This document shows positions 1-64,000 of a stretch of DNA of 64,000 bases, one piece after another; the stretch's first letter is position 1, and every line of letters begins with the position of its first letter. The stretch comes from an uncultured virus (IMG/VR IMGVR_UViG_3300028048_000070) (taxonomy: Duplodnaviria > Heunggongvirae > Uroviricota > Caudoviricetes). Location of the stretch: positions 62,001-126,000 of IMG/VR virus record IMGVR_UViG_3300028048_000070, one strand, 5' to 3'. The notes beneath the pieces are model-generated. The model was given only the letters and a program-made list of their open reading frames with translations. It was not told the DNA's origin and did not search any database. The translations under genes and the position numbers were made by a program.

Positions 1-2
1 TC

Positions 3-2096
3 TCTACTCTTAAGAAAGCTGGTGTAGCTTATCAGTTTGTACAAGAGTTAGATAGAGGATATAGATATTCTGATAGACATGATTATATCAAATTTAAAGA
101 TGGATATTTACTTTATGAAGTAAATTATTCTTCTTCTTTACTTATGAATGGTTTTAAGGAATGCGATACAGAGTCTTATTCTATTAAAGAAGTAAATAGT
201 AGAAGAATGTATTTAGAATTCCTTGAAAATTATGGTGGAGGATTAAAAGCAGATGGTATTGAAAACTCTTATGACTGTATGCTTGATCCTATAAGTAAAG
301 AAATATTAGCTCTCTATAAACTTCCTACCGATTATGTGTCTGTAATACTTCATGCTAATAATCTTCTTTCAGATAATAAGTATGTAAGACATACAGATCA
401 GGCTGGTAGAAGGTGGAGAAGAAAAGAATTAATTGCTGGATACTTTTATAAAGCTTTAACTAACTCTTATCTTGAATATGCTAACTCTTTAAGACGTAAT
501 AGAAAATCTGTTAAGATTAGTATGAAACAATCTGCTATTATTGATCTTATTATTTCAGTAGATCCTGGTACTACTAATTACTCTACAAATAATGTAATCA
601 ATGATGTAGAATGTACTAATACTGTTACTAATAAAGGATTAGTAGGAATGAACCAAGCTAGAGCATATTCCGTAAATACTCGTACTTATGATGAATCAAT
701 GCTTAATGTTCTTGGTATGGATACTCCTTTCTCTGGGAATGTTGGTATTAATAGACAAGCCACCATAGATGCTAATATTGAAAGTGAGAGAGGATTAGTT
801 AAAACTATAGATGGTGATGCTAGCAAATTATCTGTAGCAAAAACATTAACTATTACAGAGGGATTGACTCCTCTTGGATCTACTCATGATGATCCCCAAA
901 GAACATTAATGACATATGCTCAGACATCTAAGCATTTGGTTAGATGCTTGAATAATGATCCTATGTTAGTTACTACAGGTGCAGATGAAGCATTGCCTTA
1001 TCTTACATCTAATATATTCTCTTATAAAGCTGCTCAAGATGGCACTGTAATTGAATTAGTTGAGCATGGTGAATTTAGAGATAACTATATGGTTGTCCAA
1101 TATAAAGATGGTACTACAGAATATATTAATCTTAAAGAAGAGATTAAGAAGAATTCTGATGGTGGATATTTTGTTCCTGTTAAATTATCTACTGATTTAA
1201 AATTAGGAGATAAATTTAAAGCAGGATCTATATTAGCTTACGATAAATTATCCTTCTCTAAATCTTTAGGAGAATCTGGTAATCTTGCTGGAGCTATTGG
1301 TACTTTAGCTAAAGTAGCAATAATTAACACAGATGAAGGATTTGAAGATTCTGCTGCAGTTACTGAAACTTTTGCTTCTAAGATGTCTACTGAAGTTATT
1401 ATGCCTATTGAAAAAGTTGTAGATAAAGGATCTAATATTATTGTCTATAAAACTTTAGGTGATAAAGTAATGGAAGGAGATACTTTATTTGCTTATCAAG
1501 CAGATTTTGATGATGAAGTTTATACTACATTACTTAAGAATCTATCTATGAATGGCGAAGGTATTTCTGAACTTGGTAGAAATCCTGTAAAGACAAAATA
1601 TACTGGAATAGTAACAGGAATAGAAGTATATAGAACTGTAGAATTAGAAGAATTATCTGAATCTCTTAGAAACTTTGTAGAAGGATATGAGCGTAATATA
1701 AAAAGAACTAAGAAAATTTATAATAAATATAATTTAGATACTTCTACATTACCAGTTATTGGTAAGATGGATAATATAGGAAAAGCTAAAAATGTATATG
1801 ATGGTGTAAAAATTATATACTATATTAAATATATTGATAAATTAGGTGTTGGTGATAAGATTACATATTATTCTAGTAATAAAGGAATTATTAAATATAT
1901 TATTTCTAAAGAAGATGAACCATATACCGATTTTAGACCTAATGAATCAGTTGATACTTTTATGAGTTTAAGCTCGATAAGTGGTAGAATGACATTTAGT
2001 ATACCTTTACTCGCTGCGACATCTAAACTTATGGTAGAACTTGATAGATCTATTAAAGATATTGCTGGAATACCTTATGATGATTCTAAAATTTAA
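3..2096 (+). CDS. Phage multisubunit RNA polymerase beta-like subunit, C-terminal part (5' end outside window)
   Basis: The frame is open from position 3. Motifs HDDPQRTLM, GFEDSAAV, GDKITYYSSNKGII and SSISGRMT correspond to RpoB HDDANRALM, FEDSILV, GDK...GNKGV and GVPSRMN. It ends before the GGQRFGEME region, so the subunit is split. Confidence 0.9.
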   Translation, partial: STLKKAGVAYQFVQELDRGYRYSDRHDYIKFKDGYLLYEVNYSSSLLMNGFKECDTESYSIKEVNSRRMYLEFLENYGGGLKADGIENSYDCMLDPISKEILALYKLPTDYVSVILHANNLLSDNKYVRHTDQAGRRWRRKELIAGYFYKALTNSYLEYANSLRRNRKSVKISMKQSAIIDLIISVDPGTTNYSTNNVINDVECTNTVTNKGLVGMNQARAYSVNTRTYDESMLNVLGMDTPFSGNVGINRQATIDANIESERGLVKTIDGDASKLSVAKTLTITEGLTPLGSTHDDPQRTLMTYAQTSKHLVRCLNNDPMLVTTGADEALPYLTSNIFSYKAAQDGTVIELVEHGEFRDNYMVVQYKDGTTEYINLKEEIKKNSDGGYFVPVKLSTDLKLGDKFKAGSILAYDKLSFSKSLGESGNLAGAIGTLAKVAIINTDEGFEDSAAVTETFASKMSTEVIMPIEKVVDKGSNIIVYKTLGDKVMEGDTLFAYQADFDDEVYTTLLKNLSMNGEGISELGRNPVKTKYTGIVTGIEVYRTVELEELSESLRNFVEGYERNIKRTKKIYNKYNLDTSTLPVIGKMDNIGKAKNVYDGVKIIYYIKYIDKLGVGDKITYYSSNKGIIKYIISKEDEPYTDFRPNESVDTFMSLSSISGRMTFSIPLLAATSKLMVELDRSIKDIAGIPYDDSKI

Positions 2097-2106
2097 AAAA
2101 AATATA

Positions 2107-2134
2107 GGAGAGAGTAGGATTTCCTACTCTCTCT
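2107..2134. terminator. Intrinsic terminator between convergent genes
   Basis: Inverted repeat agagagtagg-attt-cctactctct flanked by A/T runs. Confidence 0.7.
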
Positions 2135-2405
2135 ATTTAATTAGAATTAATATATTTATTAAAATCAAACTCATTACTAATACTGAAAATAATGTAGATA
2201 ATTTTGATAGTCTTGAATCATAAATATTATTTTTTCTATTAATATTATCTATTATTCCGATTCCTATTGTACAAAGTCCAGCTACAAGAAAACCTATAGC
2301 ATTTTCTTTATAAGCTATAATATCTAAAATAGAAAAAAGAATAATAATAGTACCACCAATTAATTCTATAATAATAAATATCTTATCTATTTTCTTATTA
2401 TTCAT
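2133..2405 (-). CDS. Small membrane protein
   Basis: 90 aa with three hydrophobic segments; paralogous to 2398-2562. Confidence 0.7.
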   Translation of the reverse strand: MNNKKIDKIFIIIELIGGTIIILFSILDIIAYKENAIGFLVAGLCTIGIGIIDNINRKNNIYDSRLSKLSTLFSVLVMSLILINILILIK

Positions 2406-2562
2406 ATATAATATTAGCTATTATTCCAATTCCTAATAAAAATAATCCAGCTATAAAAAGATTTACTGAATTTTCTTTATATATTATAAGATCTATAATA
2501 GATATAATTATACTACTTAATCCTGATGATACCATTATAACAATACAATCTTTACTATCCAT
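2398..2562 (-). CDS. Small membrane protein, 54 aa (not in ORF track)
   Basis: Translates MDSKDCIVIMVSSGLSSIIISIIDLIIYKENSVNLFIAGLFLLGIGIIANIIYE. It shares I.D.I.YKEN...AGL...GIGII.NI with the downstream gene and its stop overlaps that gene's start. Confidence 0.7.
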   Translation of the reverse strand: MDSKDCIVIMVSSGLSSIIISIIDLIIYKENSVNLFIAGLFLLGIGIIANIIYE

Positions 2563-2570
2563 TATTTATC

Positions 2571-3221
2571 CTATTCAGATTTCTGAATTATTAAGGTTTC
2601 TTCATCTACGGAACCATTTTCAACTTCTTTAGTTTCAGTTTCTTCTTTATCTAAAGAATTTTCTTTTGTTTCAATATTTTCTTTTTCTTCTTTTTTATTA
2701 TCTTCCGATTCATCAATAAGTAATGAATCTGTAGGATTATTAAAAGGTTGTATTTCTTTAGTAAATGTATCTTTATAATTTTCTTGTACTTGAATTAAAT
2801 TATAATATAAATCAGGAATAATATTTCTATTTGCAATTGTAGTAGCTAATTCTACAAGATCACATAATATAATTTCATCATAATATCTTCCTAAAGCTTT
2901 AATCTGATAAGGATTTCTAAGTATTGCCATAAAATAAATACCGGTTGCAATTACAGGTTTTTCAATAGTACCAAAATTAAGAGAGAAAATAGTAAGTGGT
3001 AATGCCCTTTTTACCTCTCCTTCTGGTTGAGTAATAATACTTACATCAGCATTAAATTCTTCAAGATAATAATCTCTAATACTATCTTCAATCAGTTTAT
3101 TGGGATTAGATTCAAATATACCACATGTCCAAAGTCCAGGAAGAACAGACTTATTATTTCCTTTTGCTATAAGAAATTTTCCATTGGGTGTCATACACAC
3201 AACACTAAAAAGAGTATTCAT
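2571..3221 (-). CDS. Nudix-fold protein with degenerate Nudix box and acidic tail
   Basis: GKFLIAK...LPGLW.CG...IEDSIRDYYLEEFNA resembles a Nudix N-terminus and box. Confidence 0.55.
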   Translation of the reverse strand: MNTLFSVVCMTPNGKFLIAKGNNKSVLPGLWTCGIFESNPNKLIEDSIRDYYLEEFNADVSIITQPEGEVKRALPLTIFSLNFGTIEKPVIATGIYFMAILRNPYQIKALGRYYDEIILCDLVELATTIANRNIIPDLYYNLIQVQENYKDTFTKEIQPFNNPTDSLLIDESEDNKKEEKENIETKENSLDKEETETKEVENGSVDEETLIIQKSE

Positions 3222-3287
3222 TTATTATCTCTCCTTATATAATAATATTTAGATGTAGAGAAATTAATAAAAAATAAATCCAGAGAA

Positions 3288-5999
3288 TTATTCTCTGGAT
3301 TTATCTAATTCATATTTAAAATATTTCAAAACTGATAATAGGTCTTTCATAAACTGATTAGAATCTTTAATATTCTTAATCAGCATGAGATGATGTTCAT
3401 CTTGACACATCTGTCCTATAGCTTTGCTATCTTCAGCAGGTATCATTTTAGTTGAAGAATCTTTTATACTAAATTCATTAATATATTCATTATTTGTATA
3501 AAATTTTTTATTAAGATATTTTGCTTCAGGTTTTATCCTATAATAAGTCATTACAGATTTAGTTGTAGATGCAAATGCTTTATTATACCAAAGTATATTA
3601 CCATTAGGAAATTTAGCACAAAAAAGTTCAGAAATAGGACTAAAATCAAATTTTTCAACATCTTTTATTTTTCTATCATCTTGATTAAAATTAATTTCTA
3701 CCATTTCAATAAGACTTAAAATTTTAAAATAATCAAGATGACCATCTTTAATTAATTCTTCAAAATCATCAAGCAACTGTGATATATTATAATTATCACT
3801 ATACTTGAGATATTTTAATTCTCTTCTTTCTTGACCTTCTCCTCTATAATTAATATCTTTGATATATTCTTCTGTAAAGATATTACATATTACTTGCCAT
3901 ACATAAGAAGATATTTCAAATAATTTTCTACTTTTAAATCTTTTATTTGAATTATCTAATATAGTAGTAGCATGTAAGAAATAATTTTTATCTACTTTTT
4001 CATCAAAAACATAATTTACTAATCCTGTAAGATCAATATTAGCTATTCCAGCAAAAGAACAAAGATTTAAATTTAATTCATCAGAAGTATTATACTTGCA
4101 TCCTTGTCTAAACCACTCTTTTACTCTAGGAACAGAATAATTGATCTTATCAAAGATTCTACCTATAAAGTATTCATCATCAGAATCAGAATACCAAACA
4201 TAAAGAGAATCTAATAAAATATCTTTATAATTAATATTCATTATGAATGAATTATTCTGGAATAATTGACCATATCCAATATCACTAAAGATATTATTTT
4301 CATCATAATATTCCAATTCATCCATAACAGAAAATTCTTTAAAGCACTCCGCTACATTTTTAAGTTCTTTAGAATCCATGCAGAATTGAATTCTAATAGA
4401 TTTTATGTAAGGTAACAATTTATCTCTAATATAGTCTCCATATTGAATAGGATTTTCAAAAGGAGTTTTAGTAGATATAATTACATTATTAGACTTATCT
4501 TTTATAGTCTTTATTACATGCTTATTACTATCTGATGTAGAAGGATCAAAAGATAAATTAGAATTATCTGGATTAGTTATATTATCAATCATAGATGAAA
4601 TATGCTCTAATATATCTCCAATTGATCCTTCTGAATTTCTATCAATTAAAATTACATTTCCTTTTATATTTAATTTCTCTGCTATTTCTTTCTTTTCTTT
4701 TTCAAATTTTTGTAACAAAGATTCTGTAAAACTATTAAATCCAGCTATAATAATTCCATCTGGTATACCAGCATTTTCTAATTCTTCCATTAACCATGAT
4801 ATAAGTTCAGCATAACAACTAGCAATATTGTAATCTTGAATATCTTCTTGATTTATAATATTATTATTTGCATCTACTAAAACTACAATAGGAAATTTTA
4901 CTGTACTATTGGTTTTTTCATCATAAATTTCAGCAGCTGCAATATTCATTAAATAATACTTATCTTTTTCATATTGATAACTTACAATAGATTTTATATT
5001 ATTTTTAATATTATAAGGTACAGATAATTTAAAAGAATTATCTTTATATAAACATTCTATCTGTTCAAATCTTTTTATAATTTCATCAACGCAGTCATCA
5101 ATACAATTATCTTGTATTTCTATACCATCTTTATCAATAATTGCTGAATCTTCTATTATTAAATGCTCAGCAGATACTAAATCTTCTACTAATTCTTTAT
5201 AATTACTTGTATTAATAGTTTTATTAGTATCAATAACCCATTTATATTGTCTAGATGATTTATCAGTATATGATTTTAATACTTTATAAAAGTCATTATC
5301 ATCACAATAAAAAACATATTCTTTATTTATCTTTCTAATTTCTAATATAGCTAATTCAAAAGCTTTTAGTGCTAATATAATATCAGAAATTAATTCAGTT
5401 ATGATAGCAAAGATTCTCTTTCTACGAGTTTTAATCTTTTTATTAAGTTTAATATCAGATATATGATATAAACTACCTTTATATCCAATTAAAAATCTCA
5501 TTTCACCAAGAGTATCTTTAGTTTCTTCTAATATAACCTGAAGATCTGTATGATTTTCTGTATTAAAATATTTAGTACTGATTATAAAAGCATATAACAT
5601 ACAATTTAAATCATTAAATAATTCTTTTTTATCACTCTCTACATCAGAAAAATGTTTTACATCTTCATTAGTATAATCTTCCCATTCATTATCAATAATA
5701 TCAACTGCTATATTTTTAAAATCAGGTTTAGATATAGTCTTTGTATCATTGTCTAATCTATATATATATTCAAAAATATATAGATTTTTTTCATACTCCT
5801 CTATTGTATATTTTACCATATCATAATCAGCTTCATCATCCCCAACATATGGATTATTATACATTGAATATAATTTTATTAAAGCTAAAGTTGTATAATA
5901 ACCAAGATCTCTTAATACTGGAATAAGATGATTATTTTTATCACTTTGTTGATTTTTTAATATATTAGCAAAACATTTTATAATTTCTGGAAACAGCAT
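3288..5999 (-). CDS. Large hypothetical protein, 903 aa
   Basis: Long ORF with GGAG RBS; no motif recognised. Confidence 0.8.
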   Translation of the reverse strand: MLFPEIIKCFANILKNQQSDKNNHLIPVLRDLGYYTTLALIKLYSMYNNPYVGDDEADYDMVKYTIEEYEKNLYIFEYIYRLDNDTKTISKPDFKNIAVDIIDNEWEDYTNEDVKHFSDVESDKKELFNDLNCMLYAFIISTKYFNTENHTDLQVILEETKDTLGEMRFLIGYKGSLYHISDIKLNKKIKTRRKRIFAIITELISDIILALKAFELAILEIRKINKEYVFYCDDNDFYKVLKSYTDKSSRQYKWVIDTNKTINTSNYKELVEDLVSAEHLIIEDSAIIDKDGIEIQDNCIDDCVDEIIKRFEQIECLYKDNSFKLSVPYNIKNNIKSIVSYQYEKDKYYLMNIAAAEIYDEKTNSTVKFPIVVLVDANNNIINQEDIQDYNIASCYAELISWLMEELENAGIPDGIIIAGFNSFTESLLQKFEKEKKEIAEKLNIKGNVILIDRNSEGSIGDILEHISSMIDNITNPDNSNLSFDPSTSDSNKHVIKTIKDKSNNVIISTKTPFENPIQYGDYIRDKLLPYIKSIRIQFCMDSKELKNVAECFKEFSVMDELEYYDENNIFSDIGYGQLFQNNSFIMNINYKDILLDSLYVWYSDSDDEYFIGRIFDKINYSVPRVKEWFRQGCKYNTSDELNLNLCSFAGIANIDLTGLVNYVFDEKVDKNYFLHATTILDNSNKRFKSRKLFEISSYVWQVICNIFTEEYIKDINYRGEGQERRELKYLKYSDNYNISQLLDDFEELIKDGHLDYFKILSLIEMVEINFNQDDRKIKDVEKFDFSPISELFCAKFPNGNILWYNKAFASTTKSVMTYYRIKPEAKYLNKKFYTNNEYINEFSIKDSSTKMIPAEDSKAIGQMCQDEHHLMLIKNIKDSNQFMKDLLSVLKYFKYELDKSRE

Positions 6000-6011
6000 A
6001 TAAAAATCTCC

Positions 6012-6455
6012 TTAATCAATTTTAAAAGAATATATATTATTCTTTATATTTTCCATCATTTGATCAATAAATTCTCCTCTATCTACACTAACCATCTGAG
6101 AATCATGATCTACCCATATAGCATAATCAGATTCTCCACAGCAGAGAAATTCATAATTTCTAGGAAATTTGGATAAAATATCAATTACTTCTCCTACTGT
6201 ATAAGTTTCAACTTCTTCTTTTTCGATCTGAATAGATCCATCAGGATTAGAAGCTCTTTTAGGTTCTGTATCTTTAATAATCAAATTATTAGCAGATTGA
6301 ATCTCAGGATGTTCATAATAAACACTATAATCAGCATCATTTCTTTTTGTTTTAAACTTAGCTTCAAGTTCAATATTATCGGATTTGATTAAATCTTTAA
6401 AAGCATTCTCTTCAATTTCAATAATTGCAGAAATTTTAACTTTTTTTGTATTCAT
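6012..6455 (-). CDS. Hypothetical protein
   Basis: ORF with strong RBS (AGGAGGAG) downstream of the early-type motif at 6500-6514. Confidence 0.8.
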   Translation of the reverse strand: MNTKKVKISAIIEIEENAFKDLIKSDNIELEAKFKTKRNDADYSVYYEHPEIQSANNLIIKDTEPKRASNPDGSIQIEKEEVETYTVGEVIDILSKFPRNYEFLCCGESDYAIWVDHDSQMVSVDRGEFIDQMMENIKNNIYSFKID

Positions 6456-6499
6456 TTTTACTCCTCCTATTAATAAATAATTAATTTATAAATCAAGTT

Positions 6500-6514
6500 T
6501 CATTATTATAATAT
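6500..6514 (-). promoter_or_regulatory. Putative early promoter motif ATATTATAATAATGA
   Basis: Same or near-identical 15-mer recurs at 14127(+), 24646(+), 36086(-) and 41822(-), each upstream of non-structural genes. Confidence 0.55.
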
Positions 6515-6597
6515 ATTATTAAAAACATCTTTATTTTACCTTTTATAAATATTAATAAAAGTTAACTAAAATATAATAGGAGGACTTATATATTATT

Positions 6598-7431
6598 ATG
6601 ATGAATCCTAATGTATCACTTATTAAACTTGATGATGTCAAAGATAGTAAAGGACAGACATTTCATATTGGAGAATTACCAGAAATTGAAGATACTCAGA
6701 ATTATGATTTAAATAATCCAAAAGAAGTTACTAGATTTATTAAGGACGTTAAATCTGAAGTAAGAACATCTTTTGAATATAGAGAACTAATTCGATATTT
6801 GAAAGAATATGGTGGATTTGATAGATCTGGAATATCTGAAAATATTTCTAATTCTGATGGGTCTAAAGTTAAAATTGAGGTCCATCATACTCCTTTAACT
6901 ATTGAAGATATTGTCAAAATTATCTATGAAAAGAGAAGATTCTATCATGAAGATTTATCTCTTGAATCGGTTGCTAAAGAAGTAATGGAGTGTCATTATA
7001 AAGGAATAGTTGGTTTATATCCTTTAACGGCTACTGAGCATGAATTAGTTCATAATGGTTATTTATTTATACCACCTAAAGATGTATTTGGTAGATATGA
7101 TTTATTTGTATCTACTTATTCTCAATTTATGGAACCAGAAGACAAAGAAACATTAGAAGAGATAGAAGAATATGGTAAGAATTTTGATACTACTGAACAA
7201 AATAAAATTCTAGCTCAATCTAATATTTATATTGATCCTGCTGGTGCTTATGAATTACCTAGGTTAAATATAATTAAAGATGCTTTTGTTAATAGGATAG
7301 AGACAATTAAGAATAATATGTATTCCTTACCTATATTAGATGAACAAGTTCAAGAGAAAGAACCTGAAATGAAAGAAGTTATCTTTTTTGTAGATAATGA
7401 TGGTAATCGTATTGATGAGCCTAAATCTTAA
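6598..7431 (+). CDS. Conserved phage protein with HNH-like His motifs; paralog of 25920-26798
   Basis: IEVHHTPLTIEDIV and PLTATEHELVHNG align with IEMHHNFLTIYDIT and MLSETAHQLYHAN of the paralog. Confidence 0.65.
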   Translation: MMNPNVSLIKLDDVKDSKGQTFHIGELPEIEDTQNYDLNNPKEVTRFIKDVKSEVRTSFEYRELIRYLKEYGGFDRSGISENISNSDGSKVKIEVHHTPLTIEDIVKIIYEKRRFYHEDLSLESVAKEVMECHYKGIVGLYPLTATEHELVHNGYLFIPPKDVFGRYDLFVSTYSQFMEPEDKETLEEIEEYGKNFDTTEQNKILAQSNIYIDPAGAYELPRLNIIKDAFVNRIETIKNNMYSLPILDEQVQEKEPEMKEVIFFVDNDGNRIDEPKS

Positions 7432-7534
7432 CTAGATTGAATATTAATCTTGTTAAGATTTGATAACGGGTGCACGGTTATCAAATATTATAAATTATAA
7501 TATTAAATTTAGCATGAGAAAAGGAGTCAATACG

Positions 7535-8110
7535 ATGACTAATAAAGAAATTAAATATATTCTTGAAGAAGATTCTACACCTTCTAATGCTGTAGATGTT
7601 CATTATATGTCTCCAGAAGAAATAGAAGGTCCTGGAAAAATTCCTACAGAAGTTCCAAAATTTGATGGTAGAGAAGTATTCCACGATAATGATGAAGAAA
7701 ATAATAAAGAGAAGAATAGTCAATCTAATTTGTTTAACTCTTTCGGTTCTCAGAAAATTTCAGATGAACCTGATAATGATATAAGCTCAAGTTCTCCTGA
7801 TGTACAGCCTAATTATACTCCTATGGATGCTATTAATCAAATTAAGGCAGACCCTGCTAATGTGATTGTAGCAAGATATAAAGATAATAATTATGTACAT
7901 CATGATGATCTTAAGAACTACATGAATGCTTCTGATACTAGAGATTATGATACTGCTGTGAAGAACATCATTGATTCTAATGATGATGAATCACTTTATA
8001 ATAATGGCTTAAAGATTGTCATGTCAAGATCTGAATTTGATAATTGTTCAGAAGAAGAAAAGGCTAATCTTGAAGCTGCTAATGTAGAATTTGAAATCTA
8101 TAATAATTGA
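7535..8110 (+). CDS. Acidic putative virion (head-internal) protein
   Basis: The AAGGAG RBS precedes ATG 7535. The C-terminal domain (NVIVARYKDNNYVHHDDL) resembles the duplicated domain of the next gene. Confidence 0.6.
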   Translation: MTNKEIKYILEEDSTPSNAVDVHYMSPEEIEGPGKIPTEVPKFDGREVFHDNDEENNKEKNSQSNLFNSFGSQKISDEPDNDISSSSPDVQPNYTPMDAINQIKADPANVIVARYKDNNYVHHDDLKNYMNASDTRDYDTAVKNIIDSNDDESLYNNGLKIVMSRSEFDNCSEEEKANLEAANVEFEIYNN

Positions 8111-8124
8111 TGAGGTAAACAAAC

Positions 8125-9051
8125 ATGATTAAATATCTTAATGAAGAAGATATCGAAATGGATGTTCAGGTTGGACCTAAGGATGAGATTGATGTAAGTG
8201 CTGATCCTGAAGAGGCTGCTCCTACTCAGTCTGTTAATCCTGTTGATATTGCTAAGTCTGCACCTGAAAATATTCCTGTTGCTGTTGTTAAGAGTGATGA
8301 CCAGAATGATGCTGGTAATGAAGAGAAGCTTGAGTTCTATGTCGATGCTAGAGATGTGGAGAAGTATGCTGATCTGAATGAATTTACTATGATTGAAGCT
8401 CTTAATAGCATTATTCATTGCTATGAAGAAGCAGGAATGAGAGCTGATAATACTACTGTTGTTATCAGTGAGAGTACTGCTAACTATGCTAGAAATATTG
8501 AAAAGCATGGTGGTGCTTATATGTTTATCAAAGAGGCCGATGAAGATATTAGCATTGATGTGCAGGTTGGACCGAATGGTGAAGACATGCAGGTTGAAGC
8601 TGATCCTCAGGAAGCTAATCCTGTTGATGCTGTAAAGAGAGACTATGGTAATGTTGTAGTTGCTAAGCAGGGTGATGAATTCTTCACTGATGTTGAAGAT
8701 GTTCAGAAGTGTGCTGAACTTAATTGTGAATCTGTTATTGCTACCCTTAATGGTATTATTAAGGTTAATGAAGCAGATTGTGATATTTGTGCACAGAATT
8801 TGAATGTTATCATTACTGAAGATACATCTTTTGATATTTTTAGAACTCTTTGTGAAGCAAATGTATCAATGCTTTATGAAGTAAAAGGGAATCCTGTAAA
8901 TAGATTAGCAAAAGAAGTTATTAAACCTGGTCAGAAACTTGATAAAAAGAATTTAGGAAATTATATTAATAATGTATATGGAAAAAAGAATCTGTCTGAT
9001 GAAGAAAAGAAGCAGATAGAAGAATGGAAGAAAAAGAACGGGATTAAATAA
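8125..9051 (+). CDS. Acidic putative virion protein with internal duplication
   Basis: Two copies of EDI..DVQVGP......V.ADP.EA.P; high-expression codon bias (gct/ggt/aag). Confidence 0.65.
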   Translation: MIKYLNEEDIEMDVQVGPKDEIDVSADPEEAAPTQSVNPVDIAKSAPENIPVAVVKSDDQNDAGNEEKLEFYVDARDVEKYADLNEFTMIEALNSIIHCYEEAGMRADNTTVVISESTANYARNIEKHGGAYMFIKEADEDISIDVQVGPNGEDMQVEADPQEANPVDAVKRDYGNVVVAKQGDEFFTDVEDVQKCAELNCESVIATLNGIIKVNEADCDICAQNLNVIITEDTSFDIFRTLCEANVSMLYEVKGNPVNRLAKEVIKPGQKLDKKNLGNYINNVYGKKNLSDEEKKQIEEWKKKNGIK

Positions 9052-9060
9052 TTTATATAA

Positions 9061-9091
9061 TACTAGATAATAGCTATGCTATTATCTAGTA
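9061..9091 (+). terminator. Intrinsic terminator
   Basis: tactagataatagc-tat-gctattatctagta followed by a T run. Confidence 0.75.
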
Positions 9092-9149
9092 TTTATTTTT
9101 TAATATTTTTAAATAAATAATATTATTATGAAAGGGGGTAATAATAAAT

Positions 9150-9854
9150 ATGGCATTAACGACAAAACAGTTTAAAGAATTATTACAATTTATTCAATCT
9201 TTATCTACTGAAGAAATAACAGAAGAAATTCATGAATTAAATTTTAAAAGAATTACAGATTTGCAATTTTATTTTGATATATTTATAAAAGTATCTGATT
9301 CATACTGGTATATTGCAGATAATAGTGAAAAATATAATACAGTTACTGTTAAGCCAACAATTTTATCTGATAAAGATGAAATTGATTTTTGGAACTCAAG
9401 AAATTGTTCTTTAAAAGTACCAAGTACTATAACTAGAAAATGGTTAAGAAGTATTATTAAATTATCTGATGATATAATTGATAAATACCCAAGATTAACA
9501 CCAAAATTAATTGCCGATCAGTTATATAAGTATGCTAACATTATGGATCTTATTCCTTTAAAAGGGATAAATATTTATTCTAATAAAGATTGGAATAAAA
9601 TATGTAAAAAATATAATGTTGAAAATGCTAAAGGATTTGCAAATTATGAAAATGGAGAAGTATATGTAAATATTGATACAACTGACTGTAATTTATGGTC
9701 ATTACTTTGTCATGAAATAAGACACATAGGATTAGAATGTAATCCCATATATTTCTCTTCTAATGAGGAAAAAAGAAATGAAGAAAATGTTGTTGAATAT
9801 GGAAATTTATGCGGAACAACATTTGAATGGGATGATAGTTGGATTGATGAATAA
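9150..9854 (+). CDS. Putative HExxH zinc metalloprotease-like protein
   Basis: GFANYENGEVYVN...SLLCHEIRHIG...EE, a zincin-like arrangement. Confidence 0.55.
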   Translation: MALTTKQFKELLQFIQSLSTEEITEEIHELNFKRITDLQFYFDIFIKVSDSYWYIADNSEKYNTVTVKPTILSDKDEIDFWNSRNCSLKVPSTITRKWLRSIIKLSDDIIDKYPRLTPKLIADQLYKYANIMDLIPLKGINIYSNKDWNKICKKYNVENAKGFANYENGEVYVNIDTTDCNLWSLLCHEIRHIGLECNPIYFSSNEEKRNEENVVEYGNLCGTTFEWDDSWIDE

Positions 9855-9969
9855 TAGAGGAATTTATTCCTCTATTATTTTTTATTAAACTTAAAATTGT
9901 TTTTTTTTTGAGTACTTTTTATTAATATAAAAATTCTTATAATCTTATATATAAAGGAGAATACATAAT

Positions 9970-10719
9970 ATGGCTATATATTCATATGATAATACTATTA
10001 ATGCTATATTAATAAATGAAAATTGTTATAATGGAGAAGAGATAGATTCTTATCTTACAGAAGCTGGTACAGGTATTGAACATATTTCTGGATTTTATCA
10101 GCTTGCTACAAGTTTAATTGCACTTGCTAAAAAAATTGGTGGTAAACTTATTGGAAAGAAAAATTATACATCAAAAAGTATAGAATATCAGATTGATAGA
10201 TGTGAAAAATTACGAGATCGAATTGATGAAGAGCTTAAAGATCTTAAAAATAATAATTATAAAATTAAACCTAGTTATGTAGCTAAAAATTTCTTTGGAA
10301 GTTTTATTGCATTAATTACAACAACTTCTATTGAAGGGTGGCTTCTTCTTAAAATTGATAAAGTAAGTACGGTTTCTTTATTTAAACAAAATATGAATGT
10401 TAAATATAAATATGGAAAAAATTTTGTTGATTCTCTTTCAGATAGATATAAAGCTACAGCAAAACGAAGTTTAGATAATAGTTTTATCGATGCCTATGAT
10501 GTTGGCATGAATAGAATAGATACTGATTATAAAAAACTAGGAATTACTGCTCAAAAAATAACATTAATTATATCTGCTATTCTTGCTGCTGGAACAACAG
10601 TAGCTATTCTTAGTGATTATAAAAAATCCTTAATTGAATGGAAAGAAGCATTAAATAAATCGATTGAAACTCTTAAAAAAGCACATAAAAAAGCTCTTGA
10701 GAAAGAAAAGAATAAATAA
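9970..10719 (+). CDS. Putative virion-internal or membrane-associated protein
   Basis: N-terminal INEN/LTEA motifs, a hydrophobic segment and a coiled-coil C-terminus. Confidence 0.55.
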   Translation: MAIYSYDNTINAILINENCYNGEEIDSYLTEAGTGIEHISGFYQLATSLIALAKKIGGKLIGKKNYTSKSIEYQIDRCEKLRDRIDEELKDLKNNNYKIKPSYVAKNFFGSFIALITTTSIEGWLLLKIDKVSTVSLFKQNMNVKYKYGKNFVDSLSDRYKATAKRSLDNSFIDAYDVGMNRIDTDYKKLGITAQKITLIISAILAAGTTVAILSDYKKSLIEWKEALNKSIETLKKAHKKALEKEKNK

Positions 10720-10723
10720 TATA

Positions 10724-10758
10724 AAAACTCATCAGAGAATATTCTCTGATGAGTTTTT
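10724..10758 (+). terminator. Intrinsic terminator
   Basis: aaaactcatcagagaa-ta-ttctctgatgagtttt followed by a T run. Confidence 0.8.
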
Positions 10759-10806
10759 ATTTTTAAGCACTACTTAATAATCAATAAAATTAATGGTGGT
10801 TATAAT

Positions 10807-12183
10807 ATGTCTATAACTATTGAAAATAATTCTAATAAATATTTTAATGAATCTATTATAGATGATGTCAAAACTTATGCTGGTAATTTAAAAGATTTAT
10901 TTGATCAATATCAAAAAATTGCTGGTACTTTTGTTACTCATAAATGGATACAAAGATATATTAATGCTGCTACTAAAGAACAAATTTCTAAACATTATGA
11001 TGTAATTTGCGATGAAAAAACTACTTATTCTGTATATAAAAGATCTTTTGAATTTATTAGAAAATTCATGGGAATCTCTGGTAATGTTATTATAGAAAAT
11101 ATTGTATTTTCTAATGATAAAAAAGATAAAGATCTTTTTAAAGTTGCTATAAAATATTCTAAAGGTTTAGCAAAAATTAAGATTCCTAAAGGAGTTAGAT
11201 TAATTCATGTATCTCCAGTAGCTGGAATTACAGAATTAATACCTTCTTTTAGGTCTAAAGTTAAAGGTAAATATCTCTATCCTGCTAAGAGATGTTTCTT
11301 TACTATTATGAAAGATATTAAAGTTAATCAAGCAGGATTAGAAAATAAGAAATTATATAGATATTGTACTGTAGATGATATTAGTGAAGCTTATATAGAT
11401 CCAACTTATAATGATTTTGGATCTAGAGCTATTTATCTTGAAACTGATAAACCTATTAGAGTTATGCCTTTTGAAAAGAAGATGTTTAATCTCTTTAGTA
11501 AAAATGAATCTGCAGTAGAATATTTATATGATGGAAAATATTTTAGAGAAAATGAAGCTCTTAAAGAGTTCTTTTTAGATAATAAAGAAACTAAAGAGAT
11601 TATTAAAACACTTATTCCTAGAGAATCTGTAAGTCAATCTAAGAATAGTTTTTCTAGTTCTTTAGATGAAGATGAATATAAAGAAATTAAAGAGATATTT
11701 AATGTACTTCATAATGCAGAAGAATATAAAGATTATAAGAAAGCATTTGAAAAGTTATGTAAATTTTGTCATATAGCTCCTAATGGAACTATTATTACTA
11801 AGCATACCATTACTGGTAATGATAAAGATGGATATAAATTAGATATTGAATATTCATATAATAATAAAAAAGTTACATTACCAGATAATGTAGCATTATA
11901 TCATATGAGTAAAGTAGATAATATAAGTACACTAGAACCACAATTTAGAGGAAAGTCTGAAAAAGGATATTTATATTATAAACCAAGAATATATTTTACT
12001 ATTAAAAAAGATATGCCAAAAATTAGTGCTGATATAAATCCGCTTAGTAATAATAAAACTCATACTTATATTTGTATGAAAAATATAAAAGATGTATATG
12101 TTGATCCATTATTAAATGCATCATTAAATGGTGCTGTATATATTGAAACATATGCTAAAATTCCTGTAAAGAAAATAAGTTGA
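10807..12183 (+). CDS. Two-repeat protein with ADP-ribosyltransferase-like motifs
   Basis: Duplicated domain: LIHVSPVAGITELIPSFR...YLYPAKRCFFT and LYHMSKVDNISTLEPQFR...YLYYKPRIYFT. Confidence 0.5.
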   Translation: MSITIENNSNKYFNESIIDDVKTYAGNLKDLFDQYQKIAGTFVTHKWIQRYINAATKEQISKHYDVICDEKTTYSVYKRSFEFIRKFMGISGNVIIENIVFSNDKKDKDLFKVAIKYSKGLAKIKIPKGVRLIHVSPVAGITELIPSFRSKVKGKYLYPAKRCFFTIMKDIKVNQAGLENKKLYRYCTVDDISEAYIDPTYNDFGSRAIYLETDKPIRVMPFEKKMFNLFSKNESAVEYLYDGKYFRENEALKEFFLDNKETKEIIKTLIPRESVSQSKNSFSSSLDEDEYKEIKEIFNVLHNAEEYKDYKKAFEKLCKFCHIAPNGTIITKHTITGNDKDGYKLDIEYSYNNKKVTLPDNVALYHMSKVDNISTLEPQFRGKSEKGYLYYKPRIYFTIKKDMPKISADINPLSNNKTHTYICMKNIKDVYVDPLLNASLNGAVYIETYAKIPVKKIS

Positions 12184-12192
12184 GGTATTAAT

Positions 12193-13014
12193 ATGGCAAT
12201 TTTTAATGAAAACTATATTAAAGAATATAATGAAAGAAAAATAGATAATAATAAACAGAATTTAAATGAATCATTATTAACTATAGGACTTTTTATTATT
12301 CTTTCTCCATTTATTTTATTAATAGCTTCTATTATGATACTTAGTAAAATTGCTGATAATGCTCAGGCAGAAAGAACGAAAAAAGTAGAGGAAAATTTTA
12401 ATAAATTAATGAAAAAATATCCTCAATTAAAGCAAGCTATTAATAGTATTTTTATCAAAAGTCAAGATTTTCTTATTAAAAAAATTAAATTAAAATATAA
12501 TATTTTAGAAAAATATCCATTTGAGTTTGATAAATGGAGTTTTGATTATGATAAAAATGGTAATGATACAAAATTTAAAGAATCAATTTTATATACAAAT
12601 CCAGAAAAATATATAAAATCTACAGCTCTTTCTAAATATTTATATACCGATAAATCTGGAAAATACATTGGTAATTTTATAATTGATAATATGAATAATG
12701 ATGAAGATTTATCTACGAATAAAGAAAAATATAATGAATTATATAAACTTTATGAAGATATTTGTGATAACATTTATGATGATTCAGTTGAAATTGATAA
12801 ATACATAGAAGCTTGTAATAATGATCTTAATAAAAATCCTAATGGAAATATGGTTAAATTAGAAATGGTTGTAGATGAACCAAGTTCAGATTCTGATTTT
12901 CCTATATGTTTTATCTATATTAAAATTAATGTAAATGATATTAAAATGACAGATGAAGTGAAAGCTAAAGTAGAAGAACTTAAAGCTAAATCTGGTAAAT
13001 ATCTCAGGAGGTGA
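12193..13014 (+). CDS. Putative virion protein with a transmembrane segment
   Basis: MAIFNENY...LNES followed by a hydrophobic helix. Confidence 0.6.
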   Translation: MAIFNENYIKEYNERKIDNNKQNLNESLLTIGLFIILSPFILLIASIMILSKIADNAQAERTKKVEENFNKLMKKYPQLKQAINSIFIKSQDFLIKKIKLKYNILEKYPFEFDKWSFDYDKNGNDTKFKESILYTNPEKYIKSTALSKYLYTDKSGKYIGNFIIDNMNNDEDLSTNKEKYNELYKLYEDICDNIYDDSVEIDKYIEACNNDLNKNPNGNMVKLEMVVDEPSSDSDFPICFIYIKINVNDIKMTDEVKAKVEELKAKSGKYLRR

Positions 13015-13073
13015 TCCTTAATCTTCTTTTGTTAAAATTATAGAGGAAGACTTTGTCTTCCTCTTTTCTTTTC

Positions 13074-13085
13074 AACATTTTTATA
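13074..13085 (+). promoter_or_regulatory. Putative late promoter AACA-N6-TA
   Basis: AACA ttttta TA immediately after a terminator hairpin (13042-13064); matches the AR9 late promoter consensus. Confidence 0.5.
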
Positions 13086-13111
13086 ATTTGCAAAGGAAAG
13101 GATTATAAATA

Positions 13112-13648
13112 ATGAGTGACTTGATTAAATTATTTACAGAATATTCTCTAGGGTCAATCATTGTTTTTCTTATGCTTATTCTTTCTTCTGTTTTTGGTGT
13201 TTATAATATTTTTACAAAAGCAACCTCTATTTTGGAAACTTATAGAATTAAAAGAAATTCAGTCGAAAATAGAGATAAAGAAATTAATAATGCCATCAAG
13301 CAGGTAGAAGACCTTATTACTGCTCAAAATGAGCGTATTGATAAGATAGAAAATAGAATAGATGAACTAGAGAAATCAATTAAAACTATTAATGAAAACC
13401 TTAATAAATTTAACAAAGCAACTTCTAGAAATGCTGTATATAAACTTGCTAATGAACTTATTGCTAAACAATGGATGAGTCAATCTGATTATGAATCCTT
13501 ACAAGAACTGTCTGATATTTATATGAAGTCTGGTGACTCTCACTATGTCATTCCTAATATTATTCAAAGAGCTCTTAATCTTCCAGTATTAACAGATGAA
13601 GAAATAGAGGCTAAAATGTCTAGACATAGAGCTGATTTTAAGTTATAA
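13112..13648 (+). CDS. Membrane protein with coiled coil (holin or lysis-module-like)
   Basis: N-terminal TM helix, heptad coiled coil and a YESLQELSDIYMKSG C-terminal motif like Firmicute phage lysis-adjacent proteins. Confidence 0.5.
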   Translation: MSDLIKLFTEYSLGSIIVFLMLILSSVFGVYNIFTKATSILETYRIKRNSVENRDKEINNAIKQVEDLITAQNERIDKIENRIDELEKSIKTINENLNKFNKATSRNAVYKLANELIAKQWMSQSDYESLQELSDIYMKSGDSHYVIPNIIQRALNLPVLTDEEIEAKMSRHRADFKL

Positions 13649-13672
13649 TCAAAAAAGAAAAGAGTTGATTTT

Positions 13673-14062
13673 ATGAAAATAGTTCTTATTCATTGTAATT
13701 TAATTAAACCTACTAATATAAAATCAGTACTCTCTAATTTTGGTCAAGTTACAGAATACTGTAACTGTATCAATGCAATGAATGAAATTGTTAATTTTAA
13801 CATTAAAGATGTAGATATTGTATTTATTGATATGATGATGCCTGGATTTTCTGGCATAGATATTTCTAAAAAAATTAGAGAATTTGAAGAAACTAAAGAA
13901 CTTAATAAATCTTATATAGTATTAATGGTTCCTCATAATTTTAAGATAAAAAATCCAGAATCTATATATTCAGTAGATAAAATTATGGAGAAACCTATTA
14001 CTATAGAAGATGTAGAAAATTATTTAAAAGAAATTAATCTTATACAAGAGAAGAGAGACTAA
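13673..14062 (+). CDS. Stand-alone response-regulator receiver (CheY-like) domain
   Basis: DIVFIDMMMPGFSGIDISKKIR (phospho-acceptor Asp) and KIMEKPI (conserved Lys-Pro). Confidence 0.85.
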   Translation: MKIVLIHCNLIKPTNIKSVLSNFGQVTEYCNCINAMNEIVNFNIKDVDIVFIDMMMPGFSGIDISKKIREFEETKELNKSYIVLMVPHNFKIKNPESIYSVDKIMEKPITIEDVENYLKEINLIQEKRD

Positions 14063-14126
14063 CTCTCTTCTCTTATTTTATTTTTTATATTATTTTTAAC
14101 AGATAACTAAAATCTTTTACTAATAG

Positions 14127-14141
14127 ATATTATAATATTGA
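14127..14141 (+). promoter_or_regulatory. Putative early promoter motif ATATTATAATATTGA
   Basis: Identical 15-mer at 24646(+) and 36086(-). Confidence 0.55.
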
Positions 14142-14156
14142 AAGGTATTTAATAAA

Positions 14157-14867
14157 ATGACTGTACAAGATTTATTTAATAACGAATCAGTTTGTATTTT
14201 TACAGATTCTAGTTTTAAAAATATGTCAAAAGATAAAAATATCGCTATAGGAGTTACAGCTCCTGCTATATGTATTTATATTGGTACAAAATTAGTTTAT
14301 CAAGATTTTTATATTTTACATAATTCTACGACTCAACAAGGAGAATTATATGCTATTCTATTAGGAATTATGAAATCTTATTTTTACAGAAATTTTAAAC
14401 ATATTAGATTATTCTCAGATTCACAGGTGTCAATATTTGGAATTAGAGATAGAATATTTAAATGGGTTAGACAAACTAATGAAGGGAAAAATATTCTAGG
14501 AGATAATGGATTTATTAAAAATCAAGATTATATTATGGATATAGTATATTATATTTTATCTAATGATACGCCCATTGAACTCTATCATGTAAAAGGACAT
14601 GTTAAAAAATCTTATGAAGATGCAATATATGCTAGAAAAGTTTTTAAATCATCTAATAATATAAATGAATATGTAGATGATGCACTTATTTACATGATAT
14701 CAAATTATAATAATTTTGTAGATAAATATTCTACAGATATGCTTTATAAAAATATAACTAATCCAATATATTTTACTGATAATTTGAAACTAGTATTATC
14801 TATAGGATATGCAAATTTTAATACTGACCAGTATTATAAACTTGTAAAAGGAGATAATTGTGAGTAA
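14157..14867 (+). CDS. Ribonuclease HI-like protein
   Basis: IFTDSS, QQGELYAI, LFSDSQ, HVKGH and NNFVDK give the RNase HI D-E-D-H-D catalytic set. Confidence 0.85.
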   Translation: MTVQDLFNNESVCIFTDSSFKNMSKDKNIAIGVTAPAICIYIGTKLVYQDFYILHNSTTQQGELYAILLGIMKSYFYRNFKHIRLFSDSQVSIFGIRDRIFKWVRQTNEGKNILGDNGFIKNQDYIMDIVYYILSNDTPIELYHVKGHVKKSYEDAIYARKVFKSSNNINEYVDDALIYMISNYNNFVDKYSTDMLYKNITNPIYFTDNLKLVLSIGYANFNTDQYYKLVKGDNCE

Positions 14868-15309
14868 TAAAATTTATAAATTAAAACTAATAAATTATAA
14901 TTTAATTTATAATATAGATATGCCTACTAAAATAACAGATTATGATTATGATGATACAATTCCTGAAAGAAGATTTATAACAACATTATTACATAATTTA
15001 TCATTTTATGATAATATAACTGGAGTTAAAGTATTGAATTTAAAATTTTCTACTGATACTTGTTATAAATTAAAATATGGTTTATTACAATTATTGCAAA
15101 ATGAAAAACAAACAAATAATAAAATATTACTATTAACAATAAAAGATGTTTATTCAAATGATATGATGACTCCAAGTATTATATCTTTATTTAAATTACC
15201 TAATAATTTCATTCAAATATCTGTATTAAATAATATAGATAATAATACTATTACATTTTCAGAATATGAAGTGCATAAATTAATAAATTTATTAAGTTAT
15301 GAAATTTGA
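14860..15309 (+). CDS. Hypothetical protein
   Basis: GTG start overlapping the upstream gene end, GGAG RBS. Confidence 0.65.
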   Translation: MSNKIYKLKLINYNLIYNIDMPTKITDYDYDDTIPERRFITTLLHNLSFYDNITGVKVLNLKFSTDTCYKLKYGLLQLLQNEKQTNNKILLLTIKDVYSNDMMTPSIISLFKLPNNFIQISVLNNIDNNTITFSEYEVHKLINLLSYEI

Positions 15310-15354
15310 AGCTACTTTATAAATAATAAGTTTTTAAGAAAGGAATTTATAATT

Positions 15355-15627
15355 ATGGATGTAAAAATAGTTGTTGAGTTTGCTGTAGCAGCATTAATTG
15401 CTATAGGTATACTTGTTGGTATTCTTATTGCTATTCAAGCTGATATGAGTAGAACTTTGTATAATGTATTAGATGAAAATATTAATATACGAAAAATTAT
15501 GGCTAAACAATATATTGCTTTTAAAATTATTTTTAAGAATCATTATAATCTTGATATGGATGAATATGAAGGACTTTATGAATCTATTCTTGATGCTAAT
15601 TATAAAGGAAATGAAAATAAAAAATGA
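15355..15627 (+). CDS. Small membrane protein
   Basis: N-terminal TM helix; AAGGA RBS. Confidence 0.7.
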   Translation: MDVKIVVEFAVAALIAIGILVGILIAIQADMSRTLYNVLDENINIRKIMAKQYIAFKIIFKNHYNLDMDEYEGLYESILDANYKGNENKK

Positions 15628-15839
15628 ATCCTATACTACTTATACTTAGTATGATTATATCGCTTATAATTAGTATAATATATACTTTAATTATTTATGG
15701 AATTATACTACAAATATATATTTTTAAAAATAAAAAATATCCAACTACTATTACTGATTTTTTAAAAATACATACAATAGCAGTTAGTATTATAATTTGT
15801 ACAATAATTATAATTTGTATATTAAAAAATCTTAAATAA
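15624..15839 (+). CDS. Small two-TM membrane protein
   Basis: ATGA overlap with the upstream gene; two hydrophobic helices. Confidence 0.6.
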   Translation: MNPILLILSMIISLIISIIYTLIIYGIILQIYIFKNKKYPTTITDFLKIHTIAVSIIICTIIIICILKNLK

Positions 15840-15863
15840 ATAACAAAAAAGGAGAAAATAAAA

Positions 15864-16742
15864 ATGGATAACAAAATCAGACCTATTCACATTCAGAATT
15901 GTAACTGTGAAGATTGTAAATCTAAAGCAGTAACTGCACCCAATACTGATGTAATTAATAACAATGTAATTAAGCTTCCTAATATTGCTATTAGATATGA
16001 TGATTTTAATCTTTATACACCTAATGGAGTTGTAAATATTCCTAATAATATTTACAATGTATTTGCAACTATTGGAATTAAAACTTCTGATCTTATTCTT
16101 CAGGATGTTAATTCTGATACTTTGAGATTTGATCTTAATACACTTAGCATGATTGTATCTACTACTATGTGTATGTGTATTGATAACTTTATGCTTACTT
16201 TAGATAATCTGTATTCTGTCAAGATTAATGAGCTTAATAATAAATTTAAACCTTTTATCAAAAGGATTATGGATGGTAGCGACTATTCAAAAGAAAATAC
16301 TGTAGATTCTCGTTTTATCAGTTATTTTTCTTTTAGTGCTGGATATCATTTTATTGATAGAGAATCATTAGCAAGAGCTATTGTTGCTTATATTTCTACT
16401 AATCCTAAAACTAAAGTAGATATGTATGATAATGTAATGAGTTTTGCTGTTTCTTATGTAAATTCTTGTGGAGTTAAGATTTATAATAATCTTAGAAATG
16501 AACTTACTACTTTATGTGAAAGTGAAGAAGTTACAAGAAATGGAAACGGTATTGTATTAGAAATGTTTAGTTTCCTTGAAGATGAGTTTAGCTCTATGAT
16601 GCTTGGATTTACATATGAGGCTAGCACTTTCTCTAATAATATTATTGAAAACTTTGATATTCTTTATAATCCTGCTGAGTTTCTGTCTAAAAAATTAGGA
16701 GTTTCTATTCCTAATTTTGACTATCCAACTAAGCTTAGCTAA
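15864..16742 (+). CDS. Hypothetical protein
   Basis: AAGGAG RBS; N-terminal CNCEDC. Confidence 0.8.
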   Translation: MDNKIRPIHIQNCNCEDCKSKAVTAPNTDVINNNVIKLPNIAIRYDDFNLYTPNGVVNIPNNIYNVFATIGIKTSDLILQDVNSDTLRFDLNTLSMIVSTTMCMCIDNFMLTLDNLYSVKINELNNKFKPFIKRIMDGSDYSKENTVDSRFISYFSFSAGYHFIDRESLARAIVAYISTNPKTKVDMYDNVMSFAVSYVNSCGVKIYNNLRNELTTLCESEEVTRNGNGIVLEMFSFLEDEFSSMMLGFTYEASTFSNNIIENFDILYNPAEFLSKKLGVSIPNFDYPTKLS

Positions 16743-16865
16743 AATTAGAATCAGATAAATATTATAAATATGATTAAATAGAATCTGGAATTAAAAATTA
16801 TAAATCTTATAACTTTTAAAAAAGGAGAAAAATTATATTTATAATATTAAAGGAGAAAATAAAAT

Positions 16866-18737
16866 ATGTTAGCACCTATTAATTATGAAAATACACAGCC
16901 TATATATAATAATGGCTATGAATCTAATAATACTAATGGTGGATATCCTAATGGATATCCACCACAAATTACAACTTTTGGATATAATATGTATCAACAG
17001 TATCAACAGCCTGTTATGCAGCAACCTATGATGTATAATACTATTCCTAATACTATGAATAGTATGTATTCTCCGCCTATGCCTACACCACAGCAGCAAT
17101 TAGAGATGCAGCAAAATGGTGGATATTTTGATAATGAAACTTATCAGTTTATTACAAATGATAAGCCCTTAAAAGCTGGTCCAGATAATCCTTTAGAGCC
17201 TTACAGCAAGGGGATATATTCTCCTTATGTACCTGGACAGAAAACTGGTTATATTGAATTAGAAAAAGGAGATGGTACTATAGATAGACTTGATATGAAT
17301 TCTGGTGCTATTCTCAAAAAAGGTGGTGGATATAATCCTGCTACAGGAGAAATATCTGTAGAAACTGTAAAAAGTCCATCTTTTGAATCTAGAAATAATA
17401 TTGGTATAAATACTAATACAATTAATCCTGGTCAGCCTAATAATGTAATTGGATATAGAGATCCTAAAGCTGAATATAATGCTAATACTGGAACTTATTC
17501 TTATCCTAATGGGCAGACTCCTTTCTATCCTCAGCCTACAATGATTCCTCAACAGCCTCTTCAGCAGTTTCCTATACACCAAGGATTTGGTAATAATTAT
17601 ATTGCCAATATGAATAATACTTCATTATATGGTGTACATGGATATGCTATGAATGAGTTTGATGATTATCTCAGAGATGTTCTCTATAGTGATGAACCTT
17701 ATAAGAATAGTCCTATAGATGTAAGTGAAATGCTTGAAGGGATTGTTCTTACTGATGAGGAAAGAGAAAAAATTAATCATAATAATAGAGCTGTAGTAAT
17801 AGGCAGAGATTATTATGGTAGACCTATATTTAATAATTATTATGCTGCAAATCAGCAGATGCAAGAAGCTGCAGAAGCTGCTAGAAATAATTATATAAAT
17901 CATTTTGCTAATATATCTAGAATTGTTCATGCTTATAATAATGAAAAATTTGATGAACAAGAAGTAAAAGAAAGATTTGATCCTTTAAGAGAATATAATA
18001 AAGCTAGAGAAGCTTTTGCTGCTAATCAGCCTAAACCTTTTAATATCTATAGTGCAACAGAAGAGGAGAAGAAAACATATTATGAAAATATAAGAATTAT
18101 GGAAACTAATAATCTTGCTATTCAAGTTGAAAACTTTGATCGTCAGATGTATCAATTTAATGTCTTCAGAAATATGATGAAGTGGAAGATCAAAGAATCT
18201 CATGATGCAGCATTAGGAGTAAAGCCTGGTGAATCTTATGATTTATCTACATATCTGACTAATGCTCATAATATTGTATCTAGTAATAAGGTACAAGAGA
18301 TGAGACAAATGAAACGAAATGGCAAATTAAAGTATAATTCTAAGAGTTATAAAAATGCTATAGATAGAAAAATTGGTAAAGTAAATTTTATTAATACTGA
18401 AACTGTTATACCAGAAAATAAAGATATGGAGGTATTAACTTTAGAAGAAGCTTTTAAATCTGCTTATGAACAAAATAGAGCTGGTATACCTTTTACACCA
18501 CCAGATCATCCTGAATCTCTTATGATAAATTTTAGCGAACTTAGACAAACTCCTCCAAGTAATAGGAGTATAGGTCCTGATGGAATAATGATAGAAGCAG
18601 GAAAGAATAAACAGTTAAATGTTTCTGCTTATAGTGATAATGATCTTGAAAAAAGATTAAAAGAGATGAGAGAAATTATACAAAAGAGATTCAATCAAAA
18701 TCCAAATCATATTCAAATGGAGTATAAACAAGCATGA
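16866..18737 (+). CDS. Hypothetical protein with Q/N/P/Y/G-rich low-complexity N-terminus
   Basis: First ~260 aa are dominated by N, Q, P, Y, G and M; helical C-terminal half. Confidence 0.8.
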   Translation: MLAPINYENTQPIYNNGYESNNTNGGYPNGYPPQITTFGYNMYQQYQQPVMQQPMMYNTIPNTMNSMYSPPMPTPQQQLEMQQNGGYFDNETYQFITNDKPLKAGPDNPLEPYSKGIYSPYVPGQKTGYIELEKGDGTIDRLDMNSGAILKKGGGYNPATGEISVETVKSPSFESRNNIGINTNTINPGQPNNVIGYRDPKAEYNANTGTYSYPNGQTPFYPQPTMIPQQPLQQFPIHQGFGNNYIANMNNTSLYGVHGYAMNEFDDYLRDVLYSDEPYKNSPIDVSEMLEGIVLTDEEREKINHNNRAVVIGRDYYGRPIFNNYYAANQQMQEAAEAARNNYINHFANISRIVHAYNNEKFDEQEVKERFDPLREYNKAREAFAANQPKPFNIYSATEEEKKTYYENIRIMETNNLAIQVENFDRQMYQFNVFRNMMKWKIKESHDAALGVKPGESYDLSTYLTNAHNIVSSNKVQEMRQMKRNGKLKYNSKSYKNAIDRKIGKVNFINTETVIPENKDMEVLTLEEAFKSAYEQNRAGIPFTPPDHPESLMINFSELRQTPPSNRSIGPDGIMIEAGKNKQLNVSAYSDNDLEKRLKEMREIIQKRFNQNPNHIQMEYKQA

Positions 18738-20920
18738 AAGAATCAGAAAGAGTGAATATTCTTGAAAGATTATTATTCACTGGTACTACTACTCCAATGG
18801 AATTTGAATGGGAACAATTAACTCCAGATGTTGATTTATATCAGCTTGTCACACAAGAAGATATTGATTATATACATGGAATAATTACTTCAGCAAGATA
18901 TTCTGGAAATTCCAGACTAAGGATCTCTAAAATAGATGAGATAATGAAATTTAGAAATTTTACTAAATTTGCTGGAGGAACCAATCGACTAGTTTATATA
19001 CATCCAATGGCACCAAATATGGTGTTTAAAGTAGCAGTAGATGCTGTAGGTATTAGAGATAATCCTTCAGAATATTATAATCAGAAATTATTAAAACCTT
19101 TTTGTACAAAGGTATTTCAATGTTCCCCATGTGGAACTATTGCTTCTTTTCAGAGAGTTGAAAAGATTACTAGTGAAGAAGAATTTTTAAGTGTATTGGA
19201 TGATTATATATTGCTAATGGAAGTATTAGTTGATGGTAAACATGTATTTGATGATATTGGAGCAAAGTATTTCATGAATTATGGTATATGGAAAGGAAAA
19301 GGATTAGTTATATTAGACTTTCCATATATGTATGAGATTGATGGTTCTAAGTTGACCTGTAAGAATATATTAGATGATGGAACTATCTGTAATGGAGAGA
19401 TAGATTATACTAAAACATTTGATGAAATACGATGCACAAAATGTGGTAGAATTTATAGAGCAGGAGATTTAGCAAAAACTCCAGAAAGTGGAGCTAGTAT
19501 AACAAGAAGGAAAGGAGAAGCAAGAATGAAATTTAGTCTTAAGAGAGGGGATAAGATTATCAAAACTATCGAAACTGGTAGTGAAGTAGATTATCTTACA
19601 AGAAAAGAACGTAATAAACCTAAGTATGTTAAGACTGAAGATAAATATAAAGTACGTCCTGCTAAACTTATTAAGGTTAAGAAAGTAACTACTCTTGAAC
19701 ATACAGAAAATCCTTTTAGTGTAGATGGAAGTACTATTATTATTAAAGCTAAAGGAAATACTACTAATCAGCAGCAGACTAATAATACTACTGAAAAAGA
19801 AGTAGTTAAATATGTAGGTATTGATCTTAGATATGAGACCCCTCCAAAATCTGATGATAAGCCTAGTGCTATTGATCCTAAGCTTATCAAAGTAAAGAGA
19901 AAGATTAAACCTAATGATTCTAACCAGTTTAAGAATAAAAAGGTTAGAAATGTAGGTAGCTATGTAGATAATAAAAAATCTACTGTAGTTAGAAATAAAC
20001 CTGATGTAGTAGTAAACAAGATTGTAGGAAATACTAATATTAATACTAGTTCTGCAAATGATATTAATACTAAAAAAGATGATACCATTAAACCTAGTGT
20101 AATTAAAGTAAAGAAAATCTCTATTCCTGAATCTGAAGTAAAGAAATTTAGTGCTAAATCTACTACTATAGTTGAACCTATTAAGGAAGAAGTAGTTATT
20201 ACTACAGATTCTGCATCAGAAACTACTAAAAAGCCTATTGAAGAAGAAGTAATTACTTCTACTGCTCCTGAAGAAGAGAAACAGGATATTATTAATTCTC
20301 TTACTGAGGAGGAATCTAAAAAGATTACTGATACTTATAATGCAGCAGTAGAAATAATTAAGTCAGTTTCTCCTATAGTAACTACAGAAGTTGAAGTATC
20401 TACTGAATCCACTAATCTTATTGAAGATAAAGTAGAAGAGGAAGAAACTAAAAAAGAAACTGAAGAAGTAGATCAAGAAATTACTTCTGAAGAAGATGAT
20501 GATAAAGAATATTATGAAGTAAGATTTGTTGGAGAATTTCCTAATGAATCTATTTATGAAGATTCTATAATTTATGCTATTTATACTGGAGGAAATGACT
20601 TCGAAAATCAAAATCATACTGAATATATTGAAAACCTTGCAATTATTGATAGATCTTTGTATGATCTTTATGGAACCTATGAAGGAAAATTATATAGTAT
20701 TGATATAGATGAAGAAGGAAATATTTCTTATCTCTATGACGATGAAGAATATTATGAAGATGAAGAAGAATCTTCTTCTGATTCTAATGAAGAATCTGGA
20801 AAAAGTAAATCTACCTCTGTAGATACTTCAAATATTCCTTATGAAGAAGATGATGATGCAGCTATTATAGATGCTCTTAAGAAATCAGTAAGCAAACCTT
20901 CTGTCATTGATGTATTATAA
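18734..20920 (+). CDS. Protein-kinase-like domain, Cys4 zinc finger, Lys-rich region and acidic tail
   Basis: FAGGTNRLVY (Gly loop), VFKVA (VAIK-like), DN.SEY, FDDIG...NYG (catalytic loop), LVILDF (DFG-like); then C..C..CTKC. Confidence 0.7.
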   Translation: MKESERVNILERLLFTGTTTPMEFEWEQLTPDVDLYQLVTQEDIDYIHGIITSARYSGNSRLRISKIDEIMKFRNFTKFAGGTNRLVYIHPMAPNMVFKVAVDAVGIRDNPSEYYNQKLLKPFCTKVFQCSPCGTIASFQRVEKITSEEEFLSVLDDYILLMEVLVDGKHVFDDIGAKYFMNYGIWKGKGLVILDFPYMYEIDGSKLTCKNILDDGTICNGEIDYTKTFDEIRCTKCGRIYRAGDLAKTPESGASITRRKGEARMKFSLKRGDKIIKTIETGSEVDYLTRKERNKPKYVKTEDKYKVRPAKLIKVKKVTTLEHTENPFSVDGSTIIIKAKGNTTNQQQTNNTTEKEVVKYVGIDLRYETPPKSDDKPSAIDPKLIKVKRKIKPNDSNQFKNKKVRNVGSYVDNKKSTVVRNKPDVVVNKIVGNTNINTSSANDINTKKDDTIKPSVIKVKKISIPESEVKKFSAKSTTIVEPIKEEVVITTDSASETTKKPIEEEVITSTAPEEEKQDIINSLTEEESKKITDTYNAAVEIIKSVSPIVTTEVEVSTESTNLIEDKVEEEETKKETEEVDQEITSEEDDDKEYYEVRFVGEFPNESIYEDSIIYAIYTGGNDFENQNHTEYIENLAIIDRSLYDLYGTYEGKLYSIDIDEEGNISYLYDDEEYYEDEEESSSDSNEESGKSKSTSVDTSNIPYEEDDDAAIIDALKKSVSKPSVIDVL

Positions 20921-20999
20921 TAGTGATAAATATTAAAAGGAGATATCTCGATAAACATGATTATTAATCACTATAGAATATTTAAGAGGGAAGAACATT

Positions 21000-21710
21000 A
21001 TGACTATCTTAGGAAGTATCTATTTAATGGATGCAAATCATATAGAAACAACTAAGCATAATCTTGCTATATATTTTCCACCAAAAGCTGGGCCTGGACC
21101 TAATAGAATTTTATGCATGGATATGGATGAAACTTCTGATGAACTTGAACAGATGTTTCCAGATAAAGCCATGAAAGCTACTTTATTATGTCCACCTCCA
21201 TTAGCGATGTATAAAGAAATTGATGGAGATCAAGAAGGATTTATCCAAGCTTATAATGAATATCTTGAGTATGATGATTCTGTTCAAGAATTCATAGCTA
21301 CTATGCTGTATTTTATGCATATTGGAGGGAATATTTTATTAAATATTCCCTCTTATTTAGAAGATGAACCTATTTGGGTTCATACTTTAATGATGTTCTT
21401 TTATACAAGATATGGAATTAGTATGGGAATAATGGATCAAAGTTATTTTGCATATGATGATAAATATGATGACATTATCATAACTTTGTTATATCAAAAG
21501 AAGATGGTAGATGTATTCGATTTTATTAATTGTAATACTAATCCGTATCCAACATTTCCTCCAATTTTATATAATCAAATTGTTGATGATCTTATGGTCT
21601 TTTCTGGACCAGATAATGATCCGATGGAATTATATACAATTATGAAGGAAGCTTATATAACAACTGGTATTCCTATCACTAAACCAGTTATATATTTTGA
21701 TCAATATTAA
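21000..21710 (+). CDS. Hypothetical protein; distant paralog of 21927-22427
   Basis: F...Y..Y...D.......L.....G..(I/V)...I ... TRY.I pattern shared with 21927-22427. Confidence 0.75.
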   Translation: MTILGSIYLMDANHIETTKHNLAIYFPPKAGPGPNRILCMDMDETSDELEQMFPDKAMKATLLCPPPLAMYKEIDGDQEGFIQAYNEYLEYDDSVQEFIATMLYFMHIGGNILLNIPSYLEDEPIWVHTLMMFFYTRYGISMGIMDQSYFAYDDKYDDIIITLLYQKKMVDVFDFINCNTNPYPTFPPILYNQIVDDLMVFSGPDNDPMELYTIMKEAYITTGIPITKPVIYFDQY

Positions 21711-21720
21711 GGAGACTACT

Positions 21721-21933
21721 ATGGATAATGAAACTAAAGATAACTTTTTAAACAGAGAAAAGATTGTAGGTCCAATAGAATTTACTGTACGTATTGATGC
21801 TATTGGTGATGTATTTATTAATGGTAAATTCTATAGACAATTGTCATTTACACCTAATCAAATAGCTTTTGTTATTGAAGATTTTCTTAATGGTGTACCA
21901 GCAGATGATGAAGATAAGGAGATAGAATGTTAA
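21721..21933 (+). CDS. Small hypothetical protein
   Basis: AAGGAG RBS precedes ATG 21721. Confidence 0.7.
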   Translation: MDNETKDNFLNREKIVGPIEFTVRIDAIGDVFINGKFYRQLSFTPNQIAFVIEDFLNGVPADDEDKEIEC

Positions 21934-22427
21934 TATTTGGTCCTTATAGAGCAATACCAGATAATACTTTTACAGTATTTAATTTATCTTCTCAGAATCA
22001 GGCAATCGAAAGATTGCCTGGTTTATTAATGATTCCTAATTATGCTACTAGTATGACACAAGATCCAACAGGATATGAATATCAATTTGATCTTTGGTAT
22101 TATGATTATGTATTAAATGATCCGATTGCTTGTTCTTCATTAATGTCAATTTTAGATTGCATTTATAATGGACAAAAAGTCTATATCTGTATATCAGAAT
22201 ATTCATATGATAATGGAATATCTATGGTTAATGAATCATTTATGAAATTGATTCAAACTAGATATGATATTAAATATTCTATTATAAATGATCCTGAAGA
22301 TTATTTTTATATTTCACATGATGGCTGTGATTTTATGACAGTACAAGGTATTGTTACATTTGATGAAGATAGAAAAAGATTTCTTCAAATATGTGAAGAA
22401 AATAAAATTGTAGCTGGAGGAATATAG
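21927..22427 (+). CDS. Hypothetical protein
   Basis: AGGAG RBS, overlaps the upstream stop. Confidence 0.75.
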   Translation: MLIFGPYRAIPDNTFTVFNLSSQNQAIERLPGLLMIPNYATSMTQDPTGYEYQFDLWYYDYVLNDPIACSSLMSILDCIYNGQKVYICISEYSYDNGISMVNESFMKLIQTRYDIKYSIINDPEDYFYISHDGCDFMTVQGIVTFDEDRKRFLQICEENKIVAGGI

Positions 22428-22429
22428 TC

Positions 22430-22678
22430 ATGCCTGCTGAGATTATAGAGCATGGTAAATTATCTGATAAAAGAAATAAGTTTATTTATTTTACTTGTGA
22501 AAATCCAAATTGTGAATGCAAATTTAAAGTAAAAGATAATGATAAAGATTTAAATATTACTATTTCAAGATATGGATTCTTTTTTAAGAAAAGATCTATT
22601 AATTATTCTTATCATTGTCCAGAATGTAATAGGCTAGTAGAAGTAATTGAATTACCTGATGAAAATGATGATATATAA
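22430..22678 (+). CDS. Small zinc-ribbon protein
   Basis: CENPNC...CPEC. Confidence 0.7.
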   Translation: MPAEIIEHGKLSDKRNKFIYFTCENPNCECKFKVKDNDKDLNITISRYGFFFKKRSINYSYHCPECNRLVEVIELPDENDDI

Positions 22679-22692
22679 AGGAGAAAATAATT

Positions 22693-23133
22693 ATGCAGCT
22701 TGTGTTGAATATTGATGATGAATTATTTAAATCTTCTGATCTTGGGACAGAACTTAATAAAATTATTCATAGTGTATCTGATGAAGATTTAAAAATAATT
22801 GTAAAAGATATTCTTAAGGAATATCTTATGAAAGATGATGTAATTAAGAATTATTTTACAGAAACTAGTTTCAGATATAGTGGACCTAGTTCTTTAGGAC
22901 CTTCATTAGAACTTAAGAAAATAATAAATCAAATAGATTTTTCAGAAGAAATGAAAGATGTTAAAGAAAAATATATAAAAATTCTTAATGAAGATATAAA
23001 AGAAATCTTAATTGGTCAATTTGCTCAAGCATATGCTAGGGCATTTTCAAATCTTATTACAGAGGATAGAGATTTTAGTAATAGAATTAATAGTTCAATT
23101 TATAGAGCATTATCCACTGTCAATAATAAATAG
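22693..23133 (+). CDS. Hypothetical protein
   Basis: AAGGAG RBS; helical ORF. Confidence 0.75.
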   Translation: MQLVLNIDDELFKSSDLGTELNKIIHSVSDEDLKIIVKDILKEYLMKDDVIKNYFTETSFRYSGPSSLGPSLELKKIINQIDFSEEMKDVKEKYIKILNEDIKEILIGQFAQAYARAFSNLITEDRDFSNRINSSIYRALSTVNNK

Positions 23134-23143
23134 GTAAAGAATA

Positions 23144-23956
23144 ATGGCTTCTGAATTATGGAGAAATATAAATTATAAAACTCCAATAAAATATTTTATT
23201 AATACTTATATACGAGAATATGATTTATCTAAAGCAAATATAAATGCTTTATTATATCAAAAAATATTATCTAAAGATGAATATGATAGATTCTATAATA
23301 TGGATAAAAAAGAAAGAGAAGTTATTATCGGAAAAATGATATCCAGAGATAGATCTATTTATACTAATATTCAAACAGGTATTAAAGAAGCAAAAAGAAA
23401 ATTATTTATATCTAATAATTTAGAAGATATAGATATAGTATCTATTAAAAACGATGCAGTATTTATTGTAGGTAAATTATTGCCTTATACAGAATTTCCA
23501 CCTTTTAAATTTGTAATTAAAAATGAATATAATATATTTTTGCAATTACAAGAATTAGAGGTATATTATTCAGATAATTTTATAAATGGTGAATTCAATA
23601 TAAATATCGATATTAAAGGTATAGGAGATAATAATTTAATATTACATGAATATGGAATATTAGATATTATTTGTGAAATATGTAGAAGATTACAAAGAGA
23701 AAAAATAGAAGATACTATGAGTTATATTTCTATAATGTATGATAAATTTATAAATAGAGAATTGGGAAAAGAATATTATAGAAATTTTGATGCTTTCTCT
23801 ATGTATATAATTCCTACATTTTCAAGATTTGTTCAACTACCTGATATATCTGAAGAAATGAAATATGCTGTAGATATAAATAGAAATTTATCTATAATAA
23901 GAAATTTAGTAGGTATAGTATCAGAAATATATAGACAAAAAATAAGAAGAGGATAA
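23144..23956 (+). CDS. Small family-B DNA-polymerase-palm-like protein
   Basis: IREYDLSKAN (motif A-like) and IVSIKNDAVFI (motif C-like). Confidence 0.55.
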   Translation: MASELWRNINYKTPIKYFINTYIREYDLSKANINALLYQKILSKDEYDRFYNMDKKEREVIIGKMISRDRSIYTNIQTGIKEAKRKLFISNNLEDIDIVSIKNDAVFIVGKLLPYTEFPPFKFVIKNEYNIFLQLQELEVYYSDNFINGEFNINIDIKGIGDNNLILHEYGILDIICEICRRLQREKIEDTMSYISIMYDKFINRELGKEYYRNFDAFSMYIIPTFSRFVQLPDISEEMKYAVDINRNLSIIRNLVGIVSEIYRQKIRRG

Positions 23957-24067
23957 TATTCCTCTTCTTATTTTTTTAAAAAATTAAAATTTTTAATTAG
24001 ATGATATAAAATTGTAATAAAAGAATAAATAATTTTTATTTTGAAATAGGATAAAAGGAGAATAAAA

Positions 24068-24607
24068 ATGGAAATTAAGAAAAATGGAGCTATTATGCAG
24101 TTTGTGAACCTGTTAGATTCTTATAACTTTGACTATATCAAGATGGTTATTGATCTTGATACCAATCATTGTTTTATCATCATGGAAAATACGGATGAGA
24201 AATTTATTCCAATCGATATAAATATCTTGCATTTTGTTAATCATGATCCTGTTGAAATTGTAAGAATTCTGGCAATGCTGGAAGATACATTCAGCGGAAA
24301 TTGCATAACTGTATACAAAGGCAAAAAGTATTCAGACTTCTTTTGGCCTTTTAAGAGTTTTGACATCAATGATTCTGCATGGAAGGAAAAAGTAAAAAAT
24401 GAGATCATGACTGTTGCTAATAGTTTCGAAGAGGATCCTAGAGATCCAATCGAATGGAAGTTTTTACACGATGCATTCAGATATGTTTTCAACATTTTTA
24501 TGAAATACGTCGAAGCATCTTATGATGGAAAGGAGTTTTTCAAAGAAGAAATAGAAGATTTAAAATGGTTAATGGATAAATTTAATGTGAATAAAGATGC
24601 AGTTTGA
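24068..24607 (+). CDS. Hypothetical protein
   Basis: AAGGAG RBS; flanked by hairpins at ~23941-23972 and ~24590-24620. Confidence 0.75.
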   Translation: MEIKKNGAIMQFVNLLDSYNFDYIKMVIDLDTNHCFIIMENTDEKFIPIDINILHFVNHDPVEIVRILAMLEDTFSGNCITVYKGKKYSDFFWPFKSFDINDSAWKEKVKNEIMTVANSFEEDPRDPIEWKFLHDAFRYVFNIFMKYVEASYDGKEFFKEEIEDLKWLMDKFNVNKDAV

Positions 24608-24645
24608 CTGCATCTTTATTTTTTAATAAATTATAATTTAATTAT

Positions 24646-24660
24646 ATATTATAATATTGA
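24646..24660 (+). promoter_or_regulatory. Putative early promoter motif ATATTATAATATTGA
   Basis: Identical to 14127 and 36086(-). Confidence 0.55.
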
Positions 24661-24709
24661 TAAATAATATAATATTTATCAATATTATTAAGAAAGGAAT
24701 AGATTTATT

Positions 24710-25156
24710 ATGGATTTATTTAATGGAAAATATTTTAAAGAAAATAATAAAAGAATAGTAATTACAGAAGATTATATTTATAAAAATACAAATGATAAAT
24801 ATTCTATATCTATTGATATTGGGGAAGGAAGAGAATCATCATTTTTATTAGATCCATATATTAAAATTTATAATTCACCAGATTTTAGAAAAGCAACTAA
24901 AGTAGCTAGAATTAGTCTTATTACAGGAAATTATATTTCGCATGAAGGAAAGCCTTTATTAAATATAAATTCATCTATATTAAAATGGATTATAAATACT
25001 TTATTAAAACCTTCAACTAATAAAAAGTATTCTAATATGATCGTATATGATGCAATTTGGGCTTTTATATATGATACAGGAGAAAGATATAAACTTAAAT
25101 GTGCAGAGAAAGTAGATATTAATATATTCATAAATAATTTGAAAGAGAATAGATAA
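24710..25156 (+). CDS. Hypothetical protein
   Basis: AAGGA RBS; DPYIKIYN...VARISL motif. Confidence 0.7.
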   Translation: MDLFNGKYFKENNKRIVITEDYIYKNTNDKYSISIDIGEGRESSFLLDPYIKIYNSPDFRKATKVARISLITGNYISHEGKPLLNINSSILKWIINTLLKPSTNKKYSNMIVYDAIWAFIYDTGERYKLKCAEKVDINIFINNLKENR

Positions 25157-25157
25157 A

Positions 25158-25565
25158 ATGATTAATATTGAATATGAAAGATATTATCACTGTGATACAA
25201 ATTCATCATGGTTTCATAGAGATGGTGATGTTATAGCACCTCTTGCTGTAATTCATCATATGCCAAATGATATAGAATGTTTTTATATACCATTTATAGA
25301 TGAGCCTGATATAGAGGAAAAAGGGATATATGGATATTATATATCTATGTATGAACCTAAATATGTTATAGAGACTAAAAATAAATTGACTAAAGATATG
25401 AAAGAATCTCTTATGAGAATACTTAATAATGGTGGATGGGAGAAACTTATTGAAGCGTTTGAAGAAGAATGTGGAGATAATTGTTCTGCTACATTAGAAG
25501 AATGCAGACATAAGTTTAGACAATTTCCTGAAACTCCTCCTAATTATTTATTATTACCAGAATAA
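25158..25565 (+). CDS. Hypothetical protein of the 'W...P(D/N)Y' family
   Basis: ISMYEPKY...KLTK...WE...PPNYLLL parallels IYLFKAEY...KLSS...NW...MPDYNLL of 35712-36047. Confidence 0.7.
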   Translation: MINIEYERYYHCDTNSSWFHRDGDVIAPLAVIHHMPNDIECFYIPFIDEPDIEEKGIYGYYISMYEPKYVIETKNKLTKDMKESLMRILNNGGWEKLIEAFEEECGDNCSATLEECRHKFRQFPETPPNYLLLPE

Positions 25566-25606
25566 TGAAAACAAAATAAAGAGAGGATGACTCCTCTCTT
25601 TATTTT

Positions 25607-26107
25607 TTAAAAAGTATTAATATTTTTTAATCCTACATTAGCAGTATCAGAGTCAGAATTCTGTTGAATACTATAATTTAACACTTCTAATTTAGCTCTA
25701 TTCTTAATACTCTCTAACATCTCTTCTTCTGTCTCAAATGGATATCCTATAGATAATTTTAATTTAATAGTATCTGTCATTTCTAACATTATTTTTTTCA
25801 TTATATATTGAATAGCAGCTTCCATATTTTGTTCATTCATATAATTTTCACTAGAAGGATCTATATTATATATCTGCCATTCCATTAATGACTGCTTTAC
25901 CAGATAATCCATTAAGGCTCTAGAGTCCTGAACCGAATAATTGCTCTTCTGTATAAATTTGTCCCGTTCCTTGACTATTTCTGAGATGCTTATTATCATT
26001 TTTTGATAATTGGTTAACTTCATAGAAATTACCATTAATATAGCCATTAGAAGTATTGTTGAAATTACTAAAATTAGTATAATTGCTGTTGTATAAGTTA
26101 TATTCAT
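25607..26107 (-). CDS. Membrane-anchored hypothetical protein
   Basis: GGGGAG RBS before ATG 26107 (MNITYTT...); N-terminal TM helix; overlaps the upstream gene by 188 nt. Confidence 0.7.
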   Translation of the reverse strand: MNITYTTAIILILVISTILLMAILMVISMKLTNYQKMIISISEIVKERDKFIQKSNYSVQDSRALMDYLVKQSLMEWQIYNIDPSSENYMNEQNMEAAIQYIMKKIMLEMTDTIKLKLSIGYPFETEEEMLESIKNRAKLEVLNYSIQQNSDSDTANVGLKNINTF

Positions 26108-26798
26108 TATAATCTCCCCAAGATCTAATAGTATTTGAAAGTTGGTAATATGGTAATTCTGTAAGTTCATTATTTTTTTGGCATTTTTCTATATATCTTA
26201 CTACTTTATATGCTATATCCATTGTAATACCATAACTATATTTCTTTAATAATAAAACCCAATTTCCAAAGCACATATTAATTGGTATATACATATCTGG
26301 ATTAGCATGATATAACTGATGTGCTGTTTCAGATAGCATAACTATGGGTATATTATTTTCTCTATGTTCTTGAATTAATAAATTTATAATATCAAAGGTA
26401 GTACATCTTCCCACTGTATTTAATATATGCTGAGAAATTAATATAGTAATATCATATATTGTTAAGAAGTTATGATGCATTTCTATATCAGCCATACCAT
26501 CTTGTATATTTCCATTTATTTGGCATCTATCTAAACCCATACTCATCAGATATGCTTTATATCCTTTATATGCTCTAGACTTTCTAAATCTATGAATACA
26601 ATTATCTATAAATCTTTTATATGTATCTACATCAGCTAATGTTTCTCTAGTTTGATAAAACTGTAATGGATATGGAGCTATTGAAAAATATAATGTAGCT
26701 ATAGGTGTATTAGGATTTATAAATTCTCTTGCCATATATACATCTATATCTTTTTTATCTGCTATTTTGGTAGATTCATTTAATGTTAAATCATTCAT
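25920..26798 (-). CDS. Conserved phage protein with HNH-like His motifs; paralog of 6598-7431
   Basis: DRCQI...IEMHH...AHQLYH; AGGAG RBS. Confidence 0.7.
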   Translation of the reverse strand: MNDLTLNESTKIADKKDIDVYMAREFINPNTPIATLYFSIAPYPLQFYQTRETLADVDTYKRFIDNCIHRFRKSRAYKGYKAYLMSMGLDRCQINGNIQDGMADIEMHHNFLTIYDITILISQHILNTVGRCTTFDIINLLIQEHRENNIPIVMLSETAHQLYHANPDMYIPINMCFGNWVLLLKKYSYGITMDIAYKVVRYIEKCQKNNELTELPYYQLSNTIRSWGDYNEYNLYNSNYTNFSNFNNTSNGYINGNFYEVNQLSKNDNKHLRNSQGTGQIYTEEQLFGSGL

Positions 26799-26906
26799 TT
26801 TTATATATCTCCTATTATAATTATTAAAAAGTAAATATTCTCTACTTTTACTACTTAAAATTAAATAATTATATTTTTTATTTTATTAAAGGAGAAAAAT
26901 AATAAA

Positions 26907-27662
26907 ATGCCAAGAGAAAAAAGAACTTTTAGAGAACCTAATGAAAAAGAAATTGAAACTATAATTAAAATGTATAAGGAAAAAAAATCATTAGAAGAAA
27001 TTGCAATATCAACAGGATTTTTAAAAAGTACAATAAGAAAATGTATTATTCTTGAAAGTGATATTAAGATTCCTATTGATGAAGAAGAATCAAAATATTT
27101 TAAAGAATTATATAAAAAAGGTAAAACTTTATTTGATATATCTAATATAACAGGACGTAGTATAGAGAGTATTAGACCTCATCTTAATACAATAATTCAG
27201 AAGAGAAGAAAAAAAGAATTAGAAAAAAGATTAAAAGAATTTCATTCTCGTATATCTGACATGAAAGATTATGATGTAATAAAAATATATATGGATTGTA
27301 GTTATGACATTTCTGATATTGCTAAAGGATATGAAGAATCAGAAGAGCTTGTAAGAGCAATAATTGAAAATTATGTAAATACTAGTATTAATTATGAAAA
27401 TTTATTTAAGAAACCTATTAGAAGTATTAATATTAAAATCTTTAGAGATTTCTTTTGTGAAATTGGAAAAGAATATTATATAAATACTCATAGCGATATA
27501 AATATTAATTCACATCATAGACCCAAAAAATTATATTCTTCTAAAAAAATTATAATAAAAACAAAATATCCAAAAATAATAATTACTGAAGAAGGTGAAA
27601 CCTATTCCTATAATGATATTTTAAGTTGTGAAGATAATATTAATAAAAATGAAGAAGTATAA
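26907..27662 (+). CDS. Multi-HTH DNA-binding protein
   Basis: Repeated HTH-like units: KSLEEIAISTGFLKSTIRK, KTLFDISNITGRSIESIR, YDISDIAKGYEESEELVR. Confidence 0.7.
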   Translation: MPREKRTFREPNEKEIETIIKMYKEKKSLEEIAISTGFLKSTIRKCIILESDIKIPIDEEESKYFKELYKKGKTLFDISNITGRSIESIRPHLNTIIQKRRKKELEKRLKEFHSRISDMKDYDVIKIYMDCSYDISDIAKGYEESEELVRAIIENYVNTSINYENLFKKPIRSINIKIFRDFFCEIGKEYYINTHSDININSHHRPKKLYSSKKIIIKTKYPKIIITEEGETYSYNDILSCEDNINKNEEV

Positions 27663-27667
27663 TAATT

Positions 27668-27679
27668 GACATCTATGTA
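27668..27679 (+). promoter_or_regulatory. Putative late promoter GACA-N6-TA
   Basis: GACA tctatg TA, 27 nt before the structural gene start. Confidence 0.45.
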
Positions 27680-27705
27680 ATAGTCCTTGTGTATTGGAGG
27701 AATAG

Positions 27706-30700
27706 ATGGAAAAAGTAACTTTAGCTAGTAAAGTTTTTACTGAAAATCCATTATTAGATGAAATTATCTATAATGCTAGACAATTAGCTACTGGTACTAT
27801 ATTAAAAGATATAGATAGAGCTAATAATGCAGAAACATTAGAATCTATTAGAGCTGGAGATGTTTTAATAAGTATTAAGAGAGGCCATTCTAATTTTAAT
27901 TACTTTCATTATGATGAAACTTTATTAAGACAAATCTCTGGATTAACAGAGGATCAAATTATTGAATATGCTGCAGATAATGATAAGATCCCTAAAGGAG
28001 ATATTAGGACTCAGTTATATAATATGGCTGAAGAACTATTCTTGAATAATTATATAGAATATAATAATTATTATAGAATGCTTCATGGAGAACCTAATTA
28101 TGATGAGACAGGAGTCTGGGAAGGTCTTTGGATAGATAATAATTATATAGATGAAGAGATTCCTACTTCTATTGATCATGTTTCTATAACTTATAAAGAA
28201 GAATATGATAGTTATGGTAATCTAATTTCAGATTATAAATTAATTCATGAATTATCATTATCTAAGCAGATTATTCTTGATTCTAATGGTACATTAGAAA
28301 ATATTGTAAATAATGAATCTTGGCTAATTTCTAATGAATTAACAAAAGATGATGTAATTTATTTACTTCATATGGGCGATAGGCAAGTAGATTATTATGA
28401 TGCTAGGGTAGCAGAGAAGTTTGCTATGCTTTATTGTCCTTCTTGTGATTCAGATGAGGTAAGAACAAGATATAAAGATTTATTAGAAGCTAATAGATTA
28501 TATTTACTTTATACAGTATATTCTGAAGCTTATAAATATAGATCTGATTATTATGATAATTTTATGATGGTATTTCTTATTATTCAAACTATTATTGATA
28601 TGATAGTAGAATTACCAGAATATTTAATTAGAAGAGATGTATTTGATACAAGAACCTGTAAATATATTTTCGAATCTAATGGGGTTAAATATTTTAATGA
28701 TATTCCTCTTAGATATCAAATTTCTCTTGTAAAGAATCTTAATAAATTGATTAAATTTAAATCTACAGATAAATGTATTGTAGATATTATATCAATATTT
28801 GGATTTAGAAATATAAATGCTTTTAAATATTATATTTTAAAAGATCATAATGTAAATAATCCAGACGATTTAGATTATTATAGTAATACTAAAGTAATTA
28901 CTAATGAAGATGGAACTAAAGATATAGTAACAGATAATGATTCTAATTATGATATTAAGTTTATTAAAGTTCCTCTTTTAGATCAAATTTATGATAATTA
29001 TGCTAAGAAAGATTCTAATATTTTAGAATATGATGAGCTTACTGTACCTGATGCTTATTGGGTTGGTGATAAAACTTATGATACTGTAAAATCTGGAGTT
29101 AAAGATTTAGATTTTACAATATTAAGATCTAAATATTATACTATAGAAGCTGTTATAGATTTAGCACAAAGAAATTTCTCTCTTGTCTATTTTATGAATA
29201 TTCTTATGTATAATAAAATAGATAAATCTGCTTTAAGAATTAGCTTACCTAATATATCTACTACTAAGAAAGTAGAATTAGTAAATGCTATTTTAGCATT
29301 ATATTCTCTTGGATATATCTATTATGGAGTAGAAGATACTATTTTAGATAGTAGGTCTAAAGTAGCAGAAATACTAGGATTTAATATGGAAGCAGATTTT
29401 GCTACTATAGCACAGTATTTGCATGAAAATCATAGAGGATTAACTTTAGAAGAATTGTCATATGGGCATGATGCTGTAGAAAGACCTGGATTTACTATTC
29501 CAGATGAAAAGATATATAGTTTTGAAGAATTAAGAGCTATATTTTTAAATAACAGAGATATCTATAAACATGTATTAGAAGTTATGGCTAATCCTCCTAG
29601 TAAAGAAGTATATGATGCTTATAGATATTTATATAAAACTTTATTTATTATGAATAGAAATATGGAGTATTTCTTAGTAGGAGATAATGATGTAGTAGAT
29701 ACATATAAAGCTAATGGATATACTACTAAATTCATTAATATTCCTAGACCAGAGAATTATCAGAACCCTGATGTCTATGAATATGATATGAAATGTCTTA
29801 CTAGTACTTGTGATGAAAATACTTTATATTTTGAAATGAGAGATGATTTTGATGAAACTCATTTATTTGATCTTTATATTTATGATCCAGAAGATGAAGA
29901 TTTTGTTTCTTTAAATGCAACTGCTAGAATGGCTAGTACTTATACAGAATTTATGAGATATAATGATGGAAATGTTTATAAATTCTTAGTACAAGTTGCT
30001 GCTATTGATGATGAAGCTAAGAGACAAGAAACTTGTATAAATGCTATTCAACAAATTATTGGATATATTAAAGATTATATAGATGAAGATAAGACAGAAG
30101 TATATATGGATGATGTATTCTCTGGTTTACCTTCTGTATCATTAGAATTTGTTAAATCTTATATAGAGGAAGTAATAGACTTCTTCAAATCATTTAAAAT
30201 ATTTACGCATCAGTCTTCCATTATTTATGTAATAGATGATAAGTTCGATCAATATATACAATTAATAGATCATATATTAATTAAATACTTATTTGATAAA
30301 GCTGATATTATTAAGATTGAAGATTATATTTCTAATGCTAATATCAATCTTTCTAAAGAAGAAAGAGCTAAGCTTATAGATAAAGTATGGTTTAGTATGG
30401 ATTGGTGGCTTAGAAAGAATTATTCTGAATATTATGAAAATAATAGAAATGCTTTAGAGAATAATGGAAAACATAAATTTATTTATTATTGCCCTCAATG
30501 TGGAGCAGAATTAAGTGCTTCTGATACAGTATGTCCTAATTGTGGGGTAGAAAATAAAGTTCCTATTACTTTTGATAAATATGCCCATTTTAATAAAGCT
30601 ATTAAAGATTATGCTGATGTAAGAAGTACATATTATTTTAAAGATGATGTATTCAATCCAGATAATCATTATATAAGACAATTAGAAATTTATGCTGTTG

Positions 30701-31167
30701 ATGCTATATTACATATGCTTGTAGATATTACATATTCAGATAATATTAATATAGAAGAAGCTATTGATAGTATGACTGAAACTAAGTATTTAGTAGAATA
30801 TATTAATGAATGGATAGCAGATACTTGTTTAATATTAGTGAATCTCTCTTTAGATGATGGAGAAATTTGTTGTACTAAATATTTCTGCCCTAATTGTGGG
30901 AAAGAAATAGAATCTAATACAACTACTTGTCCATATTGTAATTCTATAGTATTTGAACCTATCACTAAATATCGTAGAATTACTAATATAAAAGATACAT
31001 TAAATAAAATATCTACTCTTAATCTTAATTATGCTTTAAATCTTAGAGAATCTATAATGAATATAAGTAATAATATAAGTCTCTATGAACCTTCATATAG
31101 ACTTTATGATAACTGTTATACTATTATTACTCAGGAATTTCCTGCTCATGTATTTATAGATACATAA
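27706..31167 (+). CDS. Large virion structural protein, probable baseplate wedge, with two double zinc ribbons
   Basis: N.YYRML.G.P and KNLNKLIKFKSTDKCIVDII resemble jumbo-phage baseplate proteins; CPQC...CPNC and CPNC...CPYC near the C-terminus. Confidence 0.6.
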   Translation: MEKVTLASKVFTENPLLDEIIYNARQLATGTILKDIDRANNAETLESIRAGDVLISIKRGHSNFNYFHYDETLLRQISGLTEDQIIEYAADNDKIPKGDIRTQLYNMAEELFLNNYIEYNNYYRMLHGEPNYDETGVWEGLWIDNNYIDEEIPTSIDHVSITYKEEYDSYGNLISDYKLIHELSLSKQIILDSNGTLENIVNNESWLISNELTKDDVIYLLHMGDRQVDYYDARVAEKFAMLYCPSCDSDEVRTRYKDLLEANRLYLLYTVYSEAYKYRSDYYDNFMMVFLIIQTIIDMIVELPEYLIRRDVFDTRTCKYIFESNGVKYFNDIPLRYQISLVKNLNKLIKFKSTDKCIVDIISIFGFRNINAFKYYILKDHNVNNPDDLDYYSNTKVITNEDGTKDIVTDNDSNYDIKFIKVPLLDQIYDNYAKKDSNILEYDELTVPDAYWVGDKTYDTVKSGVKDLDFTILRSKYYTIEAVIDLAQRNFSLVYFMNILMYNKIDKSALRISLPNISTTKKVELVNAILALYSLGYIYYGVEDTILDSRSKVAEILGFNMEADFATIAQYLHENHRGLTLEELSYGHDAVERPGFTIPDEKIYSFEELRAIFLNNRDIYKHVLEVMANPPSKEVYDAYRYLYKTLFIMNRNMEYFLVGDNDVVDTYKANGYTTKFINIPRPENYQNPDVYEYDMKCLTSTCDENTLYFEMRDDFDETHLFDLYIYDPEDEDFVSLNATARMASTYTEFMRYNDGNVYKFLVQVAAIDDEAKRQETCINAIQQIIGYIKDYIDEDKTEVYMDDVFSGLPSVSLEFVKSYIEEVIDFFKSFKIFTHQSSIIYVIDDKFDQYIQLIDHILIKYLFDKADIIKIEDYISNANINLSKEERAKLIDKVWFSMDWWLRKNYSEYYENNRNALENNGKHKFIYYCPQCGAELSASDTVCPNCGVENKVPITFDKYAHFNKAIKDYADVRSTYYFKDDVFNPDNHYIRQLEIYAVDAILHMLVDITYSDNINIEEAIDSMTETKYLVEYINEWIADTCLILVNLSLDDGEICCTKYFCPNCGKEIESNTTTCPYCNSIVFEPITKYRRITNIKDTLNKISTLNLNYALNLRESIMNISNNISLYEPSYRLYDNCYTIITQEFPAHVFIDT

Positions 31168-31181
31168 TAGCTTATTAGCTG

Positions 31182-31193
31182 AACATTCAATTA
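31182..31193 (+). promoter_or_regulatory. Putative late promoter AACA-N6-TA
   Basis: AACA ttcaat TA upstream of 31227. Confidence 0.5.
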
Positions 31194-31226
31194 ATTACGT
31201 TAACATATTATGGGAGGTTAATTATA

Positions 31227-32048
31227 ATGCCTAATAAAGATATTACATTATTCGATTTTGCTAAATCGAATGATGATGTGAACCTCAAGAAAACTTGGCT
31301 TAAAGGTGAAGTTATTTTTAAAAATATTGATACAGGCGAGCCTGTTCTTACTCTTCATAATAAAGTAGTTATTGCTGGTTCGCAATTTGTTGCTCAGAAA
31401 GTATTTGATCTTCCTGAACTTGTACATCTTCCTACTTATAATGAATCTCTTGATCTTGAGAATTCTTCTGAACATGGTTCCAATCCTGATAATATTCCTA
31501 AAGCTTGTCTTTTCTGCTGTGGTACTCAAGGTTGTGGTGCTGAAAATTCTCAGGTATATCCTGTACAGTATACTAACAGAATTAAACCTGCTGGAGATCT
31601 TGTTCCGTTTAGATATCAGCTTATTCAGAATGATTTGACCGATGCAGAGAGAGAAATTTATTTTGGAAGAAAAACTATTGCTGAAGCAAATAGAATTGCT
31701 TATTACTTCAAAGCTTTTGAATCAGAACCAACTCTTTATATGAGATATGTAGATGAGACTCCTATTGATGCTACTCTTTATGATTCTCAGAATACTTCTG
31801 ATGCAGAAACTTTTGTAGAGTTTAATCTTAGAATTACTAAGGATGATTTTAGAGATTATTTTAGAGCTACCTCTTCTATTAATGATGCAAGAATTAACTC
31901 TATCTCTATTCTTACTGCTTGGTATGTTTCTGGTGCTGGATATAAGTGGTATCAGGATATTATTCCTCTTACTCAGCTCAATATTCCTAATGAAGCTCTT
32001 ATTGATCTCACGAAGGGAATTGATATTACTTATCATATCTACTTCTAA
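31227..32048 (+). CDS. Virion structural protein (baseplate or tail associated)
   Basis: HNKVVIAG...LVPFRY...YYFKAF...ITYHIYF pattern; high-expression codon bias; context. Confidence 0.55.
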   Translation: MPNKDITLFDFAKSNDDVNLKKTWLKGEVIFKNIDTGEPVLTLHNKVVIAGSQFVAQKVFDLPELVHLPTYNESLDLENSSEHGSNPDNIPKACLFCCGTQGCGAENSQVYPVQYTNRIKPAGDLVPFRYQLIQNDLTDAEREIYFGRKTIAEANRIAYYFKAFESEPTLYMRYVDETPIDATLYDSQNTSDAETFVEFNLRITKDDFRDYFRATSSINDARINSISILTAWYVSGAGYKWYQDIIPLTQLNIPNEALIDLTKGIDITYHIYF

Positions 32049-32072
32049 TCTACTATTAGGAGGTGGATGTAA

Positions 32073-33302
32073 ATGGCTAAGAGGATATCAAAGAAAATTA
32101 CAGATGGTGAATTAAAGAATACTTTAATCAACCTTAAAGAAGAAGATATAAAATCCTCTTTTATATATGATCTTTTTGGAGAATATGATGGGGTTGCTAA
32201 ATGCAACCCCTATGATATTATAGATATACCACCTGGATTTTATGGCCCCGAAAAGCACAAAAATAAAAATGCTTTTACTACTACAGTAGGAATATGGATT
32301 TTTAATAAATGGATGATAGAACCTGATTTATTTGATTTATTTGGGTATATTAATAAAACTATTAATGGTAAGCAATTAGATGAAATAAATCAGCAATTAT
32401 CATATGCTTTAATGGAAGATAGAATAGATGTAGAAGCTCTTAAGAAATTTCTAATGAAAACTCAGCTTGCCATGCAATTTGTTACAGTATTATCCCCTAA
32501 TTATAATGAAGCTATCTTAACTATAACTAAAGTTGTAGATAAAAAGAAAGATGAATTAATTAAAAAATATAAAAAAGAATTAGATGAAGGTGATACTGTT
32601 ATTGCTAAGCAAATAGAGGATGAATTATTAAATTATGCATTAGAGACTCTTAAAGATGATCCTTCATTAGATTCTTTCTTATCAGGTGCAAGATCAAATA
32701 TTGATAACCATTTTAAGAATCTCTTTGTTTGGAAAGGTGCTACTAGAGATCCTAACCCAGAATCTAAACAGGAATTTAGAATTGCTACTTCTAATTATGC
32801 AGATGGTGTTAGGAGAGAAGAATATGGATTATATTCTAATTCTGGAATAGAAGGAGCATATTCTAGAGGTAAGAAAACAGAGCATGGTGGCTATCTAGAG
32901 AATCTTACTACATCTGCTTATCAAGATTTAATTCTTGATGAGCCTGGTACTGATTGTGGTACTACTAGATGTATTGAAGATGTAATAACTAAAAAGAATC
33001 TTAATAGATATATCTATAATAATATTATTGGTCCTAATGGTAAATTAATAGAACTTAATTCTCAGAATGCTGAAAAGTATATTGGTAAAAAAGTAAAAAT
33101 GAGAATGGCATTTCTTTGCCCTCATGAAAAGCCATGTAATGCTTGTGCTGGTAATTTCTATTATAAATTAGGTATCAAGAATGTAGGACTTACTCTGATG
33201 CAAGTATTCTCAATTTACAAAAATAGAACAATGAAAGCTTTCCATGATAGTACAGTTCAGTTAACTGAAATAGATACTATGAAAGCTTTTGGATTAAAAT
33301 AA
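32073..33302 (+). CDS. Phage RNA polymerase beta'-like subunit fragment (bridge helix to trigger loop)
   Basis: SNYADG...KTEHGGYL...DCGT (bridge helix), C...PCNACAG (zinc site) and TMKAFH (RpoC TMRTFH). Confidence 0.9.
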   Translation: MAKRISKKITDGELKNTLINLKEEDIKSSFIYDLFGEYDGVAKCNPYDIIDIPPGFYGPEKHKNKNAFTTTVGIWIFNKWMIEPDLFDLFGYINKTINGKQLDEINQQLSYALMEDRIDVEALKKFLMKTQLAMQFVTVLSPNYNEAILTITKVVDKKKDELIKKYKKELDEGDTVIAKQIEDELLNYALETLKDDPSLDSFLSGARSNIDNHFKNLFVWKGATRDPNPESKQEFRIATSNYADGVRREEYGLYSNSGIEGAYSRGKKTEHGGYLENLTTSAYQDLILDEPGTDCGTTRCIEDVITKKNLNRYIYNNIIGPNGKLIELNSQNAEKYIGKKVKMRMAFLCPHEKPCNACAGNFYYKLGIKNVGLTLMQVFSIYKNRTMKAFHDSTVQLTEIDTMKAFGLK

Positions 33303-33305
33303 TAA

Positions 33306-33707
33306 ATGAATAAGGAAGAATATTATGATCTATTAACAAATAAAACTTTCATCAGAGGGTATGAAAATTTTAATGTTATAGATGCAAAGCATTTAATTAA
33401 TCCTGATGTATTTCCTAGTATATATATTATTACACAGAATGGACAAATTTATTGCATAGCAGATGATTTATATTTAAGATGGGAATATGAAGGTAAATAT
33501 CCTTATGTAAATTTATTATGTAAAAGAAAAGAAGAAGAATCTTTTACTAAAAAACGCTTTCTTATTAAAGATCTTATGGCTTATAGCTATATAAGAAATC
33601 CAGATAGCTATTTAGAGAGAGGTTGTAAGGTAGTTAATATAGATGGCAATCCAAACAATTGTAAATATGATAATATTATTTTTCTAGATGAAGAAAAATT
33701 TAAATAA
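33306..33707 (+). CDS. Degenerate HNH-endonuclease-like protein
   Basis: Y.I..NG.I..., LMAYSYI.NP and VVNIDGNPNNCKYDNI; the catalytic His of V.H.DG.K.NN is missing. Confidence 0.6.
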   Translation: MNKEEYYDLLTNKTFIRGYENFNVIDAKHLINPDVFPSIYIITQNGQIYCIADDLYLRWEYEGKYPYVNLLCKRKEEESFTKKRFLIKDLMAYSYIRNPDSYLERGCKVVNIDGNPNNCKYDNIIFLDEEKFK

Positions 33708-33714
33708 AAAATAA

Positions 33715-33738
33715 AGCCCAGAGATTTCTCTCTGGGCT
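33715..33738. terminator. Bidirectional intrinsic terminator
   Basis: agcccagaga-tttc-tctctgggct between convergent transcription units. Confidence 0.75.
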
Positions 33739-33754
33739 AAATTATTTTTATTAT

Positions 33755-33892
33755 TTATTTTGTAGGTTTAATAATTGTATAATCTGGCTTAATGGTTGCA
33801 TAAGATAAATGTTTACCAAAAGCATCTGTCCAAGATTTGCTAATAACTTCCCAATTAGTTAAAATTAAACCATTAATTGATTTATAATATGG
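33755..33892 (-). pseudogene. 5'-truncated remnant of a 'TNW...PDY' family gene
   Basis: Reads PYYKSINGLILTNWEVISKSWTDAFGKHLSYATIKPDYTIIKPTK*. An in-frame TAA lies directly upstream and there is no start codon. It resembles the C-terminus of 35712-36047. Confidence 0.55.
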
Positions 33893-33903
33893 TTATTTAT
33901 ATA

Positions 33904-34509
33904 CTATTTTCTTAATTTAAAATTCAATCCTTCATATATCTTTACAGGATTTCCTCTTATTACATTATTACCAATCTTCCAAGATTCATTATCTTGGAAG
34001 GCTTTATTCTTTTTCTGTATTTCATTAAGTCTATAATTCAATTCCTCTAAGCATTTCTTTTTATTCATGTATTGTGATCTTTCATCTTGATTCTCTACTA
34101 CAATTCCTGTAGGAATATGAGTTACTCTTACAGCAGAATTTGTAGTATTTACACTTTGTCCTCCATTTCCTGAAGATCTAAATATATCTATTTTTATATT
34201 GCTAGAGTTAATATCAGAATCTACAATCTTAACTTCTGGTATCTCTGATAAACTGATAAACCAATTCTTTCTTTTATGACCTTTTCTTATCGGACTTTCA
34301 CAAATCCATTCTATAGTTCCTATATATTCTTTAATCTTTTTATCATCTGTCATAAAAGTTATAGAACTATTGTAATTAGAAAATTTAGATTTTTTAGAAT
34401 CTATTAATTTAATATCTTTGATTTCTTTTATTAATCTTTTATAAAATAAATCAATAGCCATATTACACTCTGGTGGCGGATTTATTCCTGATGATATTCT
34501 AAATATCAT
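33904..34509 (-). CDS. prfH: Peptide chain release factor H-like protein
   Basis: [29 protein letters not shown] (PrfH signature) and [25 protein letters not shown] (intact GGQ). Confidence 0.9.
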
Positions 34510-35700
34510 TTATTCATTTCCTCCAGCTTTAAAATTGTATACTGGTTTAAGTATATTAATAATATTTACACTAGGTTCTATAGCTTCTCTAATAAGCTCA
34601 ATATCTCTATAAGCAAAAGGAGCTTCATCTAATGTATCTTTAGAAATAGAAGTAGAATAAATTCCCTTCATTTCTTTCTTATACATAGAAGTATTATAAG
34701 TATTTTTAACTTCAGATCTTTTTATAATTCTACCTGCTCCATGAGGAGCTGAGCAATTCCAATCTTCATTATGCTTTCCATTTCCTATAATAATACCATC
34801 TCTTGCATTTATTGGAATTACAACCTTCTCAATAAATTCTGATGCAATACAACCTTTTCTTATCACAAATTTCTCATTATGATCTTTAGAATAGCTCTCA
34901 TAATAATTATGAAAATTATCTATTACATCTATAATCTCTGCATTAATAAAACTACAGATCTTATTAGCAATAGTCTTTCTATTATATTCTGCAAATATTT
35001 CACAGTCTCTAGTGCTTTCAAGATAATCACGTTTTAAATTGTGATTCTCCAGATAAGTGTATTCATATGGAATACTAAAGATTCCATTATCTTTAAGATA
35101 TTTTTGTCCTTTATCATTGTAATATTTATTTACGCATTGACCTAAATATCTACTACCAGTGTGAATACAAATATAATAGAAATCATCTTCATCTTTATCG
35201 ATTTCTATAAAATGATTTCCTCCGCCTAAAGTTCCTACATAAGATAATCCTAATTCAAAATTAATTATTCCTTTCTTATGTAATCTTTCAACAGCACATT
35301 CAAGATTAAATCCAAATCTTAAACTTCCAATATCTTTCTGTCTATTAGATCCATAAGGAATAATATTTCTAATATAACTATCTAATTCCTGTAATAAACC
35401 CTTAGTAATTCTCTTTTTAGGTTTTATTTTATATAATAAAACTCCACAACCAATATCAGATCCTATCATATTAGGAATAATTCTTTCAGGGAATCTATTA
35501 TATATAATAGATAAACCAATAGGACCTACTTTACCAGCATGAACATCAGGCATTATTCTGATCTTACAATCTGAATATGCTTTATTATTACATATTGCTT
35601 TTATCTGTGCTCTAGCATATTGATCAATATCATATTTATCACTATCAACACAAAAGCATTTTGCAATATTATACATTCCTTCGATTAAAATTTCTTTCAT
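34510..35700 (-). CDS. rtcB: RtcB-family RNA ligase
   Basis: MPDVHAG, DIGCG, GTLGGGNHFIE, IHTGSR, HNY, RKG, SAPHGAGR, DEAPFAYR, LKPVYNFK. Confidence 0.95.
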   Translation of the reverse strand: MKEILIEGMYNIAKCFCVDSDKYDIDQYARAQIKAICNNKAYSDCKIRIMPDVHAGKVGPIGLSIIYNRFPERIIPNMIGSDIGCGVLLYKIKPKKRITKGLLQELDSYIRNIIPYGSNRQKDIGSLRFGFNLECAVERLHKKGIINFELGLSYVGTLGGGNHFIEIDKDEDDFYYICIHTGSRYLGQCVNKYYNDKGQKYLKDNGIFSIPYEYTYLENHNLKRDYLESTRDCEIFAEYNRKTIANKICSFINAEIIDVIDNFHNYYESYSKDHNEKFVIRKGCIASEFIEKVVIPINARDGIIIGNGKHNEDWNCSAPHGAGRIIKRSEVKNTYNTSMYKKEMKGIYSTSISKDTLDEAPFAYRDIELIREAIEPSVNIINILKPVYNFKAGGNE

Positions 35701-35711
35701 TATATTTTCTC

Positions 35712-36047
35712 CTATAATAAATTATAATCTGGCATTTTATATAATATATTTAAATTATTTACCACATTATATGTATGCAATGCAGATTGCCAATTTGTTT
35801 CTATTAAATCATTATGTTCTTTTATACTTAAATTTATAGATTTACAAAATTCTATGAATTTATTTTTATTAATACTACTTAATTTTTTATTTGATTTATA
35901 TTCAGCTTTAAAAAGATATATTTCAGATATAATATTATCTTTCTGATCTTTCAATATTATATATGGATTATTTATGTCTGTATTTATAATAAACTCTATT
36001 ACTCCAAAATTTTTTAAATAAAATATATTTATTGTAAATTCTGTCAT
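35712..36047 (-). CDS. Hypothetical protein of the 'TNW...PDY' family
   Basis: First gene after the early motif at 36086-36100; ends TNWQ...MPDYNLL. Confidence 0.7.
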   Translation of the reverse strand: MTEFTINIFYLKNFGVIEFIINTDINNPYIILKDQKDNIISEIYLFKAEYKSNKKLSSINKNKFIEFCKSINLSIKEHNDLIETNWQSALHTYNVVNNLNILYKMPDYNLL

Positions 36048-36085
36048 ATCTATATACTATCCTTTCTTAAAACTATATTCTATTA

Positions 36086-36100
36086 TCAATATTATAATAT
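36086..36100 (-). promoter_or_regulatory. Putative early promoter motif driving the rtcB-prfH unit
   Basis: Reverse complement is ATATTATAATATTGA, identical to 14127 and 24646. Confidence 0.55.
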
Positions 36101-36135
36101 ATAATTATATTTTGATTATACATTAAAATATTAAA

Positions 36136-36164
36136 AGTGAGGAAGGTATTTAGCCTTCCTCACT
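36136..36164 (-). terminator. Hairpin terminator after terminase
   Basis: agtgaggaagg-tatttag-ccttcctcact. Confidence 0.7.
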
Positions 36165-36177
36165 ATATATTTATTTT

Positions 36178-36986
36178 TTATAATCTATTAAATAAATCTG
36201 ATAAATTTCCTGTCAGTGTAGGATCTTTATTAGGATCTTTTTCTATATCATTTCCATAAAATTCTTTATTAATATCATCTAATATATCTACATATCCCAT
36301 TTTCATTTCTTTTTCTATATGGTCTAATGGTATATGATATGCATTACTTATAGCTTCTCTTCCATAAGGAGTTCTCTTTATTTTATCCAAACTCTTTTGA
36401 TCTTCTAATAATTGTTTTTTATATAAATCTTCAAAAGTAATACTCTTTACAGAATTTAATATTTTTAACTGTTCATCTGCTAACTGAGTAGATGGATCTT
36501 CTGTTCTAAATACAGAAGGATCAATATTATCTCCTTCCATATACTCTTCTTCAAGAGAATAAGAAGTTTCATCATAATGATCATCTGTATATATTTCAGT
36601 CTTCATTAAGTGATATCTTGTGGCAAGATCTTCACCATAATAAAAGATATATAAAGCCCATAAATAAGAGAATACTAAATCATCATGAGCATCTTCTGCA
36701 TGTTCAACTTTACCATTTGGTTTAACTACCATAGTAGAAAGTTCATCATATATTTCTTTAGAATTGAATTTATCTCTATGATGCTGCACTCTTTGATAAA
36801 GAAGTTCAATAAGTTTATTTCTAGTAGACTTAGAAGAAGTGCCTCCATAAACTTTTACTCTACGAGTTTTTCTTCGTACGGCTGTACCATCGAATACTTC
36901 TTCATCCATACGATCTTTAATTTCATAATAGAGATTTTTCTTAATAGAAGTTTTGAGCAACATCTGAAGTACTGAAGAACCAAAAC
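36178..36986 (-). CDS. terL: Terminase large subunit, exon 2 (rest of the nuclease domain)
   Basis: GFGSSVLQML...TRNKLIE...ELSTMVVKPNGKVEH...HDDLVFSY continues the RNase H-like nuclease domain. Confidence 0.85.
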
Positions 36987-37387
36987 CATTTATGTTTAGG
37001 AATAGTCGCAAGCTAAACCCTCTAGTTAATTCTAGACACTCTCATTATAAGTAGTGATCAGATCATTTGTTCACCCATATATAAGATATGGGGCAGTATT
37101 TTTCTTCCTCCATAAGCTTGAGGTTCTACTCTCCCGTAAGGAGATGATCGTTGAATGTTTAGCATTTTATTTATAAAAATAAAGAAGCTAATTCACTGCT
37201 ATATCTTGGCTTCTAACAAAGACTTAGGATTTAACCATATCTTTATCCAAACTTTTCTTTCTGATTTCTCAACATTCACGCTTGTCTTTTCAGGCTACGT
37301 TGTAGTAAGTTTGGCTCTTAACCAGTGAGTCATAGCAATTAACACTGAAACCATAGCAGATTACTCTACTAGGTGAGACTTTAGTTG
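36987..37387 (-). ncRNA. Group I self-splicing intron, IA-like, no ORF (~400 nt; exact junctions uncertain by a few nt)
   Basis: On the minus strand: P3 CAGUGUU/AAUACUG, P4 UUGCUAU/AUAGCAG, P6 GUGAAU/AUUCAAC, P7 GAUCAU/AUGAUC, P7.1/7.2 hairpins, P8 CCCAUAU/AUAUGGG, P9 hairpins and a terminal ...AAAUG. It interrupts VENNG|GFGSS. Confidence 0.85.
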
Positions 37388-38810
37388 CTCCGTTGTTTTC
37401 CACGCAGATAATAGCGTTCTTGGCATAATTAGTTACAAATTGATATATAAGATCTGCCAATTCTGGCATAGTAATAAAGTTATTTCTAAATGTAGCAATA
37501 ACTTTAGTAGTTTCAGAATCTACTACTGTAATAGCAGAAGCATCTCTATGTACACCAGAGGATACATCAACTCCAATTAATAATGGATATGTAGATCCTA
37601 TTGGAACAGTATCCCAGAATTTCATTTGGAATTGTCCGGCCTTGCCAAAGAAGAGTGTATAACGAGGTTCTTGCTTAACCATAGAAGAAATAACTTCAAG
37701 ATCTTCTCTATTAAAGGGACTATTATCAGATATCTTGGACCATTCTATTAAAATTTCTCTTCTAAGCTTAGCATAATCAGTACCAAACATTCTTACCATA
37801 TCATCAAAGTATTTAGCACCTTTACCAAGCATTTGATAAGTGTATCTGATATGCATGAAACTAGACTGCTTATTAGATTCCATTAATGCTACTAATTTAT
37901 CATATGAGTAATCATAGTATGCTTCATTCCATTGTGTTGCTATAGAAACCATATTATAAGCAAATTGACCTTCTTTAGTAGTTAAATCTCCAGGAGTAGT
38001 TGTAATTGTTATGTTATGAGGTGCACCATTTTTCTTAGCATTTTGTGATGCTGTAGAAAATGCAGGAGCTGCTGCTGCATATACAACGTCGTTATAAGGT
38101 AAAAATGCGAATTCGTCGAAATATAATAAGGGAACTGTAGCACCTCTTCCTGCACCCTCAGCTAAAGCTTCTGTTCTAGCACCAGGTAATGTTGATATCA
38201 TATTATGGTTTATAGGATTTTGCAATGTTTCAGAACTATTAGGAACTCTTATCTGTTTCCCATCTGGACCTATTACTTGATCCATTCTAAGGTATTCTGG
38301 TAAAGCAGATCTAAAGTTTTTAAGTAATCTAAGATTAGATTTAGAATCATCGTGCTTTTTGTTACTAAATATGATTCTACTATTTTGAGTACCAAAATTA
38401 AAACACCACAGATAATATTGAATCGTACTAACGCTCTTCCCAAATTGCCTGGGCCAAATATTAATACTATTAATATTATACACAAACATATAGTTTAGAG
38501 CTAAATTAGCTCTGTGTAATTCATATCGTTTAGATTGAGCGCCTTCAACTGGAATACGTGCTACTTCTCTAATATAATACCAAAAATTAACAATACATTC
38601 TCTAAGAATCCTTATTTTCATTTCTCTAGATAAATTTGGATCATATGGATTAACTCCCATAAGACCACCATCATACAGAAGTAGAAAAAATGCATTATTT
38701 TTAATACCTTTAGCTTTAAGAAAATAATGCATTTTCATAAAAGATTCATTTTTAGTATTATAATCATAATGTACTTGTATAGGAATTGATGGATTTGTAA
38801 TTATAGCCAT
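37388..38810 (-). CDS. terL: Terminase large subunit, exon 1 (ATPase and start of nuclease)
   Basis: PRQFGKS (Walker A), LYFDEFAF (Walker B), ITTTPG (motif III), LIGVDVSSG...DASAI and ICVENNG. Confidence 0.92.
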
Positions 38811-38837
38811 ATATTACATCCTTTATATATACTAAAT

Positions 38838-38849
38838 TATTGGTGTGTT
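38838..38849 (-). promoter_or_regulatory. Putative late promoter AACA-N6-TA for terL
   Basis: Reverse complement AACA caccaa TA, 28 nt before the terL start. Confidence 0.5.
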
Positions 38850-38905
38850 AAATTTTTATTTTATGATTAATATCTATATAAAAAATAATATAAAGGAGAA
38901 TCTTT

Positions 38906-39616
38906 ATGGACTTATTATATATGGATGCTAATTATTCTAATTTTAATCCTCTTTATCTTATTCTTGGTATTATTCTTGGAGTCCTTATATTATTGATAGA
39001 AGAATTTTTTAGATATAAAAAGGTTAAAGCTAAAATTATGGAAGAAAATTTTCATAGAATTGCTAATTCACCTTCTTTTGTATCATGTGTTTCAGAATAT
39101 ATAAAAAGAAATGAATTTGTTAAAAACATATTAAAAAATAATACTACTTCTCCAGATCTTTTTAAAGATATGGCTAAAGCTTCTCTAGAAAATTCTTTTT
39201 CTAGAGATTATGAAGAGCATATAGAATATATTCCTAATACTACATTAGAAAATCCTCTTACTTATTTATATAAATTTCCATATTTTCCTACATTTGAATC
39301 TAAACAAAAAGTATTCTCTGAAACTATTAGAACTAATAAAATGATAGATGTAGTACTATTGAATTTATATATAGAGCATATAGAAAAGAATATTAAAGAA
39401 TTAGAAGAAGAAGAAAATGAATATAGAGAATTTATTAAGAAACTTGGTGCTGATAAAGAAGGATATGATAATTATGATTATGAAAAATTATTTAGACCCA
39501 GAGATACTAGTGATGATATAAAAGATAATGAAGATACGGATAATGAAGTTAGTTTAGATAGATTAGTATCTATTGGTACTGTAGAAGAATTTGATGATAA
39601 TCTAAAAGAATTTTAA
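38906..39616 (+). CDS. Membrane-anchored hypothetical protein
   Basis: N-terminal TM helix; AAGGAG RBS. Confidence 0.75.
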   Translation: MDLLYMDANYSNFNPLYLILGIILGVLILLIEEFFRYKKVKAKIMEENFHRIANSPSFVSCVSEYIKRNEFVKNILKNNTTSPDLFKDMAKASLENSFSRDYEEHIEYIPNTTLENPLTYLYKFPYFPTFESKQKVFSETIRTNKMIDVVLLNLYIEHIEKNIKELEEEENEYREFIKKLGADKEGYDNYDYEKLFRPRDTSDDIKDNEDTDNEVSLDRLVSIGTVEEFDDNLKEF

Positions 39617-39663
39617 GAAAAAATAAATAGGGGATAGGTATAAACCTACCCCCACATTTTTTT

Positions 39664-40104
39664 TTAATCAGCTTTCTTATTATAGTTATATTCTTTCCCG
39701 CAGATTGGACAGAACATAGCATTTACTTCTCCAAACCTGGTATTTCCATTACCATCAAAGAAGTAAGCTGCCATAAGCCCTGTCCAGTCTTTTCTAGAGC
39801 AAAGAGGGCAACCTTCTTTTCCTATAATAAGAGAAAGTAAATGGTTCCTCTTTTGAATTTTTCTCATAGGCTCTAGCAGCTTTGCAGCTGTTATTCTACT
39901 TATGGAAAAATTCGATACAACATTGTGCGGATTATTTAAACAATCCTCACATGCTTCATTATTTTCTGTAGGCTTACAATTAGATGCATTTTCACAGATA
40001 CTGCATCCAGCTTCAGCCCGATATAAAAATAGCTCTTCATAGAGTCTATTTTTATATATCAAGTCCCATACATCTGTTTCATTCTTTGGAACATAGCAAT
40101 TCAT
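39664..40104 (-). CDS. Cys-rich zinc-binding hypothetical protein
   Basis: CSIC, CEDC, CPLC and CPIC motifs. Confidence 0.7.
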   Translation of the reverse strand: MNCYVPKNETDVWDLIYKNRLYEELFLYRAEAGCSICENASNCKPTENNEACEDCLNNPHNVVSNFSISRITAAKLLEPMRKIQKRNHLLSLIIGKEGCPLCSRKDWTGLMAAYFFDGNGNTRFGEVNAMFCPICGKEYNYNKKAD

Positions 40105-40487
40105 AATACCTCCTTATCTTCATTATTAGAAGAAGTATCAGGGTTATTATGAACTACAAAGAATAATTGAATCTTATAAACTTTACCTTTATCTGGTCCA
40201 TCATCACAAATATACTTACTGATCTCATCCATTGGAATTTTAATTGAAGCATACACTGCTTTACTTTCTTTTATTAACCCTTCAGCCTGCTCAGAATTAA
40301 CATAAAAAACCTCCGGAATCTTTCCAGTTACCATTCCACACATGGCAGATGCATCCATATATAATGCATTATGTCCATTTGGTTTAAATGCTCCATCGCA
40401 ATGTTTTTTACAATTATTACAAAAATTATCCTCCATACACTGTGCAAATAAACACTTAATTTTATTATCCTTTTTCTCATTTGCCAT
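40101..40487 (-). CDS. Cys-containing hypothetical protein
   Basis: AAGGAG RBS; ATGA overlap with the next gene. Confidence 0.7.
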   Translation of the reverse strand: MANEKKDNKIKCLFAQCMEDNFCNNCKKHCDGAFKPNGHNALYMDASAMCGMVTGKIPEVFYVNSEQAEGLIKESKAVYASIKIPMDEISKYICDDGPDKGKVYKIQLFFVVHNNPDTSSNNEDKEVL

Positions 40488-40532
40488 TTTTGTTTTCTCC
40501 TTTTTATCAAGTTTTATTTTATAGCAGGAATA

Positions 40533-41741
40533 TTATTCCTGGTATAATCTGTTGCACCATTCCCCATAGTATTTCCATACTTTATGGGAATTTTTATTGG
40601 TACCTTTCTTTTTATGCTTACCAGTATTATATGACCAGTAAGCATTTTCAGAGATACCATGGTTATTAACACAAATATTTATTTCATCCATTGCAGCACG
40701 AATGTTTATATAATCATTATACTGCAATTCATCACAAGTTAAGGTTGACATATCATAAGAGCTTATTAATCCTTTCTTTTTAAGCTCTTTCCAATTGCAA
40801 CTATTAACTTGTAAGATTCCTAAATCCCTACTACCATTTTTGTTGTAGTTGGATCTTTCTCTCCCAAAGTCACTCTCTTGTTGCATCATTCCCAATAAGA
40901 GAGCATAATAATGTTCTGGATCAGCAGGATAGAATTCTCTACAGAGATCATATGTATATTTCTGTAAATCCTTACTGAATTTATATTTCTCAACCAAATA
41001 GTTACTATAAGGAGTTTTATCAAGATTAGCTTGATACTCCTTATAATCATCTTCATCTCCTATATAATCAGACTTAATATAATATGTCTGGTCATTATAA
41101 AGAATTTCAGACCATCCATTTTCCTCTTTTATAAAATCTACATCTGTTCCAGCATCTAATACAAATGCAGATTCAGAATCTTCAGATGGTCCAGTTCTAA
41201 CATTTACATTAGTAAATGTCTTTTTATCAATGGAATTAAATTTTTTATATTCCATAATAGTTCCCACATAATCTGACTTTACATATGCAGGAGAACCATC
41301 ATGTAATATTTTAATCCAATCCCCCTTATCCTCCAATACATCTACAAATGTATTTTGAGGAATTTCAGATACAATGTCTGAATTGACATCTGGACTCTTT
41401 CTAGCATTAATATTTCTAAATGTTAAACTCTGATACTGCACCCTTTTAGAATAATCTATTCCTAAAGTTTTAGTAGGAATAGATTCATTGACATATTTAC
41501 TATTGTTGACCATCACAATTTTAATTGGTTCTTTTTTTATAGTGGTACCATTGACAGCTGTTTTTGGATTTGCTTTAAATCCAAATCCAATAACTATCAG
41601 CAATGCTATTATGGAACTTGCTGTCAAAGAGATCAAAATAAAGTTATCTTTTAATCTCTTTAGCATTTCTTTTCTTTTTTCTCTTTTTATATTTTTATCT
41701 CTTATTCTCCAAAAATTTTTTGATCGTTCTTCTCCAATCAT
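40533..41741 (-). CDS. Membrane-anchored cell-wall enzyme: two SH3b domains plus a lytic-transglycosylase (SLT-like) domain
   Basis: TM helix; INARKSP...W.KI...AYVKSDY and VNVRTGP...WSEI...YIKSDY (SH3b); MMQQESDFG, DLGILQVN, YNTG (SLT motifs). Confidence 0.85.
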   Translation of the reverse strand: MIGEERSKNFWRIRDKNIKREKRKEMLKRLKDNFILISLTASSIIALLIVIGFGFKANPKTAVNGTTIKKEPIKIVMVNNSKYVNESIPTKTLGIDYSKRVQYQSLTFRNINARKSPDVNSDIVSEIPQNTFVDVLEDKGDWIKILHDGSPAYVKSDYVGTIMEYKKFNSIDKKTFTNVNVRTGPSEDSESAFVLDAGTDVDFIKEENGWSEILYNDQTYYIKSDYIGDEDDYKEYQANLDKTPYSNYLVEKYKFSKDLQKYTYDLCREFYPADPEHYYALLLGMMQQESDFGRERSNYNKNGSRDLGILQVNSCNWKELKKKGLISSYDMSTLTCDELQYNDYINIRAAMDEINICVNNHGISENAYWSYNTGKHKKKGTNKNSHKVWKYYGEWCNRLYQE

Positions 41742-41788
41742 AAATTAAACCTCCTTTTATTACTCTTATTGAATTTTTTCATGGTCAC
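41738..41788 (-). CDS. Putative 16-aa leader peptide coupled to the lytic enzyme gene
   Basis: AGGAGG RBS, then GTG start MTMKKFNKSNKRRFNL; its TGA overlaps the ATG of 40533-41741. Confidence 0.45.
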   Translation of the reverse strand: MTMKKFNKSNKRRFNL

Positions 41789-41821
41789 TATTCCTCCTAA
41801 ATAGTAATATTACCCACAGTT

Positions 41822-41836
41822 TCATTATTATAATAT
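41822..41836 (-). promoter_or_regulatory. Putative early promoter motif ATATTATAATAATGA
   Basis: Identical to 6500-6514(-). Confidence 0.55.
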
Positions 41837-41936
41837 CTATCTAAAAATATTTATAAATAGATATATTTATATTTTTAATTATTACATTTTATTGTACTTT
41901 TTTATAAAAATTAATTTGTAATAAGGAGAATTAATT

Positions 41937-42725
41937 ATGACAGAATTTAATGGGGTTCCATTCCAATATAATCCTGCTATAACTAATGTAAATATAGATA
42001 ATCAACTTGCTGGGATTCTATCTCGGTTTAGTGATGACTATATTTTAGATATAGTTAAGGATTCCATTAATAACAGATTTAGGTTATATGATCTTCCTAG
42101 ACCTAATATAGTTAATGCTTTTGAAATTACTTTTAAAGAATTAACCGATGGATTTACATCTAATACAGATGAAATTCTATCTACAAGAACTAGAGTTTAT
42201 AATAACATTATAAATATTATTTGTAATTATTATGATTTTGCATTTATTCAAAATGATGATACAGATATATTCTCTGCTGCATATTGGTTATATGATACAT
42301 TTGTATCTAATTTTACATCTTCATTAATTAATTTTTATACTTTATATTTAATTAGAGAAAGAAAATCTATTGATTTGGCATTAAATTTATCAGAAATGGA
42401 TAAAATTAATGAAACTACTTATATTTATTCTAAAAAATTATTTAAAGATCCTAGCTTAGCTGGTATTCATTGTAATCTTGAATATGTAATTGATCAAATT
42501 AGTAATTTTGATATTAATCTATATACTATTTTAAGCACTGTCTATTCTGGATCTAATATAGATATTGGCAATTATATTGCTAGTATTATTACTGATACAA
42601 CTGGAATGTTTTTTAGAAAGTATTATGAATCATTTATATTTGGTAAAGAAGCAGCAGACATTCTTACATTAATTAAATTAAATTTACAACAATTAGGAAG
42701 TGAAATTGAGGCTTTGGGAGATTAG
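41937..42725 (+). CDS. Conserved hypothetical (probably late) protein
   Basis: AAGGAG RBS; 262-aa ORF. Confidence 0.8.
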   Translation: MTEFNGVPFQYNPAITNVNIDNQLAGILSRFSDDYILDIVKDSINNRFRLYDLPRPNIVNAFEITFKELTDGFTSNTDEILSTRTRVYNNIINIICNYYDFAFIQNDDTDIFSAAYWLYDTFVSNFTSSLINFYTLYLIRERKSIDLALNLSEMDKINETTYIYSKKLFKDPSLAGIHCNLEYVIDQISNFDINLYTILSTVYSGSNIDIGNYIASIITDTTGMFFRKYYESFIFGKEAADILTLIKLNLQQLGSEIEALGD

Positions 42726-42736
42726 AGTAAAAGAAA

Positions 42737-42952
42737 ATGACTGAAGATAGGCTTAAACAACATGATATAGAAGAAAGATTTGTTTGCTTATCATGTGCTA
42801 TGATTTATAGAACAAATATTTATTCGGATAGAGAACCATTTAGAAAATATTATGATAAAATTTGGGCAAAATGCCCTAGATGTAATTGTATATCGTATAA
42901 GCCTATTGCTAAACCTGAAAATGAAGTAATTAATAGTGGAGAAGATATTTAA
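42737..42952 (+). CDS. Small zinc-ribbon protein
   Basis: CLSC...CPRC. Confidence 0.6.
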   Translation: MTEDRLKQHDIEERFVCLSCAMIYRTNIYSDREPFRKYYDKIWAKCPRCNCISYKPIAKPENEVINSGEDI

Positions 42953-42953
42953 A

Positions 42954-44126
42954 ATGAATAATATAGACAATAATAAAGTAGATGAGCTTTACAATAATCT
43001 TTTAGAATCTGCTAAAGGTATAGTAGAAAATGAAGATGGAAGTACAAGTTATGCAGACTTAAAAGAGTTAGATATTAATACTACTGAATCTCCTATATCT
43101 ACTACCGGTATATATAATCCTATTACTGGAGATATAACAGCAGATACTGCTAGTACAAATACTAAAGTATTATCAGATTTACATTTTAATAGATTCACTG
43201 GTGGAGAAGAAGTTTCTCTTACTTTTGATGAAATTAAGAATATTCTTCCTAGAACTGTAGAATCTGAACTTACTGATTTAGAAGAGATAAATATTTTAAA
43301 TAATATCATTAAGAAAAAATTTAATGGTGAAAAAATTAGTTATGATGAACTTCCTAGTTTTCTAAAAGAATCAGCACTTGATATTGTTAGAAAATCTTCT
43401 GATGATGGACCAGCATTAGCATTTCTTGGAAATAAAACCAGACTTAATTATGCTGCTAATTTACTTATTGGAGAATTAGCAAAAGAATGGGAAAAGAAAA
43501 ATGCTTATATAGACTTAGATACTATGCTTGCTGGATTTGATCAAGATTTTCAGAAACTTCAGAATGAAACATCAAAAGAATTTGGTAATATTTTAATGTC
43601 TTTTGATGAAGAAAGAAAAAAGGAAATTGATGCTGCTATTGCTAGATGTAAAGCAGAAGGTAAAGAAGAAGCTGTTGAGAAATTAGAGAAAATTAAAAGT
43701 GTTATTGATGAGGCTTATAATTTAACTAATTTTTCTGAGTATTGTAAGCATGTAAAAATTAAGAAGTTTGATTTAGAAAAACCTAAAAAAGTATTTCTTT
43801 CTTTTAATGCTAAATATTTAAAGCATAATAATAATATTAATGATATTCAATATTGTCCTGTAGTATTAGATAGACATATTATTGGAGATAGTAAATCTAA
43901 TATGAAATTATGTTTAGCATTTTGTAAATATTGTATGAACTATTCTCCAGATAATATAGAAGAACATAGTTTTATGTATTATTTTATTAAGAACATCATT
44001 CTTCTTGATAGAATAAATCCTAAAGGATTGATGTATGATTCTTTAGATGAGAAATCTAAGAAATTCTATGATGGATTTTTAAATAATCTTAAAAAATGCA
44101 TTTTAAATCTTAATAATCGACAGTAA
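42954..44126 (+). CDS. Hypothetical protein
   Basis: Long ORF; ATG 42954 follows the upstream stop (alternative GTG at 42936). Confidence 0.8.
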   Translation: MNNIDNNKVDELYNNLLESAKGIVENEDGSTSYADLKELDINTTESPISTTGIYNPITGDITADTASTNTKVLSDLHFNRFTGGEEVSLTFDEIKNILPRTVESELTDLEEINILNNIIKKKFNGEKISYDELPSFLKESALDIVRKSSDDGPALAFLGNKTRLNYAANLLIGELAKEWEKKNAYIDLDTMLAGFDQDFQKLQNETSKEFGNILMSFDEERKKEIDAAIARCKAEGKEEAVEKLEKIKSVIDEAYNLTNFSEYCKHVKIKKFDLEKPKKVFLSFNAKYLKHNNNINDIQYCPVVLDRHIIGDSKSNMKLCLAFCKYCMNYSPDNIEEHSFMYYFIKNIILLDRINPKGLMYDSLDEKSKKFYDGFLNNLKKCILNLNNRQ

Positions 44127-44127
44127 T

Positions 44128-44139
44128 AACATATAAATA
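44128..44139 (+). promoter_or_regulatory. Putative late promoter AACA-N6-TA with no downstream CDS
   Basis: AACA tataaa TA immediately after the stop at 44126. Confidence 0.5.
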
Positions 44140-44398
44140 AATGAGAATGTGTAATTACTGCCCATTTCCTTTAATTATGCATTTTTCAATAATGTGATTT
44201 CCACAATCATATATACCTCCTTTTTGTTATTTTGCGTGTGTTGGGTTTCATGCTTTTCTCCTGTGTTTCATAACTTGTCGTTATCCTTTCTGATTTATTG
44301 TATGCTTGTTATTTGTTGTTCATGACTAAACCTCCTTTCGTTATTTTTTGACAGAAGACCCAGTAGGAGCCTTCCCTACTGGGTTTCTTCTGTATTTT
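44139..44398 (+). ncRNA. Candidate small RNA made of tandem anti-Shine-Dalgarno/anti-AUG modules
   Basis: U-rich and A-poor with no long ORF. CAT-spacer-CCTCC/TCCT units at 44163, 44208, 44249, 44269 and 44321. Bounded by a promoter-like motif and a strong + strand terminator. Confidence 0.6.
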
Positions 44399-44400
44399 TT
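44351..44400 (+). terminator. Strong intrinsic terminator
   Basis: acagaagacccagtagg...cctactgggtttcttctgt followed by atttttt; a U-tract follows only on the + strand. Confidence 0.85.
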
Positions 44401-44450
44401 ATTGAAACTTAATAGTAATCAAACTAAGTGAAAGGTATGGTGTATATAAA

Positions 44451-47330
44451 ATGCTTTTAGATAGTTCATATACAATCATCCCACAGATCAGATTTACACT
44501 CTCTTTTGATAATGATATAATTAAAACTGTAACTGTTAAACATGAAGATACTGTCTCTTGCACTTATAAGAAGAACGGAGAAAGATTTTCAATTATTGGT
44601 ATTGTAACTAAAATTGGATGCAATTTCAATTCTTCTCTTGGAGCAGTTGGCACCACTGCTTACATTCAAATCGATGGTTCTTCTGAATATTCTGGAGAAG
44701 TTATTTATGTTCAGCCAAGTCAAATTCTTGATATTAATGTGATATCTTCTACTAGTGTTGTAGAAAATATTGTTTGCTCTGTATCCAATGAAGATCAAAG
44801 AATTACATTAGTTAGAGAAAATGAAGTTGGTGTATTCCAATATAGCTTAGATGGCATAACTTGGAATGCTGCAGTTGGATCTCAAGGTATGTCGGCATAT
44901 GAATGTGCTGTAGCTCTTGGATTCAATGGTACTGAAGAAGAATGGCTTACTAGTCTTATTGGACCTAAAGGAGATACTGGAGAAGCTGGAGCTTTAGAAA
45001 TCTATAAAGTATTTCATTCTATTATAGAAGCAGAAACTGATAGATGTGAAGTTCCTATTGGAAAACTTGTCGCTATTGTGCTTGATGATACATATCTTTT
45101 TGTTAGAAAAGAGGATGGTAATTCTAATTGCAATTGTGGCTGTGGTTGTTTTATTGATGACTCTGGCAATACCGATCCTATACAAGTTAAAGGATATGAT
45201 TACCTTGGATCTCTTACTGTGGGTCCTGAAGGAAAACAGGGTGAGCCTGGTAAGTCTGCATATGAATATGCAGTTGAAGGAGGATATCCTGGAACTGAAG
45301 AAGAGTTTACCCAGACATTGGGTAAATCTGCTGTAGCAGTAACTAGTTTCTTTATGGGTAAAGATCCTACATTGAAGGAAACTGTAATTGGTCCTATTGA
45401 TATGAAGATCTTTGGATATACTGATAAAGAAACATTTAAAAGTGTTGAACTCTCTAGAATTGATGTTTATTCTTCTATAAGAGATATCAATCAGACTTTG
45501 ATTCTTCCAGAGACAATTACTCTTAGAGCAGTTCCTACTAAAAATACTGCAGCTAAGCCTAATCTCTTCATTGAAGATGAAATGTATGTGGCTGATCATA
45601 TTACCAGCTATAATGGAAAGATTGGTGTTCTTAGAAGAATAAAGTATATTGAATCTTATAGTGGTGAAACTATTATATCTGACTGGATTTCTTCTACTGG
45701 TGAACTTGATTATGGTGCTGCAATTCAGTATGTAATAGATGGAGAATTCTTTGAATTTGCTCCTGAAGTTCAAACTCAGTATAGAAAACTTCATACATAT
45801 GATAATGAAACTACTATTGAGACAACCGAATCTACTTATATTTCTATTGTATATCCGATCGATATCACTAAGTTTGTAAATACTTATGTAGAAACCTATA
45901 TTGAAGAACATAAAACTGAAATTGTTGCTCCTGTTGTAAGAGAACTTATTGGTCTTCCAGATGGAGAAACTGTTGCATCTTATGTAGACAAGAAAATTGA
46001 AGAATCTGTTGGAGATCTTCCAGATGGGTATGATTCTGTAGCAGATTATATTGATGATAAAATTGGTGAACTTCCTGATGGGGTAAATTCTATTACCGAT
46101 CTTATTGGAGAATTACCTGATGGAGTTAGTTCTGTAACTGATCTTATTGATAATAAAGTTGGAGAATTGCCAGATGGAAAATCTGTAACGGATCTTATTG
46201 GTAATTTACCTGATGGGGTAAATTCTATTACCGATCTTATTGGAGATCTTCCAGATGGTATAAATTCTGTTACTGAACTTATTGGTGAAGTTCCAGATGG
46301 AAAATCTGTAACAGATCTTATCGGTAATCTTCCAGATGGTATAAATTCTGTTACTGAACTTATTGGTGAAGTTCCAGATGGAAAATCTGTAACCGATTAT
46401 GTTAATGATAAGATTGGTGATCTTCCTGATGGAGTTAGTTCTGTAACTGATCTTATTGGAGAATTACCTGATGGTACAACTTCAGTAGTTGACCTTATTA
46501 ATAATACTATTGGTAATCTTCCTGATGAATATAACTCTGTATCTGAATATGTAGATGCTATTAGCAATAAAATTGGAGAATTACCTGATGGTACTGACTC
46601 TGTAGTTGATTTTATCAAAGATACGATTGGTGAAGTTCCTAGCAAGTATAATTCTGTAATTGATTATCTTGATGACATTAAAAATTCTGTAGGTGAAGTA
46701 CCCGAGGAATATAATTCATTAGCAGAGTATGTAACTGCTATTGTTGGTGAATTACCTGATGAGTATGAAAATATTGCAGATTATATTAAAGATGTCAAAG
46801 ATGAAATTGGAGAATTACCTGATGGAAAAACTGTAACTGATCTTATTGGTGAAGTACCTGAGGAGTATGATTCTCTTGCTGATTTTATTAATAAAAAGAC
46901 ATCTTATGAAACAGGATTTACAACAACTGTAGATGTTGGTGGAGTTCCTGCTGGTACTGTTATTAATTCTAATGCTCAACTTCTTGATCTTATGAGACAG
47001 ATTTTAGCTCCTGAAGGAAGTAATGAAACTATTACACTTTATTTTGGTGTAACTCATGATATTCCTACAGATCTAACTGGATTAATTGCTCAAGAAAAGA
47101 ATAAAGCTACGGTATTAAATCAAAGTACAAATTATTATTATACTGCAAATGATGAACATTTTGTTTTTGCTACTCCTAAATCTATTGAACCTTTAATTTC
47201 TATTAAAGACTTTTCTGGTTTGGAACAGTTTAGTGGATGGGCATCTATAGAGTATAATGATTATACAATTTATTACACTAAAGAACCTCTTACCATTGAT
47301 AATTTCAGAATTATATTTTACTACAGATAA
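44451..47330 (+). CDS. Virion fibre or decoration-type protein with collagen-like segments and ~14-18 aa repeats
   Basis: SAYECAVALGFNGTEEEWL, GPKGDTGEAG, GPEGKQGEPGKSAYE; many (I/V)G(E/D/N)(L/V)PDG repeats; AACT-N6-TA at 44406. Confidence 0.7.
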   Translation: MLLDSSYTIIPQIRFTLSFDNDIIKTVTVKHEDTVSCTYKKNGERFSIIGIVTKIGCNFNSSLGAVGTTAYIQIDGSSEYSGEVIYVQPSQILDINVISSTSVVENIVCSVSNEDQRITLVRENEVGVFQYSLDGITWNAAVGSQGMSAYECAVALGFNGTEEEWLTSLIGPKGDTGEAGALEIYKVFHSIIEAETDRCEVPIGKLVAIVLDDTYLFVRKEDGNSNCNCGCGCFIDDSGNTDPIQVKGYDYLGSLTVGPEGKQGEPGKSAYEYAVEGGYPGTEEEFTQTLGKSAVAVTSFFMGKDPTLKETVIGPIDMKIFGYTDKETFKSVELSRIDVYSSIRDINQTLILPETITLRAVPTKNTAAKPNLFIEDEMYVADHITSYNGKIGVLRRIKYIESYSGETIISDWISSTGELDYGAAIQYVIDGEFFEFAPEVQTQYRKLHTYDNETTIETTESTYISIVYPIDITKFVNTYVETYIEEHKTEIVAPVVRELIGLPDGETVASYVDKKIEESVGDLPDGYDSVADYIDDKIGELPDGVNSITDLIGELPDGVSSVTDLIDNKVGELPDGKSVTDLIGNLPDGVNSITDLIGDLPDGINSVTELIGEVPDGKSVTDLIGNLPDGINSVTELIGEVPDGKSVTDYVNDKIGDLPDGVSSVTDLIGELPDGTTSVVDLINNTIGNLPDEYNSVSEYVDAISNKIGELPDGTDSVVDFIKDTIGEVPSKYNSVIDYLDDIKNSVGEVPEEYNSLAEYVTAIVGELPDEYENIADYIKDVKDEIGELPDGKTVTDLIGEVPEEYDSLADFINKKTSYETGFTTTVDVGGVPAGTVINSNAQLLDLMRQILAPEGSNETITLYFGVTHDIPTDLTGLIAQEKNKATVLNQSTNYYYTANDEHFVFATPKSIEPLISIKDFSGLEQFSGWASIEYNDYTIYYTKEPLTIDNFRIIFYYR
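45947..46890 (+). repeat. Coding tandem repeats IGELPDG.NS.TDL
   Basis: About 20 imperfect copies, some identical at DNA level. Confidence 0.85.
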
Positions 47331-47348
47331 TATGGAAGGGGTGTAAAT

Positions 47349-48089
47349 ATGATACAAATTGTTCAGGGTTTTGAAGTTAAAACAAGAGAGGCTATTGATA
47401 ATCGTTTAGTATTATCAAAGCAAGAAATGTTTAATATAAATGATAACCATATGCCTGTCAAATATTTTGCTGTTTGCTCAGATGATGGTTATCTTTATAT
47501 ATACAATAAAGATTCTGCAATAATTTCTTCTGAAACTGGTAAATTTAAAAAATATTCTTATTGTAAAATTGAATCTATTTCTATTAATGGAGTAGAACTT
47601 CCTATTAATGACATGGCAGTAGATATTCCTCTTTCCACTCATGAAGCTTTTGGCGTATCAATGGCTGGAAAAGGTATTAGCTCTGTTAATGGTGTCTATA
47701 ATATTGATTTTACTACACTTGATGATGCTGAAATTCCAATTGAGAAAGTTCAATGGGAAAATGCTATCATAGTACGTGGATATTTATTTGAAGGACAATT
47801 TTACCAAGATGAAGAGCATAGAATTAAATATGTTCCATATGAATACAAAATTTATGTTGATATAACTTCCTCCACTATTTTTATTTACAATGGAGAAAAT
47901 TATATATCTGCCATTGCTAATGTACCATTTGCAGATCAGAATCTTGCTGGTATTGCTAAATTGTATCAAAGTACTGGCACAAATACAGATGGTTCCATCT
48001 CTCAAAAAATAGTAACTGAAGAACTTAATCAGCGATTTAAAATTACTACAAATGCAGCAGAAGAAACCATCTTATTTTTAAACAATTAA
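47349..48089 (+). CDS. Tail-fibre-associated protein
   Basis: IESISINGVEL and AGIAKLYQSTGTNTDGSISQK segments typical of fibre proteins; context. Confidence 0.55.
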   Translation: MIQIVQGFEVKTREAIDNRLVLSKQEMFNINDNHMPVKYFAVCSDDGYLYIYNKDSAIISSETGKFKKYSYCKIESISINGVELPINDMAVDIPLSTHEAFGVSMAGKGISSVNGVYNIDFTTLDDAEIPIEKVQWENAIIVRGYLFEGQFYQDEEHRIKYVPYEYKIYVDITSSTIFIYNGENYISAIANVPFADQNLAGIAKLYQSTGTNTDGSISQKIVTEELNQRFKITTNAAEETILFLNN

Positions 48090-48131
48090 TTAAATTAATA
48101 AATCAACTATCTTACAAAGGAGATAAATATT

Positions 48132-49505
48132 ATGGCTTTTACACCTACTTATGAGCATAATCAGACAATGGCTAAGCTTAATGTCAATGGCTCTATCTAT
48201 TGGCTGAAAGATGCTGATCTTCGTGGTATTATTGCTACTTTTGGTGATGCTGTTCTTAAGAATGTTGATACTACCTTTACTGAAGATAGTGTTAACCTTG
48301 TAACTTCTGCTGCAATCCAGGCTTGGGTTGAGGAGCAGATTGCTGACCTTGAAGGTGTTATGCACTTTAGAGGTATTGTTGAAAAGCAGAATGAAGAGAC
48401 TGATACTCAGGCTATTGCTCGTGTTGTCACTGATCCTGAGGCTGGTGATGTTGTTGTTATTAAGGGTAATGGTAAGGAATATATCTATAGTGGCTCTGCA
48501 TGGGAAGAGCTCGGTGACCAGAATATCTATCTGACCATTGCTTCTGCAGCTGCTACTTATGTTCCGAAGACCACCACTGTTGCTGGTATTGCTCTTGATC
48601 ACAGTATTACTGTTTCTGAGCTTGAGGCTGCTTCTGCTCTGAATCTTAAGGCTCTTGCACATAAGGATACTGCTACTGGTACTGTTGCTACTGCTGATTC
48701 TATTGATGATATCACTGTAGCTAAGGCTGGTGAGTATGCTATTAGTGGTAACACCGTTGCTGTTCCTCAGACTTGGAATGCTCTTGATGTTACTCCGGCT
48801 GGTACTGTTGCTCTTACTGCTGGTACTGCTGCAGCTGCTACCTATCAGAAGACTTCTTCTATTACTGTTTCTGCAGGTGCTGTTGGTGATGGTCAGACTG
48901 CTACCTATACTCCTGATGGTTCCATTACTCTGCCGAGTATCACTGCTACTGTTACTCTTGGTAAGGAAGCAGTTGCTACTGTTACCGATGCTGGTACTGC
49001 ATATACTCTGAGTGATGGTGCAGTTACTAAGGCTTCTGATACAACTGCTAAGTTTGTTAAGAAGGGTGTATCCTTTGCTATGGATACTACCGATACTGAG
49101 CAGCTGAACCTTGCTTATGTTGCATCTACTGATACTGAGTTCTATACCGATGCTGTTACTGAAGCTGGTGCTATCACTTATACTAAGCAGACCATTTCTG
49201 GTGCTCTTCCGACCTTTGGAACAAAGGATGTTGCTACTAGTGTTGCTTCTGCTACTGCAGCTTATGATGGTGATGCTTCCTTCAGTGGTGTTGGTACTGT
49301 TCTTGGTGCTACTCCTGCATTTGAAACTGCTAATGCTGTTGTTACTCAGCCGACCTTCACTGCAGAGTTCTCTGGTACTGCTAAATCTGTTACTCCGACT
49401 GCTGCCACCACTTCTGATGCTCTTGCTGATGGTTCCATCACTGTTGCAACCGAGACCAAGAGCCTTACCCTTAACAAGACTGATAAGACTGTTACTGTGT
49501 CCTGA
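48132..49505 (+). CDS. Thr/Ala-rich fibre-like structural protein
   Basis: LNVNGSIYWLKDADLR, MHFRG and GKEYIYSGSAWEELG; strong high-expression codon bias. Confidence 0.65.
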   Translation: MAFTPTYEHNQTMAKLNVNGSIYWLKDADLRGIIATFGDAVLKNVDTTFTEDSVNLVTSAAIQAWVEEQIADLEGVMHFRGIVEKQNEETDTQAIARVVTDPEAGDVVVIKGNGKEYIYSGSAWEELGDQNIYLTIASAAATYVPKTTTVAGIALDHSITVSELEAASALNLKALAHKDTATGTVATADSIDDITVAKAGEYAISGNTVAVPQTWNALDVTPAGTVALTAGTAAAATYQKTSSITVSAGAVGDGQTATYTPDGSITLPSITATVTLGKEAVATVTDAGTAYTLSDGAVTKASDTTAKFVKKGVSFAMDTTDTEQLNLAYVASTDTEFYTDAVTEAGAITYTKQTISGALPTFGTKDVATSVASATAAYDGDASFSGVGTVLGATPAFETANAVVTQPTFTAEFSGTAKSVTPTAATTSDALADGSITVATETKSLTLNKTDKTVTVS

Positions 49506-49618
49506 TTTAGTCTTATTTTGGATAAAACTAGAATTATTGGGGAGGGGAGTTATCTCCCCTCTCTAGTTTTTTATTGAATTGACATCTTATTATACAGAAT
49601 TGGTATTGTCATAATAAG

Positions 49619-50677
49619 ATGGAGAGAATAAAAATGTATAAACACTATAAAGGTGATTATTGGCTATCAGTCCTAATACCAGCACACAATTGTTCTGATA
49701 CTATTGAACGATTATTAGACTCTATAGTTATTCAAGATACAGATGATGTAGAAATAATTATCTGCGATGATCAATCTACTGATAATTTTATGGATAAGGT
49801 TTATCCTTATATGGAGAATCTCAAAATAAAATATTGTAAAACTAAACCAAGAGAGATTCACTGTCCTAGTAATACCAGATTTGATGGCTGGAAAATAGCT
49901 ACTGGAGAATGGATTACTTTTATCGATGATGATGATATGTTTGAGCCAGACGTATTTAAGAAAATTAAAGAATTGATTGAAGAGACTGGAGAACAAAAAT
50001 TAATATACACATCATTCAGGGATTATAATCCAATCATTGGTCAATATGGTTTAACTTTTGATGGTGGAACTTGGTTACATGGTAAATTTTATAATAGATA
50101 CTGGCTCATTGAGTCTAGTATAGATTTTGAAGAAAATCTATATACAAATGAAGATTTGCATTTCAATGGTCAAGTTATGGCAGAATTAGGTGGACAAAAT
50201 TCAGAATTAAGAAAGTTTGATGTATGTACTTATAAATGGAGCTATAATCCTAAATCTTTCACTAGATCGTTTGATACCAGTAAACATAGCTTACTAGAAA
50301 CTTGTTTTAAAGATTATGTCCATTCAGCTGTTGACCCCTGGTTTAATTGTTTTCATAAATATCCTGATAATTATCAAGAGTATTATGATCACATGATAAT
50401 GATGATACTATATATGTATTTTTATATTCAAGCCTTTAAATATTCTAAAGGTGAAGATGGAATAATAAAGTCTAATATAAATCTTATTATAGACACAATC
50501 AATAGAGTATGTAAAGAATTTGATAAAACTGTAGATGATATCTATAAAGATATTACAAATAATCCAGACTTTTTTGCTGAAATTAGAAAAGATGCTGAGA
50601 TTGGAAGTAATAAATTTATAGAAAGAGAAAGTTTCTATGATTTTCTTTATGATAATATAAAAATTTCAAATGAATAA
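49619..50677 (+). CDS. Glycosyltransferase family 2 (GT-A)
   Basis: SVLIPAHN, EIIICDDQSTD, ATGEWITFIDDDD, NEDLHF; GACA-N6-TA at 49581. Confidence 0.9.
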   Translation: MERIKMYKHYKGDYWLSVLIPAHNCSDTIERLLDSIVIQDTDDVEIIICDDQSTDNFMDKVYPYMENLKIKYCKTKPREIHCPSNTRFDGWKIATGEWITFIDDDDMFEPDVFKKIKELIEETGEQKLIYTSFRDYNPIIGQYGLTFDGGTWLHGKFYNRYWLIESSIDFEENLYTNEDLHFNGQVMAELGGQNSELRKFDVCTYKWSYNPKSFTRSFDTSKHSLLETCFKDYVHSAVDPWFNCFHKYPDNYQEYYDHMIMMILYMYFYIQAFKYSKGEDGIIKSNINLIIDTINRVCKEFDKTVDDIYKDITNNPDFFAEIRKDAEIGSNKFIERESFYDFLYDNIKISNE

Positions 50678-50750
50678 TTTATAGGCTGAAAAGATGTCTA
50701 TACAGCACCATACTTTCTTTTTGAAAAGAGATAAAAGGAGTGTAATATAG

Positions 50751-51002
50751 ATGAGTAATAATAAAAGAGGTGCAGCCATCGTCAAAAGAGATAGCACCGT
50801 AAATTGGTTAAAAGCCCAGAACTATATTCCTCCGATTGGTACAATTATTATTATGGAGAATGAAGATGGATCTCAAACTATAAGATTTGGTAATGGGATT
50901 GATAATCTACATAATTTGCCAGATCTTGTACAAGAAAATCATTCGGCATCCAAATATAAAACAAAGTATCATGAAGATAAAGAAATGTTAGAACTAATTT
51001 AA
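50751..51002 (+). CDS. Small fibre-related protein (Mtd/hyaluronidase N-terminal-like)
   Basis: KRDSTVNW...PPIGTI...IRFGNG...LP pattern. Confidence 0.55.
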   Translation: MSNNKRGAAIVKRDSTVNWLKAQNYIPPIGTIIIMENEDGSQTIRFGNGIDNLHNLPDLVQENHSASKYKTKYHEDKEMLELI

Positions 51003-51021
51003 ATCTTTTGGAGGAAATATT

Positions 51022-51195
51022 ATGGCAGACATTTCCAAACTTAAAGTAAACGATACAGTATATAATATTAAAGATCTCTCTGCTAGAGATAGTGCTTCTT
51101 CAGCACTTAAAAATGATGAAATTTATTCCTCTACTCAGCCTGCTAGTGGAACTCAAAATGTTGGAGCATTTTGGACAGAGATTATTACTAATTAA
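51022..51195 (+). CDS. 57-aa fibre-related protein (not in ORF track)
   Basis: GGAGG RBS; MADISKLKVNDTVYNIKDLSAR... similar to the N-terminus of 48132-49505. Confidence 0.7.
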   Translation: MADISKLKVNDTVYNIKDLSARDSASSALKNDEIYSSTQPASGTQNVGAFWTEIITN

Positions 51196-51251
51196 ACTTG
51201 ATAAATCAGCACATCTATAAATTGATAAATTATTTTAGGAGAAAATAAAAT

Positions 51252-52280
51252 ATGAAAAAACATAATCCTAATTCAAATTGGTTATCTATTATTATTCCTG
51301 CATATAATTGTAGGGATACTATAGCAAGACTACTTGATTCTATTCTTGATCAGCATGATGATGATCTTGAAATTATTATCTGTGATGATCATTCTACAGA
51401 TAATTTTATGGATAATGTAGTCCCTTATATTGATAAACTTAATATAAAATATTTTCAAACTATTCCTAGAGAGCTTCATTGTCCTGGTAATACTAGATTC
51501 GATGGTTGGCATCATGCAACTGGAGAATGGATTACTTTTATTGATAATGATGATATGTTTGAACCAGATGTGTTTAAAGATATCAAAAAAGGAATTGAAG
51601 ATAATAATGAAGAAAGATTTTTATATACACCTTTTAGAGACTATTTTGTTGAAACTGGTAATTATATGCAAATCTTTGATGGTATTACTTGGATGCATGG
51701 TAAATTTTATAATAGGCAATGGCTTATTGATGAAGGAATAGACTTTAAGGAAAATTTGTATACTCATGAAGACTTATACTTCAATAGTTTAGTTATTGCT
51801 ACTATGGTTGCTAAAGGATATGGATATACTAAATTAGAAAAATTCTATACTTATAAATGGGTTTATAGAGCAGATTCTATGAGTAGACGCTATGCTAGAG
51901 CTACAAATGGATTTATCGAAACCTATTTTAAAGATTATATATATGCTATTCTTGAACCTTGGTTAGGGGCATATCATAAATGCAATAATCTTAAAGATTA
52001 CTTCTTTCGGCAGTTAAGTTCTACTGTACTTTATTTGTATTTTTATTATCAAAGTTTTGTTTGGTCTAAAGGTGCAGATAATGTAAAAAAGGATAATATT
52101 AAAATTATTAAATATACAGTAAATAGAATATGTAAAGAATTTAATTGTACCAGACATGATATTTTAAATTTCTTATATTCTGATCCTATGTATTATAATA
52201 AAATTAAACATGAAGCTGAAATTGGTAATTGTGAATTTATTGAAGTGGTCAGTCTTGCAGACTTTATTAATTCTTTATAA
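51252..52280 (+). CDS. Glycosyltransferase family 2, paralog of 49619-50677
   Basis: SIIIPAYN, EIIICDDHSTD, ATGEWITFIDNDD, HEDLYF; aligns along its full length with the first GT. Confidence 0.9.
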   Translation: MKKHNPNSNWLSIIIPAYNCRDTIARLLDSILDQHDDDLEIIICDDHSTDNFMDNVVPYIDKLNIKYFQTIPRELHCPGNTRFDGWHHATGEWITFIDNDDMFEPDVFKDIKKGIEDNNEERFLYTPFRDYFVETGNYMQIFDGITWMHGKFYNRQWLIDEGIDFKENLYTHEDLYFNSLVIATMVAKGYGYTKLEKFYTYKWVYRADSMSRRYARATNGFIETYFKDYIYAILEPWLGAYHKCNNLKDYFFRQLSSTVLYLYFYYQSFVWSKGADNVKKDNIKIIKYTVNRICKEFNCTRHDILNFLYSDPMYYNKIKHEAEIGNCEFIEVVSLADFINSL

Positions 52281-52311
52281 AAAACTATAATTTGTGAAAG
52301 GAATTAATACG

Positions 52312-55300
52312 ATGGCTGATAACTTTGTTAAAACTAAACGACATGTTTTAACTGATGCTGGCTATAAGACCTTATCACAGTGGACTAATGCTAATTCTGT
52401 AGAAATGGATAATGGTAATTCTGTACAAACAGAAGTTACTAATCTTAAGAATACAGCTACCACTAGTGCTAATGGACTTATGTCTAGTGTAGATAAAAAG
52501 AAATTAGATACAATTGCTACCTCTGCTAATAATTATACTCATCCGACATATACCAGTTCTGCAAATGGGCTTAAAAAAATTACTGTAGATGGAACTGGTC
52601 ATGTAAGTAGTACTGTTGCTGTTGAAAAAACTGATATTACTAGTTTAGGTATTCCTGCACAGGATACTACTTATGCAGCTGCAACTACTAATACTAATGG
52701 TTTAATGACTAATGATCAGGTTATTAAACTCAATTCTATTGATACTTCTGCTAATAATTATACTCATCCTAGCTATACATCTGCAGCATCTGCATTAAGA
52801 AAGTTTACTGTAGATGGAACTGGACATGTATCTGCTACTGCAGCTGTTGCTAAAGCAGATATTACTGGACTTGGTATTCCGGGTAGTGATACTACATATG
52901 CTGCTGTTACTACTAATGCTAATGGTCTTATGACATCTACAGATAAAACTAAATTGGATGGTATAGCAGATAATGCTAATAATTATACTCATCCTACTTA
53001 TACTAGTGCTGCTAGTGCTCTTAGAAAGTTTACTGTAGATGGAACCGGTCATGTATCTGCTACTGCAGCTGTTGCAAAAACAGATATTACTGGACTTGGT
53101 ATTCCTGCACAAGATACTACATATGCAGCATTTACTTCTTCTGCAGATGGTTTAGTACCTGCAGCTAAGTCTGGTTCTACTAACTGGGCTACTTCTGCGT
53201 ATGTTCTTACTGGTGCAGGTTGGAAAGCTGGTACTAAGTATAATACTGATACTACATATGCAGCAGTATCTGGATCTGCTAATGGTCTTATGACATCTAC
53301 AGATAAGACTAAATTGGATGGTATAGCAGATAATGCTAATAATTATACTCATCCTACTTATACTAGTGCTGCTAGTGGAATGAAAAAATTTGCTGTAGAT
53401 GATACTGGACATGTATATGAAATAACTAATATTGAAAAAACAGATATTACTAGTTTAGGTATTCCTGCACAGGATACTACTTATGCAGCATTTACTAGTG
53501 CAGCTAATGGTCTAGTACCTGCTGCAAAGAATGGTACTACTAATTATGCTACTACTGGTTATGTATTAACTGGAGCTGGATGGCAAGCAGGTACTAAGTA
53601 TAATACTGATACTACTTATGCAGCAGTATCAGGATCTGCTAATGGTCTTATGACATCTACAGATAAGACTAAGTTAGATGGTATAGCAGATAATGCTAAT
53701 AACTATACTCATCCTAGCTATACTAGTATTGAATCTGGACTTTATAAAGTAGCAGTAGATGGAACTGGACATGTAAGTAGTGCTACTGCTATAGTTAAAG
53801 ATGATATTACATCATTGGGCATTTCTGCTACTGATACTACTTATGCAGCATTTACATCGGCCGATGCTGGTTTAGTACCTGCCGCTAAAAGTGGTACTAC
53901 TAATTATGCTACATCTGCATATGTTCTTACTGGAGCTGGATGGGCTGCTGGTACTAAGTATAATACTGATACTAATACTACTTATGCTGCTGTTACAGGA
54001 TCTGCAAATGGTCTTATGACCAGTACTGATAAGACTAAATTAGATTCTATTGATACTTCTGCTAATAATTATACTCATCCTACTTATACATCTGCAGCAT
54101 CTGCATTAAGAAAGTTTACTGTAGATGGAACTGGACATGTATCTGCTACTGCAGCAGTAGCTAAAGCTGATATTACTGAATTAGGAATACCAGCACAAGA
54201 TACTACTTATGCTGCATTTACTTCTTCTGCAGATGGTTTGGTTCCTGCAGCTAAAAATGGTACTACTAATTATGCTACTAGTGGCTATGTATTAACAGGT
54301 GCAGGTTGGAAAGCTGGTACTAAGTATAATACTGATAATAATACTACTTATGCTGCTGTCACTACTGCTGCAAATGGTCTTATGACTAGTACTGATAAAT
54401 CTAAGTTAGATGGTATTGCTGCAGGTGCTCAGGTTAATAGCATAACTGGTGTTAAAGGTAATGCTGAAACTAATTATAGAACTGGTAATGTGAATATTAC
54501 TCCTGCTAATATCGGTGCTATTCCTTCTAGCTATATTGGTGCTAATAATGGTGTAGCTCCATTAAATGCTTCTGGATTAATTGATTCTACTTATTTACCT
54601 GCTTATGTAGATGATGTTCTTGAATTCAATGGTACTGCTGCATTTCCAACTAGTGGTACTGCTGGAATTATTTATGTAGATACATCACAGCAGGAAAATA
54701 ATATTTATAGATGGTCTGGAACAACTTATGTTGTTTTAGCTAAAAATACTGATACAACTTATACACTTACTAAAACCGGTAATAATATTAAACTTACTGG
54801 TAGCAATGGCTATACTGGTGAAGTAACTGATACTACTTATGCTGCTGTTACTACTGGTACTAATGGTCTTATGACATCTACAGATAAGACTAAATTAGAT
54901 TCTATTGCTGCATCTGCTAATAACTATACTCATCCTACTTATACTAGTGCTGCATCTGCATTAAGAAAGTTTACTGTAGATGAAACCGGTCATGTATCTG
55001 CTACTGCAGCTGTTGCTAAAGCAGATATTACTGGACTTGGTATTCCTGCACAAGATACTACTTATGCAGCATTTACTTCTATAGCAAATGGTCTTGTTCC
55101 TGCTGCAAAGAATGGTACTACTAACTATGCTACTACTGGTTATGTATTAACTGGAGCTGGATGGCAAGCAGGTACTAAGTACAATGTAGATAATAATACT
55201 ACATATGCAGCTGTTACTACTGCTGTAAATGGTCTTATGACATCTACAGATAAGACTAAGTTAGATGGTATAGCAGATAATGCTAATAATTATACTCATC

Positions 55301-58014
55301 CTACTTATACATCTGCAGCATCTGGACTTTATAAAGTAGCAGTGGATGGAACTGGACATGTAAGTGGTGCTACTGCTGTTGAAAAAACTGATATTACTAA
55401 TTTAGGTATTCCGGCACAGGATACTACTTATGCAGCATTTACATCTGCAGCTAATGGGCTTGTTCCTGCTGCTAAAAATGGATCTACATCTTACTTAACT
55501 TCTGCATATGTATTAACTGGTGCAGGTTGGAAAGCTGGTACTAAGTATAATACTGATACTACTTATGCAGCAGTATCAGGATCTGCTAATGGTCTTATGA
55601 CATCTACTGATAAGACTAAGTTAGATTCTATTGATACTTCTGCTAATAACTATACTCATCCTACTTATACATCTGCTGCTAGTGCTCTTAGAAAGTTTAC
55701 TGTAGATGGTACTGGACATGTATCTGCTACTGCTGCTGTTGCAAAAGCAGATATTACTGGATTAGGTATTCCAGGTAGTGATACTACTTATGCTAATTTT
55801 GGTTCTGGATCTGCTGGTTTAGTACCTGCTCCTACTACAGACCAAGCTACTAGTGGATATGTTCTTACTGGTACAGGTTGGGCTGCTGGTACTAAGTATA
55901 ATACCGATACTACATATGCTACATTTACTAGTGCAGCTAATGGTTTAGTACCTGCAGCTAAGTCTGGATCTACCTCTTACTTAACTTCTGCGTATGTTCT
56001 TACTGGTGCAGGTTGGAAAGCAGGTACTAAGTATAATACAGATACTAATACTACTTATGCTGCTGTCACTACTGGTGCAGATGGATTAATGACCAGTACT
56101 GATAAATCTAAATTAGATGGTATAGCAGATAATGCTAATAATTATACTCATCCTAGCTATACATCTGCAGCATCTGGACTTTATAAAGTAGCAGTGGATG
56201 GAACTGGACATGTAAGTGGTGCTACTGCTATAGTTAAAGATGATATTACTGGATTAGGTATTCCTGCACAAGATACTACTTATGCTACATTTACTAGTGC
56301 AGCTAATGGTTTAGTACCTGCAGCTAAGTCTGGTACTACTAATTATGCTACATCTGCATATGTATTAACAGGTGCAGGTTGGAAAGCTGGTACTAAGTAT
56401 AATGTAGATAATAATACTACATATGCAGCTGTCACTACCGCTGCAGATGGTCTTATGACATCTACAGATAAGACTAAATTAGATGCAATAGCAGCTAGTG
56501 CTAATAACTATACTCATCCTACTTATACATCTGCAGCATCTGCATTAAGAAAGTTTACTGTAGATGGAACTGGACATGTATCTGCTACTGCTGCAGTAGC
56601 TAAAGCAGACATTACTGGACTTGGTATTCCGGGTAGTGATACTACTTATGCTAATTTTACATCTGCAGCTAGCGGACTTGTTCCTGCAGCTAAGAATGGT
56701 ACTACCAATTATGCTACATCTGCATATGTATTAACAGGTGCAGGTTGGGCTTCTGGTACTAAATATAATACTGATACTACATATGCTAATTTCGGTTCTG
56801 GATCTGCTGGTTTAGTACCTGCTCCTACTACAGACCAAGCTACTAGTGGATATGTATTAACAGGAGCTGGATGGCAAGCAGGTACTAAGTATAATACTGA
56901 TACTAATACTACTTATGCAACATTTACATCTGCAGCTAATGGTTTAGTTCCTGCAGCTAAATCTGGTACTACTAACTTAGCTACCACTGGTTATGTATTA
57001 ACAGGTGCAGGATGGCAAGCAGGTACTAAGTATAATGTAGATAATAATACTACTTATGCTGCTGTTACTACTGCTGCAAATGGTCTTATGACTAGTACTG
57101 ATAAATCTAAATTAGATGGTATAGCAGATAATGCTAATAATTATACTCATCCTACTTATACATCTGCAGCATCTGGACTTTATAAAGTAGCAGTGGATGG
57201 AACTGGACATGTAAGTGGTGCTACTGCTGTATCTCAGAGTGATATTACTGGATTAGGTATTGCTTCCAATTCCACATTTACATCTGCAGCTAATGGTCTT
57301 GTTCCTGCTGCTAAGTCTGGTACTACCAATTATGCTACTACAGGTTATGTATTAACTGGAGCTGGTTGGGCTGCTGGTACTAAGTATAATACTGATAATA
57401 ATACTACTTATGCTACATTTACTTCTGCAGCTAATGGTTTAGTACCTGCTGCAAAAAATGGATCTACTTCTTACTTAACTTCTGCATATGTATTAACTGG
57501 AGCTGGTTGGCAATCTGGTACTAAGTATAATACTGATACTACTTATGCTAATTTCGGTTCTGGATCTGCTGGTTTAGTACCTGCTCCTACTACAGACCAA
57601 GCTACTAGTGGATATGTTCTTACTGGTACAGGTTGGGCTGCTGGAGCCAAGTATAATACTGATACTACTTATGCTAATTTCGGTTCTGGATCTGCTGGTT
57701 TAGTACCTGCTCCTACTACAACCCAGGCTACTAGTGGTTATGTATTAACGGGTACAGGTTGGGCTGCTGGAGCCAAGTATAATACTGATACTACTTATGC
57801 AACATTTACATCTGCAGCTAATGGTTTAGTACCTGCAGCTAAGTCTGGTACTACTAGCTGGGCTACTACTGGTTATGTATTAACTGGAGCTGGATGGCAA
57901 GCAGGTACTAAGTATAATACTGATACTAATACTACTTATGCTGCTGCTACTACTGCTGCTGCTGGACTTACTAAAGCTTCATATGTTGATGGAACTACAC
58001 TTTATGTATTCTAA
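52312..58014 (+). CDS. Giant Thr/Ala/Ser/Gly-rich repetitive fibre protein (~1900 aa)
   Basis: AAGGA RBS before ATG 52312. NGLMTSTDKTKLD, ANNYTHP and GVAPLNASGLI...LPAYVDDVLE motifs are typical of phage fibres. Confidence 0.8.
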   Translation: MADNFVKTKRHVLTDAGYKTLSQWTNANSVEMDNGNSVQTEVTNLKNTATTSANGLMSSVDKKKLDTIATSANNYTHPTYTSSANGLKKITVDGTGHVSSTVAVEKTDITSLGIPAQDTTYAAATTNTNGLMTNDQVIKLNSIDTSANNYTHPSYTSAASALRKFTVDGTGHVSATAAVAKADITGLGIPGSDTTYAAVTTNANGLMTSTDKTKLDGIADNANNYTHPTYTSAASALRKFTVDGTGHVSATAAVAKTDITGLGIPAQDTTYAAFTSSADGLVPAAKSGSTNWATSAYVLTGAGWKAGTKYNTDTTYAAVSGSANGLMTSTDKTKLDGIADNANNYTHPTYTSAASGMKKFAVDDTGHVYEITNIEKTDITSLGIPAQDTTYAAFTSAANGLVPAAKNGTTNYATTGYVLTGAGWQAGTKYNTDTTYAAVSGSANGLMTSTDKTKLDGIADNANNYTHPSYTSIESGLYKVAVDGTGHVSSATAIVKDDITSLGISATDTTYAAFTSADAGLVPAAKSGTTNYATSAYVLTGAGWAAGTKYNTDTNTTYAAVTGSANGLMTSTDKTKLDSIDTSANNYTHPTYTSAASALRKFTVDGTGHVSATAAVAKADITELGIPAQDTTYAAFTSSADGLVPAAKNGTTNYATSGYVLTGAGWKAGTKYNTDNNTTYAAVTTAANGLMTSTDKSKLDGIAAGAQVNSITGVKGNAETNYRTGNVNITPANIGAIPSSYIGANNGVAPLNASGLIDSTYLPAYVDDVLEFNGTAAFPTSGTAGIIYVDTSQQENNIYRWSGTTYVVLAKNTDTTYTLTKTGNNIKLTGSNGYTGEVTDTTYAAVTTGTNGLMTSTDKTKLDSIAASANNYTHPTYTSAASALRKFTVDETGHVSATAAVAKADITGLGIPAQDTTYAAFTSIANGLVPAAKNGTTNYATTGYVLTGAGWQAGTKYNVDNNTTYAAVTTAVNGLMTSTDKTKLDGIADNANNYTHPTYTSAASGLYKVAVDGTGHVSGATAVEKTDITNLGIPAQDTTYAAFTSAANGLVPAAKNGSTSYLTSAYVLTGAGWKAGTKYNTDTTYAAVSGSANGLMTSTDKTKLDSIDTSANNYTHPTYTSAASALRKFTVDGTGHVSATAAVAKADITGLGIPGSDTTYANFGSGSAGLVPAPTTDQATSGYVLTGTGWAAGTKYNTDTTYATFTSAANGLVPAAKSGSTSYLTSAYVLTGAGWKAGTKYNTDTNTTYAAVTTGADGLMTSTDKSKLDGIADNANNYTHPSYTSAASGLYKVAVDGTGHVSGATAIVKDDITGLGIPAQDTTYATFTSAANGLVPAAKSGTTNYATSAYVLTGAGWKAGTKYNVDNNTTYAAVTTAADGLMTSTDKTKLDAIAASANNYTHPTYTSAASALRKFTVDGTGHVSATAAVAKADITGLGIPGSDTTYANFTSAASGLVPAAKNGTTNYATSAYVLTGAGWASGTKYNTDTTYANFGSGSAGLVPAPTTDQATSGYVLTGAGWQAGTKYNTDTNTTYATFTSAANGLVPAAKSGTTNLATTGYVLTGAGWQAGTKYNVDNNTTYAAVTTAANGLMTSTDKSKLDGIADNANNYTHPTYTSAASGLYKVAVDGTGHVSGATAVSQSDITGLGIASNSTFTSAANGLVPAAKSGTTNYATTGYVLTGAGWAAGTKYNTDNNTTYATFTSAANGLVPAAKNGSTSYLTSAYVLTGAGWQSGTKYNTDTTYANFGSGSAGLVPAPTTDQATSGYVLTGTGWAAGAKYNTDTTYANFGSGSAGLVPAPTTTQATSGYVLTGTGWAAGAKYNTDTTYATFTSAANGLVPAAKSGTTSWATTGYVLTGAGWQAGTKYNTDTNTTYAAATTAAAGLTKASYVDGTTLYVF
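52460..57960 (+). repeat. Mosaic array of three repeat modules joined at (D/N)TTYA
   Basis: A: ...ANGLMTSTDKTKLD...ANNYTHP...GLGIPAQ (~75 aa); B: FTSAANGLVPAAK...GW.AGTKYNT (~45 aa); C: NFGSGSAGLVPAPTTDQ...GW.AG.KYNT (~42 aa). Confidence 0.9.
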
Positions 58015-58057
58015 TTATTTTTAAATTTCATAGCATTATTTTTAACTAAATATATTA

Positions 58058-58082
58058 GAGAGGAGGAAATTACTCCTCCTCT
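58058..58082 (+). terminator. Intrinsic terminator
   Basis: agaggagga-aatta-ctcctcctct inverted repeat followed by a T-rich tract. Confidence 0.65.
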
Positions 58083-58135
58083 CCTTTATTTAGAAAACTT
58101 TAAATTAATAATGTTATGAAAGGATAGTCAGATAA

Positions 58136-58663
58136 ATGGGACTCATAACTACAGATGATCAATACTACTCTGATATTGCTGATGCTATTAGAGAAGTTAA
58201 TAATGATAATGAAACTACATATACTCCCTCTTTAATGGCAGGTGCTATAAGAAATTTAGGATCTGTTAAGGGGGTTAAAGGTGATACTGAAGAAGATTAT
58301 AGAACTGGTTATGTAAATATTACAGCTACTGATATTGGAGCTCTTCCATCTACTGCTGTTGCAACTTCTGCTGAAAAAGATTCATCTGGTAATATTATTT
58401 CTACTTATTATGAACCTAAAACTAATGTTACATCAAAAGGTGATGCTACATTACCTGTTTATTTTGATGCAAATGGAGTAGCTATTCCTATTTCATCTTA
58501 TGGAGGAAATTCTGCAACAGCAGATAAGTTACATTCTGCTGTTAGTATAACAGTAGGTGGAGCTACTAAATCAATAGATGGTTCACAGAATGTAGAATTT
58601 AAAAAATCTGAAATTGGATATATTACAGCTGAAGTTGATGGGGAAACATTAGTATTAAAATAA
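58136..58663 (+). CDS. Short fibre-related protein
   Basis: VKGDTEEDYRTGYVNITATDIGALPS matches VKGNAETNYRTGNVNITPANIGAIPS in the giant fibre; GNSATADKL motif. Confidence 0.7.
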   Translation: MGLITTDDQYYSDIADAIREVNNDNETTYTPSLMAGAIRNLGSVKGVKGDTEEDYRTGYVNITATDIGALPSTAVATSAEKDSSGNIISTYYEPKTNVTSKGDATLPVYFDANGVAIPISSYGGNSATADKLHSAVSITVGGATKSIDGSQNVEFKKSEIGYITAEVDGETLVLK

Positions 58664-58723
58664 GTTTATTTTTATAAATTATAACTCCATAATAATACCT
58701 ATATTTGGAGGTAGTATTTTGGT

Positions 58724-59500
58724 ATGATTGAATTTAAATATTTAGATATACCACCTTTTAGTAAAAGAGAAGGGGACGCTCTTTTATTTAATGAGGATGG
58801 CTATCTTGAATATTATATACCAGAAGAATATTTTGAGGGTGGTAAATCTACATCAGCAAGCATTCAAGGTTCTTATATAGAACTCTTTGGATCTTTCTGT
58901 TATAGAATCTACTCTAAAAATGGTACTCCTGGAAAACTAATGTCTTTTTCTTTTCCTACTAAGTTTATTTGTAAACCTAGATCCATAGAAAAGAAAAAAG
59001 ATATTGCTCTAGAAGAACATTTAGATGCTTCTAATTATAGGATTTTAAGATTTGAGAAAGGTGATCAACTCATTACAAGATGTCATACAGAACAGAATAT
59101 AGATAATGTATCTGAATTATTTAGATTACATATTCAAACGGGTAGAATTCCAAATAATCTTGACTATTCTTCTCTTTATAAATTTCCTTTTGAAAGTATG
59201 GAGTTAAACTCTAAAGGATATTCTGTTCATGCTCAAGCAATGGGTTTAATCTATTCAAAAATCTGTAGAGATCCTGAAGATATATCTAAACCTTTTAGAA
59301 TGTCTAAGACAATTGATAAACAAATGCATGGTTTTAAATCTATTTCTATTAAAGATGCAGCTAAATATGTATCTCCATTTGTTTCTCTTACATCTGAGAA
59401 TTTGGATGAATCTATAATGTCTGCTGTTTTATTATCTGAAGATGAGAAGAATGGTAAGAGACATAAAGAAAGTCCATTAGAGAGAGTTCTTATGATGTAA
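58724..59500 (+). CDS. Probable RNA polymerase beta'-like C-terminal fragment
   Basis: LIYSKICRD...SISIKDAAKYVSPFVSLTSENLDESIMSAV...SPLERVL resembles the RpoC C-terminal GITKASL..ESFISAASFQ...L..AA...LKENV region. Confidence 0.6.
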   Translation: MIEFKYLDIPPFSKREGDALLFNEDGYLEYYIPEEYFEGGKSTSASIQGSYIELFGSFCYRIYSKNGTPGKLMSFSFPTKFICKPRSIEKKKDIALEEHLDASNYRILRFEKGDQLITRCHTEQNIDNVSELFRLHIQTGRIPNNLDYSSLYKFPFESMELNSKGYSVHAQAMGLIYSKICRDPEDISKPFRMSKTIDKQMHGFKSISIKDAAKYVSPFVSLTSENLDESIMSAVLLSEDEKNGKRHKESPLERVLMM

Positions 59501-59584
59501 TTAAATATATACGAGAAAAGAAAAAATAAAATATTATTAATATTATTGATAAATGATTTCTATACTTAAAGGAGGATACAGCTT

Positions 59585-61453
59585 ATGTATGCTGGAACCA
59601 AAGTAAATTGGCATGAAGTGCTGATGAGCGATGCAGTTACAGAAAGTAATAATGAATCGCTTCCTCTGTTTCTTTGTGTCTTTTCAGCAGATAAGGGTAC
59701 CGAAGAAATCACCGATTTCACTTATACAGACTTTAAGAAAATGTATGGAAATAATGCTGATTTCTTTAAGCATGGTCAGCCTTTAATCCAAGCTCATAAG
59801 ATTCTGGCTGCTGGAGGTAGAGTTCTTGGTAAGAGACTTGTTGCTGAGGATGCTACTCTTGCTAACCTTGTCATTCTTGCAGAAATTGTTGTTACTGAAG
59901 CTTCTGGCGAAGGTCAGGATGCTACTCCTAGATCAGTAAAAGTTAAATTTACTAAGCAGAAAATTGAGAATGCTGCTACTTTTGATCAGGTTATGGGTGC
60001 AGCTGAGGCTCTTGAAACTACTACCAAGTTCCCTCTGTTTGTAATCTGTGATAATGGTAGAGGTATGTCTTATAAGAACGTCAGAATTGCACCTGATTAT
60101 GATGGCTCTAAGACTCTTGATTTTATGCTTTATACTATTCAGGACATTGAAGGGGTAACTACTGTAGATTCCGGTAGATTCTCTCTTAATCCTGATGCTA
60201 TTACTTATAATTATACTACTAAAAAGAATATGGCTCTTCAGAAGTCTACTATTGGTCAGCTTCATGCTGCTTACTGCAAAGAATCTTTCCAGAACTTTGT
60301 TGATAAGCTTGCTACAGAAGCTGGTTATACTATCACTACTGATGGTGTAACTACTATTGATTATGATACTTTCTATAATCTTGATATTCTGAATGGTAAG
60401 GATAAGAAGGGTAATTCTCTTACTACATTTACTGTAGACTTTAGTGGTGCTGATGGTATTGATATGTCTTCTACTTATGGATATACTCTTAAAGGTGGAG
60501 ACAATGGTTCATTTGGTGATGCTCCATTCCCTGGTGAAAATGGTGCTACTGATGCCTGGATTACTGCTGCCACAGCATTTCTGAGTGCAGAAGATCCTAA
60601 CTTCTTCTATTCTTATGATGAGATCTATGATCTTGATTATCATAAGATTGATTTCTGTGTAGATGCAAACTATCCTGATGAAGTTAAGAGTCTTATTGTT
60701 GATCTTGCTGCATTTAGAGAAGATTTCTTCTACTTTAGAGATCTTGGCCTTGAACCTGATAATATTGATGAAGTTATCAATAAGATTACTTCTAGTGATT
60801 GGGTCCATAGTCCGTTTGTTGGTGACTATATGACTACTTATGATATTATTGATGACTTCTCTAAGAAGCAGGTTAAGGTTACAATGCTTCATGGTATTGC
60901 CCCTCTTCTTGTATCTCATTATATGAATAACCCGAATGCTCCTATTGCTGGAGAATTCAATAACTTCATTATCACTGAAATGGTTGGTAATACTTTGAAT
61001 ATTATTCCTCGTATTACTCCTAGCAGAGATATGAAGACTGAACTTGATGACCTGAGAGTAAACTATGCTAACTATTCCTCTGATGATGGTATTGTTAGTG
61101 TTCAGTCCACTTATACTTCTCAGGATCATTGGGGTCCTCTTAGCTTCTCTTCTAATGTCATTATCACTCAGATGTGTATCAAGGATATTAGAAGGTATAC
61201 TCCGAAGATCAGATTCATGCTTATGGATGGAAATGATTTTGCCCAGTATAAGAAGCTGATTCATGATAATGTTATTAGTTACTATGAGAAGTACTTTAAG
61301 TCTATTGAGCTGATCTATACTCGTGATGATGTTATGACTGCTCAGAAGATCTTCAATGCTTCCCTGTATTGTTATTATAAGGACTTCCCGCAGGGTGAAA
61401 TCTTTGATGTCTTTGCTATTGAAGGGTCCCCTGATTCGAATCCAGCATATTAA
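59585..61453 (+). CDS. Tail sheath protein
   Basis: FKKMYG...HGQP..QA..IL.AGGRV..KRLV, LKGGDNG and DANYP..VK..I..LA..R.D; 622 aa; followed by a tube-like gene. Confidence 0.8.
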   Translation: MYAGTKVNWHEVLMSDAVTESNNESLPLFLCVFSADKGTEEITDFTYTDFKKMYGNNADFFKHGQPLIQAHKILAAGGRVLGKRLVAEDATLANLVILAEIVVTEASGEGQDATPRSVKVKFTKQKIENAATFDQVMGAAEALETTTKFPLFVICDNGRGMSYKNVRIAPDYDGSKTLDFMLYTIQDIEGVTTVDSGRFSLNPDAITYNYTTKKNMALQKSTIGQLHAAYCKESFQNFVDKLATEAGYTITTDGVTTIDYDTFYNLDILNGKDKKGNSLTTFTVDFSGADGIDMSSTYGYTLKGGDNGSFGDAPFPGENGATDAWITAATAFLSAEDPNFFYSYDEIYDLDYHKIDFCVDANYPDEVKSLIVDLAAFREDFFYFRDLGLEPDNIDEVINKITSSDWVHSPFVGDYMTTYDIIDDFSKKQVKVTMLHGIAPLLVSHYMNNPNAPIAGEFNNFIITEMVGNTLNIIPRITPSRDMKTELDDLRVNYANYSSDDGIVSVQSTYTSQDHWGPLSFSSNVIITQMCIKDIRRYTPKIRFMLMDGNDFAQYKKLIHDNVISYYEKYFKSIELIYTRDDVMTAQKIFNASLYCYYKDFPQGEIFDVFAIEGSPDSNPAY

Positions 61454-61470
61454 TAAGGAGGAAGTAAAAT

Positions 61471-62397
61471 ATGGCTGCTGGTCTTAATTATATTAAGATG
61501 CCCAGAAGTGTTACAGAATACACTCTGATGAAAGGCGTTACTGATTTTTCCAATTTAAAGCAGTTTGATGTCTTTGAATCAGGTTACTCCTTCCTTACTG
61601 TTGTTGGTGTTCCTGATTTTATGACTCAGCTTGCTAATAAGAATGCTGCAGTTAAGACTCTTCAGGATGGACTTGTCCATATCATGGAAGGTGAATTTAG
61701 AGGTCTTTCTGGTATTCCTGATATTACTGCTGATGCTGGTACTATTTCTAATGGTACTAATGAGCTTATGATTATTAATAACGTAACTATGGATACTTCC
61801 ATTACTGTTGAAATGACATTCTGGGAGAGATCTGGTTCCCTTATTACTAATTATCTGCAGTATTATCTCACTGGTATTAAAGATCCTTATAGCAAGGCTA
61901 AGACTTATCATGGTCTTGTTGGTACTGTTTATAAAGATCCTGGTCCTCAGTATGAAGTATTTACTTTCTTGTATTATGTAACTGATAATACTATGAGAAA
62001 AGTTGAGAGAGCTTATCTACTGGCTAATGCTCAGCCTACTATGGCTCCTAACTCTCAGCTGTATAACTCTACTAGAGGTACAATTGAATTCCAGGAAATC
62101 AATGTATCCTTCAACTGCTTCCCGATCATTGGTGACCAGGTCAATAAGTATGCATCTATGATGCTGCAGAATGATATCTCTCAGACCAATGGTAGTCCGA
62201 GAAAGATTGTTCTTGATTTCAATGATTATGAATGGGCTGTTATGAAGGGTGGTTATAAGACTGATGGTACTGGTCAGACTAGAAATGATGGTATTGTCGA
62301 GAATACTGGTCTTGTAAAAGACATTCTTGGTAATGCTAGTCTTGCAGGTACTGTTGCTGAAAAGTATAACCAGAATATGCCTCTTGGAAATGTCTAA
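61471..62397 (+). CDS. Tail tube protein
   Basis: Directly follows the sheath; FWERSGS...YLTGIKDP and FLYYVTD...VERAYLLANAQPT pattern; high-expression codons. Confidence 0.7.
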   Translation: MAAGLNYIKMPRSVTEYTLMKGVTDFSNLKQFDVFESGYSFLTVVGVPDFMTQLANKNAAVKTLQDGLVHIMEGEFRGLSGIPDITADAGTISNGTNELMIINNVTMDTSITVEMTFWERSGSLITNYLQYYLTGIKDPYSKAKTYHGLVGTVYKDPGPQYEVFTFLYYVTDNTMRKVERAYLLANAQPTMAPNSQLYNSTRGTIEFQEINVSFNCFPIIGDQVNKYASMMLQNDISQTNGSPRKIVLDFNDYEWAVMKGGYKTDGTGQTRNDGIVENTGLVKDILGNASLAGTVAEKYNQNMPLGNV

Positions 62398-62437
62398 AAA
62401 ATAAAACTTAATATAAAAAATAAGATTATAAGAATTT

Positions 62438-62463
62438 ACCCCAGCAGGATTATCCTGCTGGGG
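62438..62463. terminator. Terminator between convergent genes
   Basis: ccccagcagga-tta-tcctgctgggg. Confidence 0.8.
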
Positions 62464-62500
62464 ATTAATAATTTATATATTAAAGAATATAATTATATTA

Positions 62501-62776
62501 TTAATCTTTAATAAGAATATAATTATATTCTCCTTTTTCTTGTACCATATCAAAATTAGTCTCTACTACTCCAGTTGAGGCTAATTCATCAATGAGGCTT
62601 TTATAACCAGAACTATATAAAGATATTATTGTCACCCATCGAAATTTATTATATGTATTATTACAATACCGTCTTGAAAGATATTTTTTATTGAAATCAT
62701 CAAAATCTTTAATTTCTACAATTCCTTCAAGAGATGGAGCTGTATCTTCCTGAACATGATATACTAAAAATGTCAT
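62501..62776 (-). CDS. Hypothetical protein
   Basis: 91-aa ORF with a purine-rich RBS. Confidence 0.65.
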   Translation of the reverse strand: MTFLVYHVQEDTAPSLEGIVEIKDFDDFNKKYLSRRYCNNTYNKFRWVTIISLYSSGYKSLIDELASTGVVETNFDMVQEKGEYNYILIKD

Positions 62777-62882
62777 TTTCTTCCTTCTTTCTCTTATTTA
62801 ACCCATAAGTGGGGTTTAATTTATTTTCATTATTATATTATATAATTAAAATTTTAACTTTTAAAATAAAAAAGAAAGCAGG

Positions 62883-63410
62883 TTAATCTGCTTTCTTTTT
62901 TATAAGTTCTATAATATCAAGATTCCATATTACTATAGAATCAACATCCCATGTAGTAAAAATATGGGAATGGTTATGGAAATATCCATAATTATTTCTC
63001 ATAAATAATTCCATCCCATCAAATTTATTATATATCTTTTTCTTATCAAGTTCATATTTATAATCTTCATATCGACTTGGCCACCACCAAAGACTTTCAT
63101 CTTCAATCTCTTTCAAATATGGCCATATATCCTCAATTTTTCTTATTTTAAGAATTCTACTTTTTCTTTTAAGTTTAAATTCAAAAGATAACTTAAGTTT
63201 ATGAACTTCAAAATATTCATATTCACACCAATCTTTCCATCCCCAATTAGTATTTTTCGGAGAAGCCCAGATTCCTTTAGGTTTATCACCACTATCCCAT
63301 TCTTCAATTGACATATCTTTATTAAGAAAATCTGATCCATAATGGACATAGATTTTCTTGTTTTTATATTTCTTTTTCTTCTTTGGCTTCCACATAAAAA
63401 TATCCTCCAA
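62883..63410 (-). CDS. Trp-rich hypothetical protein, possibly ART-like fold
   Basis: IYVHYG...KPKGIWASP...W.DWC...FDGMEL...WDVDSIVIWN; the true start may be ATG at 63395. Confidence 0.55.
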   Translation of the reverse strand: MEDIFMWKPKKKKKYKNKKIYVHYGSDFLNKDMSIEEWDSGDKPKGIWASPKNTNWGWKDWCEYEYFEVHKLKLSFEFKLKRKSRILKIRKIEDIWPYLKEIEDESLWWWPSRYEDYKYELDKKKIYNKFDGMELFMRNNYGYFHNHSHIFTTWDVDSIVIWNLDIIELIKKKAD

Positions 63411-63492
63411 TTTTTATATCTTTTCTATTTATATTATAATATCTTTTTAAAAATTTAAAAATATGGGTAGGAATTGCTTCCTACCCTTTATA

Positions 63493-63999
63493 TTATTCAA
63501 ACTCATCTTCACCTTTAGATTTCTGTATACTATTATCAAGAGAAATCTGATCTTTAATCTTCTCTATTTCTTCATCACTCATATAAGAAGGAATTAATTT
63601 TCTAATCAATCTCTTCTTAAATAAAGCTTTAGCTTCATCACTCTGACCGCTCATTTCTACTTCTGTAATAGAATCTGCATATTGTGTAGCAGAATTCAAA
63701 AGCTGTGTTCCCTGAGTCATACTCAAGAATGCAGGTGGTGGTAATGTAACTTCAAGAGTAATATTCTCATCATATTCAAATCTATAAATCTTAGTAAAGA
63801 CTTCAGATAAGAAATCTTCCATTTTAAGTTGTCTCTTTAATACATTTCTTAATAACTTTGCATTAGTCATAGTATATCTAACAGCAAAGTCCATCCCAGT
63901 TGAACTATTTACTATCTCTAAAGGAACCCCAGTTGAGTTTACAGCTGATTCTTCTAAGTTAGATTGTAGATCTGTAGGAAAATCAAACTGTTGCCCAGG
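63493..63999 (-). CDS. C-terminus of probable portal protein (5' end outside window)
   Basis: Frame open to the window end: PGQQFD...LEESAVNSTGVPLEIV...DFAVRYTMTN...LPPPAFL, a portal-like GVP motif. Confidence 0.5.
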   Translation of the reverse strand, partial: PGQQFDFPTDLQSNLEESAVNSTGVPLEIVNSSTGMDFAVRYTMTNAKLLRNVLKRQLKMEDFLSEVFTKIYRFEYDENITLEVTLPPPAFLSMTQGTQLLNSATQYADSITEVEMSGQSDEAKALFKKRLIRKLIPSYMSDEEIEKIKDQISLDNSIQKSKGEDEFE

Positions 64000-64000
64000 C

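Follow-up and report, generated by a model that had tools for sequence, protein, structure and literature searches.

A stand-alone gene for an abundant, conserved non-coding RNA with mirrored translation start regions in a rumen phage related to Bacillus phage AR9

In a giant phage of the cattle rumen, a relative of Bacillus phage AR9, the gap at 44128–44404 between two + strand genes constitutes a gene in its own right for an abundant non-coding RNA, which is real and conserved. The RNA is very probably transcribed from the + strand and, judged from its sequence, probably acts on ribosome-binding sites. The reading we prefer, to which we give about an even chance of being right, is that this abundant + strand RNA pairs with start regions as a broad, multivalent competitor rather than as a set of specific guides. 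Coordinates refer to the window, the 64,000-nucleotide stretch of DNA that was analysed, unless another sequence is named.

Results

The phage and the composition of the gap

The window is contained in a 135,785-bp virus record of 28.7% GC, and a complete 287,868-bp contig (G001) carries sequence identical to it. Sequencing runs containing DNA of the phage are labelled bovine or sheep gut. The gene at 32073–33302 encodes an RNA polymerase beta fragment of a split enzyme that matches phrog_2962 ‘RNA polymerase beta subunit’ (6e-60), with Bacillus phages AR9 and PBS1 as its best tblastn matches (33% identity, E 2e-52), and tail sheath, terminase and RtcB are also encoded. On these grounds the phage is assigned to the AR9-like jumbo phages, and AR9-type transcription is plausible because the split polymerase fragment is closest to those of AR9 and PBS1. 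When 50,697 phage records, near and distant, were searched at the DNA level, matches of 60–84 nt were obtained within the fibre gene only.

The preliminary description of the gap had listed a promoter word, five CAT sites, a recurring GTTAT and a terminator, and all of these were confirmed at its coordinates (Table 1). GTTAT occurs four times (44226, 44280, 44308 and 44340) and the + strand of the gap is composed of 46% T, 22% A, 18% C and 15% G. The terminator consists of a GC-rich stem-loop followed by a U-tract, the T-run being present on the + strand only, and two terminator-like sites were found compared with 0.3 in shuffled sequences. No tRNA, tmRNA or tandem repeat was detected in the gap, the anti-start units not constituting a tandem DNA repeat, and no + strand ORF preceded by an SD sequence was present in any of six variants of the unit. 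Rfam searches of both strands gave no family in the gap (region searched 43000–45500, E<=10) and nothing within the unit in five relatives (E<=1); a sub-threshold match to ncr1175 over the terminator and promoter of one relative (L012), on the minus strand, reached 30 bits where the gathering score is 60.

Table 1. Features of the RNA gene and its surroundings (window coordinates; P(unpaired), predicted probability of being unpaired)
Feature	Position	Strand	Remarks
Upstream gene	42936..44126	+	396 aa, no family; syntenic anchor
Promoter motif AACA-N6-TAA	44128..44140	+	AACA 44128–44131, N6, TA 44138–44139, then A
Small RNA, ~260 nt	44139..44404	+	Predicted start A 44139; no SD-led + strand frame
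5' hairpin, 15 bp including 4 G.U	44143..44186	+	Apical loop is the conserved UGCCCAUUUCCUU, unit 1 of the preliminary description (CAT 44163, then TTCCTTT); loop P(unpaired) 0.76–0.87
Mini-ORFs	44175..44323	-	MNNK (44323), MKHRRKA (44271), MKPNTRKITKRRYI (44251), MIVEITLLKNA (44210)
Module 2, CAU-AUAU-ACCUCCUUUU	44208..44224	+	Mirror of SD plus AUG; CAT 44208, anti-SD ACCTCCTTTT 44215–44224; P(unpaired) 0.74–0.83
UUUUGCGUGUG motif	44230..44240	+	Found by eye; recurs in variants, position differs
Module 3, CAU-GCUUU-UCUCCU	44249..44262	+	TCTCCT 44257–44262; P(unpaired) 0.89–0.91; not conserved in relatives
Module 4, CAU-N11-AUCCUUUC	44269..44290	+	Weak SD mirror, long 14-nt spacer; CAT 44269, then ATCCTTTC 44283–44290; not conserved in relatives
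Module 5, UCAUG-ACUAA-ACCUCCUUUC	44320..44339	+	Directly 5' of terminator; CAT 44321, then ACCTCCTTTC 44330–44339; P(unpaired) 0.80–0.85
Intrinsic terminator	44351..44403	+	17-bp stem with 2-nt bulge (44351–44393), 7-nt loop, U-tract
Promoter motif AACT-N6-TAA of fibre-like gene	44406..44418	+	45 nt before ATG 44451; conserved in relatives
Downstream gene	44451..47330	+	959 aa, tail-fibre-like, tandem repeats; syntenic anchor

The gap as a transcription unit of its own

For AR9 the reported late promoter consensus is AACA-N6-TA/G, and transcription starts at its last base (PMC5312081). The AACA-N6-TA at 44128–44139 had been proposed to be a late promoter word of this type, and the motif was validated by its positions within the genome. 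AAC[AT]-N6-TAA is present in 49 copies on the two strands of G000, 21 of them intergenic, with non-coding DNA making up only 9.8% of the sequence. Nineteen of the 21 lie 27–61 nt upstream of an ATG on the same strand; of the remaining two, one is situated 149 nt ahead of a gene and the other is the copy at 44128. Copies in antisense orientation show no such positional peak, which is confined to the sense orientation. Genome-wide, therefore, AAC[AT]-N6-TAA behaves as a promoter of this phage, and since a second copy at 44406 stands 45 nt before the fibre-like gene, the gap forms a transcription unit of its own.

This second promoter also bears on a cis-acting interpretation, according to which the RNA would be a prematurely terminated 5' leader and read-through would control the fibre-like gene. 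The RNA does immediately precede a tail gene that is read in the same direction, and terminated leaders are typically far commoner than their mRNAs; small RNAs derived from 5'UTRs upstream of a tail gene are described for phiKZ and 201phi2-1 (PMC11512511), and an ORF-less late unit at 26232 of G001 runs into the SD of its gene without a second promoter. At the gap, however, a canonical AACT-N6-TAA promoter occurs between terminator and gene, is conserved in relatives and keeps the usual distance of 45 nt to the ATG; distant relatives have the gene, the promoter and the terminator yet are without such a unit, and no conserved antiterminator pairing was noticed in an unsystematic look. We consider a leader function very unlikely.

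Abundant RNA from the gap in rumen metatranscriptomes

Four rumen metatranscriptome runs (X15–X18), representing two samples of two studies, were inspected as contigs over the region 41500–47500. Contigs from the gap were 15- to 200-fold deeper than those of the flanking genes in three of the four runs. In X17 a contig spanning 44161–44355 and identical to the window had a depth of 1745, the other contigs on the stretch having depths of 2–34, and in X18 a contig at 44149–44305 had a depth of 86 compared with 2–5 elsewhere on the stretch. The bin 44113–44313 had a depth of 155 in X16 (other bins 0–31) and of 0 in X15, where a 231-deep contig of a variant strain departs from the window sequence at 44026. 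Contaminating DNA cannot explain such depth ratios. The check on metatranscriptomes called for in the preliminary description thus revealed an abundant RNA from exactly this gap.

RNA contig cover is absent at 44356–44427 and, for the window's own sequence, at 43801–44148, and RNA contigs of the fibre gene start at 44428–44451; RNA contigs show neither strand nor ends, and gaps in their cover prove nothing. The exact ends of the RNA and its late timing are inferred. Overall, the data support the proposed discrete RNA of about 44139–44400, bounded by a late-type promoter of the phage and an intrinsic terminator, its assignment to the + strand being deduced as follows.

Strand of the RNA

Folded alone, the 5' hairpin has a predicted stability of -10.6 kcal/mol on the + strand versus -4.4 on the minus strand, and it is more stable on the + strand in all five variants that were compared (-7.8 to -11.5 versus -4.4 to -7.2). 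Its four G.U pairs would be mismatches on the opposite strand, which favours the + strand. RNAalifold returned a consensus hairpin with five compensatory pairs for the + strand, while for the minus strand no structure at all was returned. The basal pairs of the terminator in six variants comprise eight G.U cells versus two A.C, and the U-rich tail is on the + strand in all six. No promoter motif was found on the minus strand of the gap. An adapter tail, which we take to be Illumina, adjoins the left end of the gap contig at 44161 in X17 and at 44220 in X16; in a stranded library an adapter in this orientation would be expected where an RNA fragment read from the + strand has its 5' end.

If the minus strand were the functional one, the gap would supply four or five strong ribosome-binding sites with coupled mini-ORFs, serving as a sponge for ribosomes or for a GGA-binding protein, or as ribosome-stalling minigenes. 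On that strand the mirrors read as perfect start regions, the second codons are rich in A, the last three mini-ORFs (MKHRRKA, MKPNTRKITKRRYI and MIVEITLLKNA) overlap by ATGA, and five GGA words are present; a real coupled upstream ORF of 14 codons occurs elsewhere in the phage, at 41782 on the minus strand. These features are outweighed, in our judgement, by the hairpin and terminator, which favour the + strand, by the lack of a promoter motif and a U-tract on the minus strand, by adapter junctions at the left end only, and by the poor conservation of the mini-ORFs, and the alternative is regarded as most improbable. Across variants there are 1–5 mini-ORFs of 4–17 aa each, with no conserved peptide, and L016 has none beside the terminator; no Rfam family was matched on either strand. 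ATGA opens 53 of 115 phage genes and is mirrored by the UCAU of the modules, and in our view the mini-ORFs arise incidentally from the mirror design and are not genes.

Some further candidates were rejected. The mini-ORFs still do not merge into one gene if TGA is read as a residue (by eye). A type I toxin-antitoxin pair does not fit antisense ORFs of 4–17 aa that are mostly hydrophilic and unconserved. A GGA sponge of CsrB/RsmZ type on the minus strand is disfavoured by the structure and the U-tract, both of which favour the + strand, and there was no Rfam match on either strand.

Enrichment of mirrored start regions

Strict units, defined as an SD core followed after 4–14 nt by ATG on the minus strand, number four in 220 nt of the gap; 5000 shuffles that preserve dinucleotides contained 0.55 on average, and nine of them reached at least four. 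CCTCC/CTCCT is present in five copies versus 0.33 expected, a count reached in none of the 5000 shuffles. Among 35 gaps of at least 120 nt in the 135.8-kb record, this gap alone contains several units antisense to both of its neighbours, the others holding ordinary small genes or gene starts; raw clusters of SD plus ATG that are equally dense or denser do occur within coding sequence, for example eight in 220 nt at 10052 of G000 on the minus strand. In fold predictions anti-SD motifs have P(unpaired) mostly of 0.6–0.99 versus a mean of 0.41–0.51 over all windows.

It had been claimed that five units each pair an anti-SD with an anti-AUG. Four strict units bear this out, whereas unit 1 lacks a usable SD-to-ATG spacing, forms the apical loop of a hairpin and has CAA in place of CAT in one relative, and unit 4 is weak. 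Over the six variants CAT lies within 17 nt 5' of 10 of the 13 anti-SD cores, compared with a background of 19–57% of all positions, and the link to an anti-AUG exceeds that background only moderately.

Conservation in relatives

Searches of viral and metagenomic contigs that were anchored on proteins yielded the unit in six distinct versions, each flanked by the same pair of genes: that of the window (identical in L002, L011 and L021), L012, L013 (= L017), L014 (= L003, L004, L015 and L018), L019 and L016 (= L020). Only one new variant, L019, was contributed by the metagenome scan. The promoter word is kept in all six (as AACT in L016), and so are the U-rich tail and CCTCCTTTC, which is invariant and stands a few bases before the terminator. 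CCUCCUUUC likewise precedes the terminator in all six syntenic variants, with CATG 6–9 nt 5' of it in five. Five variants have the 5' hairpin with the UGCCCAUUUCCUU loop, UGC(C/U)CA(U/A)UUCCUU, and compensatory substitutions in its stem, the 5' hairpin of L016 being without the conserved loop, and a ACCUCCUU-type motif follows the hairpin in five of the six. Between these conserved parts the modules differ from variant to variant in both count and sequence: there are four complete mirrors in the window and zero to three in the other variants, and some variants carry extra hairpins in the middle of the unit. Distant relatives (L005–L007, about 30% identity in a flanking protein) are without the unit and have instead small + strand genes and a plain terminator-promoter junction. 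Of the expectation that syntenic arrays would be found in relatives, the unit itself held in six variants and the conservation of its middle modules did not.

UCCUU is the sole word common to the three conserved motifs, that is, the loop and both conserved modules, and occurs 2–4 times per variant versus 0.45–0.72 expected from shuffles. A UCCUU-specific MazF exists. The RNA might be a decoy of the 3' tail of 16S rRNA that soaks up a protein, such as an abortive-infection ribonuclease of MazF type from the host, by which this tail is bound or cut. The recurrent UCCUU and the repeated, unpaired (A/G)CCUCCUUUC are words of the ribosomal anti-SD tail, and the invariance of CCTCCTTTC in six of six variants and the high copy number fit a sponge; toxins that remove the anti-SD are described (PMC12274833) and also count for a decoy. 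Yet pairing with SD sequences explains the same words equally well, and a decoy gives no role to the CAU found at start-codon distance in five of the six terminator-proximal modules. We regard the decoy as quite unlikely.

Search for targets

The mirrors of the modules were compared with 115 phage start regions and the longest shared words were 9–13 nt. Real start regions share 7–32 nt among themselves (mode 10), and the module mirrors fall inside that distribution. No complementarity to any start region extending beyond the generic SD was found in the 288-kb genome or in a 274-kb relative. BLAST of the RNA and of its L014 homologue against G001 and G002 gave chance-level matches only, of 14–25 nt; the best match to a gene start (16 nt, at 139755 of G001) was not matched by the RNA of the relative. 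The best single candidate was the start region of the neighbouring lysin-like gene at 40533–41741, with 12 bp plus the AUG, which was rejected as a target because it shows no co-variation with the RNA in the relative.

Predicted duplex energies with the RNA body were lower for start regions than for internal gene segments (-15.3 versus -11.8 kcal/mol, p 1e-12), a difference that is partly trivial because the RNA holds the SD complement. Genes with a late promoter and other genes pair equally well (-15.4 versus -15.2, p 0.57). The late genes of the phage have equally strong SD sites, and a generic inhibitor would therefore hit the phage itself.

The preliminary description had likened the modules to an array of guides for particular start regions. 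Comparison of the modules with phage start regions gave no match beyond the generic SD core, the middle modules are not conserved, and late and other genes pair equally, so that the notion of an array of guides with particular targets finds no support.

The complements of the conserved loop and of CACACGCAAAA had no partner in G001 or G002, and the complement of UUUUGCGUGUG had no other copy in either, with up to one mismatch allowed. With no partner for the loop or UUUUGCGUGUG in the phage genomes, the host is left as a source of targets, and the RNA might be a specific regulator of one host RNA, with UGCCCAUUUCCUU or UUUUGCGUGUG as its actual seed and the variable anti-SD modules in an accessory role. 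Such a role would suit the loop, the best-conserved unpaired stretch in five of six variants. It fits less well with L016, whose 5' hairpin is without the loop, and with the invariant element being an SD mirror and not the loop. A dedicated regulator of this kind appears unlikely.

Discussion

Proposed mode of action

From the arrangement of these elements we infer the mechanism as a whole as follows. The AR9-type RNA polymerase of the phage would start the RNA at about 44139 from AACA-N6-TAA and the intrinsic terminator would end it near 44400. The 5' hairpin and the terminator hairpin would bracket a U-rich and largely unstructured body, in which three to five unpaired copies of the SD complement (UCCUU/CCUCC) are predicted to be displayed, several with CAU at start-codon distance. 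By base-pairing with the SD, with or without the AUG, the RNA would most likely keep 30S subunits off start regions. The modules mirror a consensus start region and not particular genes, so a broad competitor is likelier than specific guides. The conserved hairpin loop and UUUUGCGUGUG may add specificity or bind a protein.

Broad blocking of ribosome-binding sites, if true, would be a new, protein-free route by which a phage steers translation and would offer a natural template for multivalent translation silencers, while a 16S-tail decoy, if true, would be a new kind of counter-defence. To our knowledge very little work has been done on regulatory RNAs in virulent jumbo phages. The small RNA of this uncultivated phage is, on direct evidence, very highly expressed; its promoter and terminator are defined, it exists in six natural variants and it follows a clear sequence logic that lends itself to testing.

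Relation to known RNAs

By analogy, the best reading is a generic anti-start-site RNA like the csRNAs (cia-dependent small RNAs) of Streptococcus. As reported for these, an anti-SD and an anti-AUG lie unpaired between two stem-loops, with CAU in 53 of 61, and their presumed effect is a block of translation initiation (PMC3091779). The two kinds of RNA share a mostly unpaired complement of SD and start codon between two stem-loops, in the order CAUG-CCUCCUUUC in five of six variants of the phage unit. They differ in that the present RNA is encoded by a phage, is about 260 nt long versus about 100, has two to five mirrors versus one, and is preceded by an AR9-type AAC[AT]-N6-TAA promoter and not by one of CiaR. 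No relation to csRNAs in sequence or structure was returned by Rfam (E<=10 for the gap, E<=1 for relatives), which may not include a csRNA model.

C-rich-seed RNAs of Firmicutes, such as RsaE/RoxS and the loops of S. aureus RNAIII, pair with the SDs of several mRNAs through unpaired pyrimidine-rich motifs. They are host-encoded, however, and have C-runs instead of a full SD complement and no anti-AUG, and the RsaE/RoxS covariance model (Rfam RF01820) had no match in the gap or in the units of relatives.

Among phage RNAs, the c4 antisense RNA of P1 and P7 is described as blocking translation through loop-exposed sequences that pair around a ribosome-binding site (PMC12197685). Its single specific target, ant, belongs to the same operon as c4 itself, whereas the rumen-phage RNA has generic mirrors and no target was found for it in the phage genomes. 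The small RNAs of phiKZ (gp182) and 201phi2-1 are, like that of the rumen phage, conserved jumbo-phage RNAs located just upstream of a tail gene (PMC11512511). As described there, they are produced when the leader of the tail gene itself terminates early, unlike the arrangement in the rumen phage, where a separate promoter follows the terminator, and the portion of that account available to us reports no anti-SD content for them (PMC11512511). A limited literature search found no description of a phage RNA with tandem start-site mirrors.

In AR9, the closest cultured relative, a late start site at 75478 on the minus strand has been mapped experimentally, the transcript being classed by the authors (Table S3) as antisense to g090. 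In the AR9 record this site lies behind AACA-N6-TA in an intergenic spacer, and the RNA opens with UCCUCCU followed by a hairpin. Both transcripts thus have a late start behind AACA-N6-TA and an anti-SD stretch, but that of AR9 is much shorter, has one anti-SD word and shows no sequence similarity to the rumen-phage RNA. It is possible, though doubtful, that jumbo phages of the AR9 type produce, late and in great excess, free RNA carrying the ribosomal anti-SD tail in multivalent form, as a generic device that either rivals 30S subunits at every strong SD site and so reprogrammes translation globally or is a decoy absorbing host factors or toxins directed at the 16S tail. Either way, a mapped but ignored transcript of AR9 is tied to a possibly general feature of this group of phages.

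As a separate observation, three more ORF-less units with anti-SD words behind the promoter word were noted in G001, at 26232, 77579 and 87656, and are listed as candidates; the phage may possess several units of this kind.

Promoter-like word and ORF-less units

In a scan of the whole 135.8-kb virus record, 19 of the 21 intergenic copies of AAC[AT]-N6-TAA were found 27–61 nt 5' of a same-strand ATG, indicating that this is a promoter-like word of strongly constrained position. The AACT form outnumbers AACA, the form of the Bacillus jumbo phage AR9. Three further units without an ORF and carrying anti-SD words were observed in the complete 288-kb contig (G001), each downstream of this word, and terminators are present in two of the three. 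The unit at 26232 is leader-like, since it continues directly into the SD of a gene. The unit at 77579 carries CAU-N8-UCUCC immediately 5' of its terminator, the same design (CAU, anti-SD, terminator) as module 5 (44320–44339) of the window small RNA. In AR9, the minus strand of the g090–g091 spacer (KU878088.1 75401–75538) contains AACA-N6-TA followed by an RNA starting UCCUCCU and a long hairpin; a published Table S3 entry places a start site at 75478 (class 'Antisense', step height 3757).

Leaders and upstream ORFs

The conserved 5' leader of the fibre-like gene 44451–47330 (window 44422–44450) contains GAAAGG, one base and an AUG, which starts an out-of-frame 7-codon ORF (MVYIKCF) overlapping the true start of the gene; the real ATG is without the usual SD spacing. 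Within this gene, a rumen metatranscriptome contig of depth 34 omits 309 nt (window 46115–46425) falling in the tandem GELPDG…TDLI repeats of the protein, a strain-to-strain difference in repeat number.

The 14-codon ORF upstream of the SH3+SLT lysin-like gene has a strong SD of its own, contains the SD of that gene and terminates on its start codon as ATGA, a textbook translational coupling arrangement. At this position the 274-kb relative has a 68-aa ORF instead. All six tandem paralogues outside the window carry a near-identical SD-less word (…AGTATTATGCTATAT…) immediately 5' of ATG, possibly an early promoter whose mRNAs would be leaderless or short-leader. The G+C-rich gap may represent a structured RNA.

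Coordinates of the features (window, positions in the window; G000, virus record; G001, 288-kb contig)
Feature	Location	Strand	Remark
14-codon ORF MKKFNKSNKRRFNL	window 41738–41782	-	upstream of gene 40533–41741 (-)
AAC[AT]-N6-TAA examples	window 13074, 31182, 38849, 44406, 58096, 58683		promoter-like word
ORF-less units with anti-SD words	G001:C1:26232–26450, 77579–77720, 87656–87880	+	outside window
Six tandem paralogous genes	G000:C1:146–4367	-	~175–220 aa each; outside window
ORF-poor 280-nt gap	G000:C1:15500–15800	-	unusually G+C-rich (genome 29% GC); outside window
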